A stretch of 64,000 nt of DNA. It comes from Dictyostelium discoideum (lineage: Eukaryota). Made by a program: the position numbers and the translations under genes. Positions within the stretch are counted from its first letter, which is position 1, and every line of letters starts with the position of its first letter. Where the stretch lies: the NCBI GenBank assembly GCA_000004695.1, contig CM000151.3, positions 4,640,001 through 4,704,000 on the forward strand, written 5' to 3'. Shown here one piece after another: positions 1 through 64,000 of this stretch. The notes under the pieces are model-generated. The model made no database searches. It was not told the DNA's origin and saw only the letters and a program-made list of their open reading frames with translations.

Positions 1-338
1 TTTTAAGTAAAAAAAAATAAAGAAATAATAAAAATTCTCTTTTTTTAATAAACTATTATTTTTTTTTTCAATTTATAACTTTTTTATAAATTTCTATTTT
101 ATAACTTTTTTATAAATTTCTATTTTATAACTTTTTTTTTTTTTTAAATCTTAAAAAAAAAAAAAAAAAAAAATAATAATAATAAAAGCCAATAATAGTA
201 ATAAAATTTTAAAAAACTAATTACAAAATTTTCATTATCAAATTTTATTTATTTAGTTCATTTTTTTTTTCTGATTTTTTTTTTTTTTTTTTGATTTGAT
301 TTAAATTAATTCGATTTTATTTTTTCAAAAAAATTAAT

Positions 339-379
<41 letters not shown>

Positions 380-399
380 TTGGTTGGAATGCCAAGCTT

Positions 400-970
400 C
401 AGTGGCAGAATGTTCAGTCAACAATCAAACAGTAAATAATACAATTTCAATCATTCATTAAAAATTTATTATTTTATCAAAGCAACAAATTCTGATCAGT
501 GCGACTATATCTTTTGAAATTTATTAGCAGCAGTTGATTATTTTATGGTTGCAACAACTCTAATAGGATGAATTCTAGTAACAAACAGATAATCTACTTG
601 TCGATGGCAAATATTGTTCAACATTCACAACTAATTGATAGAACTGATTCAATAGAAGTTTTATATCAACTCTTGATATTTGCCAATATGTTTGGACCAA
701 TAATAATAACAATGGTAAAGAAGAATCAGATGAGCCAATATTAAAAGTTGGTAATAATGTTTAGGTTCATTCAATACTGGAAAACTTAGAAACCTCCAAT
801 AAAGTGAGTGATGATGGTAATACATCTTTTTGAATTGGTTGTTCGTAACTTGGTAATTTTAATATCTCTATCGATGATGGTAGATCTCCAACATTTAATG
901 GTAGATCGAATTCATATATTATTAATTTTTTAAGATTATTCGGTAGGAGACTATTGTTTAATTTGAAATT
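400..970 (-). pseudogene. Degenerate 3' continuation of FNIP-repeat gene copy 1 (FNIP-like repeats broken by stops and frameshifts)
   Basis: The minus-strand translation past the TAA at 971-973 continues FNIP-like (NFKLNNSLLPNNLKKLIIYEFDLPLNVGDLPSSIEILKLPSYEQPI..., then LPLKLGIPTKF). It matches the C-terminus of copy 3 but carries several stops and frame changes. Confidence 0.4.
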
Positions 971-2337
971 TTATAAAACTGTCAAAGTTAGTTTTATAAT
1001 GGTAGGTGAGAATTCTACACCAGTTAAATCCACTCCAATTGCATTAAGTTCCAATGATTTTAAATTTTCAAAAATATGGAAAGAGTGGCTATCTAATTGG
1101 GTAAAATTATTTGAACCAATTATTTTTAGTTTTTCAATTGTTTTGGGCAATATTCCGATGTCAGAGAATGTAACAATTGATAAATTTGTAATTGTTGGCG
1201 GAAAGACTTTTTGAGTAAAAATGGTTCTGTTTCGACCTAGACCTAAAGTTTTAATTGATATTGGTAATGAATTTGGTTCAAGTTTATAATCGCCCATACG
1301 GAATTTCAACGATGTAACATAGTGTGGAATCATACCTTTTTCAATGGTCCCATTATAATAAAAATCAAACTCCAATGAAGTTGTACCACCTGGTACCGAC
1401 GTTAAGTCAAATTTATATATGTCGTGTTCTTTAAAAAATAAAGAATAATGAAGAGTTGTTACTGATTTTGGTATTGATCCATATTGGATTACTCCTTTGT
1501 ACACTGGAATAAATATTAGTGTTGTAAGTGATGGTGGCATTTCATCTCTATGAATTGAATGTTGAAATGATTTTCCAAAAGTTAAAGATTTTAATGTTCT
1601 TGGTAACCATGGTTCACCTTTTGTGTCACTTAACGATTGATTAAATTCATTACTAAAATTAATGGATGTTAGACTATTACCAATAATGTTACGGGTTAAT
1701 TGTTGATCAAAATAGGTAAATTTAATGGATTTACAAGTATCTGGTATCCAATGATCTACTAGTATAATATCTGAACAATTCATCTCTATCTTTTCTGCAG
1801 TTGATGGCATTGGACAACAATTTGAGATATTTTGTTGGTGGTTGTTATTCTCATCAGAATTCGATATGTTGGAATTATTAAAATAATTTCTATATTTATA
1901 TGTTGAAATATTATGTCCCCCTATATCAATGCTATAAATGATTCTGATTATTATATATTCTAAGATGAAATAAAATTTGATCCCTGATAAATATATTTCC
2001 CCAAACTTTTTTTAAATAATATAATTATTATCAAGTGTTTGATATATTTGTTGATTCGTTCTTACTTTATTAATATCAATTAATTTTAAAATCACAACCT
2101 GATTTAAATTATTGCATTTATTATTACTATTATTGGTGGTATGATTTAAATTATTTTTAATGGTGATATGATGATTTAAATTATTTTTAATGATTATAAG
2201 TATTGAACAATCGAATGCAATTCTTTTATTTCTTTTTGTTAATTGTGTCATTACTATTTTCTGTAATTGAAGGTTTTGATTATTGTTTTTATAATTAATA
2301 CCATTACATTAATCTTGAAGTTGGTTGAATGTAATAT
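971..2337 (-). pseudogene. FNIP-repeat family gene, copy 1 (5'-truncated, nonsense-interrupted)
   Basis: ORF 971..1810 (DHWIPDTCKSI...FNQSLSD...PWLPRTLKSLTFGKSFQHSIHRDE...) is a paralog of the ORFs at 3986..5173 and 5992..7392. The upstream segment 2012..2251 matches the conserved N-terminal region (KRNKRIAFDCSILIIIKNNLNHH). Homology to the other copies stops abruptly at ~2337 where the insertion begins, so no start codon is present. An in-frame TAA at 971-973 interrupts otherwise continuous FNIP sequence. Confidence 0.5.
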
Positions 2338-3195
2338 TTAAATTATTAACATCCAAGCCATGATCGCTTAGAAGGGCTTGTATTAACCCGTTGGCACGAA
2401 TAGCCCGGACAGCAGGACAGCCCTTAAAAAAAATTTTAAAAAAAAAAGGGCTGGTTTCAAGATTTTTTTTTTTTTTTTAAAATAAAAAAGGACCACACAG
2501 GCTTATAAAAAGAATTAATTTGTCATAAAAATTAAATGTAATAAACGTATTAAAAAAATTTTAAAATTTTAAAATGTAATGAATGTATTAAAAAAATTTT
2601 ATAATTTAAAATGTAATAAACGTATTAAATTATTAAAAAGAAATGTATTATTTTAAATAAAAAAATAATAGATATTTAAGTGTTATGAAGGAAGTTTTTT
2701 TTTATTTAAGTTTAATAAATTTAAATTAAAGCATGGAGATTTGTCACATTAATTTTTTATTTTTCGAGAACCTGCCTCTCTCTTTTTGACTCAGACATTT
2801 TTTTTTTTTTTATTTTTTTTTTTTTTTTTGGCTTGAATATTTTGTCGGCAAGCTGCCGAAAGAATTAATGTGATCATTTTTACCGGCCGGTAGTTTTAAT
2901 ATGGGAACCATTAGTTAATATGTATTGTCACTACAGTCTTTTGCGGTGTTTTGTTTAAAGTTGATTCTTTTCAAATATTGGGACTTCCCATATAAAACTA
3001 CCGGCCGGTAAAAATGTCACATTAATTCTTTCGGCAGCTTGCCGACAAAATATTCAAGCCAAAAAAAAAAAAAAAAAATAAAAAAAAAAAATATCTGAGT
3101 CAAAAAATCACATAAAAAAAAAAAATGAGCGAAATTTTTTGACAATCTGGTTTATTAATTCAAATTATTATTTTAATAATAATAATAATAATTTT

Positions 3196-3249
<54 letters not shown>

Positions 3250-3530
3250 CTGAGTCAGTTTTTAAAAAACAAAAAAAAAAAAATTAATGTGACAAATTAT
3301 TAAATAGTTATTTATTGAAATATTTATTTTCGTATGTGCGACTGACTGTGTCTTTTATTTTTGATATTTTCTTTGTATGATTTTGGTTTATTATTTGAAA
3401 TAAATAAATTCATTGGAAGTGCCACCATTTAAATTTTTTTTTTTTTTTTGGGAAAAAACAACATGTGTATTTGGATCCATTTGAAAAGATTGTAAAAAGG
3501 ACTACACAGGCTTATAAAAAGGTTTTTTTT
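2338..3530. mobile_element. Unclassified insertion between FNIP copies, with nested inverted repeats and flanking direct repeats (MITE-like or hairpin element)
   Basis: A GC-rich island lies at 2340-2425 (ccaagccatgatcgcttagaagggcttg...agcccggacagcaggacagccc). Direct repeats aaaaaggacCacacaggcttataaaaag sit at ~2485-2512 and ~3495-3522. Inverted 15-mers atttgtcacattaat / attaatgtgacaaat sit at 2739-2753 and 3283-3297. Inverted tgactcagacat / atctgagtca copies sit at 2786, 3094 and 3246. Tandem 29-bp repeats (aaatgtaataaacgtattaaaaaaatttt, x3) lie at 2535-2630. There is no ORF. The insertion interrupts homology between FNIP copy 1 and the other copies. Confidence 0.4.
2830..3060. repeat. Near-perfect palindrome (two 67-bp inverted arms, 96-bp spacer) with a GC-rich taccggccggta core
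   Basis: The arm at 2830-2897 (ggcttgaatattttgtcggcaagctgccgaaagaattaatgtgatcatttttaccggccggtagtttt) is the reverse complement of the arm at 2994-3060 (aaaactaccggccggtaaaaatgtcacattaattctttcggcagcttgccgacaaaatattcaagcc). The only difference is a single indel. Confidence 0.85.
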
Positions 3531-3739
3531 AAAAAAAATTAAAAAAAAAAAATAAAAACAATAAAAAAAACGATAAAAACATTACAATTTTTTAATTTTT
3601 TGTTAATTAATGTTCTTTTAAATAAAAAAAAATATATAAAAATAAAAAATAAAAAAAATAAAATAAAACAATTACATCAAAACAGTTGTTTTAAAAATTA
3701 ATATTTTTATTTTATATTTTTTTTTTTTTAAAATTGTTC

Positions 3740-5821
3740 ACTTTGTAATAGTTTTACATGTTTGATAAAGAAATGTGTGGGAATGGAATTTATAAAATCT
3801 AAACTATCACCACAGATATAAATAAATTCAAATGAAGGTGGCCATATTAAATCTGGTAATTCTTTACAACCATAACCTGTAAAATAAAATTATTTTAAAT
3901 TTGGTGGCAATGCATCTCTATCCATACTTGAATTGAAAAAATCTGAAACGCCTAATAAAGTGAGTGATAATGGAAATAAATCTTTTTAAATTGGTTGTTT
4001 GTACTGTGGTAGCTTTAATACCTCTATTGATGATGGTAAATCTCCAACATTTAATGGTTGATTAAAATTAAATAATTTTAATTTTTTAAAATTATTTTGT
4101 AAGAGACAATCATTAAATTCCAAATAATCTGAAACTGCTAAAGTTAATCTTGAAATAATATTTGGGAATTTTACATTGGTTAAATCCACCTGTTTTGCAT
4201 CAAAGTTCAATGATGTTAAATTTTTAAGAAAATAAAAAGAGTGGTTATCTAATTGGGAAGGAGGACTAAAATCCATTATTTTTAGTTTTTGAATTGTTTT
4301 CGGTAATATTTTGATATCAGAGAATGTATATACTGATAAATTTGTAATTGCTTGTGGGAAGACATCTCGAGGAAAGTTTTGGTTGCTACCAAGATGTAGA
4401 GTTTTAATTGAGATAGGTAATGAATTTGATTTAATTATACTATTGCAGAAACTGAATTTCAACGATGTAACATTGTGTGAAATCATACCTTTTTCAATGG
4501 TCTGGTCAAAAAAAGAATCAAACTCTAATGATGTTGTACCACCTGGTATCGATGTTGAGTCTAATTTAGCACCACCCTTAGAATCAAAATAATAATGAAG
4601 AGTTGTTACCGATTTTGGTATTGATCCATATTCGATTACTCCTTTATATTTTGGATCCAATATTAATGATGTAAGTGATGGTGGTATTTCGTCTCTATGA
4701 ATTGAATGTTGAAAAGATTTTCCAAAAGTTAAAGATTTTAATGTTCTTGGTAACCATGGTATACCATTTTTGTCACTTAATGATTGATTAAAATCCTTGC
4801 CAAAATCAATGGATGTTAGACTATTACCAATGATATTACGAGTTAATTGTTGATTAAAATGCGAAAATATAATGGATTTACATGTATCTGGTATCCAGTG
4901 GTCTACTAGTATAATATCTGAACATCTCATCTCTATCTTTTCCACAATTTGTGGTATTGGATAACAATTTGAGTTATGTTGGTCGCATAAGCCATTAAAA
5001 CTCAATAACTTGACATTATTAAAATAATTTCTGTATTTATATGTTGAAATATTATTTCTCTTTATTTCAAATGCTATGATTATGATTATTATATATTCTA
5101 AGATGAAATAAAATTTGATCCCTGATAAATATATTTCCCCAAACTTTTTTAAATAATTTATAATTATTATCAATTGTTTGATCTATTTGTTGATTTGTTC
5201 TTATTTTATTATTTAAATCAGGTTGTGGTTTTAAAATCAATTGATTTAAATTATTACTATTATCATTATTTTTAATGGTGATATGATGATTTAAATTATT
5301 TTTAATGATTATAAGTATTGAACAATCGAATGCAATTCTTTTATTTCTATTGTTAATTGTGTCATTACTATTATTGTTATTATCTGTAATTGAATGATTA
5401 TATATAACTTCATCATTAGAATTATTGGTTGTAAATGTGTTTTTTAAATTTTGAATATGATTATTTAGTGTTTGAAATTGCTGATCATTTAATCCTTTTA
5501 AATCATTTAAATGCTTTTTTTCCTCTTCTTCTTGTCTATATAAATATGTTTTTATAAATTAGTATAATAATAAAAATAATAATAAAAATAATATATAAAA
5601 CAATCAAAGTGTGTTAATGCATACAATATTTTTTTTCTTTTTTTTATTTGAAGGTTTTGATTATTGTTTTTGTAATTATTGATACTATTACAATAATCTT
5701 GAAGTTGGTTGAATGTAATGTTTAAATTATTAATTGATAATATTAATAAACAATTTAAAAACTCTTCATTGTTTTTATTATTATAATTATTAATTAAATA
5801 AGAGTAAATTATGTTATCCAT
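3740..5821 (-). pseudogene. FNIP-repeat family gene, copy 2 (frameshifted, with premature stops)
   Basis: Exon 1 runs 5821..5625 (MDNIIYSYLINNYNNKNNEEFLNCLLILSINNLNITFNQ..., donor GTATGC). Exon 2 carries the conserved LFKKVWGNIFIRDQILFHLRIYNN block in one frame, then shifts frame into ORF 3986..5173 (indels relative to copy 3 around NHNHSI*). FNIP homology continues past the TAA at 3986 to ~3740 with two more in-frame stops (KQPI*KDLFPLSLTLLGVSDFFNSSMDRDALPPNLK*FYFTGYGCKELPDLIWPPSFEF). Confidence 0.5.
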
Positions 5822-5991
5822 TTGATATTAAAAAAAAAAAAAAAAAAAAATCTCCAAAAAAAAAAAAAAAAAAAAAAAAAAATATCTCCAAAAAAAAAAA
5901 AAAAAGCTTTTTTTTTTGGGGCAGTGTTTTTTTTTTTTATTTTTAAATTTTTATTTTTAAACTTTAATAACAAGAAAAACATTTTATAATA

Positions 5992-8072
5992 TTATTTTAA
6001 TCTAATATGGTTGGTAAAGAAGTCAAGATCAATTGAATTGATGAAATTAAAGCTGGCTTCTGAGATATAAGCAAATTCAAATGAAGTTGGCCATATTAAA
6101 TTTGGTAATTTTCTAAGTTCACGACCATGAAAATAAAATAATTTTAAATTTGGTGGTAATGCATCTCTTTGTATGGTTGAAATGCAATGATCTTGTAATT
6201 TTAAAACATTGAGTGAAGAAGGTAAATCACCATTTTTTATTGGGTAATCATAATTGGGTAATTTTAAAACTTCAATTGAAGATGGTAAATCACCATTGGC
6301 AATTGGGTGGTTAAATTCTTTAAGTTTTAATTTTTTGAGTGAATTTGGGAAGATTCCATTACTCAATTTTAAATTTGGGCAACTTAATACTATTCTTAAA
6401 AGTGTATTTGGAAAAACCCCTTCTTCTAAAACTGAATCAGATAGTTTTTCAATTTTTAATGATGTTAAATTTCTAAAATTATTAAATGAGATTTTTGATA
6501 AATTAAAAAAACTTGTTATTTTTAAAGATTCTATTGATTTTGGTAAAAAGCAACTATGATAATCACCATAAATTGATAATTTTTTAATATTAGGTGGTAA
6601 GATATTATCACTATCCAATTCAATTGAACCTATTCTTAATGTTTTAATTGATAGAGGTAATGAATTTGGTTCAATTTCAATTTTAGAAATATTATCAATT
6701 TCCAAAGATGTTACATTAATGGGAATCATATCTTTTTTGATTGTTTGATTAAAATAACAACCAATTTTTAATGAGGTTACACCTTTACTAATTGATTTTG
6801 TATCAAAATGATTTTTTCTGATTGTGAAAAATTCATAATGAAGAGTTGTAACTGATTTTGGTATTGATTCATTTAAGATTATTCCTTGATATTCAGAGTC
6901 CAAAAATAGTTCTGTCAATGATTGAGGTAATTCATTTCTTTGAATTGTTTGTTGAAATGATTGACCTAGACTTAAAGTTTTAAGTTTCTTGGGTAACCAT
7001 GGTAATCCATTTGAATCACTCAATGGTTGATTAAATGAATTTCCAAAGAAAATTGTAGTCAAACTATTACTAATTATATTTCTATTTAATTTTTGTTGAT
7101 TAAAGTTATGAAAATAAATTGATTTACATGTATCTGGTATCCAATGATCACCTATTGTAATACTTGAACAATCAACTTCAACTCTTTCAACTCCATATGG
7201 TAATGGATAAAAACGATTTGTTAATGGGGTAAATCCAATTTCGCCATTATTATCCTCAATTATTAATTTAACATTTTTAAAATAATTTCTATATTTATAT
7301 GGTGTAATCTCTTTTATTGGAATCCCATAAAAACCACAATTAAGATTATTATATATTTTAAGATGAAATATAATTTGTTTCCTAATAATCATATTTCCCC
7401 AAACTCTTTTAAATAAATTATAATTTCTTTCAAAGCTGTTTGAATTATTTTTTAATTTATTATTATTATTATTATTTAAAATTTCTTTAGAATTATTAAT
7501 AAAAATACAAGTTTCTTTAAAATTATTATTATTATTATTATTATTAATTGTGATGAGATGATTTAAATTATTTTTAATGATTAAAAGTATTGAACAATCA
7601 AATGCGATTCTTTTATTTCTATTGTTAATTGTTTCATTATTATTATTATCTGTAATTGAATGTTTATATATAATTTCTTCATTGAAAATTTTGCTATAGA
7701 AGATATTTAAAATTTGTGTATGATAATTTACTATTTCAAACTGTTGTTCATTTAATCCTTTAAAATCACATAAAAAATCATTTTTTTCATTTCTATTTAT
7801 AAAACATAATAATAATATTAATTTTTATTAGTGATAAAAATAAAATTTATTATAAGGGTATATATGTATATTTTTTTTTTTATTTATTTAAATATTTATA
7901 CAAACAATAATGTTTTTCTTTTTAAATTATTATTATAACAATAATTTAATAATTCATTAAAAGTTATATTTAAATTATTAATTGATAATATTAATAAACA
8001 ATTTAAAAATTCTTCATCATTGTTACCGCAATCATAATTATTAATTAAGTATGAATAAAAAATACTCTCCAT
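5992..8072 (-). CDS. FNIP-repeat family protein, copy 3, apparently intact (~655 aa). CDS join(8072..7906, 7792..5992).
   Basis: Exon 1 is MESIFYSYLINNYDCGNNDEEFLNCLLILSINNLNITFNELLNYCYNNNLKRKTL (phase-2 donor GTTTGT at 7905). Acceptor is aaatag at 7794-7793. Exon 2 reads through NRNKRIAFDCSILLIIKNNLNH...LFKRVWGNMIIRKQIIFHLKIYNN into ORF 5992..7392. That ORF holds repeated FN(Q/H)P(L/I)..G.LP.SL..L.FG..FNQ units. Confidence 0.6.
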
Positions 8073-8101
8073 TTTGTAATTATTTAGGTTGTGTGATGTT
8101 G

Positions 8102-8134
<33 letters not shown>

Positions 8135-8264
8135 GTTATTAATATTATTAATTATTTTTTATTACCACACAGGGTTTTTTTTTCTCATGTGAAAATATTA
8201 ATAATTAAAAAGGGAACTGTTTAACTTAATTTCAAAAAAAAAAAAAAAAATAGGGTTGACAAAA

Positions 8265-8306
<42 letters not shown>

Positions 8307-8325
8307 AATTCTAAGATTTAATACT

Positions 8326-11179
8326 TTATTTTTTAATATTTGTTACAGAGTTATTGCTATTAGTACTACTACTATTAGTTGATAGTGATGGTGAATTACT
8401 ACCACTGCCACTACTATTATCATCTTCAAACATTTTCACTTTATTTTTAACTAAATTGCTATTATTTAATTCTTCAGGAGTGATTACATGTCTCTTTAAA
8501 TCACTACTACTTGAATTACTATTACTATTAAAAGCAAAACCATCACTAGAACTTGATAATGGTGATGATGATGAACTTGTTGTAAATCGTTTCATTATTG
8601 ATGGTGATGCCCTTCCTGTCATTGTTGGTGAAATATCAACTCCACTTCCACCTCCATTACTGGAACTACTATTACTATTTGTTGTTGTTGTTGTAGAAGA
8701 ATTATTTACAGCAGACATTATTGCACTGTTTGGTCTAAATGAAGAATTTGAACTTGAAATTGAACCAGAACTTCTAAATGATGATTGTCTTGATAAAACT
8801 GGTGATGTTGTGGTTGTTGTTGTGGTTGTTAAGGATGAATTGACTGAATTTGTTAATGGTGAATTTGAAGATGGAGGGGATGATGATAATTTCTTTTCAT
8901 TTAAATTTGTAGCTGATAGTTTTGATTGCATTTGTTTTGGTTGAGATGTTGTATGTTGATTTTGTTTAATCTCTTCCAAAGCTAATAATATTGGTGATAA
9001 TTGTTGTTGAAGATTTATATTGATTTTATTAATAATTGAAGATTCCAATTGTTTAATTTCATTTTTAATATCATTAACAATCTTTTGATTAGAGCTATCA
9101 ATATAAGTGAATAATTTAGTTTCCAATTGTTTAAATTCATTCGTCATACTAATTGAAAATGGTGGTGTAATTGGTAATGGTTTATTTGGTGCAACATGTA
9201 AAAGGTTATTTCCACTTCCACTTTTTCCAATTGTTGATAAATTATTTTTTTTATTTTTCTTTTTATTTGATTTCTTTGTTGACTTATTTTTCTTCTTTCT
9301 AACAACCATTGTACCTGTTGCTGAAATTTCTTCATCTTCATTAATTTCATCATCATCTTCTTCTTCTTCTTCTTCTTCCTCATCATCTTCTTCTTCATCT
9401 TCTTCTTCATCATCTTGATCAGATGTAACACCACCATTACCATTACCACTACCTTTCTTTTTACCATGGAAAATAGTTGTACTAAATGGATCAACATCTT
9501 CATCATCCTCATTTTCATCATCATCATCCTCATCATCTTGTTCATCATCTTGTTCATCCTGATTATTATTTAAATGTTTTGAATCTTCCTCTTCTTCTTG
9601 GAAATCTCTACAAGTTGTATAATTTCCTTTGAAACTTAACATACCTTTGGAAGAGGTTGCTAATTTTAAAGAATTATTACAATTGTCCAATTCATCAGAA
9701 GGTGATGATGGTATTGGTGAAATGATTGAAGTTGATAAACCATCTGAACCAATATCTCCACCATTTACAGTTGCATTTGGTGATTGTGGTGATGATGATG
9801 ATGAAGATTGTGAAGTTTGATGTTTTTGTTGTTTTTTTAAATCATCAATTTTCTTTTTCTTAATTTTAAATAATTGATTAACCAAATCTGATAAAACATC
9901 AGGACCTCTATCTTTTTTAAGGAATGGATGACAAAGTAAATCGATTGGTGACGCTCTTTTCTCTGGATCTTTAACTAAACATCTTGCCAAGAAATCATTT
10001 AATAGAGGTGACCATTTTTTAGGTTCAGCAAATGTTGGAGGTGGCCAATTTGGTACCATTTTCATTGCTCTCATTGGTGGCAAATCAATATGTGGTGGTA
10101 AACCATCTGCCATTTCAATGATGGTGATACCTAATGACCAAATATCAGCTTTATAATCGTAATTCTTTTTTAAGATAACCTCAGGTGCCATCCATAATGG
10201 TGTACCAATCATCTCTTTAGATTGATCCAATGCACCATTTAATTTCTCTGAAACACCGAAATCTGCAATTTTCACATCACATCCTTCACTTAGTAATACA
10301 TTTGCTGCCTTTACATCACGATGAATAATATTTTGACTATGTAAATAAATTAAACCTTTGAGTGTGTTTTTCACAACAAATGAAATTTGTGCCTCGTTTA
10401 ATGTTTTCTCTGTTGATTCAATTATATCTCTAATACTACCTAAAGCACAGAAATCCAATAGAATCCAAATATGGGATTCAGTTTGAAGTGAACCAAAATA
10501 AGAGACGATATTTGGAGATTTACAATTTTTTAAAATATTAATTTCATTTTGAAGTGAAACACTCTCTGATTCTTTCATTTCAATAACTTTAATTGCTAAT
10601 GTAAATCCTAAATCTTTATGTGTACCTTTATAAACTGATCCATATGCACCATCACCTAATTTCTCATCCAATATAAAATCATTATGTCCTGTCCATTTCA
10701 AATCAAAATCAACATGCATCTTATGTATAACATTATATGGTACTGATATTTCTGTATTTATATCAAATGTTGATTTAGTTTTCTTATGTGATTTTTTATT
10801 AGTAGTTGTTGCTGCTGTTGTGTTTGGTGATGATATTGCTAATGATGATGATGATGGTGATGATGTTAATGATGATGTTGTTGATGGTGTTGTTGTTGAT
10901 GATGATAATGATGATTCTTTATGATGATGATGATGTTTAAATATTTCAGGTGTTTTTAAAAACTTTTTCTTTTTCTTTTCTTTTAATGGTTGATCATTTG
11001 ATGGTCTTGGTGAAATTAATCCATTTGGAGAAGTTTCACTCGAACCACCATTTGTAGTTTGAATTTCAACATTTTGTTGAGTTGGTGTACTTGGTAATTG
11101 TGAAATTGATGATTGTAATAATTTTGGTGATGAAATAAATTGTGCAATTTTACGTGTTAATTTTCTTGATTCATGAGTA

Positions 11180-11268
<89 letters not shown>

Positions 11269-11478
11269 ACTTGATGATAAATCTTGATGTTGTTGTTCAC
11301 TCGAATCAATATTTGAATTTAATGTTTGATTTGGTGACATTGAATAAGTTTCTGTAGTTGTATTTGAATCATCAGTACTAATATTACTTGAATGTCTTTG
11401 TAAATTTGGTTGACCACTATTACTTCCACTTGAACTGCTTGAAATAATTGATACTGAACTTTCAGTTCTTGCTAATTG

Positions 11479-11564
<86 letters not shown>

Positions 11565-11856
11565 CACTATTTTCATTATTCAATAATGAAAATTCACCAC
11601 CTTCAATACTGCTACTATTTCTAATTTGATGTGGTGGCGGGGGTGGTGTATAATTTGGTGGTAATTGACTTGGTGAATTAGTGGTTGTATCTTTCACTTC
11701 ATTACTACCACTATTACTTAAATTATTATTACTATTATTACTGGAAAATGAATTTAATAAATTTTGAGTTGATGGTGATTTCATGACTTTTTGGAAAAAT
11801 GATGAGGATTCTTTTTGATTTCCATTGTTGTTATTACTCAATTTTAGATTTGACAT
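8326..11856 (-). CDS. STE20-family (GCK/MST-like) serine/threonine protein kinase with long Asn/Ser-rich flanks
   Basis: Single ORF. Kinase domain: LGDGAYGSVYKGTHKDLGFTLAIKVIEM...HSQNIIHRDVKAANVLL...VKIADFGVS...GTPLWMAPEVI...DIWSLGITIIEMADGLPP. The likely start is MSNLKLSNNNNGNQ at 11856; the track's earlier M lies in a translated poly-A run. Confidence 0.8.
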
Positions 11857-11910
11857 TTTTTTTTTTTGTTTTGTTTTGTTTTTATTTTTTTTTTTGTTTT
11901 GTTTTGTTTT

Positions 11911-11945
<35 letters not shown>

Positions 11946-12342
11946 TCTTTATGTTGTTTTGTGTTGGTATTGGTTTGTTTAGCAATTAATTTTTTGTTTT
12001 TTTTTATTTTTTTTTATTTTTTTTTAATACTTTAACAAAATGATAAAAAAAAATTTATATTGCGGTAATTTTTTACTTTTTTCTTTTTTTTTTTTTCTTT
12101 TTTTTAAAATTCATAACCCACGCAATATTATTCCACAAAACAATACCCACAACTGGATTTTTTAAAATTGATTTACAAATTTGAAGTATAGATTAGAAAA
12201 AAAAAAAAATAAAAATAAAAAAAAAAAATAAAATAAAAATAAAAAAAAATGAAAATAAAAATCTTGTTTTTCAAATAAAAGATTAAAAATTTTCACATAA
12301 ATTGGCCAAATATCCGTCAAATTTACATTTCAACCTTTTTCC

Positions 12343-12377
<35 letters not shown>

Positions 12378-12460
12378 AATTGGAAAAAAAAAAAAAAAAA
12401 AAAAAAAATAGGAAAAAAGGGCAAACCATGGAAAAAAATAAAAAAAAAAAACGTCTTTGT

Positions 12461-12930
12461 TTATCTGAATATTTTATTTATCGGTATTCTTTCATTTAAT
12501 TTAAATTTCTGTTCACCATTATTATTATTATTAATATTATTATTATTATCCAATTCTTTTTCCTGTTCCTTTGGAGAAGACAGATTTTTGACTTGGTGGA
12601 AATAAATTTGTTCGACCCTATTTAAAAATAAATTAATTTCTTTATGTTGTCTATGAATAAGTTTTTGTAGTATTGAAATTAACCAAAAATAATAATCCAA
12701 TCCATTTACACTCCTATTAATTGATTTAGCATTTCTAATATTTCTAACTTTTGGTAATAAAATTGTTGGGTCAGCAGATGATGATGATGATGATGATGAT
12801 GATGATAATGATGATTTTTTAGATTTTGAAGGTGTTGAAACCTTTGTTGTCGATTTTTTAACTTTTAATATTATTTTTTCATTTAAAGTTCCTTCATCAT
12901 CCTTAATTATATTATTAATAGCATTACCAA

Positions 12931-12988
<58 letters not shown>

Positions 12989-13355
12989 TAAATTTTGATA
13001 TTTATCACTCAAACTATCATATTTTGAATGAATTTGGTCAGTGATTAATCTTCTAATTGAAGAAGGTTTTAATTTAGGTATACCTTTAAAATCTTGAATA
13101 TTTAAACTCCATGTATCTTGTTTTGATAAAAATTCATTCTTTGGTAAATTATAAATAACACCATATAACCAATTCTCAAGCTCCATCTTTTCAACCTCCT
13201 CTTTAATTCTTTCTTCACTAATACCACTATTTTCACTATTTTCACTATTAAAATTATTATTATTTATTAATTTTTTTAAAAATTCTAATCTTTCAATTGA
13301 ATTTTCTTTATTATAATTTTTATCAATATTATTAATATCATATTCATTATTAATT

Positions 13356-13386
<31 letters not shown>

Positions 13387-14353
13387 CATTTAAAGTATTA
13401 TTATTATTATTATAATTTGAACCAGAACTATTATTAAAATTATATTGACGATCAAATAAATTAAATTTTGATTTTAAAATTAACATTATAATTGAAACAC
13501 ATAATAAATCAGAATTTGAAGGTAATAAAATATTTTCATAAATTTTTGATAAGGTTGAATTTGGTGATTTCTTTCTAAACAATTTGAATGGTATTAAAAT
13601 CAAATTGTATAATTGATTCGATAGATTTAGTATTGATTTTGGTAATTTTAATTCTGTACAAAATCGAAGTAACAATAATGGTATATTTGAACTTGGTAAA
13701 AAGTTTAAATATTTACAAATGTCATCTGAAATTCTGGCAAAATTGATAAATGTTGAATTTGAATTTGACCATGAAAAACTCCACGTCGTCTCATTAGTGA
13801 ATGATGCAATCTTACCACTTTGCGCCAACGATATGAAATCACTAATTATAACTGGCTCTCTTAAATAAACACATGCTAAATAGCAAATTGATAATGTTAT
13901 AAATGGTGGTGGATAATTTATAATACCAAATGTTGATGTAGTCGATGATGATGATGATGTAGTTGATGATGAACCCTCAAAATCTTGACTGAATTTATCT
14001 AATAATTTAAACCATAATTCACCAGTAACTTGATATAATTGCTCATTGTAACCATGGTCTTTAATTAATGAGGTGACTTGAATTTTTAATAAATTTTGTA
14101 AAATGTAATAACGATTATCTTTTTGTCTTAACTTTTTTTGATTCATTGCATCTAAAACCTCTTGTGTCCAAACTCTTTTATATGAACCAGTTTTATATCC
14201 ACCACCATTTTCAAATTCTTCAACTTCTTGTGTAAAATAACCTTCAACACGTGTATGACAATTATCACATTCTAAAAATCCAAATTCATCTTTTGAAAAT
14301 CTGACACCTGCACATTGAATACATGCTTGATGATGTTGTTTATTACCACCCAT
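12461..14353 (-). CDS. RNA polymerase I TBP-associated factor B (TAF1B/Rrn7-like) with N-terminal TFIIB-type zinc ribbon
   Basis: Single ORF of 630 aa. N-terminus CIQCAGVRFSKDEFGFLECDNCHTRVEGYFTQEV follows the pattern of human TAF1B (C.QCA.V...G...C..CH...E.Y.QEV), followed by a cyclin-like region. Confidence 0.6.
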
Positions 14354-14514
14354 TATAATTTTAAAATCTATTAATAAATTAATATATAGATTTTATTATT
14401 ATTAAAGTTAATAAAATAAATTTAAAAATGATGCAGTTTTTTAAGTGGAGAAAAAAAAAAAAAGAATGAATGAAAAAAAAAAAAAAAAAAAAGTTAAAAA
14501 AAAAAAAAAAAAAT

Positions 14515-14565
<51 letters not shown>

Positions 14566-14924
14566 GAAAATTAATTATGTTTATTTTTGAAAAGAGGAAT
14601 TTTATTTTATATTATTGTTTTTTTTTTTTAATTTTTTTTTTTTTATTACCATTTTTATTTTTGATTAATCATGAGATTTCATTTTATTTTTTTTTATATT
14701 TATTTTATTTTTTTATTTTTTTATTTTTCTATATTTAAAATTTTTATTTTTTTTTTTAGTCCTTGTGAAATTTAAATATCTATAATGCTGCAATTCTTGT
14801 CTAAATTTGAACGTTTAAATTTACACACCATTCAGTTGATGAAGATATTTTGGAAAAAAAAAAAAAATTCAAAAATAATTAAAATAAAATGGGAAAAATA
14901 AAAATAAAAATAAAAATAAAAAAA

Positions 14925-14969
<45 letters not shown>

Positions 14970-15415
14970 TTCAAACTTCTTCACAAGCACTCGAAAAGTA
15001 GAACAAACATTATTCTTTATATTTGTTTTTGAAATTGTAACAAAATTCATATAAAAAAAAAAAAAAAAACTATATATTATTTACCTTTGAAAAGTAAGTT
15101 TTATTGGATTTCATTATTTCCCTTTTTTTTTTTTTTTCCCCAATTTAATTGTGGTTACATATAACCACATTATTTGAATTTTTTTCTTTCATTTAAATAA
15201 AGGCGGGGTTATTTTGTTTTTTTTTGTTCTGTTTTTTCGAGAAAAGAATAATAAATAAAATAAAATAAAATAAAATAAAATAAAATAAAATAAAATAAAA
15301 AAATAAAAAATATAATAAAAATTTATAAATTTAAAAAAAAAAAAATTATTATTCCCTATTTTATTTATATCAATAATAAAAAAATATCAATAAAAAAAAA
15401 TATCAATAATAAATA

Positions 15416-15449
<34 letters not shown>

Positions 15450-16193
15450 AACAAAAATAAAGTAATATTGATTTCTTTACCATATAATTACGCAACACCT
15501 CATTTCCAATTTAGGGTTTACAAAAAAATTATATTGTTTTTTATTTTTTTAATTTTTACTTTTTTTTATTTTTTTAATATCATTGCCATATTCAACCACA
15601 CCAATTATATTAAGTTTTTTTTTTTTTTTTTAAAAAAAAAAAATAAAAAAATAAAAAAATAAATAATTAAAAAAAAAAAAAAAAATATATTAAAAAAACG
15701 ATTCCCACACAATATATATTAAGGACACATAAAAACTAGTTGTTATTATTTTTATTATTATATATCACAAACACACTATATTTTGTTTTTTTTATTTTTT
15801 TTTTTTTTATTTTTTATTTTTCATTTTAAAAGACTAACACATTACCAATTTTAATTTTCTTTCATATCACAAAAAAATTTTTTTTTTTTTTTTTTTTTCT
15901 TTTTTCATTTATTTATTTATTTATTCATTTCTTTATTCCTACCCACATTATAATTAATACAAATATTATTATAGGTAAAAAAAAAAAATAATATATACAT
16001 ATCACTGTAACAAAACAAACAACAAAACTATAGTAATATATCAAACCAAAAACAAATAAACGACAATAATAAAAAATTATAATAGTATTAGTATCAGTAG
16101 TAATATCATTATAATTTAAAAAAGTAGCGACTACAATAAAATCAACAAAACAACAACAACAATAATAATCAAATAAATATATAAAATTAAAAA

Positions 16194-17430
16194 ATGATGG
16201 CAAAAACAAAAGGATCATATGAAGTATTTCATTATACAGTTACAAAAGATAAAGTAAATAAAGGTTTATGTGATATTGCAAGATATTTCGTACCAGAATA
16301 TAGAAATTCAAAGGATGAAGATTTAACAATTCAAAAATTAAATGGTGGTATCACCAATGTTTGTATGTATATATATATATATATATATTTATATAACAAA
16401 TTTATAAAACACATATATGATATACTAATATATGTAATTTATTTTTTTAATAATAAAAATATATATAGTATATTTAGTTGAAGATAAAAATATTGAACAA
16501 AAATATAGATATTTACCAGTTGTAATTAGATTATATGGTTATAAATCAGAAGAAATTATAGATAGAAAGAATGAATTAATTATACAAACAGAAGCGGATC
16601 AAAATGGATTAGGTGCTAAATTTTATGGACTTTTCGATAACGGTTGTATTTATGGATTTATTAAAGGTGAACCATTGGCATACGAGGATATTAGTAAACC
16701 AACAATGCAAACATGTATCGCCAAAGAGATTGCACAATGGCACTCAATTGAGATGCCTACAAGAAAGAATCCATCACTTTGGCCAACAATAAAGAAATGG
16801 GCAGCTTTGGCACCAGACGTTTATCCAGTACCAGAAAAGAATGAGTATTATCAATCTATCAATGTAAAGAAAATGATTGAAGAGGGTAAAATGTTGGAGC
16901 AAAGATTGGCTCAATTGAATTCACCAATCGTTTTCTGTCATAATGACCTCCTCAGTGGTAATATCATCTATGATCCATCTCAAAATTGTGCCTCTTTTAT
17001 CGATTTCGAATATGCAAACTACAATTTTAGAGGCTTGGAATTAGGTAATCATTTCAATGAATATGCTGGTTTCGGTCCAGATTATTCACTCTATCCAAAT
17101 AAAGAATCACAAATTCACTTTTTAACAGATTATCATAGATCTCTCTTTAAAACTGAACCAACTCAAGATGAATTAGAAAAATTATATATTGAATCAAATC
17201 AATTTTCATTAGCAAGGTAAATTTTTTAAAAAAAAAAAAATTTCAATTTTATTTGTTTTTATTTTTTTACTAATACTAATTTTATTTTTATTAATAGTCA
17301 TTTATATTGGGGTTTTTGGGCAATTGTTCAAGCTATGAATTCTCAAATCGATTTTGATTATTTAGAATATGGTAAAGCACGTTTTGATAGATATTATGAA
17401 ACTAGAGACCAATTTTTAAATCTCAATTAA
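16194..17430 (+). CDS. Choline/ethanolamine kinase, ~346 aa. CDS join(16194..16362, 16478..17216, 17298..17430).
   Basis: Exon 1 ...LNGGITNV (donor GTATGT at 16363). Exon 2 FEDKNIEQKYRYLPVVIRLYG...FCHNDLLSGNIIYD...FIDFEYANYNFRGLELGNHFNEYAGF (Brenner and choline-kinase motifs; donor GTAAAT at 17217). Exon 3 SHLYWGFWAIVQAMNSQIDFDYLEYGKARFDRYYETRDQFLNLN*. Confidence 0.8.
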
Positions 17431-17979
17431 ATTTAAATACTACTATTTGAACGCGTGTAAAATGAATAAATAATCCGAAAAAATAAAAAAATAATTTTAA
17501 TAAAAAAAAAAAAAAAACAAATAAAAATAAAATGTATATTTATTTGAATAAATAATAATGTAACAAAATTTTTTTTTTTTTCCACCTTTTTTTTTAATTA
17601 TTCTTTCCAACTTTTTTTTTATTTTTTATTTATTTTCAATGAAATATGAATTTGTTTTAACCCATTCATTTATACCAATATTGGTTTTTTTAAATAAAAG
17701 AAAAAAAAAAAAAAAAAACAATTCGCTTACGAAATATTATTTTAAATTTTATTTTTTTTTTATTTTTGTTTAATTTTTTTTAAATTTTTAATTTTTTATT
17801 TTTTATTTTTTTTATTTTTTTTATTTTTAATATTACTTGAACTACTTTAAAATTGTTAAAATCTCTTTTAAATGGGAGTTTAGATTAAACCAATAATAAC
17901 AATAATAATAATAATAATAATAATAATTAAAATAATTAAAATTAGCAATAGATGCATAAATAACAATATTAATAATATA

Positions 17980-18045
<66 letters not shown>

Positions 18046-18718
18046 CAATAAAATAATAAAATCATAAATAATGGCTAGTTTAATTTTTCTTTCAGTAACT
18101 CTTTTCAAATCTCTTTTATTTCAAATTTCTTTTAAAGGTGCAATTATTATAATGTTTTTTGCAATGATTTTATTTATTCATTTCTCACCATACCTGAACC
18201 TTGATGGTGTTGGTACTTCAAGTAGTAGATTACCAAGAAGAACAATTCCTTTATCTCCAGTTTTAAAAAAAATAGATTAAAAAAAATAAAATAAAAAATA
18301 AAGAACAAAAAAAAAAATATAAAAAAAAAATAAATAAACAATTGTTTGCATGAATTCAAAATTATAAAGCATAAATTCAAATTAATCAAATATATATTTA
18401 AAGTAAAAACATTGTGCTACATATTATTAGAAATAAAATAGTAACAAAAATACTAATTGTTAATAATGGTTTCGGTTAGTTCAGATAATCATTTTACATA
18501 ATTTTCTATGTATGTACAAGATTTTTTTTTTTTTTCCTCTCTCACAATTTTCCCCACTAACCAATATTTTTCTTTAGAATTAAAGAAAAACTACTCAAAA
18601 ATTATACAACCATACGATATAATCAAAATTTTTTTTTTTTTTCAAAAAAAAAAAAATAAATAAAACTCTTGTTTAAACACTTTTCAATCCTCAAAATTTT
18701 TCCAATAATTTTTTTATT

Positions 18719-18754
<36 letters not shown>

Positions 18755-19139
18755 GATTTTCTATTTTTTTTTTTTTAATTTCCTCTTTTTTTTTTATGTA
18801 TAATTCTTTTTTTAAATATTATTTGTATTGTTCAAAATTTTTCAAAAAAAAAAAATAAAAAAATTATATAGAAAGAAACAAAAAATAGTAATTAAATAAC
18901 AAATATTACAAAAACCTTAGATAATGGTCTAAGATCAGGTAATTATTAATTAATGAAACACCATTTTGGTTAATAAAAAAAATAAAAAAAGAAATTAAAA
19001 ACTATTTTTTTTTTTAACTTCTTTTTTTTTTTTTTTTTTTTTAATTTCCTTTTTTTATCCAATTGTTATTAATAATTTTAATATTTTAATTATAATTTAG
19101 GATTTCAACTATTCTACACATATGTTAAATCTATTCAAT

Positions 19140-20071
19140 AAATTAAATAGTAAATCACCACAAGATGAATCAACAAAACTTCAAAAACAACTATATGAAC
19201 AAATTATAGTGGATTCAAAGTGCAAATCATTATTTGAAGGTATTTGTTCAGATGTGGTTAATTTGTAATAATAAAGATTTTGAATATTTAAATCCTTAAT
19301 TAATTTTTATTTTTTTATTTTTTTAATTATTTTTTTCTTAGAAAGTTTAAATTGGAAAAAACAGATCCACGATTCATTATCACATTCAAAATAATTATTT
19401 GAATCTATTGTTGATAAATTGGGAATAAACCGTTATTGGAGACTAAAAAAACCTAGACCTTGGAAAGAAGAAAGATCAATGCACTCTGTTAACCAGTTGA
19501 TATTGGCCCACTAATAATAAATCGAGTTCTTCAAAGTGATCCTGACAAATCCAGAAATCCCTTCTTCAAACAGAAACAATAATTTTGTAAATAATAGTGA
19601 TAATAATAATAATAGTCAAAAGAAATTACAATCATATTTTTTATAAAGATAAAAATAGGGATAAAGATAAAGATAAAGATGAAAATGAAAATGTAAAAAA
19701 TCAATTTTCAAAATAATGGTAAATTTTCTTTCTATTATTAATTTTTTATTTTTTTTTTTTTTAAATCAAGGTATATAAAAAAAAAAATTTGTGTATTAAT
19801 AATCTAACTATTTAACAGAAAGAAATGACCAAAAAAAAAGAAAGTGGTTAATGCATATGGTGAAAGTATTCTTGGTGACAATGGTGATAATATTGATAAT
19901 AGTGATAATAGTGATAATAGTGATAATGGTGATAATGGCGATGATCTAAATGGTGGAAACATATTTGAAATCAATCAATCATTATTTTCAATGGTATTCG
20001 ATCAACTTCATGATAATAAATTTAGAACAGATTATGATAATCAATTATTAATTGGTATTGAATTTAATTAA
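19140..20071 (+). other. Possible small multi-exon gene (uncertain); the best ORF is 19844..20071, Asp/Asn/Gly-rich
   Basis: ATG at ~19142 (MLNLFNKLNSKSPQDESTKLQKQLYEQIIVDSKCKSLFEG, then gtatttg). The downstream segments contain stops. ORF 19844..20071 reads MVNAYGESILGDNGDNIDNSDNSDN...FDQLHDNKFRTDYDNQLLIGIEFN. No recognisable family. Confidence 0.2.
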
Positions 20072-20134
20072 ATCAATTATTAATGAATTAAAGAAAGTTG
20101 ATATTTTAATAGATCAGGGAAAGAATATTTAGGT

Positions 20135-20350
20135 TTCCACTCTGCCTGTGTATTTATAGATTTTCGGACTTGAAAGAATTCTTTATAAATTTGGCGCTCA
20201 CTATCTATATAGTATGAATGCTTGTAATATTAATTTTAATTGATATTGATTCTTATTAATATTACAAACATTCAAACTATACAGATAATGAGCTCCAACT
20301 TTATAAAGAATTCTTTCAAATTAGAAAATCTATAAACACAGGCAGAGTGG
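20135..20350. repeat. Large imperfect palindrome/hairpin (~75-bp arms, ~60-bp loop)
   Basis: ccactctgcctgtgtatttatagattttc...gaaagaattctttataaa pairs with tttataaagaattctttc...gaaaatctataaacacaggcagagtgg. Confidence 0.8.
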
Positions 20351-20469
20351 AACCAAAGATTTTTAAAAGTTCAATTATTTATCAATTCAAAGCTATCAAT
20401 TTTAAATTCATCAAAAAAACAATCAAAAATATAAAATTGGTAAAAAAGTTAAAGAAAATATTCAAAAGA

Positions 20470-20835
20470 AAAAAAGAAAAAAAGATTCATTTAAAAATCA
20501 ATTAAATTTTTTACTTCCAAATAATAATCTAAATAATAATCCAAATAACAATAAAAATAATAATAAAAACAATTTTAGTAATAGTAGTATTAGTAATAAT
20601 AGGTCAATTGTACAATCACAAACAATTTCTGATATTGGATATGTACCGCGCCAACAACAACCACAACAACAACCACAACAACAACAACCACCACAATCGT
20701 CAAGAAAAAGAAAATTAGAATCAGAATCATCAACCTCATCTCTCAAAAAACAAAGAAATCCATTCAAAAAAAACAAACTTAGAATGGAATCATCCTCGCC
20801 ACTCGAGAAACAAAAAGTCTCCAAATTTATTTAGA
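20470..20835 (+). other. Coding-like Ser/Gln/Lys-rich segment with a tandem ~50-bp peptide repeat; an inverted partial copy lies at ~20965..21055
   Basis: Plus-strand frame reads ...SNNRSIVQSQTISDIGYVPRQQQPQQQPQQQQPPQSSRKRKLESESSTSSLKKQRNPFKKNKLRMESSSPLEKQKVSKFI*. The reverse complement of 20968-21050 (ccattcaaaaaaagaaacttagaatcagaatcatcattttcaccactcgagaaag...) is ~85% identical to 20757-20815. Confidence 0.25.
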
Positions 20836-21588
20836 AGATGGTTCAAAAAAATACATTTCAAGTGGTAACTTTTTTTTTATTAAAATAATTTAAACTATCC
20901 AGGTAATACATATCCAGATTTTTACTACTTGAAAAGTATATTTTTGAACCTTCTTCAAAAATAATTTTGGAAACTTTTTTCTTTCTCGAGTGGTGAAAAT
21001 GATGATTCTGATTCTAAGTTTCTTTTTTTGAATGGTGAGGTTGTATACTATGAATTTAGCCAGGGATTCAAATTTAAAATTTTATTTATTGTTTATTGAA
21101 ATGAATTTATTAATTTTGGACCAACATTCAAGGTTGAGTATAGATATTCGTATACAGAAAAGAGTTTGAATGTCTATGTTGGTCAACATTATTGCCATTT
21201 CCAGGATTTTTAATATAATTGCATTTCAATAAACAAAAAATAAACCTTCAAATTATATTTCAAAATGAAGAATTCAGTATCAAGTATTAAAATAAATAAT
21301 AAAACTTTTATTTTTTTTATTTTTTTTTTTTATTTTTTTTTTTTTCTTTAAGTTAATTAAACAACCAATAGTATTTTCTTTAAATATTTTATATCTGATT
21401 TCTGTATCATTTTCTTTCTTAGCAATTGGAAAAAAAAAAAAAAAAAAAAACATTACAAATAATTAATTTTAGATATATTACTTTTAAAATTTTTTATTTT
21501 TTTTTATTTTTTTTATTTTATTTTTTATTTTATATTTTCAATTTAACTTTTTTTCTTTTTTTCTTTTTTTTTTTTTTTTTTATATAAT

Positions 21589-22560
21589 TTAAGCCATTTC
21601 AAGTTCAGCACCAGAAGCCTTTAATTTAGCAATAATCTTTTCTGCTTCTTCTTTTGAAACTTTATCGGCAATAACTGAAGGAATCTTTTCAACGAGACCT
21701 TTAGTTTCCATTAAACTGAGTGATGGTTTGACTTCTCTTAATTCTTTAATAATCTTATATTTGGCACCATCTGGTACTTTAACGAGTCTAACTTGGAAAT
21801 CTGTTTTGGCAACAGCGGCTGGTGCAGCAGCGGCAGCTGGGGCAGCTCCACCTGCTGGGGCACCTGAACCGAGACTGGAAAGATCAATATCTGGAATACT
21901 TAATTTTTTCTATAAAATAAATAAAAAAAAAATAAAAAAAGGGGAGAGGTTTATGATTAGCATCACAAAAAGTGGTAAATCAAAATTCCATTTACAAAGA
22001 TTTTAATATTTTTCATTTTTTTTTTTTTTTTTAATGGTGATGTGTGAATAATTTTCTGTTGTTCCTTTTTCCTTTCTTTTTTCCTTTTTCCTTTTTCCTT
22101 TTTTCCTTTCTAATATTTAAATCTGTGCTATTATTTTTTTATTATTATCACTCTGACCTATTTTTGTGTTATGTGTTTGCTAAATGCTAAATTGAAATGA
22201 ACTATTTGGCCAATACTATTAAAATCATTCTAAAAAAAACTGGAAATTGATTGATTTTTTTTTTTTATTTCTTGTCGCTATAAACATTTTGATATTGTGC
22301 TGTTTGCTATATTCTACTACATTATTCACATACCAACTCACTCCATTAATTCAAAAAAAATAAAAAATAAAAAATAAAAAAAAAAAGTAAAGAATATATA
22401 AAAAATAAAATTCATACTTGTAAATGTTGGGTTAAATCCATAACGTCCAAAATGGAAAGTTTTGAGATTCTTTCGACTAAATCAGCAACTTCTGTTGAGG
22501 ATTTACCATTTTCAATTGTGGTAAGTTTAAGGTTAACTTTTTCTGGTTCTGTTGTGAATA
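21589..22560 (-). CDS. mrpl12: Mitochondrial ribosomal protein L7/L12 (bL12m), two resolved exons; the first exon with the start codon and presequence is not resolved. join(>22560..22418, 21909..21589).
   Basis: C-terminal exon: KKLSIPDIDLSSLGSGAPAGGAAPAAAAAPAAVAKTDFQVRLVKVPDGAKYKIIKELREVKPSLSLMETKGLVEKIPSVIADKVSKEEAEKIIAKLKASGAELEMA*. It aligns to the bacterial L7/L12 C-terminal domain. Upstream exon: ...LFTTEPEKVNLKLTTIENGKSSTEVADLVERISKLSILDVMDLTQHLQ, matching the L12 N-terminal dimerisation helix. The ~508-nt intron starts GTATGA and ends ttttatag. This open frame has no ATG before an upstream TAA, so a further 5' exon is expected. Confidence 0.75.
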
Positions 22561-22626
22561 AACGAGTGCTATATAATGTATTGTTGTTGCACTTTAACCT
22601 ATTTTATCATTATTTAAAATTTTTAA

Positions 22627-22657
<31 letters not shown>

Positions 22658-23703
22658 AACACATTAATATAGATATTTTTTTTTTTTATTTTATTTTTTT
22701 TTTTTTTTATTTTCTGTTTTAATTATTTTATTTTATTTTATTTTATTTTGTTGAAGGTATTATGTATTGTTTTAAAATTATTATTATTATTATTATTATT
22801 TTTTTTTTTAGATGTGTATGTGTGTATTATTTATCAGATTTTTCGTTTTTTCAAAAAAAAAAAAAAATGAAAATTTTTTTTTCCCCACATTAAAATCACA
22901 CGCAATAATTTATTGATTGATCATTAATTTTATTTTTGCTATTATTATTAAAATTTTATTTTATTTTGCATTGTTTCACCCAAACATACTTTGATAAAGT
23001 TGAAAAACATTTATTGAGTGATACTCTTGAGATCATTTTAATTTTTATATAATTATATGTATAAAACAGCACAATGAAAAAAGTAGTCGAGAATAAAACT
23101 GAAAAAAAAAAAGAAAAATAAAAAAAAAAAAAAATAAAAAAAAAAAATAAATAAAAATTAAAAAAAAAAAAAAAAATGAAAAAAAACAAAAATGAAAAAA
23201 AAAGAAAAACGCATTTCATCAAAGAACTTCGCCAGATTACCACCAAAATAAAAAAATAGGGAAAAAAAAAAAAAATAAAAAAAATAAAAAATAAATTTCA
23301 ACAATTAAAACAGTGTTATAATTATTTTAATCCAAATCTATTTTTATAATATATACATTTTTTTTATTAAATATTTTCGTATTTCCCCAAAAAAAATAAA
23401 AAAATAAAAAAAAAAACTAAACACTTGAAATAATTTTTTATTTGCCTTTTCTGAACCAAGTATTTCTTCCAGAAATTTCTAAAAATAAAATAAAAATAGA
23501 AATAAAAAAATAAAAAATAAATTATTTAATTTGGGTTTTAAATAAAATAATTTATTTATGTTGAGAAATTTTATTTTATATTTTTAAATTTCTTTCTTTT
23601 CATCCAATTTATCATTACCATTAATTTGGTTAATTTTGTTTGCAAAATGTCTAAAACATTGGAGAATAATATTATTTTCAGCTGAAATATCTCTTTCAAA
23701 TAA

Positions 23704-23744
23704 CTATAAAAATAAGAAAATGGAATTAATAATTATTTTATTAT

Positions 23745-23777
<33 letters not shown>

Positions 23778-24448
23778 TTACTTTGGTAAAAAGTGAATCT
23801 TGGAATTTATTAACTTGAGGTTCTTCTTTTACTTTTTTTGGATTATTTCTTTTTTTATTTCTTTTATTGCTACTGGCAGTATTTACTTTTACTTCTTTTA
23901 TCGGTTTTTCTTCAAATTTATTAAACTCTAAAGTTGATGGAACTTCAATTGGTTCATTATCATTATCATTATCATTATTTTCTTTTTCTTGATTTTCATT
24001 TTCTTTTTGTATTGATACTACATTGGTGGTGGTGGTGGTTGTGTCAGTAGTGGGGTTGGTTGTGGAGCTTGTATTGGTGGTGGTATTTGTTAGTTCAGTT
24101 TTAGTAGTGGATGATTTATTATTATTTTTTGAAGTTTGATTTTCAAGTTTTTTCTTTTTATCAGGAGTTTGTTTTTTTTTAGAATTATTATTATTATTAT
24201 ATAAAAGTTCACCTCTTTTTCTAGCGTCTTCTTCTTCTTTCTTTTTTGCTTCAATATTTGCTTTTGAAGGATATCTTCTCCTTCTCTCTTCTAAATAACG
24301 TGCAATATCTTCAGGTGATTCTTGAATTTTTATTTCCTTTAATCTTTGGTTAAATAATTTTATTCTTTTCATTTCTTCTTTATCATCGTCATCATCATTA
24401 TTTCTTTTATTTTTTTTATTATTATTATCATTAAATTTATTATATTTA

Positions 24449-24519
<71 letters not shown>

Positions 24520-24877
24520 TTTTTTAATTTCTAAAGTTTCAGTATTGGTTATTTTTTCATTATTTACATTTGTTTGGTTTTGTTTTTCATTATTATTATT
24601 ATTATTATTGTTATTGTTATTATTATCTACATTATTTTTATTATTTCTATTATTTTTATTTCCTCCTTTGTGCCTGATTATTTTTATTTTTATTATTGTT
24701 ATTTTTATTTAGTTCATCCTTATTTTGGGTTGGAGGAGTAATTGTTGGTTGTGGAATTCCATCTGAATATAGTTGAACTAAATCTGATAAATCCATATTA
24801 TTTATATTACTATTTAAAATGAAAATATTACTTTGTTTATTTTTTTTTTTTTTTTTATTTGGTAACCTAACAAACAA
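23704..24877 (-). CDS. NUFIP1/Rsa1-domain protein (two ORFs in different frames, probably joined by an unresolved intron)
   Basis: ORF 23704..24372 contains SPEDIARYLEERRRRYPSKANIEAKKKEEE, which resembles the NUFIP1 motif as I remember it (PEEI..W.EERRKNYPTKANI.KK). Upstream ORF 24656..24877 (MDLSDLVQLYSDGIPQPTITPPTQNKDELNK...) is a plausible N-terminus. Asn-rich sequence lies between them. Confidence 0.4.
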
Positions 24878-25265
24878 AATGGGTATACAAAATTATTATT
24901 TTTTTTTTTTTCCACAAAAATGAAAATTTAATTTTACAAAAAAAAAAAAAAAAAAATAAAATTAAAAAAAAAAATAAAATTAAAAAAAAAAACGAGCGAA
25001 AGTTAAAAATATAAAAATTAAAATAATTAAAATCATGTTATTTTTAAATACTTTTAATATGCCACTATTATTACTATTATTACTTTTTTTTTTTTTTTTA
25101 ATTTTTTTTTTAATTTTTTTTTAATTTTTTTTATTATTTTTTATTTTTTTTTATTTTTTTTTTTTTTTTATTACTATCTTATTTTATTATAAAAATATTA
25201 CAAAATAAAATATTTGAATTGGGGAGATAGGGGAATAGGGTGTCGTATTAGTAGTAGTAGTGAGT

Positions 25266-26448
25266 TTATTCTCTTGATTCTTCAACCCAACCTTTGCTTT
25301 GTTCTTCTTCTTCCTCTTCTTGAGTTTCTTCTTCGATTTGATCGAAAGCATTCTCTGGAACAGAGTAAAGATTGATAACATTACGATTTGGATCACGATG
25401 TAAAAGATATTTACCATTGGCTAATTTCATACAAGTTTGAGCGATATGTTTCAAAATACCCCAACAATTCTTCATGTCAACACCATTTTGTTTATTGAGA
25501 TCTGCAACTGGATAGAATTGAGTACCTAAAATGACGTGATTATTATTATCACGAATTGAATCACGAGAAACAAAACCTAAATTTAACATTTCACAACCTG
25601 CTAAAGTTGATTGAATAGACCATTTAGCAAACTATATTTTATATATAAAAAAAAAAAAAAAAAAAAGTTAAATTAAATAATAATTCAAAAGAATAATAGA
25701 GATATATATATATATATATAAATATTTACTTTAGTTGAATTGTTTTTAATTTCAGTAGCCAAGATAGCAGCTCTTTGAGAATCTAATTTCTTTCTAAATT
25801 CAATACCGAATCTATTACTATCATGTTCGTTAATAGCTTTGATAGAGATGAATTTTGGTGGTTGACCTGGAAGACCTTCGACGACACCATCGATTTCAGT
25901 ACGAGCTAAAACGACGATATCATCACCGAGATCCCATTTCTTGTAGGCGTAACCAACGTCAACGCAATTTTCAAATTCGTCACCTTCTGGAAGTTCATTA
26001 TCAAATTTGAATGGCTCAACATTTTGAGAGAGAACTTGTTGCCAATAGTTGAGATTGACTTGAGTTGCTTCTTGTGAGAGTGAGGAAGTGGTGTTGATTG
26101 GATCTTTGTCATCTTGATGATGAGCTGTAAGATTTTCATTGACTGTCAAATGTTCGGATGTACCTGGTCTCAATTCAAAGAATAAACGTGCACCAACCTT
26201 TTGAACGACGATATCCCAACTGTAGACTGACTTTTGAGCACTCATCAATACTGCTAAAATACTATCAGTGGCATAGACATTACCATTCATATATTCACTT
26301 CTAATTACCTTATCATCTGATGTTGGAATTAATGGAACACTGTTCTCTGTCTTTTGTAATTTCTTTTCATTCTTTGCATTAATTCTATCATAAACTTTAT
26401 TATAATATTTAACTTGACCATAAGTTCCACTGTGTTGTTGTTGTTGTT

Positions 26449-26485
<37 letters not shown>

Positions 26486-27207
26486 TTAATATAAATGAAT
26501 AAACGAATGAATGTATTATAGATAATAAATTAATAATAAAAAAACACATACATTGTTTCTGGTTCTGGTAATTGTTCAACAGTGTATTGTTTAAATGTTG
26601 ATAAATCAAATTCTTCTTTTGATTCCCAACTTGAAAGGATTTCAATACTTGATTCTCTATTTCTTTGACGTCTATCATTCCAATATTTATTGTTTGAACC
26701 GAATCTACCACCACGCATACCACCACGACCACCACGACCACCTGCATTTGAACCACCTCTTTTGTTTTGTTGGTAAAATTGTTTTTGATAGGTTTTACCT
26801 TTATTCTTGAGTTTATTTTGTACTCTAGTGTAATCAACTAATGTGAATGAATCTTCATCATCTTCCAATTTAAATGTGAATGGATTGAATGCATTTGATC
26901 CATAATTTTGACGTTCTTTTTATTATTAAATATTATTTAGTTAGTAAAAAATTTATAGAAAATTATAAAAAAAAAATAGAGTTGTGTGGAGGGGGGGTGT
27001 GTGTTTGTGTGATTGCATTTCACAAACACACACATAAATGATTATGTACATGCGATAATTTCTAACATTAGAGTTCCAATCTGAACATTTACCAATTTTA
27101 TCACCTTTGCTAAATGGTGCATATGGAATATCTGTGAATTTCTCTAATTTTCCGACTGGACCCCAGCCAGTTGGATTGACTTTAATTGTATTCAACTCTA
27201 ATGACAT
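25266..27207 (-). CDS. eif3D: Eukaryotic translation initiation factor 3 subunit D (eIF3d), ~514 aa. CDS join(27207..27093, 26915..26552, 26429..25730, 25631..25266).
   Basis: Exon 1 MSLELNTIKVNPTGWGPVGKLEKFTDIPYAPFSKGDKI (donor GTAAAT). Exon 2 ERQNYGSNAFNPFTFKLEDDEDSFTLVD...RGGRGGMRGGRFG...SSWESKEEFDL...EPET (donor GTATGT). Exon 3 IGTYGQVKYYNKVYDRINAK...[33 protein letters not shown]...KLDSQRAAILATEIKNNSTK (donor GTAAAT). Exon 4 FAKWSIQSTLAGCEMLNLGFVSR...HVILGTQF...GKYLLHRDPNRNVINLYSVPE...acidic tail. Collinear with human EIF3D throughout. Confidence 0.9.
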
Positions 27208-27226
27208 GGTTATTTATGAATGAGTG

Positions 27227-27265
<39 letters not shown>

Positions 27266-27605
27266 TTTAAAAAAAAAAATTGAAAAAAAAAAAAAAAAAA
27301 AATTGAAAGTTTTTTATTTTTTTTTCTTTTTTATCTTCAAAAAAAAAAAAAAAGATTAAAAAATACGAAAACAAATAAAGAAATAATTTAGTTTTAATAT
27401 TAATATAGACAAATTAAAAAAAAATAAAAAATAAAAAAAATAAAAAAAATTTATGTTTAAAATTGTAATAATAATAAATTTATTATTATTTTCACAAACA
27501 TTTTTTTTTTTTTTTTTTTTGTCAAAACGCTAAATAAAAACAAATGAAAAAAGTTGGAAATGATGGAAAAAAAAAAAAAAAAAATTATAATATATATTTT
27601 TTTAT

Positions 27606-29305
27606 TTATTTTTTATTATCATTTATAAATTTAATTATATTATTTGATAAATTTGTAAAACTTGGTAAAATATTATTTTTAAAATTTTCTTCATCATTAT
27701 TTGAAATTGTTGGTAATTTTATATCAGTTTGTAAAGATTTTAATTGATTTAAAGTATTTGGTGATTCAAATAAAATATCACTACCAATTGATGATAAAAT
27801 TAAACTTTTTTGATCCATTGATAATTGTCCTTTTTCATTAGTTTGTTGTGGTTGTTGTGGTTGTTGTGGTTGTTGATATTGATCTTCATTTATAAATTTA
27901 TTAAATAAATTATTTAATGATAATTGTTTATTAAAAGTTTGAAATTCTAATGATTTTGTATAGATATCAAATAGTTGATTTATAGCTTTACGATAATTTC
28001 CACCCCAACTATTAAGTATATGATTACCATAGACTGATAAGATAGCTTCGGTTACTTTTGGTTGAATTTTAGTTGCCAAAATTTTACGCCATTTCCAAAG
28101 ATTATTTAAAGTTGAATTGGTTTGTTCATATACTAAAATATGTGCCCATTGTAGCGAGCCTATTAAATGTTTATCTTTTTCAATTGCTTTTTGTTGTAGA
28201 GAATCATTGAAAATCGGGTTAACAGTTTCCATATGAATTGCAATATTAAATGATTCCTTTAACGAGTTTTCAATGATTTCACCATGATGATTTGGTACCA
28301 TTTCAAATCTACCATTATCAGAATCAAATGAAATTGGTGATGAATTTAGTGATGTCAAATTATTCTCTTTTAAAAATTGAGTTAAACTTTTTTCACCACC
28401 ATTTAAATTCTTTGAAAGTAGTGCATTATTTTCATATAAATTAAATGGATATTCAAAGAATAATAAATGTGGAAATTCATCACTATTTGTTATAATATCA
28501 TTAATTGGTAATTGACCATTTTCACCATAAATCAATTCATTCGATGATATACCATATGATTGAATATTACCATTTTCAATTAAAAATTCAAGATGTGGAA
28601 ATATTTCATTTTTTAATTTTTTAATAATTTCATCTTTATTATTATTATTATTATTATTATTATTGGATGATGATAAATTATTTAAATCTAATAATAATAT
28701 ATCAATTGTATCTAAATATAAATCATCCAATGCAATTTTAATTTGATTATTTATATTTTTAATTGATAATTCATCAATATTTAAAAATGGTTTAGTTTTT
28801 TTAATATAAATTAATTCTTGTCTATTTATTTCACCTTTATCTAATAAATCTGATATTGTATCACAAATTATTTTTGTTTCATTACTTGATTTAATAACAT
28901 TACAACCATTTTTAATTGATTTAATTCTAAGTGTATTTTATTTTATTTTATTTTTTAAAAATTGAATAAAAAAATGATTAGAGTACTAATTTATTTATTA
29001 TTAATTTATTAATAAAATAAAAAGATTACTTACAATACAGCTTTATGTTCTGATTCATATTGTGTATAATTATCAGCATCAATTGCAAATCTACTTAAAG
29101 ATAAAGGTAAAATTTCATTATTTAAAGTTTTAAATGGTTGTTGTTTTGATAAAAGAAATGAACGAGTTGATGATGGTGTTCCTCCTTTTGCAATTGTTGT
29201 TGTTTTTGTTGTTGAAAAATTATTAAATTTATAATTATAATGCAAACTATTATTTAAATTTATAAATTGTTTTAATGAATTATTAATTTTAAAATTTCTA
29301 ATCAT
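27606..29305 (-). CDS. Hypothetical ~530-aa protein with a mitochondrial-presequence-like N-terminus. CDS join(29305..29034, 28926..27606).
   Basis: Exon 1 MIRNFKINNSLKQFINLNNSLHYNYKFNNFSTTKTTTIAKGGTPSSTRSFLLSKQQPFKTL...SEHKAVL (donor GTAAGT at 29033). Acceptor cttag at 28927. Exon 2 LIKSIKNGCNVIKSSNETKIICDTISDLL... continues into ORF 27606..28730. No recognised domain. Confidence 0.5.
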
Positions 29306-29445
29306 TTTATTATTATTATTATTTTAAATTTTATCAAAATGAAAAAAAAAAAAGGTGAATTTTTTTTTTTTAAAAAAAGAAGTTCGCCACTCGCATTGAT
29401 TTTTAAAAAATGAAAAAAAAAAATAAAATAAAATAAAATAAAAAA

Positions 29446-29496
<51 letters not shown>

Positions 29497-29647
29497 TCCG
29501 TTTTTTGTTTTTTGTTTTTTTTTGTTTTCAAGTGTGAATATATTGTTTGTGTGTTGATTTCATATGATCAAAAATTTAACCACAAGATAAGAAAAAGAAT
29601 CAGAAAAAGAAAAAAAAGAATCACATACAATAAAAAATAATAATCAG

Positions 29648-29678
<31 letters not shown>

Positions 29679-29716
29679 TATCAATTTTTGTATATAATAA
29701 TAATAATAAATAAATA
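29306..29716. promoter_or_regulatory. Putative bidirectional promoter between two divergently transcribed, probably mitochondrial genes (hypothetical gene at 29305 and mrpl13 at 29717)
   Basis: A 411-bp AT-rich spacer with long A/T tracts lies between the two start codons. Confidence 0.3.
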
Positions 29717-30400
29717 ATGTCAAGAGCAATTTTTAAAAATCCATTAACATCATCACATTTATGGCATGTTATTGATGCATCAGGACACAGAGTTGGTAGA
29801 TTAGCAACAAAGATTTCAGAATTATTAAGAGGTAAACATAAACCAATTTATGATAGATCAGTACCATTAGAGTGTGGTGATTATGTCGTTGTATTGAATG
29901 CACATAAAGTTGAATTTACAGGTAAAAAATGGGACCAAAAAATGTACAGAAAGCATAGTGGTTATCCAGGTGGTTTAAAAGAAACCCTCGCAAAAGACAT
30001 GTTGGTTGAAAATCCAGAACATATCATTCGTCATGCAGTCATGGGTATGATACCAAAGAATAATAGTAAATTTTATTTAGGTAAACGTTTAAAGATTTAC
30101 GATGGAATTTTCAATCCACATCAAGGTCAAATCACAGCCACACCATCATCACCAATAGCATTAAATATCGGTCCATTCGTTGAAAAACAAATCGAACCAA
30201 CTCAAGAACAAATCGATGAATACTATGCTGGTTATAAATTACAAATTAATAATGATTCTCAATCTTTTGATCTCCTTGAAACTAAAGTTCGTTCACATAA
30301 AGATCAACTTAAACGTGAAAGAAGATTATTAAGAAAGAAAAGAGTTAATGAATTAAAACCATTAAGATCACCACCAAAAACTGAAGAAATTGATAATTAA
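29717..30400 (+). CDS. mrpl13: Mitochondrial ribosomal protein L13 (uL13m)
   Basis: WHVIDASGHRVGRLATKISELLRGKHKPIY...GDYVVVLNAHKVEFTGKKWDQKMYRKHSGYPGGLKE...IIRHAVMGMIPKN...LGKRLKIYDG aligns with bacterial L13 (DATGKTLGRLA...LRGKHK...GDYIIV.NA.KV..TG.K...K.Y..H.G..GG). Single exon with a C-terminal extension. Confidence 0.85.
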   Translation: MSRAIFKNPLTSSHLWHVIDASGHRVGRLATKISELLRGKHKPIYDRSVPLECGDYVVVLNAHKVEFTGKKWDQKMYRKHSGYPGGLKETLAKDMLVENPEHIIRHAVMGMIPKNNSKFYLGKRLKIYDGIFNPHQGQITATPSSPIALNIGPFVEKQIEPTQEQIDEYYAGYKLQINNDSQSFDLLETKVRSHKDQLKRERRLLRKKRVNELKPLRSPPKTEEIDN

Positions 30401-30476
30401 TTAATTAATTTTTTAAAAAAAAAAAATAAAAAAAAAAAAAAAATAAAATAAAATAAAATTAAACAAATAAATAAAA

Positions 30477-30510
<34 letters not shown>

Positions 30511-30596
30511 ACATCGCACATTAATTTTTTTTTTTTTTTTTTTTTTCAAATATTTTTTTTTTTTTTTCAAATATTTTATTTGTTCATTTATTTTTT

Positions 30597-31839
30597 TTAT
30601 TTAATATTCCAAATTTTTGAAGATAAAAATTGATATGGTGGATTATCATAAATATTTTTAGTTTGTCTCATAATTATTGGACCAACCATTTTATAAAATT
30701 TATTGAAAGCTAGAAATGTTTCTTTTGAGATACAAATGTAATCAGAATCTAATTGTAAATTATCTTTTAATTGGTGAATTGGAAGACCATCAATTGTTTT
30801 AAAGAAACTAGTTGTAACTATATTTGAAGTTGGTGGTAAATTACTACCATCAATGAATCGTTTCCATTCAACAAACCAATTCATTGGTAATATAAAATAA
30901 ATTTCATTAGTACTATTATTAACTTTATTATTAATTGAACTTGAAACTTGATTAAATTCATTCTTTAATATCTCTAATCTTTCTAAATTTCTTCTTTCTT
31001 CTAAAACTCTCTTTAAATAATAAAAAATATTTATTAGTATATTATATATATATATTTTTCAAATTTATATACATCACCACCACCACGTTAAATACACTTA
31101 CATCATTTAAAAATAATTCTAATTCATTTAATCTATAAAATTTTGAATCAGCAATTAAACATTTAATATCTAACGAGGGTGGTATTGTGATAACACCAGT
31201 TCTTAAAAAGTTTAAAATTACATTGAAATAAACAGGATCTCTATCAATTAAGTAAAATCCATCATGATCTTTTTCAAATTTAAATTTCTTTTCTCCAGTT
31301 TCATTATTTATTGATGTTTCAAATTCATCATTCTCACCATGTTGAAAATTAACACCACTTTGTAAATTATGAATATTATTATAATATTTCTTTTTTTCAA
31401 TTTCAATTTGTTCTTCAACTTCATTTTTATTATTACTTGATGATGATGATGATTCTGATGTTGTTGTTTCTACAATAGTTGGTAAATTTTTATGAGTTTC
31501 TTGGTATTCTAAATCTTGTTTTTTGATTGACTTTAATTCATTTTCGCTAGTGGGTGGAGGCTTTGAATTTTTATTATTTGGTAGTGGTGGCGGTGGTTGA
31601 TTATCATCAAACATATTTTCAAACATTGATGATGGTTTTGATAAAATTTCAGTGATTGTTTTAGTTGTAATTTTATCATCATGTGCTATACCTGATAATA
31701 TTGAGTCACTATATTTATTTAATGTTTTCCTTCTAACAATGAATGGTTGACCACCAACTTTTATTCTAACCCAATGTCCTAAATGAAATAATGAAACATT
31801 TTTTTGTTGATGTTGTAAATTTTGATAAATATCATTCAT
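30597..31839 (-). CDS. BTB/POZ (KCTD/T1-type) domain protein with a DUSP-like C-terminal domain, ~383 aa. CDS join(31839..31102, 31010..30597).
   Basis: Exon 1 ...HWVRIKVGGQPFIVRRKTLNKYSDSILS...FYLIDRDPVYFNVILNFLRTGVITIP...LND (donor GTAAGT). Exon 2 RVLEERRNLERLEILKNEF...ILPMNWFVEWKRFIDGSNLPPTSNI...DYICISKETFLAFNKFY (DUSP-like W..W..FID...P motif). Confidence 0.6.
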
Positions 31840-31902
31840 ATTCTTAAAATTACTAAATGTTTTACTATAGAATAAAATAAAAAAAATTAATAATAATTAA
31901 TA

Positions 31903-31911
31903 GCAATAATA

Positions 31912-32003
<92 letters not shown>
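31903..32003. repeat. (AAT)n microsatellite, ~33 units, intergenic
   Basis: Visible directly in the sequence. Confidence 0.95.
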
Positions 32004-32654
32004 TAAATATTTACATTATTGAAGGTATAAAACCAAATAATATTTTAAACATTTTTATAATTTATTTTTTTTGTTATCTGAGTTTTCTGTTTTGTGTGAC
32101 TACTTTTTTTTTTTTTTTTTTATTTTTTTTTTTTTAAAAAGGTGGTGAGGTGTGTTAACTTCAATCTTTTTAAAAATATTTTTTTTGTTTTTTTTTTTAT
32201 TTTGTAATATCGCCAATAATTTATATTTTTTTTTTCCTTTATTACTGGTAAATAAATATCTTTTTTTTTTTTTTAAAAATTTTAAAATTTTTTTTTTTTT
32301 TATCTTTGCTGATAATTTTATATCTATTTTAGATTTTTTAAAAACGATAAAAGGCAAAAGAGGTTAATTAAGATTTGGTATAAATAGTTAAAATGTTAAA
32401 AGAAAATTAATTAAAATAGTAAAATTTTTGCCAAAATAAAAAAAATAAAATGGAATAATTTTTATTTTTTTAAAACATTTTGTGTATTTTTAAGTGCTCT
32501 ATTTATCGATACTAAATTCATACTAAATATAAAAATAATTAAATTTTTGTTTAAAAATAAAAATAAAAAAAAAAACCCCAACGAAATGAAAAAAATAATG
32601 AAATTTTTTTTTGGGTGTTTGGATGTTATTATCATAAATTTTAATAAAATGTTT

Positions 32655-32695
<41 letters not shown>

Positions 32696-32729
32696 TTATT
32701 AATTATTTTAATTCATCACCACACATAAA

Positions 32730-33098
32730 ATGAATAATTATAACAATGAATTTTCATTTGAAAGATTATTTTGGAAAGTTTTTCATAATAAATATTTATT
32801 AAATTTAATAATTCATCATATAGAAAATCAAAATATTGAATATTCAATTGAAGATATTAATAAATGGTATGTTGGTAGTAGAATCAAATGGAAGGATATA
32901 AAATCATTGGATTGGTTAGTTGAAAAACAACAATGGTCATTATTAAAATGTAAATTAGAAGCAAATGAATATATTCATGTTAAAGAATCATCATTACATA
33001 AAATCATTCAATATTGTGATAATGATGAATACTTGTTAGAATTATTTTATAATAAATGTTATGAACAAATTAATAATATTATAAATGGTAATAATTTC

Positions 33099-33132
<34 letters not shown>

Positions 33133-35215
33133 GTAATGGTGATAAATTTATATTATCAAAGTTAATAACAAAATATAATAATTTAATATCAACTAAAATT
33201 TTATTACTAAAATTGAATAACCATAATAGTAAATTAATAAAACCAACAATAACAAATACATTATTATTAGAATCATTCAGATCATCAACTTTAGAAATTG
33301 TAAAATTATTATATGAAAATGCTCCAAAAAAAGAGATTGAAAATACAAAGAATCTTTCAATTAAAAGGGCAATTTCTAATATTAAATTTAGCAATCAAAT
33401 AATATCATTCTTGCTAAATGATAGTAATTATTATAATAATAATAATAATTATAATAATGATAATGATAATAATGGTAATACTGATGATAGCAATAATAAA
33501 ATTAGTATATTATCAATATTATCATTAAAATCAATTGAAATTCAAAAGAAAATAATTTCATTAGGTTATGCTTCACCCCCTTTATTAGTTTTTTCAAATA
33601 TTACTTTTAATAAACCAATTTTACAAATGACAATACCAGAATTAATACATTATATTGAAATTATTGAAAAGTATTTTCTATTAAATCAAAATAATAATAA
33701 TAATTTTAAACAAGTAGAAGAAGAAGGAGAAGAAGAGGAAGTAGTAGAAAATAGAGATAATAAAGATGAAGAGAATAATAAAAATCAAAAATTAGAAAAT
33801 TTAAATAAAAGACAATTATTAATAATTTTAATAAAAATGATGGAATTTAAACAAGAATTTTATGAACCTTATTTATATAAATATCAAGAATTTATTAAAA
33901 TTGGTAATATTAAAAGTAATTATAATTATAGAGGTCAACAATCAGTTATTAAATATACTTTTTCAAGATTCGATATTAAAGGTTTAGAATATATTATAAA
34001 TAATTATAATCATTTTAAAGAATATCCATTCAGAGATAAAATTGATTATAGTAAATCATTTAAAGAATTTGAGGATAATAAAGAGTATCAAGAAGAAAAG
34101 ATTATAGAATTTATAAAACTATATTTTAATAGAAAATTAACATTCTTTAAAGAATGGAAATCAATGTTTCAATTCATAATATCAAATTATAGTATAAACT
34201 TAATAGAAAAGTTAACGAATATCAGTGGTATTAAATTAAAGAATTTAGTATTCACAAATTTATTGGGTTTATTTAACTCTTTTATAAAATATAAATGGTA
34301 TTTTTTAAATGTTGTAATTCCAATACAAAATGAAAACTATAAATTAAATAATATTAATAATAATAATAATAACAATAACAATAATAGTAATAATAGTGAT
34401 AATAATAATAATAATAATAATTTAGCAATTGGGAATTTAATGTTTCAAGAGAAACATGAACAAGAAATGAAAATTCAAACTATATATAGTGGTGTGTTAT
34501 CAACAAAGGATATGATAGATTTTATAATAGATATAGTTTTTCCAATCAATAAGACTACTACTATTAATAATGGTCAATATCAATATTTAGCAATTGAAAC
34601 ATATGAATTGGCAGAATATGCATGTTTTGAGAAATTAAAATCATCAAAACCAATACCAGAATTATTCTATTACTCTTTTCATCAATCAATAATTCAGTGT
34701 AATTTAAATAATTTAAAAAAGTTTAAAAATATACAATTTGATATTATTAATAGTTTTGGAAATTCATTTTCATTCAACCTAAATGATCCAGAAAAAGAAA
34801 TCAATCAATTAATTTCATATTTAAATGAAAATAATTATTCAAATTTTACTAAAAAACTATTTTCAAATTTTATTGAAAAATTAATTGACCAACAACAACA
34901 AAACACCAATTTTAGAATAAAGTATATTAATTTTAAAGGATTTGAAAATATAGAAATGGAATTATTATCAAAGTATATAATTGAAATGAAATTTGGATTT
35001 TTAAAGACACTAATTGAATCAAGTGATTCTAATCTATTATTAAAAATTGAAAAGAATTATTTCCAAGATCAAATGAAACGTTTGCGTATAAAATATTATT
35101 TATATAGTAGTAAAGGAATTCCTTTCAAATTTAAATCAACAGAATTAAAATCTGATTATGTTATTGAAATTATTAAATTTTTAATTCTAAAAAGAAATCA
35201 ACAATTTCAAATAAC

Positions 35216-35313
<98 letters not shown>

Positions 35314-35987
35314 GTGGTAATATTTCTTTCATTTTCAATCATTTATATAAAAGATTATTACAATGTGAAGATGTAACATTTGAAAAAGTAAAATATGTTC
35401 ATCAAGAGTTATTCAATATCAAATGTAAAGATAATGAATATTGTAGTGGTGGTGATATTGATATTGAAATTGATCATACTAATACTAGTAGTGTTGTTGT
35501 TTGTGATATTGTCCCTCAAGGTGAAAAAAGAAATGCAATAGAAATTGAAATTGAAGTATTTCATTTATTTTATTTTTTATCATTAAAATCAAGTAAATTC
35601 ATAAAATATATATTATCAAAAGCATCATCATATGAAATATTTTCAGATAGAAAGATTGAATATTACAGTACTTCAGATAGTTATAGATTGTATGTGGAAT
35701 TTGATTTAGGATATTATCTAAATAGTGACTCATTTTCATTCAATATAATTTTCAATACTTCAGATGATGACTTATTTAAATTATTAAGAGAAAAGATATC
35801 ATTATTACCAAGATTACTTAAAAATAGTTTATTATCATTATCAAATACAACAGCTTCAAGAAGATTTAAAACTAACAGATCCGATCTTATTGATATTGAA
35901 AGTGATAAAGAAGATTTCAAATTCCTTTTAGATACAAATCAAATCAAATTAGCAATTTCAATGATGATTGAATATGCCAATAATATA

Positions 35988-36047
<60 letters not shown>

Positions 36048-36440
36048 TCAACCACCAATGATAATAATAATAATTCAAATAATAATATTATTGACAATGA
36101 AAAATATTCAAATTTAATAACTCATTTTTCATTTGATTTGGTTGGAATTATAAATATTGAAAATTATAATGAAAAGGTATGGTTTGAAGAGTTTTTATTA
36201 TTTTTAAAGAATAGATTCACAAAGATTGAAATTAGTATTTTTTATAATATGATGTTAACATCTGTACTGGAAAAATCAAGACTACAAATGATAGACTATC
36301 TTTTAACTTCAAATTGTTTACTAGAATGTAACGTAATCTCATCAGAACTTTTGGAAATAATTAATGGTTTTAAATCTTATCATTTATCTATAAATAATCA
36401 TTTAGATATTTTAAACTATTTAAAAAAAAAAAAACTTTAA
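32730..36440 (+). CDS. Hypothetical 1236-aa Asn-rich protein, no recognised domain
   Basis: Single long ORF with several poly-Asn tracts. N-terminus FERLFWKVFHNKYLLNLIIHHI resembles the LFKRVWGN..IRKQIIFHLKIY block of the FNIP genes in this window. Confidence 0.6.
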
Positions 36441-36572
36441 AAAAAAATAAATAAAAATAATGTAATTATATGTATTAAATTTAAATGATTTATTTAATTC
36501 TTTATATTTTATTTATAAAAAAAAAAAAAACAAAAAAAAAAAACAAAAATAGATTGTTCAATTAATAATCTT

Positions 36573-36876
36573 TTATTTTTTCGAAAAGTATTGAGATATA
36601 TTATTGAAGTTATTATTATTATCGTAACCTTGATTACTTTGGAAATATTGAGTGATTACATTTGGATTGTTATCATTATTATTAGGATTATTGGTATTAT
36701 TTTTGTTATTATTGATATTATTATTATTATTATTATTATTGATATTATTATTGATATTATTATTGATATTATTGTTATTATTGTAATTGAGATTAAAATT
36801 AGCATTACCATGACTATTTAAAGTTCCAAAGTTATTTTGGTATTGATGGAATTTAAGATTTCTGTAATTATTACTA

Positions 36877-36908
<32 letters not shown>

Positions 36909-39392
36909 GTTATTATTGTTATTATTATTAATATTATTATTATTTTTATTATTTAAATAATCTTTAAAATTTGGATTAATATTTCGAAATGTAGTTTGAT
37001 TTTTAAAAATAGGAGGTGGTGGCGGTTGTGAAAATTGAAGTGATTGATAATTTTTCTTTTCTTGTTGTTGATCTTTTTTAGATTTATTTTTAGATTTTTT
37101 GGAATTAGAAGATTCTTCCTCATCGTCTTCATCATCCAATTGTTGTTGAAATTGTTGTTGTTGTAAAACTGAAGGATCATCACCAATAATTGAGAAAACC
37201 AATTCGTCTGTATCTTCTTTCTCCAAGTCAATTGTACCATCTTTTCCAATGAAATATTTATTGATTGTATTAACCCTACCTCTCATATCCAAGTTTTGAG
37301 TATGTAAAACCTCTTCTTGTCCATCCAAAGTTTCACCTAAAACCTCGAGTTTATTACAAATGGTTGGCCAAATCCTATCGTCTAGTGTATTCTTACCAAT
37401 TAAGTAATGAATATAACATGTTTTAGTTTGACCAATTCTATGAATTCTATCCTCTGCTTGACGTAATACACCGGGTGTCCAATAAAGTTCAACAAAAACA
37501 ACTAAATTCGATGCTGTTAGTGTTAAACCTGTACCTGCTGCTGTGATACTGAGTAATGCAACTTTACAAGATGCATTATTTTGAAACTTTGTAACGAAAG
37601 CTTGTCTTTGAACTGCTGGTGTCGAACCATCAATACGAATATACCCAGCTCCTGTACTCTTTATTGCTTCCTCTAAACCATTCATAATATCAGCATGATG
37701 AGCGAAAACTAAAAACTTTTCATTCTTTTTAATTAAATTTATAATATAATCACTTGATGCTTTTAATTTGGCTCTACCAGTTTCAACATAAAGGTGCATA
37801 ATTTTATCTTTTTGACCACCACCGCCACCACCACCAATACTATTAGCATTTGGTTGTTTTTGAAATTGTTGAATCATTGATAATTTATTTGATTTTGAAA
37901 ATACTGAACCAACTTCATTTTGAACATCTTTTGGAGTTGGTGTATCAACCACAACTTTTATTCTAACTTTTGGTGGTAAATCCTTTAGCACATCATTTTT
38001 TAACCTACGAATCATAACACCACGAATCAAAACATATAGTTCTTGAAGATGTGAATTACCAGTATAATCCCAACCATAGATTCCTTTGAAAGCATTACAA
38101 TAACGTAAACCAAAATCATTTAATGTTGGATAGATTGAAGCACCCAATGCCAACATTTGAGGAAACAATTCGACAGGTCTTGATAAAGCTGGTGTACCAG
38201 TTAATAAAATTCTAATCTTTGCAGTGTGAACCAATTTCAAAACGTTTTTAGTTCTTTTTGCTTCGGAATTTTTCATATAATGAGATTCATCACATATTAT
38301 AGCCTTGAAAGCTCTTGGTAATAATTCTTTCTCTAATAATCTACCAACTAAATCATAGGAACATATATTGACCATTGCATTTGCTTTATCTTCACCAGTC
38401 ATAATTACATTGATATCGACCGAGGGAAACCATTTCTCAACCTCTTTTGACCATGATAATCTTAATGATGATGGACAAATGATTAATAGTGGCCATTCTG
38501 AACGATAATAGGATGATATTGCCAATGCTTGAATGGTTTTACCCAAACCCATCTCATCACCAATTAAACATTTACCTGACAATTGTTGAGTACAAAATGA
38601 TAATGATTTCATTTGAAATGGAAGTAAGGTTGAGAATAATTCAACGGGTATTCTAGTACAATCGAATGGTAATTTACATTGAAATGCTCTCTCTTGTTGA
38701 TGCTGTAATTGTTGTTTTTTGGTTAACTTTTGTTTCTCAAGATACCATGGATCATGAAGATATCTAAATATTTCTGTTGGAATTGTATTCAATTGAAATC
38801 TTGAGCTCGTACGACTTTGTAATCTTTGTAACATTGTCACTAGGTTTTGGTATTCCGATTTGGGGAATTTCCAAATCTCTTCTTTCTCAAAACGAGTTCC
38901 TTTGGACTGTTTAAATTGTTGTAATATCTCTTCAGTTTCACCCACTATCGGTGGTACAGGATATGTTGTACCAATGATATCTAAATCATATAATTGAAAA
39001 TCAATAATGATTTGATGTGCTTGATTTCTCTTTGGTTTAATTTTACTCATTGGTTTATTATTTGGATTATTCCATTTTAAATCAGTATCAATCGATTCAA
39101 CTCTATAACTTCTTTTATTAATTTGATTACTATCTTCATTGTTTTTAATTGTATCATTAAATTCATTTGTTACATCTGGTATCTCTATTATATCTGAATC
39201 AAATGCTAATCTTGTTTTTTGTTTATTTATTGGTTTTTGTTTATTTGATATTTTACTATCAATAATATCAACTTTATCTTCTTCATCTTCAATTTCAATT
39301 GGTATACATTTAATTCTATCATTATTTTGTTTTTGTTTTTGTCTTTGTTGTTGAGGTTGAGGTTGTTGTTGTGGTTGAAATTGTGGTTGTTC

Positions 39393-39423
<31 letters not shown>

Positions 39424-39859
39424 GTTTCTTGCTTTTTCTGTTGCTGTTGTTTTTGTTGTTGCTGTTGTTGTTGCTGTTGCTGATGTTGCTGCTGTTGTAT
39501 TCTTAATTCTCTTTCATTTTTACTTTTTTCAAAAATTTCATCATAACTATCTGTTATAATATCATCATTAAAATCTATTGACATATTGTTAGTGGAAGAA
39601 GGTGTAGTTGTTTTTGTTGGTGTAGTTATTTTTGTTGGTGCAGTTGGTGAAGTTGGTGAAGTTGGTGAAGTTGGTGAAGTTGGTGAAGTTGGTGAAGTTG
39701 GTGAAGTTGGTGAAGTTGGTGAAGTTGGCTCAGATGGTTTAACTTTTGGTTTAAATGAAATTTCAGGTTGTTTTGATTGGAGAATTGGTGATGATTTGGA
39801 TTGAGGTTTTGATGGTGATATATTGTTGTTTTTTACATTATGTTGTTGTTGATTTATAA

Positions 39860-39938
<79 letters not shown>

Positions 39939-40775
39939 TACATTATTTACAATTGGTTTATTTAAAGTGCTATTATTGAACAACTTTTTTATTGGACTAT
40001 TATTATTACTAGAAGTAAAAGTGGTGGTAGTTGTGGCCATGCTATTGGCTGATGGTGCTATATTTGCTACATTCAAAGAATTTCCTCCATTAGCATTACT
40101 ACTAACGGATTTCAAATTATTATTATTACTATTGTAGTTATTGTTATTGCTATTATTATTATTATCTGATGAATCAAAAACCAACCTCTTTTTAGAGGAG
40201 CTAGGTGCTGTACTATAATCTGTATCAATAGGGTCATCTTCAAAAATCGAACTATCATCTATATTAAATTCATTCATAATATCAAAACTATTACTCAGTC
40301 GTCTTTTTCCAATACTATTATTATTATTAATATTATTAATATTAATATTACTACCATTGTTCGTGTTTACATTATATTTATTAGGGTTGTAAAATTTATC
40401 TGCAGAAGCAAAAATGTCGTCATCATTGAAACTAAACAAATTATTTTGTTGTTGTTGTTGTTGTTGTTGTTGATGTTCTTGTGGTGGAGTGGCAGGTACT
40501 GTTTGTTTATTTTGGTGATTATATAATTCCACATCACTCTCTGTATTGAACCATTTTGAAAATTGACAATCGAGAACTTTACATTTAAAATAAATTCTAT
40601 CTTTATCTTTTCCTGATGAAGGTTGTATTCTTCTACAATATCCAAAATGTGTTGGACATTTAAGTTTGGATACTTTGCTATTATTGTTTACATTATTATT
40701 GTTATTATTATTATTGTTGTTACTATTATTACTATTCGCTGTTGAAGTATTGGTTGTAGTTATAATTGTTGACAT
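36573..40775 (-). CDS. SMARCAL1/HARP-like SNF2-family annealing helicase with an N-terminal GRF-type zinc finger and an (SPT)9 repeat
   Basis: Helicase core LLPFQMKSLSFCTQQLSGKCLIGDEMGLGKTIQALAISSYYRSEWPLLIICPSSLRLSW...ICDESHYMKNSEAKR...ILLTGTPALSRPVELFPQ...GLRYCNAFKGIYGWDYTGNSHLQEL...MIRRLK...FLVFAHH...GYIRIDGST...QAEDRIHRIGQ is collinear with human SMARCAL1. A HARP-like segment (TRFEKEEIWKFPKSEYQNLVTMLQ) precedes it. N-terminal CPTHFGYCRRIQPSSGKDKDRIYFKCKVLDCQFSKW looks like a GRF zinc finger. Confidence 0.85.
39642..39729. repeat. 9-bp tandem repeat (ggtgaagtt) x~9, encoding (SPT)n on the minus strand within the SMARCAL1-like CDS
   Basis: gttggtgaagttggtgaagttggtgaag...; the protein reads SPTSPTSPTSPTSPTSPTSPTSPT. 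Confidence 0.9.
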
Positions 40776-41339
40776 TATTTATTATTCATCGTTTAATTTT
40801 TTTTTTTTTTTTTTTCTTTCTTTCTTTTTATTTTTATTTTGAGTATTGTTTTTATTATTTATTATTATTAGTTGAACCACTAAAAAAGTATATATGATAA
40901 AATTAAAAAAAAAAAATAAAAAATAAAAAATAAAAAATAAAAAATAAAAAATAGAAAAAAAATTCTTGTAAAATGTGTAATTATAAAAATAAATGAAATA
41001 AAAAAAATAAAAATAAAAAAAATCTTTATTTAATAAAAGAGTATATATATATATATATAAAAATATATAAATATAAATAAATTAAAAAAAATTTATCTTT
41101 TTTTTTAAGAAAATTAAGCGCCAAACGTTTTAATTCTAATTCTTTCCCCTTTTAGTTTTTAATAAAAAAAAAATTAAGAAAAAAATAAAAATAAAAAAAA
41201 AAAAATAAAAAAAAATTAAAATTCATTTTCGCAAAAAAAACCTTCGAATTTTTATTTTTTTTTAATTTTTTTATTTTTTTTTATAATTTTTTTATATATT
41301 CAAAATACAGAGAAATATTTTGTTTAAACATTTTAATTT
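40776..41339. promoter_or_regulatory. Putative bidirectional promoter region between the SMARCAL1-like and senataxin-like helicase genes (head-to-head)
   Basis: A 564-bp AT-rich spacer separates the ATG at 40775 (minus) from the ATG at 41340 (plus). Confidence 0.3.
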
Positions 41340-44300
41340 ATGACTACAATAGTAGCACCTCCAATAAAATCAATTACTTCAATCGATAATGATGATAACG
41401 TTGATGGTGTTATTGAAAAGTCAGTCAAAAAACCAGTATCTTTAACATTTGATCAAATCATTGATAGATTTTATAAACATATTTTAACATGGGATGCATC
41501 AGATTTATCACCAAAGGTATGTATTTATAAAATAGATAAAACAAATAATAATAATTTCAACAATGGGTGTATACTATAGTATTGGTACTAATACTACTAC
41601 TACTGTATTTATTAATAATAATAATTTTTTTTTTTTTTTAGGAAAAAGAATTAAAACCAGTAAAAGTATCATTTAATAATGAAGAGGATTATATAACAAC
41701 CTATGAACCATTGCTTTTTGAAGAATGTAGAGCACAACTTGAAAGATCAATTGAAGAAGGTGAAAAAGATGATACATCAGAACCTACTTTATCAAGAGTA
41801 CGTTATATTTCAGAAGTAAATGATTTTTTGGTTGTTGGATTAGTAATGGCAGAAAATGTAAATATATTTCAATTTCATGATAATGATTTAATTATGATAT
41901 CACTTCATCATCCTTTAATTGTTTTTGGTATGGATGAAGATGAAGAAATGACTGATGATGAAGATACTGCACCAACTTCTGCTGCAACTCATGTTGGTGC
42001 ACCAACAAAATCAACTACTACAACTACAACAACTACAACAACAACTACTACTACAACTACTACAGCAACTACAAATATAATTGATGATCCAAATAAAACA
42101 ACAGAAGATATAAAGAAAAAGAAAAAGGTTATTCCACCATCAAAAACACCAATAACAGAACAAAATAGAACTTTACATTTAATTGGTACAGTTGAACATT
42201 TAGATAATGGTGGTATAAAGGTTAAATTCTATGTAAAAGGTATTAAAGGTGATCGTGCAAGACAAGTTAGTTTATTATTACGTTATGAAATTGATTGGTG
42301 GACAACTAAATTATGTAATCTTTCAACATTGCAAAGAGAGTTTGCTGCATTGTATCAATGTTCACAATCAAATTTTATGAAGACACTTATGATGAGAGAT
42401 GATGATGGTGAGGATGGTATAGTAATGAAGATTCCACCATTGTTACATGATCAATTCTCTTCAACCTATAATGACAGTCAATTGAATGCACTCACCAGTG
42501 CATTGGAAGGTAATGCAATCACATTGATTCAAGGTCCACCTGGTACGGGTAAAACCCATGTAATTCTCGGTCTCATTAGTGTATTACTTCATTCAACAAT
42601 TGTTCCAAAGGTTAAAAGTGGTGGTAATAATTTAGGTGATCATTTACTAAAGGACAGAGAATTAAGTATGGCAGAGAAGCGTGACCTATGGAATATTTCA
42701 CAACCATGGTTCAATAAGGAATTCCCTCACATTAGAGATAATTATGAATTGATTGATTACGATTTCGAAGAACGTGATCAAAAGAGAAAGAGAGATCTTT
42801 GGAGAAAACTTAGAGATACAGGTTCAGTGAAGGGTGGCTCAACCAAACGTAGAATCTTACTATGTGCACCAAGTAATGGTGCTGTCGATGAAATTGTCTC
42901 TCGTTTAATTCGTGATGGACTTTTGAATGCCGATGGAAGAAAGTACAATCCAAATTTGGTTCGTGTTGGTCCTGGTTCACATAGCGATGTGGAGAGTGTT
43001 TCATTGGATTATATGGTTAGATGTCGTCAACAATTAATGAACTCAAATTCTGCTATACCTTCTTCATCCGCTTCGACAGCCGCTGCAACAAGTGGTTCAA
43101 GTCGTTCCACTCAAGATACTTCCTCGATTAGAACGTTGGTTTTGGATGAAGCTGATATTGTCGCCACAACATTATCATTTAGTGGTGCATCATTGTTGAC
43201 AAAGATGGCAGGTGGTTTCGATATTGTAATCATTGATGAGGCTGCACAAGCCGTAGAAACCTCGACATTAATTCCCATTCAACATGGTTGTAAAAAGGTG
43301 GTGTTGGTTGGTGATCCAAAACAATTGCCTGCCACTATTATCTCGCCATTGGCTATCAAGTATAAATATGATCAATCGTTATTCCAACGTTTACAAGAGA
43401 AGAATTCACCACATATGTTGACCACACAATATCGTATGCATTCATTGATTCGTGCATTCCCCTCACGTCATTTCTATCAAGATCTCTTATTGGATGGTCC
43501 AAACATTCCATCAAGAGCTACACACTATCATTCAAATCCTTTCTTTGGTCCATTGGTATTCTATGATCTATCATGGAGTACTGAAACCAAACCCGGTGGT
43601 GGTTCAGTTTTCAATGAGCATGAATGTAAGATGGCTATGTATCTATTCCAATTGTTTACCAAAGTTTATCCTGATGAAGATTTTGCAAGTCGTATTGGTA
43701 TCATTTCACCATATCGTCAACAGGTTTTAGCATTACGTGAAATCTTTAAAAACTATCCTGGTATCTCTATTGATACCGTAGATGGTTTCCAAGGTAGAGA
43801 GAGAGAAATCATCATTTTCAGTTGTGTTAGAGCACCAGTTGAAGAGGGTGCAGGTATTGGTTTTCTTTCAGATGTTCGTCGTATGAATGTAGCTTTAACA
43901 CGTCCAAGATCATCTCTATTGATCCTTGGTAATACTAAAGCATTAAGTATCAACAAAGATTGGAATGAATTAATTCAACATACTCAAAACAATCAACAAT
44001 TAATTCCTGTTACCAAAGATCAACCATTAGAAATTATCATACCAACTTTTACAACTCGTGAATTATTTACCGAACTCTCTGAAAAAGGTCAACAAATTGT
44101 AATTCCAAAACCAAGAACTGAAGAAGAAATTAATCTTCAAAAACAAAAAGATATTGAAAAAAGAAAGAAACAACATAAAAGACAAAAACAAAAATCAAAA
44201 GAAAATGATAAAAAGAAACAATTAAAAAAAAGAAAAGAATTAAATAATAATGATAATAATAATAATAATAAAGAAAGTAGTAATAAAGAAGTTCAAGAAA

Positions 44301-44368
44301 TTACTAATGCAGAAGTTGTTAAAGACACTGAAATAAATAATACTAAAAGGGCTAGAACAAGAAGATAA
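41340..44368 (+). CDS. Senataxin/Sen1-type UPF1-like superfamily-1 helicase, ~967 aa. CDS join(41340..41516, 41642..44368).
   Basis: Exon 1 MTTIVAPP...WDASDLSPK (donor GTATGT); acceptor ttttttag. Exon 2 EKELKPVKVSFNNEEDYITTYEPLLFEECRAQLERS.... Motifs: LIQGPPGTGKTHVILGLIS (Walker A), LLCAPSNGAVDEIVSRL, IIDEAAQAVE (DEAA box), VLVGDPKQLP, TTQYRMHSLI, VDGFQGREREIIIFSCVRA, FLSDVRRMNVALTRPRSSLLILGN. Confidence 0.8.
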
Positions 44369-44467
44369 TAAAAAAATAAAATAAAAATAAAAAATAAAAA
44401 AAATATTTAAAATCAACTATTTTTTGCTTTTACTAAAAAAAAAAAAAATTTTTTATTTTTTTTGTAT

Positions 44468-44506
<39 letters not shown>

Positions 44507-44531
44507 TTAAAATAATCAATATTTAATTTTA

Positions 44532-45313
44532 TTATTTTTCCTGAACTGGTAAATATAAAGATGGTAAAGTTGGACAAATATCAATATTTTGACAAATTAA
44601 TGATGGTGATTCACTATTATTAATTAAATCAATAACGATTGGAGTATTTTGTAAAACTAAAATTTGACATGTTAAAACCAAATCTTTTGAATCAAGGAGT
44701 TCACATTCCTCATCTAAATATGATATAATCTCTTTCTCTGTAGAGTTTGTTTGTTGGAGATAGTATTCTACCTTTTTGGTTAAATGTTTACAAAATGTAC
44801 ATCCTGAATTCTCTGCTTCTAAATCATTATTATTATTATTATTATTGACTATTAAATTATTAAATTCATATTTATTTACTTTTTTACATAATCCCAACAT
44901 ATTACAAATTTTTGATGGATGTTCTGAATTTCTTATAAGTTTGATTATTAAATCACCATTACACTATTTTTTTAAAAAAAAAAAAAATAATAATCATAAA
45001 ATTGTAAGAAAAAAGTAAAAAAAAAAAAAACTAATATGAAAAAGGGTATTGATTTACATACAAAATCAATCCATTTATCTGGAAGTAAAATATAAGAAGT
45101 TTCAAATTCATTCATTATATAATTTTTTGGTTTTTGTTGTAGTATTAATTCTTTAATATATGATATTAGGAAATTACAATGCTCACATTCCGTCATTTTC
45201 TGTTGTTGTTTGATTGATTTTTGTTGGATTGAATTTTGTTGTTTATTTCCAAAACTAATACCAATAAAACCATTTAATATTAATAATAAACAAACTAAAA
45301 AAATTAATTTCAA
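44532..45313 (-). CDS. Saposin-like (amoebapore-like) secreted protein, two exons (approximate structure)
   Basis: Signal peptide MKLIFLVCLLLILNGFIGISFG. Exon 1 reads ...CEHCNFLISYIKEL...DKWIDF (donor GTATGT). Exon 2 holds a canonical saposin B domain: CTFC-x28-C-x11-C-x24-C-x5-C (CTFCKHLTKKVEYYLQQ...CELLDSKDLVLTCQILV...LICQNIDIC). The first domain is atypical, with only five Cys as spliced here. Confidence 0.5.
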
Positions 45314-45315
45314 TT

Positions 45316-45349
<34 letters not shown>

Positions 45350-46285
45350 CTTTAAAGAAAAAACAAGAACAAAAAAATGGAAATTAATTACTTTATATAC
45401 TGTAAAACAAACAAAAAAAAAAATTAATAATTATAGAAAAAAAATGTGAAAATAAAAAAAAAAAGAAAATTTTTAAAGGTTAATTTTTGTTTATTTTATT
45501 TTGTTCATTGGGGTTTATTTTTGTTTCAGATTTAATTTTATAACACTTTTTAAATAAAAAAAAAATTAATAAAAAAATAAAAAAACAAAATAAAACAAAA
45601 CAAAACAACAAAATAAAATAAAATAAAATAAAATGAAACAATATAAAACAAAATAAATCAAAAATAAATCAAACAAAACTAAACATAAAAAAATAAAATA
45701 ATAGAGCACTCAAAAATGCATAAAATGATATAAAAAAATAAAAATAATGAAAGTATTTTTTGGGGATTTACATAAAATAAAAGATTTTTTATTATAATTT
45801 GATAAGAAAACATTTATAAAGATCTTTATAAATTTAATATTAGCATATCACCTAATAGAGAAGTTGTCAAAGCAGTATTTGGTTTGGTTCGTGTTGTTAT
45901 TGCAACCTTTAAAGATACCAAATGTTGAACATTAACACAATAATTTATATAAATGATTTATTAATTAAATTAAATTAGTTAAAAATACTAGCCTAAATTA
46001 TTGCTCATGTTTTATCGGAATCTTGTAATAGAAAAATATAATAAAATTAAATAAATAAATAGATATAAATAAAAATAAAGTAATAAGTTGATGCTATTAT
46101 CGAAAATATCTAAAATTTATTATGAATATTTTTTACTATTGAAAATTTTTATACTTGAGATTTAAAATTATGTTTATGAGTTTTTCAATCGACATTAAAA
46201 ACTCACCACGTGGCTTTTTCCCACATAGGTGAGAAAAGTCTAATTTTTTTCAAAATAAATATTTTGGTGAATAATTTCAAAAATC

Positions 46286-47921
46286 TTAATCTTTATCTTC
46301 TGCCTTATATTTTTTAATTGGTGTTTGAAATACTTCGTTTGAAATTTCATGAGTATTTTTTGTTGGTTGTGGTGATGTTTCTTCTTTTTCTTTACGAGTT
46401 TTACTACGAGTTAATGGTGGTTGTGGTTGTGGTTTACCAGTTTGTGGTGGTAGTTGTATTTGTTTAACAGTTTGTGGTGGTGGATCTTTTGTTCGTCCTT
46501 CATCTATTAAAGTTTGGTACATTTCATTGCTGACAGCATCAATATCTAGTGGATCTATAGGATCTACAGATGAAAGGTCTATAAATACAACGACTCTATC
46601 ATTGTTGGGGGTAGAATGTCTAGCAACATGTCTTCTCTTAAGGTCTAAATGCTTGTAGCCAGCTCTCGCAAATCTAAGACAGGCTAATTCGACGAGTTTT
46701 AAAAATCTATGGTCTTTCCAATCATCTTCATCCTCATCAACAATTTTCAAGAATGGCATCAGTAAACATTGGTAATTATTCATAGAAACTGAAAGAGTTG
46801 TTATATCCCATGCATTCTTCCAGATAACTGTTTCTTTTTCTACTTTCTCTTTGGTAAAAGTATTATTGAAGAATTTGACTACAGTTAAATTCCTGTTTAC
46901 TGTTGTCTCTTTCCAAACATAACCATCTCTACCGCTGCCCAATCTAGAAATCAAAACTTATTTTTCTAAATCTTTAGTATCTTTAGAGAAATTTACCATT
47001 TCTTTGAGATCTGATTTAATTGTATATCTATCGAGATTCACCCAACGTGAACCTGTACTATCTATAACTTGATAAGATTTTAATGAACTAGAGGTTTCTA
47101 ATGCATCAATTAAACAAGCTTTCATTTTAAAAATGGCTGTACACAAGACATTGATTAAATCTGGGTCATTATGATGATAAACTCTTGAACAACATAATTC
47201 TCTTTTAAGATTAGAGTCACTTTCAAGAAGTGATTTTAAACTAGTTGATGGAGATTCAATTCTATTTGGTATTTTATTTCTATTTTCTTCTGGTAGTTTT
47301 TGCATTTGTTGTTTGCCACAATTTATTTCAATATCTTTAAATTTATCCAATTGATCAGCACCCATAGTCCATACTATTTTAAAAGAATTGTAAGTTGAAA
47401 AAATACCAAATACATGCTCAAGTGAAGAGCAGTTCTTAACCATCATGAGATAGTCAAAACATTGGCCCATAGCTTCGCTTGAATCCATAGCTCTCATTTC
47501 CTGAGTAGATATTTACAATCGATGGAAGTTTAACTTGTACAAAACCAATAGGTCGATCTACCATGCATATTAAAATAAAATCTGGAATCATACCGGATAT
47601 ACCTTTTTGTTTTTTCAATATGATATGGCTTTCCATTCCTGTTAAATATATAATATCACAAAGTAATCCATGGATCTTTTCGGATATGTCCATTTCATTT
47701 TCAAAATGGTATGGATCATCTGTTTGTAACAATTCCAAACCAAAATGTGTGTATAATTTTGATGCTTTTTTATGATCAGCAATATGTTTAATATGTTTTT
47801 TAAATTTGTTAAAATACCAAATTCTTTTGTATGGCATCACAAATTTTATGATGACTTGTTGATAATCTACCACGTATAGCTGGAATGCAACCTCTTTCAT
47901 ATAAAGATATAAAAAATACAA
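46286..47921 (-). pseudogene. Frameshifted, GC-shifted gene remnant encoding an atypical protein-kinase-like fold; three consecutive ORFs in three frames
   Basis: ORFs 47921..47454, 47497..46958 and 46954..46286 abut or overlap in different frames. ORF 46954..46286 has LGSGRDGYVWKETTVNRNLTVVKFF (G-loop plus VAIK-like lysine), YKHLDLKRRHV (HxDxK catalytic-loop-like) and VVFIDLS (DFG-like). GC content is ~35% against ~22-25% in the surrounding sequence. Codons agg, gag and aca are used where the host prefers aga, gaa and act. A 15-bp tandem repeat (tcttctgctttttct) lies just 5' at 48060-48130. Confidence 0.45.
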
Positions 47922-49181
47922 AAAAGAAAAGTAAACTGGTTAGATTATGTTGTTGAATTGCGTTCCGTTTAACGGCTATATAGATAAATACTTTTTAAAG
48001 AAACCTTCATTTCTTGTTGTTGTTGTTGTTGTTTCTCATTTTGTAATTTTAATGTTTCTTCTTCTTGCTTTTTTCTTCTGCTTTTTCTTCTGCTTTTTCT
48101 TGTGCTTGTTGTATTTTTTCTTCTGCTTTTTCTTGCATCTTTTTTATTTTCTCTTCTTTAATATATGTATTATTATTTATTTTTTTGATTACTTTTTTTT
48201 TTTTTAAAAAAATCAATAAAAATTTATTGTTGATTTTTCCAGAATATTATGATGTGTTTATAGAAAATTCTCTATTTAAAAATCTAAAAAAATCTTATAA
48301 AAAATTATAAAAACTTTAATTTTTAAGTAAAATTGATTATCTTTGGAAGATTAAAGGTCATTCTTTAAAATAAAAATAAATTCGAATAAAATAATAAAAA
48401 TAAACTTAAATTTTGGAAATACTGTTCTTTTTTTATTATTTGTTGAAATTTTATTTGAGGGGAGGGGTATACTCAATTAGATTTTTTAAAAATTCTCCAA
48501 ACTCAATGAGTGTATTTGATTTTGTAATATAACTGGCAGTGAATGTTATTGACCATCAAAAGAAATTACATTCCAAAAAAAGAAAGTTCTCCAATGGTGA
48601 AAGCCCCTGAGGGTATACCAATACGATAAAATTTTCTATTAATGATGTCCACGTGGAATTAAAATAGTTTCTATAAATGTAAAATAGGATGGGTCCCTTT
48701 TTTGTATAGAATCATTTTCTTTTTCAAACGTTTTTTTATTGATTTTTGACCAATACTTAAATAATAAAATATATTTAGTAAGAAAGATAAGAAGATTTTT
48801 ACTGAAAATTTTTTATTTAAATTTTAAAATTTTTATAATTATTTTTCTTTTTTTGTCCAAAATATCTACTAAATTTTTTTTTTTTATTTTTCTATTTTTT
48901 TTTTTTATTTTATTTTATTTTTAAAAAAAAAAAAAAAAATTTTTTAATTAAACCCCTTTTTTTTTTTTTTATCATTGTTTTTTTTTTTTTTTTTTATTAT
49001 TTTTTTTTTTTTTAAATTTTTTATATTTCATATAGCAATAGAATCAAGTTTGATAAAAATACTATTATTATATAAATAAAATTATTTAAAATTTTTTATT
49101 TTTTTATTTTTTTTTTTCAGAAAAGTTTTTAATCCCGTATAAAAAAAGTAAAAAAAATAAATAAATAAAAAATCAAATAAA

Positions 49182-51451
<2,270 letters not shown>

Positions 51452-51676
51452 CTAAAAAAAATAAATAAATAATGAAAATAGTAAAAAAAAAAAAACAAAA
51501 AATAAAGAAATTGTATTAAATCAATAAATTGTTTATATTTTTTTTTTTTATTATTATCATTATTTCTTAAAAGTACATTTGATTATAGATAGGTTTTATA
51601 AATATATATATATATATAGATATGTATTACATTATTAATTATTAATTATTATTAATTATTAATTATTAATTATTAA

Positions 51677-53839
51677 CTAATTATTTAATTTAAGTTTTTC
51701 AAAAGCATTTTGTAATCTAATACGATCACCAATTGTTGAAGTTAAATGTGATAAATCAATTGAAGATAAACTTGAAAGAAGATCAAAAGTTACAAGTTCA
51801 TTTTCAAAAGTTTGAATTAAATGTGGAAGTTGATTATCTTTTAAAATGGTCCTAACTGATAAAACACGATCAATTTCAATTTTAATTGCATTATGAATTT
51901 CAGTGGTACGTGTACCAGCACCTTTTAAAACTTTTTCAAGTAAAATAGTATCTGGAATTGAAAGTAATTCATTACCAGATAAACAATATTGATAAAATTC
52001 AGGATTTGAAGTTACAACCTCTGGACAATTCATTCTAAAGTATAACCATGATAATAGATTTCTTGGTGTCCAATCTTGAATATAACGTGGAATCTTTGAC
52101 AGTTCATCCAATGGATTTGGTAGGATTACACGTTTTGGATCTGGTAATACTATATTAACCGGAAAGATTGTATATAAATCAATACAATCCAAGATATCTA
52201 AAACTGCTCTTACTTTATACTCGATTTTAATGATACCAGATTGATAAATTGAATTCAATAGAGTTTGTGGTGTTTCCATTACAACGATTTGAGTTGATTG
52301 TTGATTTTGTTGAATTTTTGGAAAGAAATTTTTTGAAACTTTTAAAACTTGTGTTGGTACACCTTTTTCGTGTTGAATTGAAATGGTGCGTTGTAATTCC
52401 AATTCAATCTTTTTAACCTTTTTTTTACTACTATTATTGACGTGAACTTGTAATTCAATATCTTCACCTGGATAATAGGAATTCTTTGGTGCCGTGATTG
52501 TCATTTCAATAGTACCACCTGTCAATGGTGATTTAGAACATTTCTCATGGATTTGTGATTGAGTCATACGATGAACTGTATCTTCGATATTTACAACGGT
52601 AATCTCTCTTTCCAATTGAATATCTGGTAGATTTACAATATCAGCATTGAATTGGAATCTATAGAGTACTTTATAGTTTCCAACACCATCGATTGAGGAA
52701 TTACAATGTTTTGGAATAAAGAATTCAAATGGGTAGATATGTTTACCAATATCCAATGCAACCTTTTGATTTTGTGAATTTGGTGAACTTGGTCCAATTG
52801 ATGTGTGTAGTAAATTTCTTAAATCTTGAATCAATTCTTTTTGTTTTTTACCACAAACTGATGTTTTACCCTTTAATGAAACGAAAAGACTTCTAACTAC
52901 AATTGGTTGATTAACATATAAAACCAATGATGCTCTAACTGGTTCACCTGTAACATATATGGTTTTTTGATAAAGATCATTTGGTAATATAAATTCTGCT
53001 TCTAATACTGTTGGATGAGTTTTCAAATAAATTGGTTCATAATAAACTGGTGGTGGTAATTGACCATTGGAACTAATTAAATTTTGTTGTTGAATTTGAT
53101 TTTGAATTATATTTGGATTACCATCTGGACTAATATGTTGTTGTAATGGATATGGTGGATTAAATTGAAATCCAACACGAACATAACCTTTTTTATCTAA
53201 ATTTAACCATTTATCAGTTTGTCCAAATGTTGCTGCTTCCCTTAATATTGCTATTGGTAATTGTACTTTACCTAAACTATCATGTTTACCAAATCTATCC
53301 CAATCTAAGCATTCAACTTCAATAATTGCATTAGGATCATTAACATTAATTATACCACTTTTTTTTTAAAAAAAATAATAAATAAAATTAATATTTTTTT
53401 ATTCTTTATTTTTATTTTTTAAAAAAAAAAAAAAAAAAAAATGTGTTTGAACACACACCAAAATAGTTTATAGAGAGTGATAAAACTATTATTAAACTTA
53501 CATATCAAATGATTGATTCCAAACTGGTGATAAAGTATTTTTAATGGTTTCAGTTTTAAAACTATTACCATTAAATTTTAATTTAACATATGGATCACTA
53601 CTCGATCCACCATTATCTGAACCTTTTAATTCTTTGCCTTCAACAATAAATAATCTTAATCCTTTATATATAAAGTTAAAATTGTATATTATTATTATTA
53701 TTATTAAGAAAAAAAAAAAAACTTTATTGCAAAAAATAATATACATGTATATATTCACTAAACAAATAAAAAAAAATAAAAAATAAAAAAATTAAAAAAA
53801 ATAATAAAAAATTATATTGCACATACCTCTGTTATCCAT
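51677..53839 (-). CDS. Arrestin-domain protein with N-terminal C2 domain and C-terminal SAM domain(s) (AdcB/AdcC-like), ~617 aa. CDS join(53839..53827, 53661..53502, 53357..51677).
   Basis: Exon 1 is 13 nt (ATGGATAACAGAG, donor GTATGT). Exon 2 GLRLFIVEGKELKGSDNGGSSSDPYVKLKFNGNSFKTETIKNTLSPVWNQSFD (C2; donor GTAAGT). Exon 3 continues the C2 domain (GIINVNDPNAIIEVECLDWDRFGKHDSLGKVQLPI), then arrestin N/C-like sequence, then SAM-like LSWLYFRMNCPEVVTSNPEFYQYCLSGNELLSIPDTILLEKV. Confidence 0.7.
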
Positions 53840-53883
53840 TTCCAAATATACTAAATGATCTGAAAGCAAATTTTAAAAAATTT

Positions 53884-53922
<39 letters not shown>

Positions 53923-54309
53923 GGGTTTGAAAAATTAACAAGGGGTTGCCATTAACAAAAAAAAAAAAAAAAAAATTTTTGAGATTTATTAATGACAAAC
54001 ACCCCCTTTGAAAATCAAAAATATCCTTTTTTTTTTTTTTTTAAAAAAATTTTTTTTTAATTTATTTTTTTTGGTCATGGTTGGATTAAAATTTTCAACC
54101 GACCTAAAACACTCATTTTTTATTATTATCTTTTTTTTTTTTGAATTTTTTATTTGAAATCAACTCGATTTTCCACCACAAACAATTTAATAAAAAAAAA
54201 AAATTAAAAATAAATAAATGAGAAAAAAATCAAAAAAATCAAAATAATTAGAAAAACCAAAAAAAAAAAAAAAATAAAATTAAAAATAAAATTGAAAATA
54301 AAATTAAAA

Positions 54310-54359
<50 letters not shown>

Positions 54360-54414
54360 TTTAAAATTAAATAACCCAACATCTTCACAAAATCCAAATA
54401 AAAAATAAAAAATT

Positions 54415-54490
54415 GACAATTTGGGAACAAGGTTTATGTGATTGATCTTCTGGTATCAGAGTTTGTTGTATCAGTTAATTATGACCAGTA
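54415..54490 (+). pseudogene. Decayed partial duplicate of the 5' coding part of the PLAC8 gene (in-frame stops; lacks the parent's first intron)
   Basis: tgggaacaaggtttatgtgattgAtcttctggtatcagagtttgttgtatcagttaattatgaccag|taagt parallels exon1+exon2 of the gene at 56078 (tgggaacacg / gtttatgcgattgcacttcagatatcagagtttgctgtatctcttatttatggccacaag|taact). It contains TGA/TAA stops. Confidence 0.5.
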
Positions 54491-55214
54491 AGTATTTAAA
54501 AATTTAAATATTTAAATAATTTGATTAAATCTCTTATTAATTTTATTTTTTAAAAAATAATAATTATAATAATAACAAGAATAATAGATAATATCTATTT
54601 TATAAAGTACACTAAAAAGATAAATTTGATGGATAATTATCAATTTAAAAAAAAAAAAAAAAAAAAAGATATTTTTTTTTTTTTATTATGACGTGTTAAA
54701 ATTTTAAAAGAAAAAAAAAGTTGTGTTTACTTCACCCATAGAAGTTTCCACATACTGATAATTACTTTTTTTTTTTTTTTTTTGATAAATTGAGATTGTA
54801 TTATAATACTACTAGTATAATACAACCTCAATAAAAATAAAATGAAATATCTGATTAAACCAAACAAAGGTATTTTTTATTTTATGATATTTTACAATTC
54901 TTGAAATATATTTCACTTGAATAATTTAAATAATAAAATTTTTTAGTATGAGTGAAAAAAAAAAAAAAAATCAATCTGATTTAAAAGGATATTTTTATGT
55001 TTATCATAGGTTGAATGTGTGAATAAAATTTTATTTTTTGTAGTGTTAAGCAATGAATAGGTAAGAAACGAGTTTGATTTTTTAATATAATTTCAAATTT
55101 ATTTAAATATATTAATAATAAAATCTAAAAAATCAACATTGTTTTGAAATTATTCAAAAAAAAATAATCAATCTCCCAAATATAATTCAGAAAAATTTGC
55201 AGACTCATTCTTTG

Positions 55215-55263
<49 letters not shown>

Positions 55264-55485
55264 TATTTATTATTTTTTTGTGACGTGAGCAAATTTTTAA
55301 AAAAATTATCAAAATGTGCACAATAACAGTAATTGGTTGTGTAATCCCACTTTATATATTCTCACACACGAATCTTTTCAATGATTATATATTTATATAT
55401 ATATTTACAACTCTATACTATTTATTTATTATTTTTTAAAAACAAAAAAATTTAGTTATGTATGAAAACTTAAAAAAAAAAAAAG

Positions 55486-55522
55486 TTGCTTTGGCTTAGT
55501 TGGTTAAGCGCTTGCCAAGCCA
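55486..55522 (+). other. tRNA 5'-half-like fragment (acceptor/D-arm/anticodon-stem-like) followed by an A-tract; not a complete tRNA gene
   Basis: gttgctttggcTTAGTTGGTTAAGCGCttgccaagcc has a D-loop-like AGTTGGTTAA flanked by GCTT/AAGC. No T-arm (GGTTCGA.TCC) or 3' acceptor half is present. It is flanked by 17-bp direct repeats agttatgtatgaaaact at ~55456 and ~55553. Confidence 0.3.
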
Positions 55523-56077
55523 AAAAAAAGTTAGTTTTTCCAATTCAAAAAAAAGTTATGTATGAAAACTAAATTTTCAATAAAGTTATGAAAAAAAAAC
55601 TAAATTTGATCTTTTTAATGGAAAAATTATTAAAATTTTAATGGTCAATAACTGAAAAAATATTTTAAGAAAAAAAAAAGATATTTTTCTCAAAAAAATA
55701 GGGGAGTGTTGACAAGCATAAATTTTTTTGTACAGTTTTTCATCATTGTCTTAACCGCAAAAAATTTAAAATAAAAAAAAAAAAAAAAAAAAATTTCATC
55801 ACTAAATTCATCATATCTACCCGGGAAAAAAACACAAAAAAAAAAAAAAAAAATGAAAATTTAAAAAAATAATTTAAAATATCCATCATTTTGATATTTT
55901 AAAACTCGTATTGCCAAGAAAAAATTTATTTAATTTTGAATTAAATTATTTATTTTATTTTTCCTCTTTTTTTTTTTTTCTTACGAAAAAAAACTATTTT
56001 TAAAGACAGTAGACTACTTTTTTTTTTTTTTTTTTCTAATCATTGTTAGGTTACACACAAATATATATAAATACATA

Positions 56078-56774
56078 ATGTCAAATTGGGAACACGGTAA
56101 ATATTTTTTTGTTTATATGATGCCATCACATGGCACAAAAAAATAAAAAAAATAAAAAAAAAATAAAAAAGAAACAAAATAAACCAAAAGAAAATATAAT
56201 CGTCATGCACAATATTATTAATATAGTTCTAACGGTTATAAATTACTTTTTTTTTTTTTTTTTTTTTTTTTTATCATCATCATAATTATTTTTATAACCT
56301 ACTTTTTTTATCATAATAAATAGGTTTATGCGATTGCACTTCAGATATCAGAGTTTGCTGTATCTCTTATTTATGGCCACAAGTAACTATCTATAATAAT
56401 TATGATATTTTTAAAATAAATTAATTGAAATATTAACATTTATCTCTGTTTTCTTTAATAATAACTAATTTTTCACATTTATCTTTGTTATTTCTAATGA
56501 AAACCAAATTTTTGACCCCAAGCTTCAAGTTATGCAACAAAGAGCAACCGTAGATGGTCGTCAATGTGAGATTACAGATTGCCTCTTTACCGCTTTATGT
56601 TTCCCATGTGTTACTTGTTTAACTCGTTCACAAATCAGAGAAAAACACGGTATTGAAGGTTCAGGTGTTATGGATTGTTTAACCGTTTGTTATTGTACCC
56701 TTTGTGTTATTCACCAACAAACCATGCAACTCCAAGCTAAAGGTGAAAAACCATCTGGTCTTTTCATGAACTAA
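56078..56774 (+). CDS. PLAC8 (DUF614, cysteine-rich) family protein, ~109 aa, 3 exons. CDS join(56078..56096, 56324..56382, 56523..56774).
   Basis: MSNWEH|GLCDCTSDIRVCCISYLWPQ|LQVMQQRATVDGRQCEITDCLFTALCFPCVTCLTRSQIREKHGIEGSGVMDCLTVCYCTLCVIHQQTMQLQAKGEKPSGLFMN*. Donors GTAAAT and GTAACT; acceptors aaatag and cccaag. Typical PLAC8 Cys pattern (GLCDC...CC...CLF..LC.PC...Q..RE). Confidence 0.75.
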
Positions 56775-56879
56775 ATTATTTTTTTTTTCTTAAATTAAAA
56801 AAAATAAAAAATAAAATAAATTAAATATATAAATAAATAAATATACCGACTTTAAATTTTTTAATAATTTTTTTTTTTT

Positions 56880-57524
56880 TTTTTAAAAAAACTTTTGTTT
56901 ATAAATAAAAAGTTGTTTTAAGTTCTCTCTGACCAATATACTAATAGTCATCAAAATATATTCAGCAACTGGCCAATCAATCAACACAAATGTTTCCACT
57001 GAAGCATTCTTTACTCTTGGTGATTCAACCAATAAATGCTAGTTTTTAGTTGTTAAAGATAATAGGTGTATTTATGGTTTGTCAGTATTAGAAAAAGTTG
57101 GTATCAATATTGGAGTTTAATTTACTGTCCAAAGACTGGTAGTTCCCATCGAATGGTGGTAGAAAATGGAATTACCGCTTAAACAAAATTTTAAAGCAAC
57201 CAAGATTAGATAATTTAAATAAAAATAAAATCAAAGAACCATTAGATAATAATAATAAAAAATTAATGATATTAGAACACAAAGTATAAATTAGAAAAAC
57301 AAAATCAACAACTTGTTACTCATGAGAAAGAGTATCAAGAGAAAATAGCATTATCTAATTCTCATTTTTAGTTATTACAAAAGTTATGTAATCAATTACA
57401 TGGTCAACCTAGCTTCTTCAACAAAAACAAGAACAAGATCAACAAGAACAAGATCAACAACATATTCAACAACCAAATGAAAAACAAGATTTATCGAAAT
57501 TAAATCATAATCCAAATCTAAGTG

Positions 57525-57564
<40 letters not shown>

Positions 57565-57575
57565 AATTCAAATAT
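56880..57575 (+). mobile_element. Degenerate retroelement-like remnant ending in a ~45-nt poly(A) (family not identified)
   Basis: Sequence of normal complexity and non-host composition that translates with frequent stops in all frames (e.g. ...LVVKDNRCIYGLSVLEKVGINIGV*FTVQRLVVPIEWW*KMELPLKQNFKATKIR...). A(45) at 57528-57572 is followed directly by the PLAC8 3' fragment. Confidence 0.25.
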
Positions 57576-57576
57576 T

Positions 57577-57728
57577 TTTGACCCCAAGCTTGAGAAAAAC
57601 ACGGTATTGAAGGTTCGGGTGTTGTGGATTGTTTGACCGTTTGTTATTGTACCCTTTGTGTTATTCACCAACAAACCATGCAACTCCAAGCTAAAGGTGA
57701 AAAACCATCTGGTCTTTTCATGAACTAA
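57577..57728 (+). pseudogene. Partial duplicate of the last PLAC8 exon with a ~118-bp internal deletion
   Basis: tttgaccccaagctt|gagaaaaacacggtattgaaggttcGggtgttGtggattgtttGaccgtttgttattgtaccctttgtgttattcaccaacaaaccatgcaactccaagctaaaggtgaaaaaccatctggtcttttcatgaactaa is near-identical to 56511-56774 apart from the deletion and 3 substitutions. Confidence 0.7.
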
Positions 57729-57739
57729 ATTATTTTTTT

Positions 57740-59285
57740 TCCCCAAATAAAAAATAAAAAATAAAATAAATTAAAATTATTAAATACAAAGAATATGAAA
57801 AAGGAAAAAAGAAAGAGGAATTTTGGAAATTCGATTTTAGTTTATACTCTGTCCACATAATAAAAATTATGAAGTTTTTAGAAAACTTGGTACTATGGTT
57901 TGAAATAAACAAGAAATATTTTAAGAATTATGTTATTGTGAAAGGTGCGATGATCCAAAATTGGTTAAAATATCTAAAGAACAGTTTAAACAAATTAAAA
58001 ATACGTACTCATTGGTTGCTAAAAATCATAAAGTAAACCCAACATTTATTGAAAAAGAAATTGCAAGATATAATAATGAAAATTCAATGTACATAATAAT
58101 AGTTCATAAAGATTTTGTTTTTGTGGTAACGAAGACCCTATCATAGAATTAATCCCTTATTCATTAAATAATAAAACAAGAAGGGAAGAAATTGATTAAA
58201 AAGACGCTACTTTTGCAACATTAAAACAAATGTTTAGAATGCTTAAAGTTTGAATATAAAAAGCATTCCAGATAAATCAATGTCCAAATCTAAAGAAACA
58301 ATTAATGAATGATCAAAGTTAAAAACAAATGTTGAAAATTCATCAGAAGTTTTTGATGCATTAAAAAACGGTTCACTCTACACATCAATGTTATTTTAAA
58401 GTTGTTTGTTCAATCGATCGATTGTAAGAATTTAGAAATCCAGATTTAAATTTCAATGACCATCATACTAGCAAGTGCATTGGTTGTAATATAGGATATA
58501 TTTTAACAAAATTATTCACAACAATTGATATTATTTGCAATAGTTAACCAATTTCAACAAACTCTGAAAGTATTAAGGAAATCAAGAAAAAAAATGAAAT
58601 CACTCACCGATAAATATTTTAATAAATTTGAAATTAGCTTTTTAGATATTTGTGGCCATTCCATTAGTTTTAATTCAGCATCATTATTGCATGGTGGAAC
58701 TTCTATTTCTACTATTTTAGAATCAATTTCAAAATGTCCAACATGCTCATCAATAGAAAGTATTAAATATGGATTAAAAGCTTTTGTTACCATGAATTCA
58801 GATAAAATCGAATACTGAAGATGAAACGGAGAAATTTTTTCACCAATCTTACCATCAGAATTGAATGAATTATTTAAATTCGTAGCAATTCATTATCTTT
58901 TAAAATTCAAACCATAACTACATGTAATCATAAAATAAAAACAAACAATACATAAATAAATAAATAATTTAGGTTCTTCAGCTAATTTAGATGATGTCCT
59001 TTTTCTTGTTGATGAGTCCAATTGAGCAACAGTATTTGGGTGTGATGTTTTTATTTCAACTCTTCTTGGTTTATAAAGAGTTTAAATTTCCTAATCACCA
59101 TAGTTGAAAGGAGGTGTAATGGTAGTTGAAGAGGAAACTATTTTTGAGTATTTAGTGGAACTACTCTTGAATTTGATTTTTTGATTAAACTAGTGTTTAA
59201 TGATCTTGTTTTAAAACCACTAGATTGATTTTAATTTCTAAATCTAATTCTGATTTTAAGTTTTTGACTTTAATCATATTTGCAG

Positions 59286-59300
<15 letters not shown>
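57740..59300. other. Degenerate, stop-riddled coding-like sequence (probable transposable-element remnant, unclassified)
   Basis: Non-AT-homopolymeric sequence with short ORFs on both strands (57961..58146, 58525..58818 plus; 58554..58793 minus). No intact long ORF and no host-like Asn-rich codon usage. Confidence 0.2.
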
Positions 59301-59317
<17 letters not shown>

Positions 59318-59493
59318 CACCAAAAGCGATTTTTTTATTTTAATTTATTTTTTTTTTTTTTATTGAAATAAATTTTAAAAATTTTTATTTGACCAAAAAA
59401 AAAAAAAAAGATATTTTTGGGAATTGTGATTTTTTTTTTCTTTTTTTCACTTTTTTTTTTTTAAATTTTTTTTTTATTTATTATTTTACCACG

Positions 59494-59745
59494 ATGAGAA
59501 TTATTTTATTGCTTTTTTTAATTGTTTTCGTTGTTGCTCAAAGTTCATCATCATCATCCTCTTCAGGATGTCCATGTGATTCATCATATTTATGTGAACC
59601 ACTTCAAATTGCACCAAGACAAGAGTTTTTAGGTTTTTCATTAAATAGCACGCAATATCCAAATTATTATTGGAATCAATTAACAACACTTGCGAGTAAA
59701 TATTTTATATTATTATATTTTATATTATTAAATTTAGTTATAGAT

Positions 59746-59786
<41 letters not shown>

Positions 59787-60859
59787 AATAAATAGTATTT
59801 TATGAAACAATTGAAGATGAATTATTATGTATTGCACATGAAAATGATGTTAGATTAGTATGGGGTACAACATTTCCAATTGAAAATCTTGGTAATTCAA
59901 GTTATATTGAAGAATGGATTCAAGAACAAATTGAAAAAGTTCAAAGTACATTTACAGATGGTTTAAATTTTGATGTTGAAAGTCCAATTACAGATCCAAC
60001 CATCGCTCAACAATATACAGAATTAGTATCAGCAACTAATAAAGCATTTAAAGCAATTAATCCATTCTATCAAATTTCAATCGATGTAGCATGGTCACCA
60101 TCATGCATTGATAAACGTTGTTATGATTATGCTGGTTTAGCTTCAAATTCCGATTTCCTTGTAGCAATGGACTATGATGAGAGAAGTCAAGTTTTTGGTG
60201 AGAAGGTGTGTACTGCTGGTGCAAATTCTTCACCCTCAAATGCCTTGGCTGGTATAAATAATTTTACTGATTTAGGTATTAGCACTGATCAATTGGTAAT
60301 GGGTTTACCATGGTATGGTTATATTTATAAGAATTGTTTAAATGGTGATGAAGCAGGTTTGGAAACTGTTGTTTGTCAAATTGAATCTGTACCATTTAGA
60401 GGTGCAAATTGTTCAGATGCAGCTGGTTCAGAATATGATTATAGTTATTTGGTTCAATTATTACAAGATCAAACTATAAACTCTTCTGCAGTTCAATGGA
60501 ATACTGAATGGCAATCACCTTATTTTAATTATATTGACCCTATAACTGGTAATGTTGATCAAGTTTGGTTTGATAATCCACAATCATTATCAATTAAAGT
60601 TCAATTAGCTCAAAAATTAAATTTAAGAGGTAAATATTTTTATTTTTTTTTGAAAAAAAAAAAAAAGATTATTTAAAAATATTCATTCCAACAATCTTTT
60701 TTTTTTTTTTTTTTTTTTTTTTTTCCAAAACTTATAGGTGTTGCAGTTTGGAATATTGATTTTTTAGATTTTTCAGATCAATACAATTCTCGTCCAATGT
60801 GGGATGCATTAGCTTCTTTTTTCCCACAATCAGCTTCAAGTGAACAATCATTAAATTAA
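59494..60859 (+). CDS. ctbs: Di-N-acetylchitobiase (CTBS, GH18 family), 385 aa, 3 exons. CDS join(59494..59695, 59796..60629, 60738..60859).
   Basis: Signal peptide MRIILLLFLIVFVVAQ, then CPCDSSYLCEP (as in human CTBS DCPCPEPELCRP). GLNFDVE (GH18 catalytic DxxDxDxE region), VAWSPSCIDKRCYDYAGLA, LVMGLPWYGY, VPFRGANCSDAAG, QVWFDNPQSL and LRG|VAVWNIDFLDFS are collinear with human CTBS. Predicted length equals human CTBS (385 aa). Donors are GTAAAT twice. Confidence 0.9.
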
Positions 60860-60981
60860 AAAAAAAAAACTTTAAAAAAAAAAAATTAATAAATATTTAA
60901 TTTGTATAAGAAGAACCTATTTATTTTATTATTATTTATTATATTATATTATATTATATTTTATTTTATTATTTATAAAAT

Positions 60982-62637
60982 TTAATTTGTATTTAATTTA
61001 TTAATAACAATTGCAGAGAATACACCAATATCCTCTTGTTGATAAGAATCATTACCAGTATATTCTTGTGGTCTACTTAAGAGACATCTTAAATTACCAT
61101 ATTTAGAACCACAAAATAATATTGTGTGAGGTGTTACTTTATTATTTTTACTTTTATCAGGTTCATTCATAGTTTTATTTGAAACCTTTTCAATGATTAA
61201 TTGATTATCACCTCTATTATTAATTAAGAAGGTAAAAACTTGAACTCTTTCACTGCCAAAATAATTTTTAATTTCATTCCAAATCAAAAGATCTAAACCT
61301 TTCAAATGATTTTCATTAACATTTGATTTATAAAGATGAGAAAGGAATATACCACAATTTACTGATCTTTCATTGATTACATTTTCAAAAATTGAAATCA
61401 TCTTTTGTAAATGTTTTTTATTGGCCTTGATTGAACAATCTTTTTCAGATTCATTCTTATTTTGATAATTTAAAGTTAAGAATTTATCTTTTTCAGAATA
61501 TTCGGTTGGTTCATTTCTATATTCAAAGAAATCATCCATTCTTTTAAAAGTTATAAGTGGTTCATTTTCTTTTCTTTCTTCATTAATAAATAGAATATTA
61601 AATTGTAATACAATTCTAACACCTTTGGTAACTGGAGTAACCGTATGAATACAATCATTATAGAATGCAATCCATTTGAAATCGATTGAATCTTGTAGTT
61701 TATTATCATTTGCTTCAATTTTATAATTAATGGTTGTTTGATCGAATGTATCATTTTCAGAGATTATAAATTCACCACCTTCATATGTATCAACACCTAA
61801 TGGAACAATATAGGTACCAATATGATTTTTAGAATGAATGGTATCGATATGTGGTTGAAAATGACCACCTTCATTATAAATATGAATTTTATATAATTCA
61901 AGATCATAGTTTGTTTTCTTATAAAAGAATTGATTTTCTTTTAATGGATGTTTGAAATCAAATTGATTCATTACTTTATAATCTTTATAATTTTCTGCTT
62001 TTTCTTGGAAAAATGGTACTTTAACTCTATTACCTTCAATATGATAACCTTTTCTAATGTTTTCATCGTAAACTGTGTCAACACCATTTCCAAAACTTGA
62101 TTTCTTTGAAAAACTTTGAATTAAATTTAAATCTGGTTCAAAAATTGTACCACATTCTTTATCATCAATATAAATGTTAAAATCATAATTAACTTCATTT
62201 TCATTTTTAAAAGTTTTCACTTTTTTAAAATCTTTACTTGCTTTTGGATCCTTTGGATGATAATTTTCATTAAAACGAATTGTTTCCTTTGGTATTTTAT
62301 AAGTGCCAGTTAGCAATGATGGAACATCTAATGATGAATAATAAAAACTAATGTCTTTATTTTCTTCGACTCTATAACCAGTTTCATGGTTACTATTAAA
62401 TAATGAATGAATCTTATCTCTAACTTTTAAATATGAATAAATGTAATCATCACCTTTGAAAATATAATCATCTAATTGTAATTTTGGTAATATAAATAAA
62501 TTCCAACTTTTACAAACCAATGAGATTTTACAATAAAAATCAAATTGTTTACCTTCATAAAATGATTCTTGGATTGATAATTTCAAAATTTTTACAAATA
62601 TTAAATTTGGAAAACAAATTGATTTATTATTATTCAT
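60982..62637 (-). CDS. 2OG-Fe(II) oxygenase-superfamily (prolyl-4-hydroxylase-like) domain protein, 551 aa, with a possible N-terminal F-box-like segment
   Basis: GGHFQPHIDT...IGTYIVPLGVDTYEGGEFII...IAFYNDCIHTVTPVTKGVRIVLQFNI fits the H-x-D...H, R/K-x-S/V facial-triad pattern of 2OG oxygenases. Confidence 0.45.
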   Translation of the reverse strand: MNNNKSICFPNLIFVKILKLSIQESFYEGKQFDFYCKISLVCKSWNLFILPKLQLDDYIFKGDDYIYSYLKVRDKIHSLFNSNHETGYRVEENKDISFYYSSLDVPSLLTGTYKIPKETIRFNENYHPKDPKASKDFKKVKTFKNENEVNYDFNIYIDDKECGTIFEPDLNLIQSFSKKSSFGNGVDTVYDENIRKGYHIEGNRVKVPFFQEKAENYKDYKVMNQFDFKHPLKENQFFYKKTNYDLELYKIHIYNEGGHFQPHIDTIHSKNHIGTYIVPLGVDTYEGGEFIISENDTFDQTTINYKIEANDNKLQDSIDFKWIAFYNDCIHTVTPVTKGVRIVLQFNILFINEERKENEPLITFKRMDDFFEYRNEPTEYSEKDKFLTLNYQNKNESEKDCSIKANKKHLQKMISIFENVINERSVNCGIFLSHLYKSNVNENHLKGLDLLIWNEIKNYFGSERVQVFTFLINNRGDNQLIIEKVSNKTMNEPDKSKNNKVTPHTILFCGSKYGNLRCLLSRPQEYTGNDSYQQEDIGVFSAIVINKLNTN

Positions 62638-63191
62638 TATTAATTTATTAATTTAATAATTATTATTATTATTATTTTTTTTTTTTTTATATTACTGCTT
62701 TTTTTTTTTTATGTTATTGTTACTTTTATTTTAATTAATTTAATTATTACTTTTAAAATTATTGTTGGTTTGATTTCTATATTTATCTTTTATTATTCAA
62801 AAAAGTTAATATGAAATGAAAAAAAAAAATTAAAAAAAATTGCTTAAAAATAAAAAAAAAAAACACTGTTGAAAAATCAATAGACATGAAAAATCCAAGA
62901 TATTTCCGACTTTGGGGATTTTTTCTGTTTATTTTTTTATTTTTATTTTTTTATAATTTATTTATTTCTAAATTAAATATAGGGAAAAATCTTATAAATT
63001 AAATTAAAATTATTTTTAATATTTTTTATTGTGTATAATTTAAATAAGTCAACTTTTGGTTGGATTAGCCCGAGATTTGACTTTTTTTAATATAGTTTTT
63101 GTAAACTTGTTTTTTTTTTAAAATTTTTTTTTTTAATTATTTTTTTATTTATTTATTAAATGTTTTTAAAAGAAAATTATTATTTTTATAA

Positions 63192-64000
63192 TTATTCAAA
63201 TAAATTTTCATTTTCAGGTTGATTTTCTTCATCATCATTTGCTGAAGGAGCCATTTGAGTCCAATTTTGGAAATGAGCAGGTCTATGAGATTCATCATAA
63301 AAGTTTTTAGGATAATCTAATTTCAAACCATAGGTCATATTTGTGGAATGTTTAACACCCATGAAATTATAATTCCAAGAACCACGATCAGGTACCATAT
63401 AGAAACCAAGGAAACGATCGGATAATAACATTTGAACCTTCTCATAGAATTGTGGTTGATAACCTTGATAATTGAGAGAATCTTTATTATTTTTACCCCA
63501 TTCAAAACCACTTGGAGTCAAATGGTAAGCAGTTAGAGTACAAGGCCAAGCCACAGAGACAGAGATGATAACAGTTTTCTCACCATCCCAACTCTTATTG
63601 TCAGACATAATCTTTGAATGAGTGATAACATCTTGTGGTGATAGTTGTGGTAATTCAGTTGGTTGAGTGTGAATCCAACCCAATGGTTCTAAATCTTTGA
63701 GATATTCATGTTCTGGTAATTGATTTGGTACGGTTACATGAACTGGTGTACCCCATTGTGGTGGCATTACAATACAACGAATTTCTTTTACTGATGGATT
63801 ATCGGGTGGTGAGATACCATAACAATAACCCATGATTTGAGTACGAAGATCGGCAATGGTAATGAATTTCTTTAAGATATTCTTTGGGAAAACATAAGTG
63901 AAACCACCAGTTTCTTTAGCGTTATCAGAGTTTACATAGATTTGATTGGTACGTAAATGAAGATTAGTTGCACTGATAGCACGTACACGCCAATCTGTTT
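63192..64000 (-). CDS. prpf8: Pre-mRNA-processing factor 8 (PRP8), C-terminal end with the MPN/JAB1 domain; gene continues beyond the window
   Basis: ...[84 protein letters not shown]...[17 protein letters not shown]...[12 protein letters not shown]...[14 protein letters not shown]...[30 protein letters not shown]... is near-identical to the human PRPF8 C-terminus. Stop at 63192. Confidence 0.95.

Follow-up and report, generated by a model that had tools for sequence, protein, structure and literature searches.

Young MIRNA and endo-siRNA hairpin loci born by inverted duplication are known in plants and in Drosophila. [quoted passage not shown] Moreover, a long hairpin formed by a Skipper fragment, located on chromosome 2 of D. 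discoideum, was proposed as a source of small RNAs (PMC2175303).

The locus described here, a non-coding inverted duplication spanning 324 bp (positions 2783-3106), lies in a 64-kb stretch of D. discoideum chromosome 2, hereafter the window, and can be compared with each of these systems. Like the young hairpin loci of plants and Drosophila, it is a long, near-perfect inverted duplication with a short unique spacer, lineage-specific, non-coding and, in the DNA sampled, confined to a single locus. It would, as they are, be a Dicer substrate if transcribed; unlike in those loci, its arms match no gene in the window. As observed for the pri-miRNA genes of D. discoideum (PMC6161686; PMC11014262), the hairpin is intergenic, species-specific and preceded by a T-run ending in G, but its stem is much longer and nearly perfect. 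It shares with the Skipper hairpin the character of a long inverted repeat on chromosome 2; however, the latter consists of retrotransposon sequence with a ~900-nt loop (PMC2175303), whereas the focal repeat has no detectable transposon content and a loop of 77 nt. Finally, inverted arms, the absence of an ORF and short internal repeats in both orientations recall MITE or foldback transposons, including thug, from which the locus differs in having no target-site duplication, no second copy in the DNA sampled and no precise empty site.

The window has a GC content of 22%; its minus strand carries FNIP-repeat genes in tandem, and poly-Asn tracts occur in its coding sequences. Its other genes are ordinary (STE20-like kinase, Rrn7, NUFIP1, SNF2 helicase, Upf1-like helicase, arrestin, ribosomal protein L13 and a BTB protein), and neither transposon ORFs nor tRNA genes were found across the 64 kb. 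FNIP copy 1 corresponds to DDB_G0274411 (971-2251, minus strand; 406 aa, one intron, 100% identity): its 279-aa ORF is 100% identical to the AX4 protein, which tblastn maps to 2251-974. Copy 2 is DDB_G0274635. The spacer under study sits between these two tandem genes, the first of which is truncated at its 5' end. A literature search for DDB_G0274411 or DDB_G0274635 returned nothing.

Copy 1 is homologous to paralogues 0, 2 and 3, as well as to the genes of 'Dictyostelium cf. discoideum', the closest relative compared (GCA_054859205.1, loci L002 and L006, ~38 kb), only as far as 2350|2351 (...aattattaac|atccaagcc...), 88 nt short of the position of the ATG in the paralogues. The original prediction had also seen an abrupt loss of homology inside exon 1, which it placed at ~2337. 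On the minus strand, positions 2252-2350 correspond to a remnant of the ancestral first exon (...NNLNITFNQLQD*CNGINYKNNNQNLQ...), as delimited from the translations of copies 1 and 2 and the limits of homology. This remnant is interrupted by an in-frame TAA, and the ATG and first 29 codons of the paralogs are missing from it; exon 1 is intact in cf. discoideum. Because the start of exon 1 is missing and an in-frame TAA interrupts what is left, the AX4 gene model of DDB_G0274411 begins at an internal ATG, annotated at 2251. The missing 88 nt of exon 1 and the promoter were not found on the far side of the segment 2351-3678. This argues for a truncation or a replacement and not for an insertion into an intact exon. 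Copy 1 still has a usable start, and the idea that an insertion had left it without its start codon is not supported.

The whole structure is shared by a second D. discoideum strain (GCA_054883475.1, locus L001; 0.11% divergent, 99.5% identical over 21.9 kb). Over positions 2201-3760 (1.56 kb), this strain differs only by homopolymer lengths and by two SNPs bordering the loop, 2906 A>G at the end of the arm and 2913 G>A. The structure is therefore not a laboratory or assembly artefact of AX4. Comparison with cf. discoideum is made possible by genes that are ~90% identical and by orthologous intergenic DNA that is ~77% identical and alignable. Clear orthologues of the kinase, copy 3 and copy 2 exist in this taxon, and copy 0, the gene to the left of the window, is orthologous to cf. 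gene B together with ~660 nt upstream of it. Between these anchors, D. discoideum has ~3.3 kb (copy 1 plus 2351-3678) whereas cf. discoideum has ~0.55 kb, and orthology resumes at ~3679, in the 3' flank of copy 2. Only low-complexity matches, barely above shuffled controls, relate the ~0.55-kb spacer to the D. discoideum segment. At the level of these alignments, the comparison shows the structure to be specific to D. discoideum with respect to the nearest relative sampled. Since the whole segment is missing from this outgroup, no single-armed ancestral state of the palindrome was found there.

The array itself differs between the two taxa. Copy 1 shares only 77-81% identity with each of the seven FNIP genes of the extended cf. 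discoideum array, in which no orthologue of copy 1 was found; its best cf. discoideum protein match is 54% identical. In addition, copy 2 has in its 5' part a closer match to another cf. discoideum gene than to its positional orthologue. As judged from these gene comparisons, the FNIP array is being remodelled by truncation, gene conversion and gain or loss of a paralogue. An 'insertion' of the segment and the gain or loss of copy 1 cannot be told apart.

The segment without counterpart in the sister taxon (2351-3678) covers ~1.3 kb, close to the ~1.2 kb first proposed. It is unrelated to the FNIP paralogs and its composition is unlike that of normal intergenic DNA; its longest ORF has 42 aa, in keeping with the initial statement that it is devoid of any. 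A GC-rich head of 74 nt (2351-2424; 2340-2425 in the original prediction) begins exactly at the homology break. The head, at 54% GC, and the arms of the palindrome, at 40% GC, stand out from neighbouring intergenic DNA, which has 8-15% GC; the published composition of Dictyostelium intergenic DNA is 86% AT (PMC11014262). As a compositional argument, the raised GC content of arms and head argues for youth, constraint or foreign origin. At the end of the head, a small stem-loop, CAGCCCTT-(A8T4A8)-AAGGGCTG (2418-2453), is followed by a T16 run (2463-2478). Direct repeats of 28 bp (AAAAAGGAC[C/T]ACACAGGCTTATAAAAAG), identical at 27 of 28 positions, occur twice in the 64 kb, with 0 occurrences expected by chance. 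The left copy (AAAAAGGACCACACAGGCTTATAAAAAG, 2485-2512, plus strand) contains the TATA-like TATAAAAA, and the right copy (AAAAAGGACTACACAGGCTTATAAAAAG, 3494-3521, plus strand) was located by a repeat search. The flanks of the two copies align only weakly, through the upstream T16 run, so that the 28-mer appears as a conserved core. Direct repeats had been foreseen at both ends of the element; they do exist, but the left copy lies 135 nt inside the segment and the pair therefore does not bracket the homology break. An AT-rich tandem repeat (2526-2629) made of 2.8 copies of a 38-bp unit completes this part of the segment.

Several identities were considered for the GC-rich head. It is not a tRNA or tRNA-like gene: ARAGORN detects 0 genes, and the resemblance to A-box and B-box seen by eye is weak. 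The FNIP frame stays open through the head, and the peptide looks faintly ankyrin-like, as in a captured coding exon, but has no Pfam match; an exhaustive phmmer search of 1.84 billion proteins with the head peptide matched only two highly repetitive proteins, judged spurious. Homology between the head and the palindrome arms was also rejected, the alignment being limited to T-runs. Exact 20-24-mers of the head are absent from prokaryotic genomes and viral contigs. Overall, exact-word scans gave no match in prokaryotic genomes, viral contigs or a first metagenome scan; a second metagenome scan gave one match of 24-26 nt to an unrelated contig of 34% GC, consistent with chance.

The palindrome is made of two arms of ~125 nt (2783-2907 and 2985-3106) flanking a unique spacer of 77 nt (2908-2984) that corresponds, in the fold and in the arm alignment, to the hairpin loop. 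Each arm reads TTTTTGACTCAGA[C/T]A, a T-run of ~30 nt, then GGCTTGAATATTTTGTCGGCAAGCTGCCGAAAGAATTAATGTGA(T)CATTTTTACCGGCCGGTAGTTTTA(A)TATGGGAA. The 76-nt arm cores show 0 substitutions and two 1-nt indels. The left core (GGCTTGAATATTTTGTCGGCAAGCTGCCGAAAGAATTAATGTGATCATTTTTACCGGCCGGTAGTTTTAATATGGGAA, 2830-2907, plus strand) carries a TCGGCA-AGC-TGCCGA mini-hairpin and the self-complementary TACCGGCCGGTA (2881-2892). Its mirror on the right (2985-3060, minus strand) has TACCGGCCGGTA at 2999-3010 and is prolonged by the right arm base (3061-3106, minus strand), found by an inverted-repeat search, where an A-run, that is a T-run on the minus strand, is followed by TGACTCAGATA (3092-3102). A near-perfect palindrome had been announced, with 67-bp arms around a taccggccggta centre. 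The palindrome is real; its arms are longer than stated, and no such centre exists, TACCGGCCGGTA being found once in each arm with the unique spacer between them.

An older layer surrounds this inner repeat. On the left (2739-2829, plus strand), alignment reveals an outer unit comprising ATTTGTCACATTAATTTTTT, a 28-nt spacer, TGACTCAGACA (2787-2797) and a T-run (2798-2829). It is mirrored at 3297-3200 on the minus strand by ATTTGTCACATTAATTTTTT (3278-3297), TGACTCAGATA (3247-3257) and a minus-strand T47 run (3200-3246). The left outer unit is 77% complementary to its mirror (aligned over 3215-3297), and the two sides of the inner repeat are at least 97% complementary. An AT-rich insert of 93 nt (3107-3199) parts the right outer unit from the inner arm; as a result, the right side displays TGACTCAGATA and its T-run twice. 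The outer inverted 15-mers of the original prediction were recovered as ATTTGTCACATTAAT (2739-2753 and 3283-3297) and extend to 20 nt. Likewise, the inverted tgactcagaca motifs, here TGACTCAGA[C/T]A, are located at 2787 on the plus strand and 3092 on the minus strand, with a third copy at 3247 on the minus strand.

Folding of the palindrome, proposed at the outset as a check, gave a clear answer. The minimum free energy of the RNA covering 2770-3120 (351 nt) is -181 kcal/mol (z = -24), and the DNA fold of 2735-3300 has a z-score of -22. These calculations confirm that the palindrome is far beyond chance and that it would fold into a very stable hairpin. An arm folded by itself, left or right, gains nothing over shuffled sequences (z about 0), so that pairing between the arms is the sole significant structure.

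Complex long inverted repeats are uncommon in the window, although not unique to this locus. Two more are present, at 20132-20355 (85% complementary, z = -20.6) and at 20760-21035 (77% complementary); both belong to a different D. discoideum-specific segment, and neither is related in sequence to the palindrome studied here. In cf. discoideum, unrelated inverted repeats are found at both corresponding places.

Upstream of cf. gene B, a spacerless palindrome of 78 nt occurs where D. discoideum has one arm, which shows directly that palindromes are born in place in these two genomes. For the focal locus, we favor an inverted duplication of local origin that is young or was homogenised recently and lies within an older one, in a spacer produced by rearrangement of the FNIP array, and tentatively give this reading a probability of about 0.45. 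The older inverted repeat (2739-3297, with outer parts ~77% complementary) would hold the young or recently homogenised palindrome (2783-3106). The nesting of a young palindrome in an older, diverged inverted repeat suggests an origin by fold-back or template-switch repair, in an array reshuffled by unequal exchange and gene conversion. The balance leans to a local rearrangement because neither other copies nor target-site duplications were found in the DNA sampled.

Alternatively, the segment may derive from a MITE or foldback non-autonomous transposon, or be a deleted thug, DDT or Tdd relic, that landed beside the 5' end of copy 1 or helped to delete it. We consider this origin a serious, though less probable, rival. 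The architecture agrees with it: the arms are long, inverted and nearly identical, the spacer is short, coding capacity is absent, and short motifs recur near the ends in both orientations. Terminal inverted repeats are present, as the inner arms and as the outer 20-nt repeat at 2739 and 3297. In addition, the segment abuts a truncated gene, is absent at the orthologous position of the sister taxon and has a GC content well above the intergenic background. By comparison, thug-S elements are multicopy and give rise to hairpin-derived miRNAs (PMC4894637; PMC6161686). Two observations weigh against a local duplication. The foreign GC content of arms and head also fits recently acquired or transposon-derived DNA, and TGTCACATTAAT occurs four times and TGACTCAGAYA three times, in both orientations, in the manner of the subterminal binding sites of DNA transposons.

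However, the tests of mobility do not favor a transposon. Target-site duplications, to be sought at the boundaries according to the original prediction, flank none of the three possible pairs of limits (2350/2351, 2783/3106 and 2739/3297). ATTAAA is the sole word shared by the flanks; it is displaced by 8 nt and carries no weight in AT-rich DNA. The 28-bp repeats cannot play this role either: they are internal, too long for the target-site duplication of a cut-and-paste element and adjoin no A-tail. Inside them, there is no A-run or T-run at either end that would sign a retroposed non-LTR insert. In ~145 kb of sampled Dictyostelium DNA, a search tolerating ~16% errors and covering the window, 21 kb of another FNIP locus from another D. 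discoideum strain (L004), and the ~38 kb of cf. discoideum recovered neither the arms nor the 28-mer, the GC head or the outer repeat a second time. It should be noted that 'single copy' here rests on ~85 kb of D. discoideum and ~38 kb of sister DNA, so that a family of fewer than ~100 copies would probably have been missed. Moreover, no precise empty site exists in cf. discoideum, where the replacement of 3.3 kb by 0.55 kb also takes in copy 1, and the genes of the window are housekeeping genes without transposon ORFs among them. The hairpin architecture proposed initially is retained; its interpretation as a transposon inserted into exon 1 is not supported as stated.

The palindrome is also a candidate hairpin-RNA locus. 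Each arm starts with TGACTCAGAYA, a T-run of ~30 nt and a G, the generic promoter-proximal pattern of Dictyostelium, which agrees with the one reported ahead of pri-miRNA starts (PMC6161686). [quoted passage not shown] The locus would then be a young source of endogenous siRNAs or a proto-miRNA; it could equally be inert. The stronger proposal, a newborn hairpin-RNA gene specific to D. discoideum, in which convergent transcription would yield a hairpin with a 76-bp stem, or dsRNA, to be processed by DrnA or DrnB into 21-nt RNAs, is in our view unlikely. The T-run followed by G is indeed found at the base of both arms (2798-2830, plus strand, and 3060-3091, minus strand), and it occurs 17 times in the 64-kb window. 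It is therefore a generic promoter-proximal feature and not specific evidence for transcription.

Searches for RNA genes and their signals were negative. Rfam gave 0 matches at the gathering score for head and arms; with E up to 10, chance matches to KRAS_3UTR, STnc590 and a Plasmodium snoRNA (E above 1) appeared, all arising from A/T runs. The DUSE, defined as [AT]CCCA[CT]AA about 60 nt upstream of the start (PMC7919456), has no exact occurrence within 2200-3800; four matches elsewhere in the window are fewer than chance predicts. The possibility that each arm is a structured ncRNA gene of its own was rejected, the fold z-score being about 0 and no DUSE being present.

Less probable still is an established hairpin-RNA or miRNA gene, under selection, with a defined target and functioning now. 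Such a gene could account for the very stable hairpin, for the promoter-like T-run and G at the base of each arm, and for the persistence of GC-rich arms despite the strong AT bias of the genome. The identity of the arms in the two strains would also be expected; with only 2 SNPs in 1.56 kb, however, it says nothing on selection. Against this view, none of the 28 published mature miRNAs of D. discoideum that were checked maps to the window, and substrings of the hairpin are absent from the three miRNA supplements checked. The perfect-hairpin candidate ddis_Cluster_1861, published without listed coordinates (PMC11014262), was considered and rejected, since its energy per nucleotide does not fit the locus. 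Furthermore, the near-perfect stem is siRNA-like and not miRNA-like, the hairpin is not conserved in the sister taxon, and no target complementary to the arms is found within the window.

Least probable of all is a reading in which the segment mainly provides the truncated FNIP gene with a new promoter and 5' leader; the 28-bp repeat would be a duplicated promoter module and the palindrome a bystander. DDB_G0274411, annotated as a gene starting at 2251, does need a promoter somewhere in 2252-2600, the minus-strand 28-mer (TTTTTATAAG) precedes a T10-AAAA-T8-AA-G stretch bordering the GC head, and the core of the 28-mer is kept at 27/28 with diverged flanks, but the second copy points at no gene, the TATA-to-start spacing of ~75 nt is long and the palindrome is left unaccounted for.

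Should the segment prove to be a relic of a known transposon, its description would amount to routine repeat annotation. Either way, the remodelling of the FNIP array is documented, and the idea of an insertion interrupting an intact exon is corrected. Transcription and dicing of the palindrome, if they occur, would make it a dated example of the origin of a hairpin-RNA gene in social amoebae. If the newborn-gene reading were true, the birth of an siRNA or miRNA gene would have been captured in Amoebozoa, with the sister taxon representing the 'before' state.

Besides the focal palindrome next to FNIP copy 1, a second long imperfect hairpin is found at window 20132-20355, with arms of about 104 nt that are 85% complementary and whose mismatches occur at fairly regular spacing. 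Its RNA has a minimum free energy of -117.8 kcal/mol (z = -20.6). The sequence is unrelated to that of the focal palindrome. Conservation in the second D. discoideum strain (GCA_054883475.1) is 100%, and in that strain a 356-aa multi-exon gene model, devoid of any Pfam domain, encloses the hairpin. This hairpin resembles a miRNA precursor more closely than the focal element does; it had no match among the 28 published miRNAs that were compared.

A third inverted repeat lies about 400 nt away (window 20760-21035; arms of about 125 nt, 77% complementary). Both repeats are contained in a 2.3-kb segment (window 18760-21042), the counterpart of which in the sister taxon Dictyostelium cf. discoideum (GCA_054859205.1) measures only 0.46 kb. 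At the place in cf. discoideum equivalent to the segment holding these second and third hairpins, another inverted repeat, TATAATCTGGCTCCTGAG ... CTCACGAGCCAGGTTATAAT, is observed (about 20360-20600 of the orthologous locus L002, in reverse-complement coordinates), with its right arm doubled in tandem.

An exact-word scan with the focal arm sequence retrieved a metagenome contig, Ga0256846_1001426 (34% GC), which carries a 24-26-nt match to the TTTTTACCGGCCGGTAGTTTTA core of the arms (positions 1121-1147 of the matching locus, L007) and has nothing else in common with them. Given the size of the metagenome collection, this match was judged to be due to chance. In protein searches with the STE20-like kinase encoded on the minus strand (window 8326-11856), neither the AX4 protein nor any other D. 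discoideum protein was among the matches to the full-length query, and the kinase domain alone gave no match at E <= 1e-120, despite the presence in the database of an 86%-identical orthologue (P0001). These absences appear to be technical, not biological: the word-index candidate step seems to be limited when proteins are of low complexity.

Within the FNIP array, the spacer that lies downstream of copy 1 (8% GC) holds 2.5 perfect tandem copies of a 26-bp unit, TTTATAACTTTTTTATAAATTTCTAT (window 72-137). The 5' part of copy 2 (window 5250-5850) is 91% identical to that of cf. discoideum gene A, whereas it shares only 82% identity with the corresponding part of its positional orthologue, gene C. 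This suggests that gene conversion or unequal exchange has occurred inside the array. Finally, a near-perfect, spacerless 78-nt palindrome, TTTTTGGTTATCTAAGGG...GTTACA/TGTAAC...CCCTTAGATAACCAAAAA, is located just upstream of the ATG of FNIP gene B in cf. discoideum (L002, about 19638-19716; 3712-3790 in the reverse complement). Since the orthologous D. discoideum sequence has the right arm only, whereas cf. discoideum has the full palindrome, the comparison points to a palindrome gained or lost in situ.

Follow-up and report, generated by a model that had tools for sequence, protein, structure and literature searches.

The locus DDB_G0274397 of Dictyostelium discoideum, on the minus strand of the 64 000-nt stretch of DNA analysed here (the window), is very probably a host-native pseudogene that was inactivated recently and belongs to a eukaryotic family, DUF5898. 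Intact members of this family are single-ORF proteins of ~450–650 aa, in which a coiled coil (present in many members) is followed by a PD-(D/E)XK restriction-endonuclease-like domain and, at the C-terminus, by a RIO/CK-like mini protein-kinase domain. In the window copy, the single uninterrupted coding sequence of these members is split by a frameshift and a TAA nonsense codon. These disabling lesions, identified by comparison with intact homologues, are reproduced across assemblies, and an additional independent lesion is found in another strain. We infer that the DDB_G0274397 copy has lost its function. The locus itself is ordinary and its family membership was already known, since it is annotated as a gene for a DUF5898 protein with a 434-aa database model; the sequence-only reading, which could not assign it to a known family, had missed this. 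In a 90%-clustered protein collection, the only close matches came from other D. discoideum assemblies and were copies of this same locus, DDB_G0274397 included; a homologue search with the family alignment likewise gave only the three proteins of this locus, and a literature search found nothing relevant published on the gene.

Three minus-strand ORFs, far longer than chance permits in a genome of ~22% GC, are present in the locus as previously listed: ORF A (47921..47454), ORF B (47497..46958) and ORF C (46954..46286). A family HMM was built without the sequence of the locus and used to search the whole 64-kb window. It matched ORF A with states 65–154 (E 5e-15), ORF B with states 157–322 (E 5e-35) and ORF C with states 331–487 (E 1.5e-46), and no other match was detected in the window. 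In alignments of 14 and of 70 homologues, the three ORFs are collinear with intact members over the full length. The proposal of a once-continuous gene of ~540 aa in decay is thus well founded, as ORFs A, B and C are consecutive along one ~540-aa family profile. However, the gene is not broken in three frames by two frameshifts, as had been claimed: only two frames are used and ORFs B and C share one. The sole frameshift is the A/B junction, and B and C are split by a single TAA plus one codon. This TAA aligns to a family Ile/Leu column, so a one-base change from ATA or TTA would be sufficient to produce it. No ATG is found in ORF C upstream of the G-loop. Consequently, with no start codon of its own before the ATP-binding loop of the kinase-like ORF, no full-length protein can be made. 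In the reference-type copy, a GAGAG run has lost 2 bp by slippage, shifting the frame inside the nuclease-like domain, and a single-base nonsense mutation has given the TAA at the boundary of the two domains. This copy also has a Glu-to-Gln change at a catalytic position of the nuclease and a disrupted 5' coiled-coil segment.

Table 1. Features of the DDB_G0274397 locus, listed 5' to 3' along the minus strand (coordinates are positions in the window)
Feature	Position	Strand	Remarks
Probable vestigial N-terminal coiled-coil segment (MQEKAEEKIQQAQEKAEEKAEEK...)	47969..48138	-	Imperfect 12-nt EKAE repeat inside
ORF A, from annotated ATG	47454..47900	-	First half of PD-(D/E)XK restriction-endonuclease-like domain
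'Intron 1' of DDB_G0274397 model	47374..47593	-	220 nt, GC 0.33, GTATGA...AATAG
ORF B	46958..47497	-	Second half of nuclease-like domain and linker; ends at in-frame TAA
Frameshift site	47491..47496	-	GAGAG in window, GAGAGAG in diverged strain; 2-bp slippage loss
'Intron 2' of DDB_G0274397 model	46957..47046	-	90 nt, GC 0.27, GTTGGG...ATAAG
In-frame TAA nonsense codon	46958..46960	-	Between nuclease-like and kinase-like domains
DUF5898 mini protein-kinase-like domain (ORF C)	46493..46957	-	Pfam, family HMM, AF2 model
Low-complexity P/Q/K-rich C-terminal tail and stop codon	46286..46492	-	Predicted disordered

Between 46195 and 48700, the window and GCA_054883475.1, an independent assembly of D. 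discoideum, do not differ by a single base, lesions included, and the lesions are therefore not a sequencing artefact. Errors of sequencing or assembly could in principle fake lesions in a live gene, as had been suggested, and the position of the frameshift in a short dinucleotide run (GAGAG) and of the 5' lesion in an A-run would be in line with this. However, the TAA is a substitution and not an indel, and it is seen in contigs from independent read sets, including those of a diverged strain. Such errors deserve practically no credence and are refuted unless the second assembly was polished against the reference.

In Logan contigs of a diverged strain (99.0% identity), an additional GA fuses ORFs A and B into a 314-aa ORF (P0003) that is intact from its ATG in five Logan samples. 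Strains with the restored GA could still make this 314-aa nuclease-like protein, an observation that counts against a pseudogene. The same contigs keep the TAA of the window, which is thus present in both of the other D. discoideum sources examined (GCA_054883475.1 and the Logan contigs), and have their own 1-nt deletion at 46683, breaking the DUF5898 kinase-like domain. Identity of the independent assembly, together with a diverged strain in which the A/B frame is restored, the TAA kept and the kinase-like domain disrupted by a 1-bp deletion of its own, argues for a pseudogene. The two strain types differ by six coding substitutions, of which four are synonymous and two non-synonymous. Purely neutral drift since the shared TAA arose should give mostly non-synonymous changes, and this ratio could be a weak hint (n=6) of recent or residual constraint.

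These data allow speculation about a split, partly functional locus, in which P0003 would be produced alone in GA-restored strains while the kinase-like part would be silent or expressed by read-through. The integrity of P0003 in the five samples and the bias towards synonymous substitutions, if it reflects residual constraint, fit such a possibility. Nevertheless, it appears decidedly improbable: the catalytic Glu is replaced by Gln in both strain types, the two domains are fused in 70/70 full-length homologues, ORF C has no ATG ahead of the G-loop and the N-terminal ORF is itself frameshifted in the reference-type sequence.

The 434-aa model of DDB_G0274397 looks intact only because two GT..AG 'introns' are drawn across the lesions. 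A GT..AG pair is present for each of them, the frame is rescued and the spliced product is open; the existence of these frame-rescuing boundaries counts against a pseudogene. Annotated intron 1 takes out the entire PD..QVK..GQ..DY core plus the frameshift, and in the family alignment, conservation across the N-domain is highest at the residues that it cuts. Annotated intron 2 takes out 30 in-frame codons, W287 and the TAA among them. Dictyostelium introns reportedly have a GC content of ~12–13%. The GC content of both annotated introns is exon-like (0.33 and 0.27), conserved family residues are encoded within them and the donor sequences (GTATGA and GTTGGG) appear unusual. The D. discoideum DUF5898 paralogues include DDB_G0287885; the intact ones stay open without interruption over 567 and 573 codons, and in the D. 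dimigraforme homologue, the entire family profile lies within one ORF. We judge both annotated introns to be probably spurious, implausible bridges over the lesions; for intron 1, removal of the most conserved N-domain residues and the single-ORF structure of the intact paralogues speak for this.

A live gene as annotated, with two real introns and a 434-aa product in which only part of the N-terminal region precedes an intact DUF5898 domain, is consequently very unlikely. It would be consistent with the open spliced product, with the integrity of every kinase-like motif and with the four synonymous substitutions out of six. However, apart from the composition and donors of the introns, loss of the PD..(E)xK..GQ..DY core would destroy the fold of the N-domain, the paralogues carry both intron regions within one exon, and the 1-nt DUF5898 deletion of the diverged strain is beyond rescue by the annotated model. 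A pseudogene flag on DDB_G0274397 is probably warranted and would be of curatorial value, as the 434-aa model, which lacks the conserved nuclease core, spreads into UniRef and Pfam.

ORF C scores 125.2 bits with Pfam DUF5898 (PF19250), above the gathering cut-off of 28.9 (E 1.4e-36), and covers positions 1–108 of the 109 in the model; this family has been listed among those of the Pfam PKinase clan (PMC9758233). Together with a CK2 profile alignment and a Rio2/CK1/CK2 fold match, this confirms the atypical protein-kinase-like fold that the sequence-only reading had proposed for the distal ORF. Its G-loop with Lys, HxD loop and DFG-like Asp also agree with the CK2 profile alignment and fall on family-invariant columns. 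The motifs are the G-loop LGSGRDG, K343 (46876–46874), E357, the hinge MPF, the catalytic loop H418-L-D420-LKRR-H425 (46651–46628) and D442-LS (46579–46577). The Gly-rich loop (G322/G324/G327), the beta3 Lys (K343), the alphaC Glu (E357), the HxD motif with the catalytic Asp (H418-x-D420) and the metal-binding Asp at the DFG position (D442), which are conserved in 93–100% of the family, are all present. That the catalytic and ATP-binding residues of the kinase domain are all still intact counts against a pseudogene.

The family profile matches CK2alpha', Lyn and Fyn at E ~1e-3 with the motifs in register, and 4/15 family members match Pfam Kdo. In the AF2 model of the C-domain, pLDDT is >90 over residues 1–155 and <70 in the C-terminal tail, from about residue 160 of ORF C. 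Foldseek analysis of this model retrieved Rio2, CK1d and CK2a with probability 1.0 and E values between 4e-7 and 1e-6. The predicted structure shows a bilobal kinase fold around an ATP site, comprising an N-lobe beta-sheet with alphaC, the hinge and the catalytic loop. At position D+5, 94% of the family have His (H425) and the Asn of the canonical HRDxxxxN motif is absent; the fold ends one helix after D442, with no full C-lobe bearing an activation segment. Consequently, the domain is atypical and RIO-like and not a canonical ePK. When superposed on RIO kinases (Rio2, RioK1) and on CK1/CK2 (Foldseek E ~4e-7), the predicted structure agrees in its N-lobe, hinge, catalytic loop and metal-binding Asp, and the motifs, from the G-loop and beta3 Lys to alphaC Glu, HxD and DFG-Asp, are in register; RIO kinases are likewise short, without the classical activation segment or substrate-binding subdomains. 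In contrast to RIO and CK kinases, the folded region is only ~155 residues long and ends one helix after D-L-S, (F/I)DLS replaces DFG, and His replaces the catalytic-loop Asn family-wide; the RIO-specific flexible loop and winged helix are also missing. Sequence identity to these kinases is 14–20%.

ORFs A and B encode a PD-(D/E)XK restriction-endonuclease-like domain with an alpha-beta-beta-beta-alpha-beta core. This fold was assigned by fold comparison and was not revealed by sequence searches: the N-domain profile compared by sequence with the PDB matched no solved nuclease, and no Pfam model covered the domain, SduA_C (0.025) and VRR_NUC (0.059) being weak hints. ORF A contributes E69, D107 (47582–47580), Q122 (47537–47535) and K124 (47531–47529). 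In the family, the triad is conserved at 86% for D107, 86% for E122 and 90% for K124. The window copy has Gln (CAA) at position 122, as do both strain types; its D...(D/E)-x-K triad is thus incomplete and, in comparison with PD-(D/E)XK nucleases, its motif is D...Q-V-K. In the family alignment, ORF B contains the motifs G146-Q147, D150-Y151, FGI and TY..W. All family-invariant residues are present in ORF C, and ORFs A and B follow the N-terminal regions of intact members collinearly; however, besides Q at E122, the window copy departs from the family at several conserved positions (G160S, W174F, G337R and G427A), and its identity to the nearest intact relatives is only 34–39%. The closest nuclease systems are the N-terminal nuclease domains of type IIG BpuSI/DrdV and type I HsdR. 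Unlike these, the protein is eukaryotic and has no methyltransferase or helicase partner domain.

Homologues are found in dictyostelids, Capsaspora and zoosporic fungi. The family is multi-copy, patchily distributed and apparently variable between strains. These features, together with a GC3 of 0.18–0.28, at the upper end of the window ORFs, and a GC bump upstream at 48400–48700, are in keeping with an earlier suggestion that a horizontally acquired or transposon-cargo gene is being pseudogenised. Such an origin is nonetheless scarcely credible and largely refuted. The composition had been described as far from that of the host. In fact, the locus has a GC content of 0.30–0.34 and the above GC3, compared with 0.18–0.35 and 0.07–0.23, respectively, for the remaining window ORFs that reach 200 codons or more. 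Codon preferences are host-like, with AGA, GAA and codons ending in A/T favoured: the alleged use of agg, gag and aca corresponds to AGG:AGA 1:16, GAG:GAA 5:27 and ACA:ACT 14:13, and host ORFs also have ~50% ACA. A search for repeats gave AT-rich low-complexity matches only, with no TIRs or LTRs, and there are no tRNA genes nearby, the targets of TRE and DGLT-A elements. No other family copy was detected in the 64-kb window, this locus is the only one among the 90% protein clusters and its nearest relative among predicted proteins is just 34–39% identical. Flanking the locus are ordinary genes, for an acyltransferase, a saposin-like protein and a helicase, whose order and positions are kept in another D. 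discoideum assembly. Named relatives are eukaryotic throughout, and PADLOC and NCBIfam searches gave no matches. Thus, host-range GC content and codons, lack of transposon hallmarks and of a second copy, and eukaryotic homologues leave the foreign origin unsupported, and the family appears native to dictyostelids and other eukaryotes. The findings on DDB_G0274397 have no bearing on horizontal transfer or transposons.

The architecture of the DUF5898 family is mildly interesting. The presence of a clear but un-modelled restriction-endonuclease-like domain before a minimal, catalytically complete-looking kinase domain provides a concrete hypothesis, open to testing, on the role of this 'domain of unknown function', which occurs in social amoebae, Capsaspora and early-branching fungi. 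Our best guess, by analogy, is that in intact members a nucleotide-binding kinase-like module may gate or accompany the nuclease, as in Ire1 or RNase L, in which a kinase or pseudokinase domain is likewise combined with a nuclease and an oligomerisation element in one polypeptide. The KEN nuclease domain of Ire1 and RNase L has a HEPN fold. In the DUF5898 family, by contrast, the nuclease has a PD-(D/E)XK fold and the domain order is reversed; homology is limited to the kinase superfamily, and the analogy is by inference only. The family appears to be a eukaryotic fusion, so far uncharacterised, that joins a coiled coil to a PD-(D/E)XK nuclease and a RIO-like mini-kinase. More tentatively, it could take part in a conflict or self/non-self system, a possibility that we hold to be rather doubtful. 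It is hinted at by the patchy occurrence among dictyostelids, Capsaspora and zoosporic fungi with lineage-specific expansion, and by apparent strain differences in the copies present along with strain-specific pseudogenisation. If true, a nuclease gated by a nucleotide-binding kinase-like module might make the family a novel type of nuclease-kinase effector in eukaryotes. A limited literature search found no descriptions of nuclease-kinase fusions in Dictyostelium.

A K/E-rich coiled coil is found at the N-terminus of many intact homologues, and the coiled-coil segment upstream of ORF A probably belongs to the same gene. In the window, it is frameshifted by a 4-nt loss at ~48072, a lesion that sits in an A-run, whereas the ~1% diverged strain has the segment as a single open frame of 55 codons. 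Stops are present in all frames between 47969 and 47900, and inspection by eye revealed no frame-preserving GT..AG pair for an intron linking the coiled-coil ORF to ORF A. The repeat in this region, described earlier as a 15-bp tandem repeat encoding (KAEEK)n, is actually an imperfect 12-nt (EKAE) repeat at 48059–48157. Further upstream, a small RNA candidate in the GC bump (48560–48650), with a DUSE-like box upstream and a T-run downstream, was rejected, as its folding is no better than that of shuffles (z 0.29); Rfam gave no matches in the window and none in 45800–49000. As to the GC elevation noted at 48340–48730, the bump at 48400–48700 is real and modest (0.27–0.32), and the gagggtatac repeats reported there come down to a single exact occurrence at 48609 plus one near-copy.

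The locus at 47921-46286 had been left unassigned to any known family by the sequence-only reading. With the conceptually repaired protein as query, a homologue search found three proteins only, all from D. discoideum: DDB_G0274397 of strain AX4 (P0002; 434 aa, 'DUF5898 domain-containing protein'), ACTFIT_003633 of another assembly (P0001; 510 aa) and an unnamed product of Logan read assemblies (P0003; 314 aa). It is thus a host gene that is already annotated, and its C-terminal domain matches Pfam DUF5898 with 125 bits. The locus belongs, as annotated, to a known DUF family, and the description that fits it best is a pseudogene to which a spliced gene model has wrongly been given.

The three minus-strand open reading frames noticed earlier are present. 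They do not lie in three frames separated by two frameshifts, as had been proposed: ORFs B and C share a frame and are split only by a TAA and one more codon, so that the locus carries one frameshift and one nonsense codon. A family HMM (510 match states, 70 full-length homologues, the locus sequence left out) assigns consecutive blocks to ORFs A, B and C, which are therefore successive pieces of a single former gene of ~540 codons, as had been suspected. Among the ORFs of the 64-kb window this HMM found no other match, and hence no second copy of the locus.

Features of the locus and its surroundings (window positions)
Feature	Position	Strand	Properties
ORF A	47921-47454 (annotated ATG at 47900)	minus	own frame; HMM states 65-154, E 5e-15
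ORF B	47497-46958	minus	frame of ORF C; HMM states 157-322, E 5e-35
ORF C	46954-46286	minus	frame of ORF B; HMM states 331-487, E 1.5e-46
TAA codon	46960-46958	minus	
Gln codon (CAA)	47537-47535	minus	catalytic Glu position
'Intron' 1	47593-47374	minus	220 nt; GC 0.33; GTATGA...AATAG
'Intron' 2	47046-46957	minus	90 nt; GC 0.27; GTTGGG...ATAAG
EKAE repeat	48059-48157		12-nt period, imperfect
EKAE-repeat (coiled-coil) ORF	48138-47969	minus	
GC bump	48340-48730		GC 0.27-0.32 (flanks 0.13-0.18)
Flanking gene	44532-45313	minus	
Flanking gene	41711-44368	plus	

Over 51139-43286 the window shares 99.91% identity with GCA_054883475.1, an independent D. discoideum assembly, and from 48750 to 45317 the two do not differ at any base; frameshift and TAA are thus both present there as well. 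A diverged strain type (99.0% identity over 48903-46195), represented by Logan contigs of five read sets, also contains this TAA. These contigs differ at the GAGAG run (~47496), where an additional GA joins A and B in the 314-aa P0003 ('...SGNERAMDSS...'), and at 46683, where a 1-nt deletion breaks the DUF5898 ORF. One nonsense codon common to the strains, combined with differing disabling indels, is the pattern of a pseudogene, and the earlier suggestion of a gene in decay is borne out. The pattern speaks against both a sequencing artefact, which had been offered as the alternative, and programmed recoding; the identical lesions of the independent assembly also speak against the former. The TAA aligns to an Ile/Leu column directly ahead of the first kinase beta-strand, where one substituted base, in ATA or TTA, would suffice to explain it. 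Since ORF C has no ATG upstream of the Gly-rich loop, the kinase-like domain of the locus cannot be produced on its own. The locus would be a relic from which no full-length product can arise. Strains with the restored GA could still make the 314-aa nuclease-like protein. The two strain types differ by six coding substitutions, four of them synonymous; over so few sites this bias hints weakly at constraint, recent or residual, and argues for a recent inactivation.

The DDB_G0274397 model attains its 434 aa via two 'introns', both with exon-like composition; Dictyostelium introns are reportedly, in the genome paper, of ~12-13% GC. 'Intron' 1 takes out the best-conserved block of the N-terminal domain (D107, Q/E122, K124, G146-Q147, D150-Y151, FGI, TY..W). 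In ACTFIW_005589 and ACTFIR_002682, intact paralogues from D. discoideum, the ORF runs unbroken for 567 and 573 codons, and a D. dimigraforme homologue holds the whole family profile within one ORF. These three points suggest that the 'introns' were introduced to restore an open frame.

An exhaustive phmmer search of 1.84 billion cluster representatives yielded 151 proteins at E <=1e-3 and 34 at E <=1e-10. Many are 450-650 aa long (at least 70 among the matches listed at 430-700 aa), with the DUF5898 part C-terminal. Named members come from dictyostelids (D. discoideum strains, D. dimigraforme, Polysphondylium violaceum, Tieghemostelium lacteum), the filasterean Capsaspora owczarzaki and the zoosporic fungi Lobulomyces angularis and Hyaloraphidium curvatum. 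The closest relative of the locus among predicted proteins has 34-39% identity, which points to a single-copy, old family lineage, not a recent repeat. Intact members of 567, 573 and 641 aa, in protein clusters lacking an AX4 accession, occur in other D. discoideum strain assemblies, which include GCA_054859355.1 (L005 4001-5704) and GCA_054859385.1 (L006 4001-5722). This suggests that the copies of this nuclease-kinase family present vary between strains. Interest is low for the locus itself and moderate for the family architecture and its nuclease domain.

DUF5898 has been placed among the families of the Pfam PKinase clan (PMC9758233), the only literature mention found; Pfam Kdo is also matched by 4 of 15 family members. 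A profile of 28 domain sequences aligns with CK2alpha', Lyn, Fyn and CaMKI in the PDB at E ~1e-3, with the Gly-loop, VxK, alphaC Glu, hinge, H-x-D-L-K-x-x-H/N and DFG-position Asp in register. An AF2 model (117 sequences; pLDDT >90 for residues 1-155) matches the folds of Rio2 (1zar, E 4e-7), CK1 delta, CK2 alpha, CLK1 and RioK1 with probability 1.0. The kinase-like motifs recognised earlier were thus correctly assigned. The domain is atypical in being only ~155 residues long, ending one helix past the D-L-S motif, in lacking an activation segment and in having His (H425) in place of the catalytic-loop Asn of kinases. The conserved residues K343, E357, H418, D420, H425 and D442 are all unaltered in the locus copy.

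For the N-terminal region Pfam holds no model, and a sequence-level PDB search gave no match. Its conserved motif, E69...D107...E122-x-K124...G-Q..D-Y, suggests a PD-(D/E)XK nuclease, and likenesses extend to dozens of restriction-endonuclease-fold proteins. In both strain types of the locus the catalytic Glu is Gln; this and further departures at conserved positions (G160S, W174F, G337R, G427A) are consistent with decay or with an earlier loss of the predicted nuclease function. Intact members would combine an oligomer-forming coiled coil, a predicted metal-dependent nuclease and a nucleotide-binding mini-kinase, probably catalytically competent, which may gate the nuclease by analogy with Ire1 and RNase L.

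A foreign or transposon origin had been proposed from composition. The window averages ~22% GC, with long homopolymers and N/Q/T-rich coding runs. The locus (GC 0.30-0.34, GC3 0.18-0.28) lies merely at the top of the host exon range: the 20 stop-to-stop ORFs in the window that reach 200 codons, ORF C included, span GC 0.18-0.35 and GC3 0.07-0.23, and those at 25688-26485, 63195-63998 and 41642-44365 are as GC-rich. The supposedly foreign codons are host-like (AGG:AGA 1:16, GAG:GAA 5:27, ACA:ACT 14:13), the ACA share in host ORFs being likewise ~50%. Host-like codon usage, ordinary neighbours (acyltransferase, saposin-like and helicase genes, whose order another assembly shares), exclusively eukaryotic named relatives and the absence of transposon marks argue against such an origin. 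Terminal repeats are lacking at the locus, the repeat search having picked up AT-rich low complexity alone; no tRNA genes were found, and PADLOC and NCBIfam searches gave no match. Of the two flanking genes, neither of them unusual in appearance, one is saposin-like, its equivalent in L004 matching Pfam SapB_1/SapB_2, and the other is a large helicase-like ORF (GPPGTGKT in translation) with an exon GC of 0.35-0.38, above that of the locus.

Upstream, a repeat read as 15-bp (KAEEK)n is present, with a different period and unit (EKAE). Because many homologues open with a K/E-rich coiled coil, the ORF bearing it is probably the vestigial N-terminus of the gene; a frame-preserving join to ORF A was sought and not found. 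In the window and GCA_054883475.1 this ORF is interrupted by the loss of 4 nt from an A-rich run; in the ~1% diverged strain a 4-nt insertion at ~48072 makes it continuous (55 codons; L001 688-933). The claimed GAGGGTATAC repeats amount to one exact copy and one near-copy. Further upstream, the modest GC bump gives no match in Rfam and contains no stop-free run above ~50 codons. A DUSE-like box, ACCCATCC (~48695), and a T7 run (~48575) lie on the minus strand there, and the ~90 nt between them fold no better than shuffles (z 0.29). The bump may represent a promoter or what is left of the 5' part of the decayed gene.

Follow-up and report, generated by a model that had tools for sequence, protein, structure and literature searches.

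Background

Intron gains with an identifiable source are rare. Transfer of an intron between paralogues is one of seven mechanisms proposed for intron gain, and only three indirect cases of it are listed (PMC3443670). In Dictyostelium, a survey of gained introns found sources for only two, neither of which lies in the gene described here (PMC4683709). Our literature search returned no paper that treats the PLAC8 genes of Dictyostelium, and none on the new Dictyostelium assemblies.

Gene fragments beside an intact gene can also be compared with pseudogenes of known type. Processed pseudogenes are recognized by the loss of parental introns, a poly(A) tract 3’ of the copied 3’ UTR, target-site duplications, and a new insertion site that lacks the promoter flank. 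Non-processed duplicated pseudogenes retain introns and flanks, are linked to the parent and carry disabling lesions. In addition, 3’ transduction is known for non-LTR retrotransposons (L1-type elements, and TRE elements in Dictyostelium).

Here, we analysed a 64-kb stretch of the D. discoideum genome (the window, W) in which an intact PLAC8 gene (B) is bracketed by an upstream piece (A) and a downstream piece (C). A preliminary description had taken A and C for partial copies of the present gene, scattered by local duplication or by retroelement 3’ transduction. We consider it probable, instead, that the three pieces were left by remodelling of a single small gene at the DNA level within the D. 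discoideum lineage rather than by retroposition, with recombination with a paralogue producing the A/B arrangement and a later duplication producing C.

Methods

The B locus was compared in seven other assemblies: four of the D. discoideum lineage (L001-L004), D. citrinum (L005), D. dimigraforme (L006) and D. cf. discoideum (L007). The paralogue DDB_G0275243 was compared in D. discoideum (L008), D. citrinum (L010/L011), L012 and D. dimigraforme (L013), and a D. purpureum sequence with a single PLAC8 gene (L009) was added. The tree obtained from flanking genes was ((((W,L004),(L002,L003)),L001),L007),(L005,L006). Positions, collinearity, intron states and deletion structure were observed directly in blastn, tblastn and multiple sequence alignments (MSA). 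In boundary notations below, a slash marks the splice junction.

Results

Gene B lies at 56078-56774 on the forward strand and is predicted to have three exons (56078-56096, 56324-56382 and 56523-56774), separated by intron 1 (56097-56323, 227 nt) and intron 2 (56383-56522, 140 nt), in agreement with the intact 3-exon gene of the preliminary description. Its 109-aa product is identical to P0011 (B0G108_DICDI / EDR41100.1; ‘DUF614 family protein’) and matches Pfam PLAC8 (PF04749) over residues 4-93 of 109 with 61.2 bits, above the curated cut-off of 34.4 (E 1.9e-16). Four further assemblies encode an identical protein, L001-L003 among them despite synonymous differences. Because it is unchanged there although 9 of the 238 exon-3 positions aligned between L001 and the window differ, B is predicted to be a working gene that purifying selection maintains. 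We assume that B is spliced and that A and C are silent; intron 1 has indirect support from its GT-AG ends and from a frame that is open only if it is spliced, and the same protein, curated and predicted, is found in five assemblies. Exon 3 is 95% identical to its citrinum orthologue, and all its informative sites, those at the 3’ end included, show the resident state. The 3’ flank (56775-56872, forward strand), the first ~70 nt of which are duplicated with C, is collinear with D. citrinum (window 56322-56872 against L005 10018-10571).

Within the 64 kb, tblastn and blastn found PLAC8-like sequence only at A, B and C. The chimeric models that gene callers have produced (P0017, and a 137-aa model in L004) might lead one to regard the fragments as exons of separate intact paralogous genes, or as assembly artefacts. 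We regard this as scarcely credible, given that the 64 kb hold no further PLAC8-like exon, that A has in-frame stops and C is without any 5’ exon, and that the arrangement recurs in independent assemblies.

Fragment A (54413-54487, forward strand) is a contiguous 75-nt sequence that lacks intron 1 and carries stops (TGA, TAA and TGA), both as originally reported. Its identity is 81% with the 5’ coding sequence of B after splicing and 88.0%, over its 75 nt, with exon 1 of the D. citrinum orthologue (blastn: 89.2% over 74 nt, E 7.5e-24). Upstream, between the arrestin-domain gene and A, collinearity identifies the ancestral 5’ intergenic flank of the resident PLAC8 gene (54027-54412, forward strand). 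Downstream, a GTAAGT donor straight after CCA opens ~80 nt left over from the start of the ancestral intron (54488-54570, forward strand). Flank, exon and intron start together (54027-54570) are collinear with L005 9617-10154 (E 5e-88), window 53713-54525 matches D. cf. discoideum L007 9393-10121 (E 2e-156), and the region is also collinear with D. dimigraforme (L006). The donor context, CCA/GTAAGTAT, is the same in L005 and L006, whereas the donor of B is situated 3 nt further downstream (CCA CAA/GT); A does not, as had been thought, keep the intron-2 donor of a parent. Thus, A and the outgroup resident genes have in common the absence of intron 1, the Ser codon AGT and a donor directly after CCA.

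On account of its orthologous position, ancestral flank and ancestral donor, A is evidently the orphaned and decayed first exon of the ancestral gene, and the view of it as a degenerate copy of the present gene is abandoned. The missing intron 1 would be explained by an ancestral gene that never had it, not by RNA processing. A is present in all five D. discoideum-lineage assemblies (W and L001-L004), with disabling lesions that vary by lineage, and no downstream exon for it was found by tblastn of the 64 kb. The TAA stop and a TGG-to-TGA stop are common to the window and L004. Further damage in the window (ATG to TTG, TGT to TGA) falls within a cluster of 10 mismatches against the otherwise identical L004, which may be base-calling errors beside a 44-nt A-run.

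In lacking one of the parent’s introns, A resembles processed or semi-processed retrocopies, and a copy reverse-transcribed from part-spliced pre-mRNA, with intron 1 removed and intron 2 kept, would account for a fragment without intron 1 that yet runs into intron-like sequence past a GT donor. Collinearity refutes this: the ~390 nt upstream of A are the orthologous promoter region, collinear with the intergenic region of three sister lineages, and A occupies the ancestral position rather than a new insertion site. In addition, its donor is the ancestral one, 3 nt upstream of that of B, and the intron-1-less structure is that of the normal gene in the orthologues of those three lineages. A also keeps its GT donor and ~80 nt of intron, and has no poly(A) tail; there is no A-run after A or after the flank of C, and C itself retains 15 nt of intron 2 in the window. 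Target-site duplications were seen neither by eye nor in a repeat scan of 54480-56080, which is weak evidence because both fragments have eroded, AT-rich edges. A retrocopy origin of A is therefore most improbable.

The 5’ half of B differs from the resident type. Its 5’ flank (55906-56077, forward strand) is like the proximal 5’ flank of the paralogue, with a T-run and a TAATCA.T.TTAGGTT motif that align with L008, L011 and L012, while A, L005 and L007 have a common 5’ flank different from that of B. Searching 55906-56385 against L010/L011 by blastn gave E 5e-31 and E 4e-26, with the exons included in the matches; the flank alone scored 40 bits against the paralogue, marginally above the 36 bits of a reversed-sequence control. 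Codon 2 of B is TCA (Ser2), the paralogue type. Intron 1 is absent from the resident orthologues in L005, L006 and L007, where the sequence is contiguous (GGAACA(A/C)GGTTTATG), and is absent too from A and from the single D. purpureum PLAC8 gene (L009; synteny not examined). The paralogue has an intron at exactly CACG/GT, the site and phase of B intron 1, in L008, L010/L011, L012 and L013, that is, in every species examined, including two outgroup species. Intron 1 of B is thus absent from the orthologues and from the ancestral state, and an earlier paralogue intron occupies the same site and phase. The two introns are alike only at their ends (GTAAATATTTT... and a TCTAAC branch region), and away from them the 227 nt of B are AT-rich sequence that cannot be aligned with the paralogue.

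Since a paralogue-like 5’ flank, codon 2 and intron 1 site are combined with a resident-type last exon, the comparison suggests that B is a chimera which took intron 1 and its 5’ end from the paralogue, and that it is a candidate for intron transfer between paralogues. Coding sites in exons 1-2 are not decisive for origin. The intron-2 boundary of B (CCA CAA/GT) and the intron sequence match L008/L012 (83% in the MSA) better than the outgroup resident introns (58-63%). The outgroup paralogues have no intron 2, so this intron could have moved from B to the paralogue instead. In the sister lineage L007, a compact single gene resembles B in having TCT and the CAA/GT boundary, which would make it a secondary A x B recombinant unless the events took place in another order than the one proposed below.

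The adjacency and shared orientation of A and B could also be produced by a simple tandem duplication. A would then be the decayed upstream copy, and B would later have gained intron 1 and the shifted intron-2 boundary de novo, with no input from the paralogue. B intron 1 is, after all, mostly unalignable with the paralogue intron, and GGT occurs on both sides of it (CAC GGT aaat...aata GGT TTA), as after an insertion with a 3-nt duplication. Such a history requires an independent gain at the very site and phase occupied in the paralogue of every species examined, as well as convergence on codon 2 TCA and on a paralogue-type proximal flank. No second copy of the resident 5’ flank, exon 2 or 3’ flank was found between A and B. 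We judge it unlikely, and retain paralogue recombination as the preferred account of A and B.

The DNA between A and B (spacer 1; 54571-55905, no strand assigned) is lineage-specific and absent from the compact loci L005-L007. Sensitive blastn searches for its origin against L005-L007 and the upstream regions of the paralogue gave matches only at the level of the reversed-sequence control. Spacer 1 has an internal ~100-nt repeat (54618-54713 matching 55189-55305) and a strain-specific 84-nt insertion (55470-55553) with a 16-nt flanking duplication. Searches of 53.7-59.5 kb with Rfam and ARAGORN gave neither tRNAs nor other structured RNAs, and a tRNA-looking hairpin at 55487-55520 was not a tRNA by either.

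Two other sources of the A-B arrangement were considered and rejected. A one-step copy from the paralogue locus was looked for through the tRNA-Lys(UUU) that lies upstream of the paralogue in all species, and the window contains no relic of it. The resident gene and the paralogue are 40 kb apart and inverted in L007/L012; an inversion between them would not juxtapose A and B, nor would the GH18 gene, the oxygenase gene and Prp8 keep their present orientation.

Fragment C (57574-57796, forward strand) was delimited by blastn and block structure as an eroded, unprocessed partial duplicate of B. It begins with 15 nt of the 3’ end of intron 2 plus CTT (57574-57591, identical to B 56508-56525 at 18 of 18 positions), continues with the final 137 nt of exon 3 up to and including the stop (57592-57728), and ends in ~70 nt of 3’ flank. 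Window 57592-57746 is 95% identical to B 56638-56792, and the similarity of the flanks (88-92% for 70 nt, then background) extends to ~57796; blastn aligns 56638-56844 with 57592-57796 at 92.3% (E 3e-81). The near-identical last exon noted earlier is thus real, and the internal deletion, put at ~118 bp, is one of 112 bp (B 56526-56637).

Fuller copies of C occur in L002 (13367-13976) and L003 (13551-14148). They begin within intron 1, extend ~125 nt beyond the stop, keep parts of introns 1 and 2, and carry a 2-nt frameshift and a scrambled exon-3 start. The window lacks the equivalents of L003 13337-13750 and 13770-13879. Over the final 182 nt of exon 3, the fuller copies differ from B at 0 and 1 positions; as the same stretch is invariant among the B genes of the window, L002 and L003, gene conversion and simple conservation are indistinguishable here. 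C is absent from L001 and from the compact loci, and strain L002 has an extra, inverted exon-2 fragment.

C is recognizable by sequence as the remnant of a ~610-bp unprocessed, DNA-level duplicate of B, given the intron sequence retained in the window (18/18) and introns 1 and 2 in L002/L003. It retains introns and flank, is linked to its parent in the same orientation and carries disabling lesions, and like other non-processed duplicated pseudogenes its copies have frameshifts and deletions, with a completeness that varies by strain. It differs from them in that the duplicate was partial from the start, beginning inside intron 1, and was not strictly tandem, with ~2.5 kb of unrelated DNA between it and B.

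An A-run does lie 5’ of C, although it measures 39 nt (57525-57563) and not the 45 nt first given. In L002/L003 the homologous A-run is ~200 nt from the fuller, intron-containing copy, and the present closeness would be due to a deletion of about 414 bp, not to retroposition or transduction as had been proposed. A- or T-runs of at least 30 nt number 19 in the window, or one about every 3.4 kb, so one nearby is unremarkable.

The A-run ends a decayed coding-like sequence (56950-57563, forward strand) in spacer 2, between B and C. This element is homologous to L002 11737-13163 and L003 11731-13336, both of which have an extra ~850-nt low-complexity block. It has no second copy within the window; a partial inverted copy (L002 16140-16504, L003 16306-16843) is the sole other one among the sequences compared. 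Neither the element nor the spacer ORFs gave a reverse transcriptase, endonuclease, integrase, gag or protease match in Pfam (E up to 0.1; stop-free ORF pieces and a stitched translation), and the stitched pseudo-translation of 56950-57563 had no homologue among 5.8 billion proteins. With no transposable-element domain, homologue or window copy, the label ‘retroelement-like’ could not be sustained. Gene callers have built chimeric models in this area: P0017 runs from the PLAC8 gene into 56950-57042, and the 137-aa model in L004 begins inside the C region.

These results bear on the original reading of A and C as scattered partial copies. C is indeed a local duplicate of B, a further PLAC8 fragment exists in L002, and in the window C adjoins an A-run and non-genic sequence, as after 3’ transduction; the insertion at 55470-55553 with its flanking duplication shows that retroposition-like events occur nearby. 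Repeated local duplication accordingly stands for C and for the extra L002 fragment. It fails for A, an ancestral relic with ancestral rather than B-type states at an orthologous position. Transduction needs the A-run 3’ of the transduced segment, whereas here it is 5’; retroelement ORFs, domains and homologues were not found in the searches above; and C keeps intron sequence, its fuller forms standing apart from an A-run of a kind frequent in the window. Overall, we find scattering of A and C as copies of the present gene very unlikely, and DNA-level remodelling remains the account followed below.

Further downstream lie relics of other genes. One, from an unrelated ‘gene X’ (57925-58143, forward strand; ORF ELCYCERCDDPK...), matches L003 14711-14893. 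The gene continues in L003 to ~15840, has a counterpart at L001 11255-11932 and matches no Pfam family. The other (58968-59271, reverse strand) is what remains, as a pseudogene, of a gene for a 517-aa protein, of which it covers the C-terminal third (aa 369-504). It was detected by tblastn with an L012 ORF (E 6e-11) and has stops and frameshifts; blastn aligns 58968-59183 with L012 4447-4693 at 75.7%. The relic breaks off at the point from which the sequence is again collinear with the GH18 promoter region. A protein search with this 517-aa neighbour of the L012 paralogue gave no match, its own self-match included, and was thus uninformative.

Discussion

From these observations we infer an order of events and a molecular route. 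The ancestral state, still found in D. citrinum and D. dimigraforme, where the gene is single-copy, would have been a two-exon PLAC8 gene without intron 1, separated by ~450 bp from the arrestin-domain gene and by ~300 bp from the GH18 gene, its sole intron following ...TGG CCA. Recombination or repair with the paralogue lineage (DDB_G0275243) would then have placed a new 5’ module before the resident last exon. This module would have carried intron 1 together with an exon 1 that has Ser2 (TCA) and a proximal promoter flank. Exon 2 and intron 2 may have arrived with the module, and ~1.3 kb of other DNA would have come in simultaneously. B would be the resulting chimera, and A what was left behind: the former exon 1, still preceded by its promoter flank and followed by the first ~80 nt of its intron, with later decay that was lineage-specific. 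A break in the resident intron followed by one-ended invasion of the paralogue and end-joining could have produced this, as could gene conversion after a tandem duplication; our data do not discriminate between the two routes.

C would have originated after the L001 lineage split, when ~610 bp of B were duplicated as genomic DNA ~3 kb downstream. The copy was probably already disabled in the ancestor of the sampled strains. In the window strain, two deletions (~414 bp and 112 bp) would have removed all of it except the 3’ end, one of them setting the remnant beside a pre-existing A-run.

Measured against intron transfer between paralogues, the locus agrees in that intron 1 is absent from the orthologues and from fossil exon A and present in paralogues at the identical site and phase, and in that the adjoining codon 2 and proximal flank of B are paralogue-type. 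It departs in that the old exon was displaced rather than overwritten and survives as a fossil, so the event would not have been a clean conversion; in addition, B intron 1 is weakly similar to the donor, and intron 2 may have moved in either direction.

Intron content also varies across the family. In the outgroup species, the resident gene has intron 2 only and the paralogue intron 1 only, and in D. discoideum both introns are found in both genes. The L001 sister lineage has an extra intron, in which intron 2 is duplicated behind an 18-nt mini-exon. It is conceivable, at slightly less than an even chance in our estimation, that the family is a natural series of intron turnover by DNA-level recombination, with fossil A fixing the direction, and that L007 may have re-lost intron 1 via A-B recombination.

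Conclusions

As a genome feature, the locus is ordinary: pseudogene debris around a small gene in a region that is structurally unstable between strains. It is relevant to annotation, as gene callers made chimeric models over the fragments (e.g. P0017), and the reference sequence of relic A may hold errors beside the long A-run. It is of value for the evolution of gene structure, because one set of closely related genomes shows the recipient gene together with the candidate donor paralogue and the displaced ancestral exon. If the proposed transfer is true, intron 1 of B would be among the few paralogue-transfer intron gains for which the donor and the pre-transfer state are both visible.

The PLAC8 locus and its orthologues

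G+C content in the window is about 22%, and long A and T runs are abundant (19 of at least 30 nt). Its intact three-exon PLAC8 gene (gene B, 56078-56774) was confirmed. Exon 1 (56078-56096, 19 nt), exon 2 (56324-56382, 59 nt) and exon 3 (56523-56774, 252 nt) are separated by intron 1 (56097-56323, 227 nt) and intron 2 (56383-56522, 140 nt). The spliced product is exactly P0011 (B0G108_DICDI / EDR41100.1, a "DUF614 family protein" of Dictyostelium discoideum AX4) and matches Pfam PLAC8 with an E-value of 1.9e-16. Neighboring genes encode an acyltransferase, a C2-arrestin protein (minus strand, start near 53.76 kb), a GH18 protein (beginning at about 59.5 kb), a 2OG-Fe(II) oxygenase and Prp8. 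A tblastn search of the 64 kb with the B protein found PLAC8-like sequence at three sites only, namely B itself, an upstream fragment (A, 54413-54487) and a downstream fragment (C, matched at 57594-57725).

The orthologous locus was retrieved from seven other assemblies by exact-protein look-up. Three are from D. discoideum (L002, L003 and L004, the last essentially identical to the window), two from "D. cf. discoideum" lineages (L001, assembly GCA_054859205, and L007), and one each from D. citrinum (L005) and D. dimigraforme (L006). Loci carrying the paralogue DDB_G0275243 and its orthologues (L008, L010/L011, L012 and L013) and the single PLAC8 gene of D. purpureum (L009) were also compared. 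A local tree from the flanking genes places the loci as ((((window,L004),(L002,L003)),L001),L007),(L005,L006). In L005, L006 and L007 the locus is compact, consisting of the arrestin gene, about 450 bp, PLAC8, 200-300 bp and GH18.

Gene B appears to be functional, judging from the identical B protein encoded by L001, L002 and L003, even though 9 of the 238 exon-3 positions that align differ between L001 and the window. Across the B genes of L002, L003 and the window, the final 182 nt of exon 3 (56593-56774) are invariant, unlike the first 70 nt, which vary at synonymous sites; codon bias, conversion or some other constraint may underlie this pattern. PLAC8 fragments mislead gene callers: the annotation of one assembly joins PLAC8 exon 3 to downstream spacer sequence at 56950-57042, yielding a 135-aa chimeric model (P0017, KAM9945359.1), and a second model, in L004, begins inside the C region.

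Origin of fragment A

Fragment A had been described as a degenerate copy of the 5' coding part of B that lacks intron 1, carries stops and keeps the donor of intron 2. The first two features were borne out, in that GTAAGT directly follows the uninterrupted coding stretch and the translation reads LTIWEQGLCD*SSGIRVCCIS*L*P. The identity of A is 81-84% to the spliced 5' coding sequence of B and 88-92% to D. citrinum exon 1. Positions 54027-54570 are collinear with L005 from the intergenic region through exon 1 into the initial ~80 nt of the intron (E-value of 5e-88), and are collinear with L006 and L007 as well. The PLAC8 genes of these three loci lack intron 1, because ...GGAACA(A/C)GGTTTATGCGATTG is contiguous in them. 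This accounts for the missing intron 1 of A: the ancestral gene had none. In alignments, A and its flank carry the upstream motif typical of the resident gene, i.e., the PLAC8 gene of this locus (...TATCTTTTAATTT..ATCATCA..ACAAATACAAATAAAA-ATG). Moreover, A shares with L005 and L006 an AGT serine codon and a donor directly after CCA (CCA|GTAAGTAT), whereas in B the upstream flank differs, the serine codon is TCT and the donor follows CCA CAA. The donor of A is thus not that of B, and by these comparisons A is an ancestral exon rather than a copy of the present gene.

Each of the five D. discoideum-lineage assemblies contains fragment A, with lesions that are lineage-specific: L002 and L003 have a stop at codon 6, L001 has lost 15 nt, and the window and L004 carry TAA and TGA stops. 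These differing lesions indicate that A was already dispensable in the common ancestor of the five. Over 14 kb, the window differs from L004 only in homopolymer lengths and by 18 mismatches, 17 of which lie in 54043-54445, beside long A and T runs and within A. At sites within A (ATG, AAT and TGT), L004 agrees with the outgroup strain L001 and not with the window, whose bases in this interval may be sequencing errors.

Composition of gene B

The 5' part of B resembles the paralogue. All orthologues of the paralogue, including those of two outgroup species, have an intron at the exact site of B intron 1 (CACG|GT), and they share with B the start ATG TCA (Ser2) and a proximal flank motif (T-run, TAATCA.T.TTAGGTT). 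The intron 2 boundary of B is that of intron 2 in L008 and L012. In a multiple alignment, B intron 2 has 83% identity to L008, and for the L005 and L006 resident introns the value is 58-63%; with a gap-tolerant pairwise aligner, all introns of the CAA|GT type show 89-91% identity to one another. Exon 3 of B is of the resident type at every informative site, as far as ...CCATCTGGTCTTTTCATGAAC. The paralogue-like states of the 5' part, taken with a resident-type exon 3, indicate that B joins a paralogue-like 5' part to the resident 3' exon, and we regard it as a rebuilt gene.

Only the ends of intron 1 can be aligned between B and the paralogue, the 5' flank of B alone scores barely above a reversed control against the paralogue, and intron 2 is missing from the outgroup paralogues. 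Only for intron 1 is it clear which way the intron moved, namely from the paralogue to B.

No source was detected for the 1.3 kb between A and B (spacer 1, 54571-55905) in comparisons with L005, L006, L007 and the paralogue upstream regions. This spacer contains a ~100-nt segment repeated about 590 nt apart (54618-54713 and 55189-55305; ...AAATTTG..., A-run, GATATTT..TGACGTG..AAATTTTTAAAA), which hints that it grew partly via local duplication. It also contains an 84-nt insertion (55470-55553) between 16-nt direct repeats (AGTTATGTATGAAAAC, 55454-55469 and 55554-55569), carried by the window and L004, with an empty site in L001, L002 and L003. The insertion has A-runs and a hairpin (TTGGCTT...AAGCCAA) resembling a tRNA 5' half, with no match by ARAGORN or Rfam. 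It may be a small retroposition-type event, and has no relation to the PLAC8 fragments.

Origin of fragment C and the adjacent element

The preliminary description presented C as a near-identical last-exon copy with a ~118-bp deletion, placed after a 45-nt poly(A), and proposed possible mediation by neighboring retroelement-like sequence. The near-identity held, at 95% between 57592-57746 and B 56638-56792, and similarity in the flank continues until about 57796. The internal deletion measures 112 bp, and the preceding A-run is 39 nt (57525-57563). Positions 57574-57591 correspond exactly to B 56508-56525, i.e., CTT preceded by the final 15 nt of intron 2.

In L002 and L003, the PLAC8-GH18 spacer is 6.1-6.5 kb and contains a second copy of B (L002 13367-13976; L003 13551-14148) running from inside intron 1 to ~125 nt beyond the stop. 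This copy is a pseudogene too: it carries a 2-nt frameshift, and the first 70 nt of its exon 3 are scrambled. Over the final 182 nt of that exon it has no mismatches to B in L003 and one in L002. The window lacks L003 13337-13750 and 13770-13879. In L002 and L003, about 200 nt separate the same A-run (35 and 23 nt) from the second copy, and the first deletion relative to L003 ends at this A-run, which closes the element in spacer 2 (56950-57563). Fragment C is absent from L001 and the compact loci. The retained intron sequence, the fuller copies in L002 and L003 and the deletions argue that C is an eroded, unprocessed, partial duplicate of B, and its position after the poly(A) is a by-product of deletion. 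Retrocopy and 3'-transduction models do not pass the tests that define them. Among the strains compared, L002 alone has an inverted PLAC8 fragment (20323-20434, minus strand), comprising exon 2 with acceptor and donor, between the oxygenase gene and Prp8.

The spacer-2 element has the appearance of decayed coding sequence. No transposable-element domain was found in it with Pfam, nor was a protein homologue found, and no second copy was found within the window. Retroelement mediation is unsupported, although the stretch could conceivably derive from a known element's non-coding portion. L002 and L003 each have, besides the direct copy, a partial inverted one further downstream (L002 11737-13163 with 16140-16504; L003 11731-13336 with 16306-16843), and the two copies bracket the second PLAC8 copy and "gene X". 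The left copy includes a ~850-nt low-complexity block that is missing in the window and in the inverted copy. In the window, relics of two unrelated genes occupy 57925-58143 (gene X, plus strand) and 58968-59271 (minus strand, just upstream of GH18). The latter is the C-terminal third of a gene for a 517-aa protein, intact in strain ACTFIZ (L012 4405-5958), where it is convergent to the PLAC8 paralogue.

Order of events and intron turnover

The TCT codon with the CAA|GT boundary is common to B, L007 and L012, and AGT occurs in A, L005, L006, L008, L011 and L013. This distribution suggests that A was stranded before TCT and CAA|GT arose, and that both states are older than the L007 split. The compact L007 gene has the resident flank and no intron 1, but its intron and the 3' end of its exon 1 are B-like. 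If A was stranded first, this gene would most simply be a secondary A x B recombinant, later homogenized with L012.

The 3' halves of the L007 and L012 introns are identical over about 65 nt. In ACTFIZ, L007 10283-10340 and L012 3440-3500 also share an odd patch of synonymous codons ending in G or C where the last exon begins (GGCAGACAGTGCGA.ATCAC). The shared patch and identical intron halves indicate recent gene conversion between the resident gene and the paralogue, which lie ~40 kb apart in ACTFIZ versus ~300 kb in D. discoideum (L003 and L008, same contig).

Intron positions also vary among close relatives. The paralogues of D. citrinum (L011 3001-3501) and D. dimigraforme (L013 2501-3078) have intron 1 and lack intron 2, and D. 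purpureum PLAC8 (L009 6001-6412) has neither, with its own intron after ...QQRA. The L001 orthologue (10256-10476) has four exons and an unchanged protein: exon 2 and intron 2 are followed by an 18-nt mini-exon (CTTCAAGTTATGCAACAA) and a duplicate of the 5' part of intron 2 ending ...ccacag|AGAGCAACC. This extra intron looks like a local duplication of the existing one.

Relation to known systems

Apart from small numerical corrections and the donor of A, the arrangement as originally observed is confirmed. Its interpretation is partly supported, since local duplication accounts for C, an unprocessed duplicate of B, but not for A, an ancestral exon. Fragment C is a standard case of a non-processed pseudogene fragment. 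For the A/B pair, the model of intron gain that fits is "intron transfer"; unusually, the displaced exon has survived here. Just three indirect cases of intron transfer as a mechanism are given in a review (PMC3443670), and a Dictyostelium survey found sources for just two gained introns, neither of them in this gene (PMC4683709). Both kinds are already known, and the PLAC8 locus is a further member. Overall the locus is of modest weight, with some use for the study of intron and gene-structure turnover.

Follow-up and report, generated by a model that had tools for sequence, protein, structure and literature searches.

Chimeric retropseudogenes that arise when the reverse transcriptase of a LINE switches templates to a small Pol III RNA are an already known kind of insertion, established in mammals, reptiles and a fungus (PMC4476161; PMC2104539). 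Among vertebrates, these include the U6/L1, U6/L2 and U6/RTE chimeras ('Group IV' snRNA pseudogenes), in which a 5' copy of the Pol III RNA is joined at its U-run to a 5'-truncated LINE end with an A-tail, all parts having the same orientation and lying within a single target-site duplication (TSD) of 10–20 bp (PMC4476161). Outside the metazoans, the WEIRD RNA-MGL LINE fusions of Magnaporthe grisea, termed MINE, likewise combine a non-coding RNA copy with a LINE 3' end through a template jump by the reverse transcriptase, and constitute a multi-copy family (PMC2104539). We found no report of a LINE template-switch chimera in Dictyostelium in the literature searched.

The non-LTR retrotransposon TRE5-A has strict targets, tRNA genes and A/B-box loci, and integrates ~47 bp upstream of them with its 5' end facing the target; experiments were unable to demonstrate integration elsewhere (PMC5391098). 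Canonical insertions end in a common 3' terminus (...TTATCCAATTC followed by oligo(A)) and have TSDs of variable length, reported as 10–16 bp (PMC9012585), while non-templated 5' additions are frequent and can leave extra nucleotides at the 5' junction (PMC5391098). One target of both natural and marked TRE5-A, which integrate 45–47 bp upstream of it, is locus 18638/22168 of the rDNA palindrome, an extrachromosomal element with ~100 copies per cell; this locus has a +1 G, an A box and a B box like those of a tRNA gene and otherwise no similarity to tRNA genes (PMC5391098, Spaller et al. 2017). Transcripts of the locus are weak, being seen by RT-PCR and cRT-PCR and undetectable on northern blots, and those published are ~230 nt long, read through the first T5 and have 3' ends that follow T5/T6 runs (PMC5391098). 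The paper describing the locus makes no mention of a chromosomal retrocopy of it (PMC5391098). Here we describe an 83-bp insert in Dictyostelium discoideum that probably joins a copy of such a transcript to the 3' end of TRE5-A.

Results

Structure and genomic setting of the insert

The window (the whole 64-kb stretch that was analysed) is AT-rich Dictyostelium DNA. Within it, the insert lies in a 2.2-kb divergent intergenic region, 526–626 bp upstream of the start codon of a PLAC8/DUF614-family gene (56080–56774, three exons), which is the nearest gene and whose protein, as predicted after splicing, matches D. discoideum AX4 EDR41100.1 (P0011) exactly. The other flank is formed by an arrestin/C2-domain gene on the minus strand. 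A TGTG box is found at 55312–55318 and a DUSE-like word, TCCCACTT, at 55345–55352, 133 nt upstream, both of them mis-spaced. The insert and its borders comprise the following features:

55454–55470, plus strand: left TSD copy, AGTTATGTATGAAAACT, an exact 17-mer with 2 occurrences in total in the window
55471–55484, plus strand: 5' junction, T followed by A13, the counterpart of the T+A5 immediately 5' of the donor +1 G
55485–55521, plus strand: 37-mer GTTGCTTTGGCTTAGTTGGTTAAGCGCTTGCCAAGCC, equal to donor +1 to +37 and including the +1 G and A box
55492–55503, plus strand: A box TGGCTTAGTTGG, within the 37-mer
55522–55539, plus strand: A8 followed by GTTAGTTTTT, equal to donor +38 to +54 (A7 in the donor), ending at the donor's first T5
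55522–55529, plus strand: the A8 tract directly after the 37-mer
55540–55546, plus strand: CCAATTC, equal to the last 7 nt of the TRE5-A retrotransposon RNA (C-module end)
55547–55553, plus strand: oligo(A) tail, A7, or A8 if 55554 (the first base of the right repeat) is counted
55554–55570, plus strand: right TSD copy, identical to 55454–55470

Between the two TSD copies, the insert measures 83 bp, and all of its parts share one orientation. A preliminary description, made from the sequence alone, had reported the 37-mer, the A13 and A8 tracts and the perfect 17-bp repeat, and all are present as it gave them. The 37-mer occurs once in the 64-kb window and the repeat exactly twice, its two copies being identical at 17/17 positions. 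By itself, the 17-bp repeat is unremarkable relative to the window's other direct repeats, 12 of which are comparable to it (exact, non-low-complexity, at least 15 bp, spacing of 20–300 bp). A second copy of any informative insert 13-mer or longer is absent from the window, leading us to reject a local templated insertion, and a significant RNA hairpin was likewise rejected based on folding energies no better than those of shuffled sequences (z −0.3 to −1.4).

Related strains carry the empty site

Orthologous loci were retrieved from other assemblies via the PLAC8 protein and its close orthologues, yielding one locus from D. cf. discoideum (L001), two labelled D. discoideum (L002 and L003) and one from GCA_054883475 (L004). 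Three of these (L001–L003) align across both flanks with one 17-mer-like copy of the form GTT(A/G)TG(TG)nTATGAAAA(C)T and no insert, the alleles running straight into the common AAATTTTCAATAAAG flank. The fourth, L004, is 99% identical to the window and has the same insert. Because the three orthologous loci possess a single 17-mer and no 83 bp between copies, the feature stands above chance, and because of these empty sites the 17-bp repeat is a true target-site duplication, bearing out what had been suspected from the repeat alone. Assigning the A at 55554 to the tail gives a duplication of 16 bp and assigning it to the repeat gives 17 bp, values at or just over the range reported for TRE5-A. 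Across a multiple alignment of ~3.3 kb, the insert is the sole indel of at least 12 bp that is extra to the window, and the remaining indels are of the microsatellite type. A degenerate third repeat copy at 55584–55608 is present in all strains, ancestral and unrelated to the insertion, which is not part of a longer simple tandem duplication; the preliminary reading of the repeat stands in this respect as well.

Pairwise distances are 0.7% between the window and L004, 2% between L002 and L003, ~9.5% between the window and L002/L003, and ~13.5% between L001 and all others. Based on these distances, L001 is placed outside ((window,L004),(L002,L003)), on which topology a single insertion on the branch of the window and L004 would be the parsimonious history. 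Both repeat copies in the window carry the same short (TG)n state, from which every empty-site allele differs, as duplication of a single allele during insertion would predict. The insert is lineage-specific within the D. discoideum group and polymorphic, with a TSD.

The 5' part matches an rDNA-palindrome A/B-box locus

The 37-mer had been taken for the 5' half of a tRNA with a textbook D-arm and no T-arm. A D-arm can be read as GCTT-AGTTGGTT-AAGC, although the version first written, GCTT-AGTTGGTTAA-AAGC, counts two A's twice, and the canonical A21 is missing. The lack of a T-arm was confirmed, with 0 matches to the T-arm/B-box sequence GGTTCGAWTCC in the whole window when up to one mismatch was allowed, as was the judgement that this is not a gene, given negative ARAGORN and Rfam results. 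Neither ARAGORN nor Rfam at the gathering score detected any tRNA gene in the 64-kb window, and together with the B-box search these results led us to reject a functional or split tRNA.

Identity with a different source was found in the AX4 genome FASTA from the supplement of PMC7919456, where the reverse complement of the 37-mer is present and where two copies in AX4 BF floating contig DDB0220052 are 37/37 identical to it. Strings from the insert had 0 matches in the main texts of the literature and matched only this supplementary FASTA. On its sense strand, the donor reads ...TTTTTTTTGCT AAAAA GTTGCTTTGGCTTAGTTGGTTAAGCGCTTGCCAAGCC AAAAAAA GTTAGTTTTT GAAAAATAACTGAAGGGTCGCGGGTTCGATTCCCCGG..., the sequence directly before +1 being ...GCTAAAAAG(+1). 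Its flanks hold the primer sites Pal-18638-rev and Pal-06 of PMC5391098, the 37-mer copies adjoining Pal-18638-rev, and we therefore identify the donor as A/B-box locus 18638/22168 of the extrachromosomal rDNA palindrome. Even with introns allowed and thresholds relaxed, ARAGORN did not call the donor locus as a tRNA.

Homology extends well past the 37-mer, with window positions 55480–55539 matching the donor at 59/60 (the single difference is a 1-nt A-run indel) and ending exactly after T5. This first T5 of the donor sits between the A and B boxes and resembles a Pol III terminator, and the donor B box, GGTTCGATTCC, is located at about +77. The 37-mer and its extension thus correspond to a short A-leader and positions +1 to +54 of a tRNA-like unit, putatively transcribed by Pol III. 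Locus and insert have in common the +1 G, the A box and the following 54 nt; however, the locus continues to the B box and beyond and is a TRE5-A landing site, whereas the insert stops at the first T5, has no B box, is located on a chromosome arm and is bounded by a TSD. Lacking a B box, the chromosomal copy is most likely inert DNA. The identification as a tRNA 5' half is thus replaced, as the 37-mer is the start of a longer copy bounded by T5 and not by a cut in an anticodon loop. The parent that the preliminary description expected among annotated tRNAs is this rDNA A/B-box locus, with no match found to the primer regions of 33 D. discoideum tRNA families.

The source RNA would be a species of 55–60 nt ending at the first T5 of the donor. 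The extra A's at the 5' end may derive from the T+A5 of the donor, transcribed as a Pol III leader and with its A-run expanded, or may have been added without a template, as TRE5-A frequently does at this junction (PMC5391098).

Further identities were considered for the 5' part. Only sub-threshold H/ACA matches, driven by A/T runs, were obtained for a snoRNA. Dictyostelid Class I RNAs have a 5'/3' terminal stem, an 11-nt motif, a CUGU end and a DUSE ~60 nt upstream (PMC7919456), and we rejected such a DUSE-driven ncRNA based on the lack of a complementary 3' end and of CTGT, and on a DUSE-like word 133 nt upstream. A SINE was rejected given an A box with no B box, the other copies seen being full-length, rDNA-type donors only. 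For a prokaryotic or environmental source, a 26-mer and a 20-mer of the insert gave 0 matches in metagenome and GTDB genome collections, and the exact D-arm 20-mer, TGGCTTAGTTGGTTAAGCGC, gave 0 matches in 185,579 prokaryotic species genomes and 0 in JGI metagenome contigs.

The 3' part matches the end of TRE5-A

Between T5 and the right repeat, the insert contains CCAATTC followed by A7–8, which is absent from the donor. The TRE5-A ORF2 (DDB_G0270860_RTE, from the AX4 protein file in the supplement of PMC7919456) was used as a query to search for homologues and retrieve their loci; full-length TRE5-A.1 has been placed in the chr1 interval of this gene, beside LysCUU-2 (PMC5391098). One retrieved TRE5-A (L009) ends with ...GGAGAAGCAACTAATAATTGCGTTATCCAATTC and then A12, its terminal CCAATTC lying at 6263–6269, and is positioned head-to-head with a tRNA-Asp (373–445, minus strand), which is the canonical arrangement. 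In the strain closest to the window (L010), a TRE5-A 3' fragment following the ORF2 C-terminus has the same end at 7253–7259 and then A13. Both termini read ...GCAACTAATAATTGCGTTATCCAATTC(A)n, AX4 contigs have the same ...TTATCCAATTC(A)n terminus, and a related TRE5 family (L011) ends with ...CCCATTC. The possibility that CCAATTC is an LTR end, raised by one AX4 occurrence, was rejected, as L009 and L010 show it to be the TRE5-A C-module end. AX4 also contains a 15-nt TRE5-A remnant located 35–49 nt upstream of a tRNA-Met-like sequence, and extreme 5' truncation of TRE5-A therefore occurs.

In the window, CCAATTC occurs at 1.3e-4 per position and precedes 1 of 407 runs of at least seven A's, namely the insert's own tail; the probability of the combined match to CCAATTC and an A-tail by chance is estimated at about 1e-4 to 2.5e-3. 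The TRE5-A part would thus be a short match of only 7–8 nt, though a terminal and specific one. The donor sequence contiguous with CCAATTC and an A-run (GTTAGTTTTTCCAATTCAAAA) occurs in the window in the insert only, and is absent from both copies of the donor, from the 11 loci and from the AX4 FASTA over its first 400 kb.

The insertion site lacks a canonical TRE5-A target

For a canonical TRE5-A position, we required a tRNA gene or A/B-box locus as target, a distance of ~47 bp (37–211 bp) on its upstream side, and an element whose 5' end faces it. The site of the insert does not have this position relative to any such target, as the 64 kb contain neither a tRNA gene nor a B box, and 55330–55453, to the left of the insert, gave no tRNA-like match on either strand. 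Because none of these was found, integration was apparently off-target, or at a cryptic Pol III site. We also rejected a hidden tRNA remnant to the left of the insert at −47, the canonical position, since that side has only a weak A-box-like word, unconserved in other strains, and no Rfam match. The link to TRE elements proposed at the outset therefore holds for the insert itself, which contains the TRE5-A 3' end, but not for a tRNA gene serving as a beacon within 64 kb. Nor was a retroelement-like remnant found ~1.3 kb from the insert, where one had been proposed; conserved promoter blocks and a PLAC8-like pseudo-exon are present there instead. The TRE5-A C-module was not found in the window.

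A probable template-switch origin and its alternatives

The order of parts is TSD, leader and +1 to U5 of a Pol III RNA, last 7–8 nt of TRE5-A, oligo(A), TSD, and this layout is the signature of a LINE template-switch chimera. Enclosure of the whole chimera within one TSD is evident from the 17/17 repeat and from the empty sites in relatives; the 5' part copies a putative Pol III RNA colinearly (59/60, from the leader and +1 to the first T5); and the 3' part is a 5'-truncated LINE end with an A-tail in sense orientation, although of just 7–8 nt. We conclude, with a probability of roughly 85%, that the insert is an 83-bp chimeric retropseudogene made by TRE5-A via a template switch to a Pol III transcript, and the retroposition or template-switch origin suggested in the preliminary description is supported as the best explanation. 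Weighing against it are the shortness of the TRE5-A match, a TSD at or just beyond the reported lengths, the strict targeting of TRE5-A and the ~230-nt size of the published donor transcripts. Under such a mechanism, the TRE5-A endonuclease would nick this intergenic site and its reverse transcriptase would start target-primed reverse transcription on the oligo(A) tail of its own RNA. After copying only the last 7–8 nt of that RNA (CCAATTC), the enzyme would jump to a short Pol III transcript of locus 18638/22168, entering this RNA at the 3' end and copying it from U5 back past the +1 G into the A-leader. A second nick 16–17 bp away, followed by repair, would produce the target-site duplication. 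We infer that there was an RNA intermediate, that the templates were used in this order and that the RNA ended at the first T5, as opposed to internal entry into a longer RNA.

The rDNA palindrome could also have contributed DNA directly, given its ~100 copies per cell (PMC5391098), if a double-strand break was repaired, by end joining or from a template, with a fragment of it or of a chromosomal rDNA-like repeat, CCAATTC and A8 being chance filler. A 25-nt near-repeat (CCAAgcC-A8-GTTA / CCAAttC-A8-GTTA) does resemble error-prone templated repair. Simple end joining, however, is not expected to generate a TSD of 16–17 bp, the limits of the fragment coincide with the start and the first T-run of the Pol III unit, the supposed filler is a correctly oriented TRE5-A terminus with an A-tail after it, and the 64 kb provide no local template, making DNA capture improbable. 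We consider it just as improbable that the template was chosen rather than switched, in which case an oligoadenylated Pol III transcript was copied directly and CCAATTC arose by chance or as a post-transcriptional 3' extension. The TRE-derived piece is indeed just 7 nt and mammals have many snRNA pseudogenes with poly(A) extensions (PMC4476161), but the heptamer located between the U-run and the A-tail is exactly the terminal one of TRE5-A and precedes only one of the 407 A-runs.

Recombination or slippage between direct repeats can precisely delete one repeat and the spacer, so that an ancestral insert might have been lost elsewhere by deletion between the 17-bp repeats. This history is highly improbable, as it needs at least two independent precise deletions on the distance tree, and as the repeat copies are identical, with a (TG)n state unseen in any empty allele, and donor identity is 59/60 despite flank divergence of 9–14%. 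Least credible is a retrocopy of a genuine tRNA 5' half that had been cleaved and oligoadenylated, to which we assign a very slight probability, even though 37 nt resembles the length of a tRNA half, an A-box consensus is present, and the best-scoring Rfam family of the 53-nt stretch is tRNA, aligned from model position 1. That alignment covers only positions 1–26 of the tRNA model, scoring 11.2 bits against a gathering score of 29 (E=3.9 in the 53-nt search). A tRNA half would, moreover, have an anticodon loop without U33, in addition to the missing A21, and no match was found to the anticodon-arm regions of the 33 D. discoideum tRNA families. For a further 17 nt, the 37-mer is colinear with a non-tRNA rDNA-palindrome locus, which is rejected by ARAGORN and called unrelated to tRNAs by those who described it (PMC5391098).

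Discussion

Compared with U6/L1-type chimeras, the insert probably made by TRE5-A has several differences. The LINE is a tRNA-gene-targeting amoeba element acting away from its normal targets, and the LINE part is only 7–8 nt. In place of an snRNA, the RNA partner is a tRNA-like unit of extrachromosomal rDNA with barely any expression. In contrast to the multi-copy MINE family, one copy is known here, and its RNA partner has a known genomic origin. Canonical TRE5-A insertions share the 3' terminus of the insert but sit ~47 bp upstream of their target, a tRNA gene or an A/B-box locus, towards which the 5' end points, whereas here there is no such target and the insert contains almost no TRE5-A sequence. 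As a single, probably inert 83-bp copy, the insert is of moderate general interest.

The insert nonetheless would extend LINE template-switch chimeras to the Amoebozoa and to a target-specific LINE, and would provide a natural example of TRE5-A-type integration away from a tRNA gene, a point left open by Spaller et al. 2017. Use of a locus 18638/22168 transcript as a template for reverse transcription would give independent support for a real Pol III unit that starts at or just upstream of the +1 G and is able to stop at the first T5. More tentatively, TRE5-A may integrate at ordinary intergenic sites and mobilise Pol III transcripts, the chr2 copy may be one of a wider, unrecognised class of TRE-made retrocopies, and rDNA A/B-box loci may make short Pol III RNAs; we consider this broader proposal possible, if rather doubtful. 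Were it true, the insert would be natural evidence for short Pol III RNAs from rDNA A/B-box loci.

The architecture of a tRNA-like head, a LINE tail and an A-tail is the one proposed for proto-SINEs, and to our knowledge no SINEs are known in this genome. The insert has the same architecture as tRNA-derived SINEs, with a tRNA-like A-box head, a LINE-derived 3' end and an A-tail, but differs from them in having no B box, a LINE tail of 7 nt and a single known copy, with no evidence of transcription or further mobility. If the broader proposal is true, units with a tRNA-like head and a LINE tail would arise in this organism, which is the proposed first step in the birth of SINEs.

Expansion of the arrestin-PLAC8 intergenic region

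The region separating the arrestin/C2-domain gene from the PLAC8 gene is about 2.2 kb long in the window (53830-56080) and at four orthologous loci from other assemblies (L001-L004), and only about 0.4-0.5 kb long in D. citrinum, D. dimigraforme and D. cf. discoideum GCA_054859235, as read from loci L005, L006 and L007 at about 3520-4000 against window 53830-56080. The expansion is lineage specific and includes one of two partial PLAC8 copies surrounding the gene (56080-56774):

54410-54490, PLAC8-like pseudo-exon upstream of the gene, resembling its exons 1 and 2
57592-57796, the final exon of PLAC8 in a second copy

The pseudo-exon, which was found in every D. discoideum-group strain examined, matches exons 1 and 2 at 83% over 58 nt; the first intron is missing from it, and its reading frame is interrupted by stop codons. 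Given this pseudo-exon and the extra last exon, the PLAC8 locus is therefore a small tandem array, some members of which have decayed. Within the intergenic region itself, a 67-nt block comprising an A-run, GATATTT, ATTAT, GACGTG and AAATTTT occurs twice about 590 bp apart (54647-54713 and 55241-55305; 85% identity), with a short third echo at 55670-55688, which points to an old segmental duplication between arrestin and PLAC8.

Promoter-like and hairpin-like words

Several short words in the region resemble promoter or hairpin elements:

54736-54743, DUSE-like word ACCCATAG
54791-54835, near-perfect 16-bp inverted repeat TTGAGATTGTATTATA...TATAATACAACCTCAA, about 50 nt after ACCCATAG
55312-55318, exact TGTG box, AAATGTG
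55345-55352, DUSE-like TCCCACTT, present as ACCCACTT in L002 and L003

The pairing of ACCCATAG with the inverted repeat looks like a small hairpin RNA gene, but L001-L003 conserve neither ACCCATAG nor the 3' arm of the hairpin. The TGTG box and the second DUSE-like word precede the insertion site of the 83-bp insert by 120-170 nt, in an order and at a spacing unlike those of Class I RNA genes (PMC7919456). A Pol III-type promoter at this place may have drawn in TRE5-A.

Truncated TRE5-A copies and tRNA relics elsewhere

The AX4 2F floating contig (PMC7919456 supplement) carries two tRNA-Met-like 5' halves in tandem, both without T-arms and each with a conserved upstream flank; one of them is preceded, at -35 to -49, by a TRE5-A piece reduced to the element's final 15 nt with A11. 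This contig shows that tRNA-half relics and extremely 5'-truncated TRE5-A insertions exist elsewhere in the genome. At L010, a locus with TRE5-A from the strain closest to the window, a nested region (5935-7272) downstream of a TRE5-family ORF2 holds long tandem repeats of the ACCTTTAAAAT type, the 3' end of a 5'-truncated TRE5-A and, on the opposite strand, a B-box-like GGGATTCGATCCCCC.

Divergence among assemblies labelled D. discoideum

Across window 53300-56600, L002 and L003 (GCA_054859385 and GCA_054859355, both labelled D. discoideum) are 2% apart, and differ from the window at about 9.5% of aligned non-coding sites. The latter divergence is large within one species and may reflect cryptic lineages.
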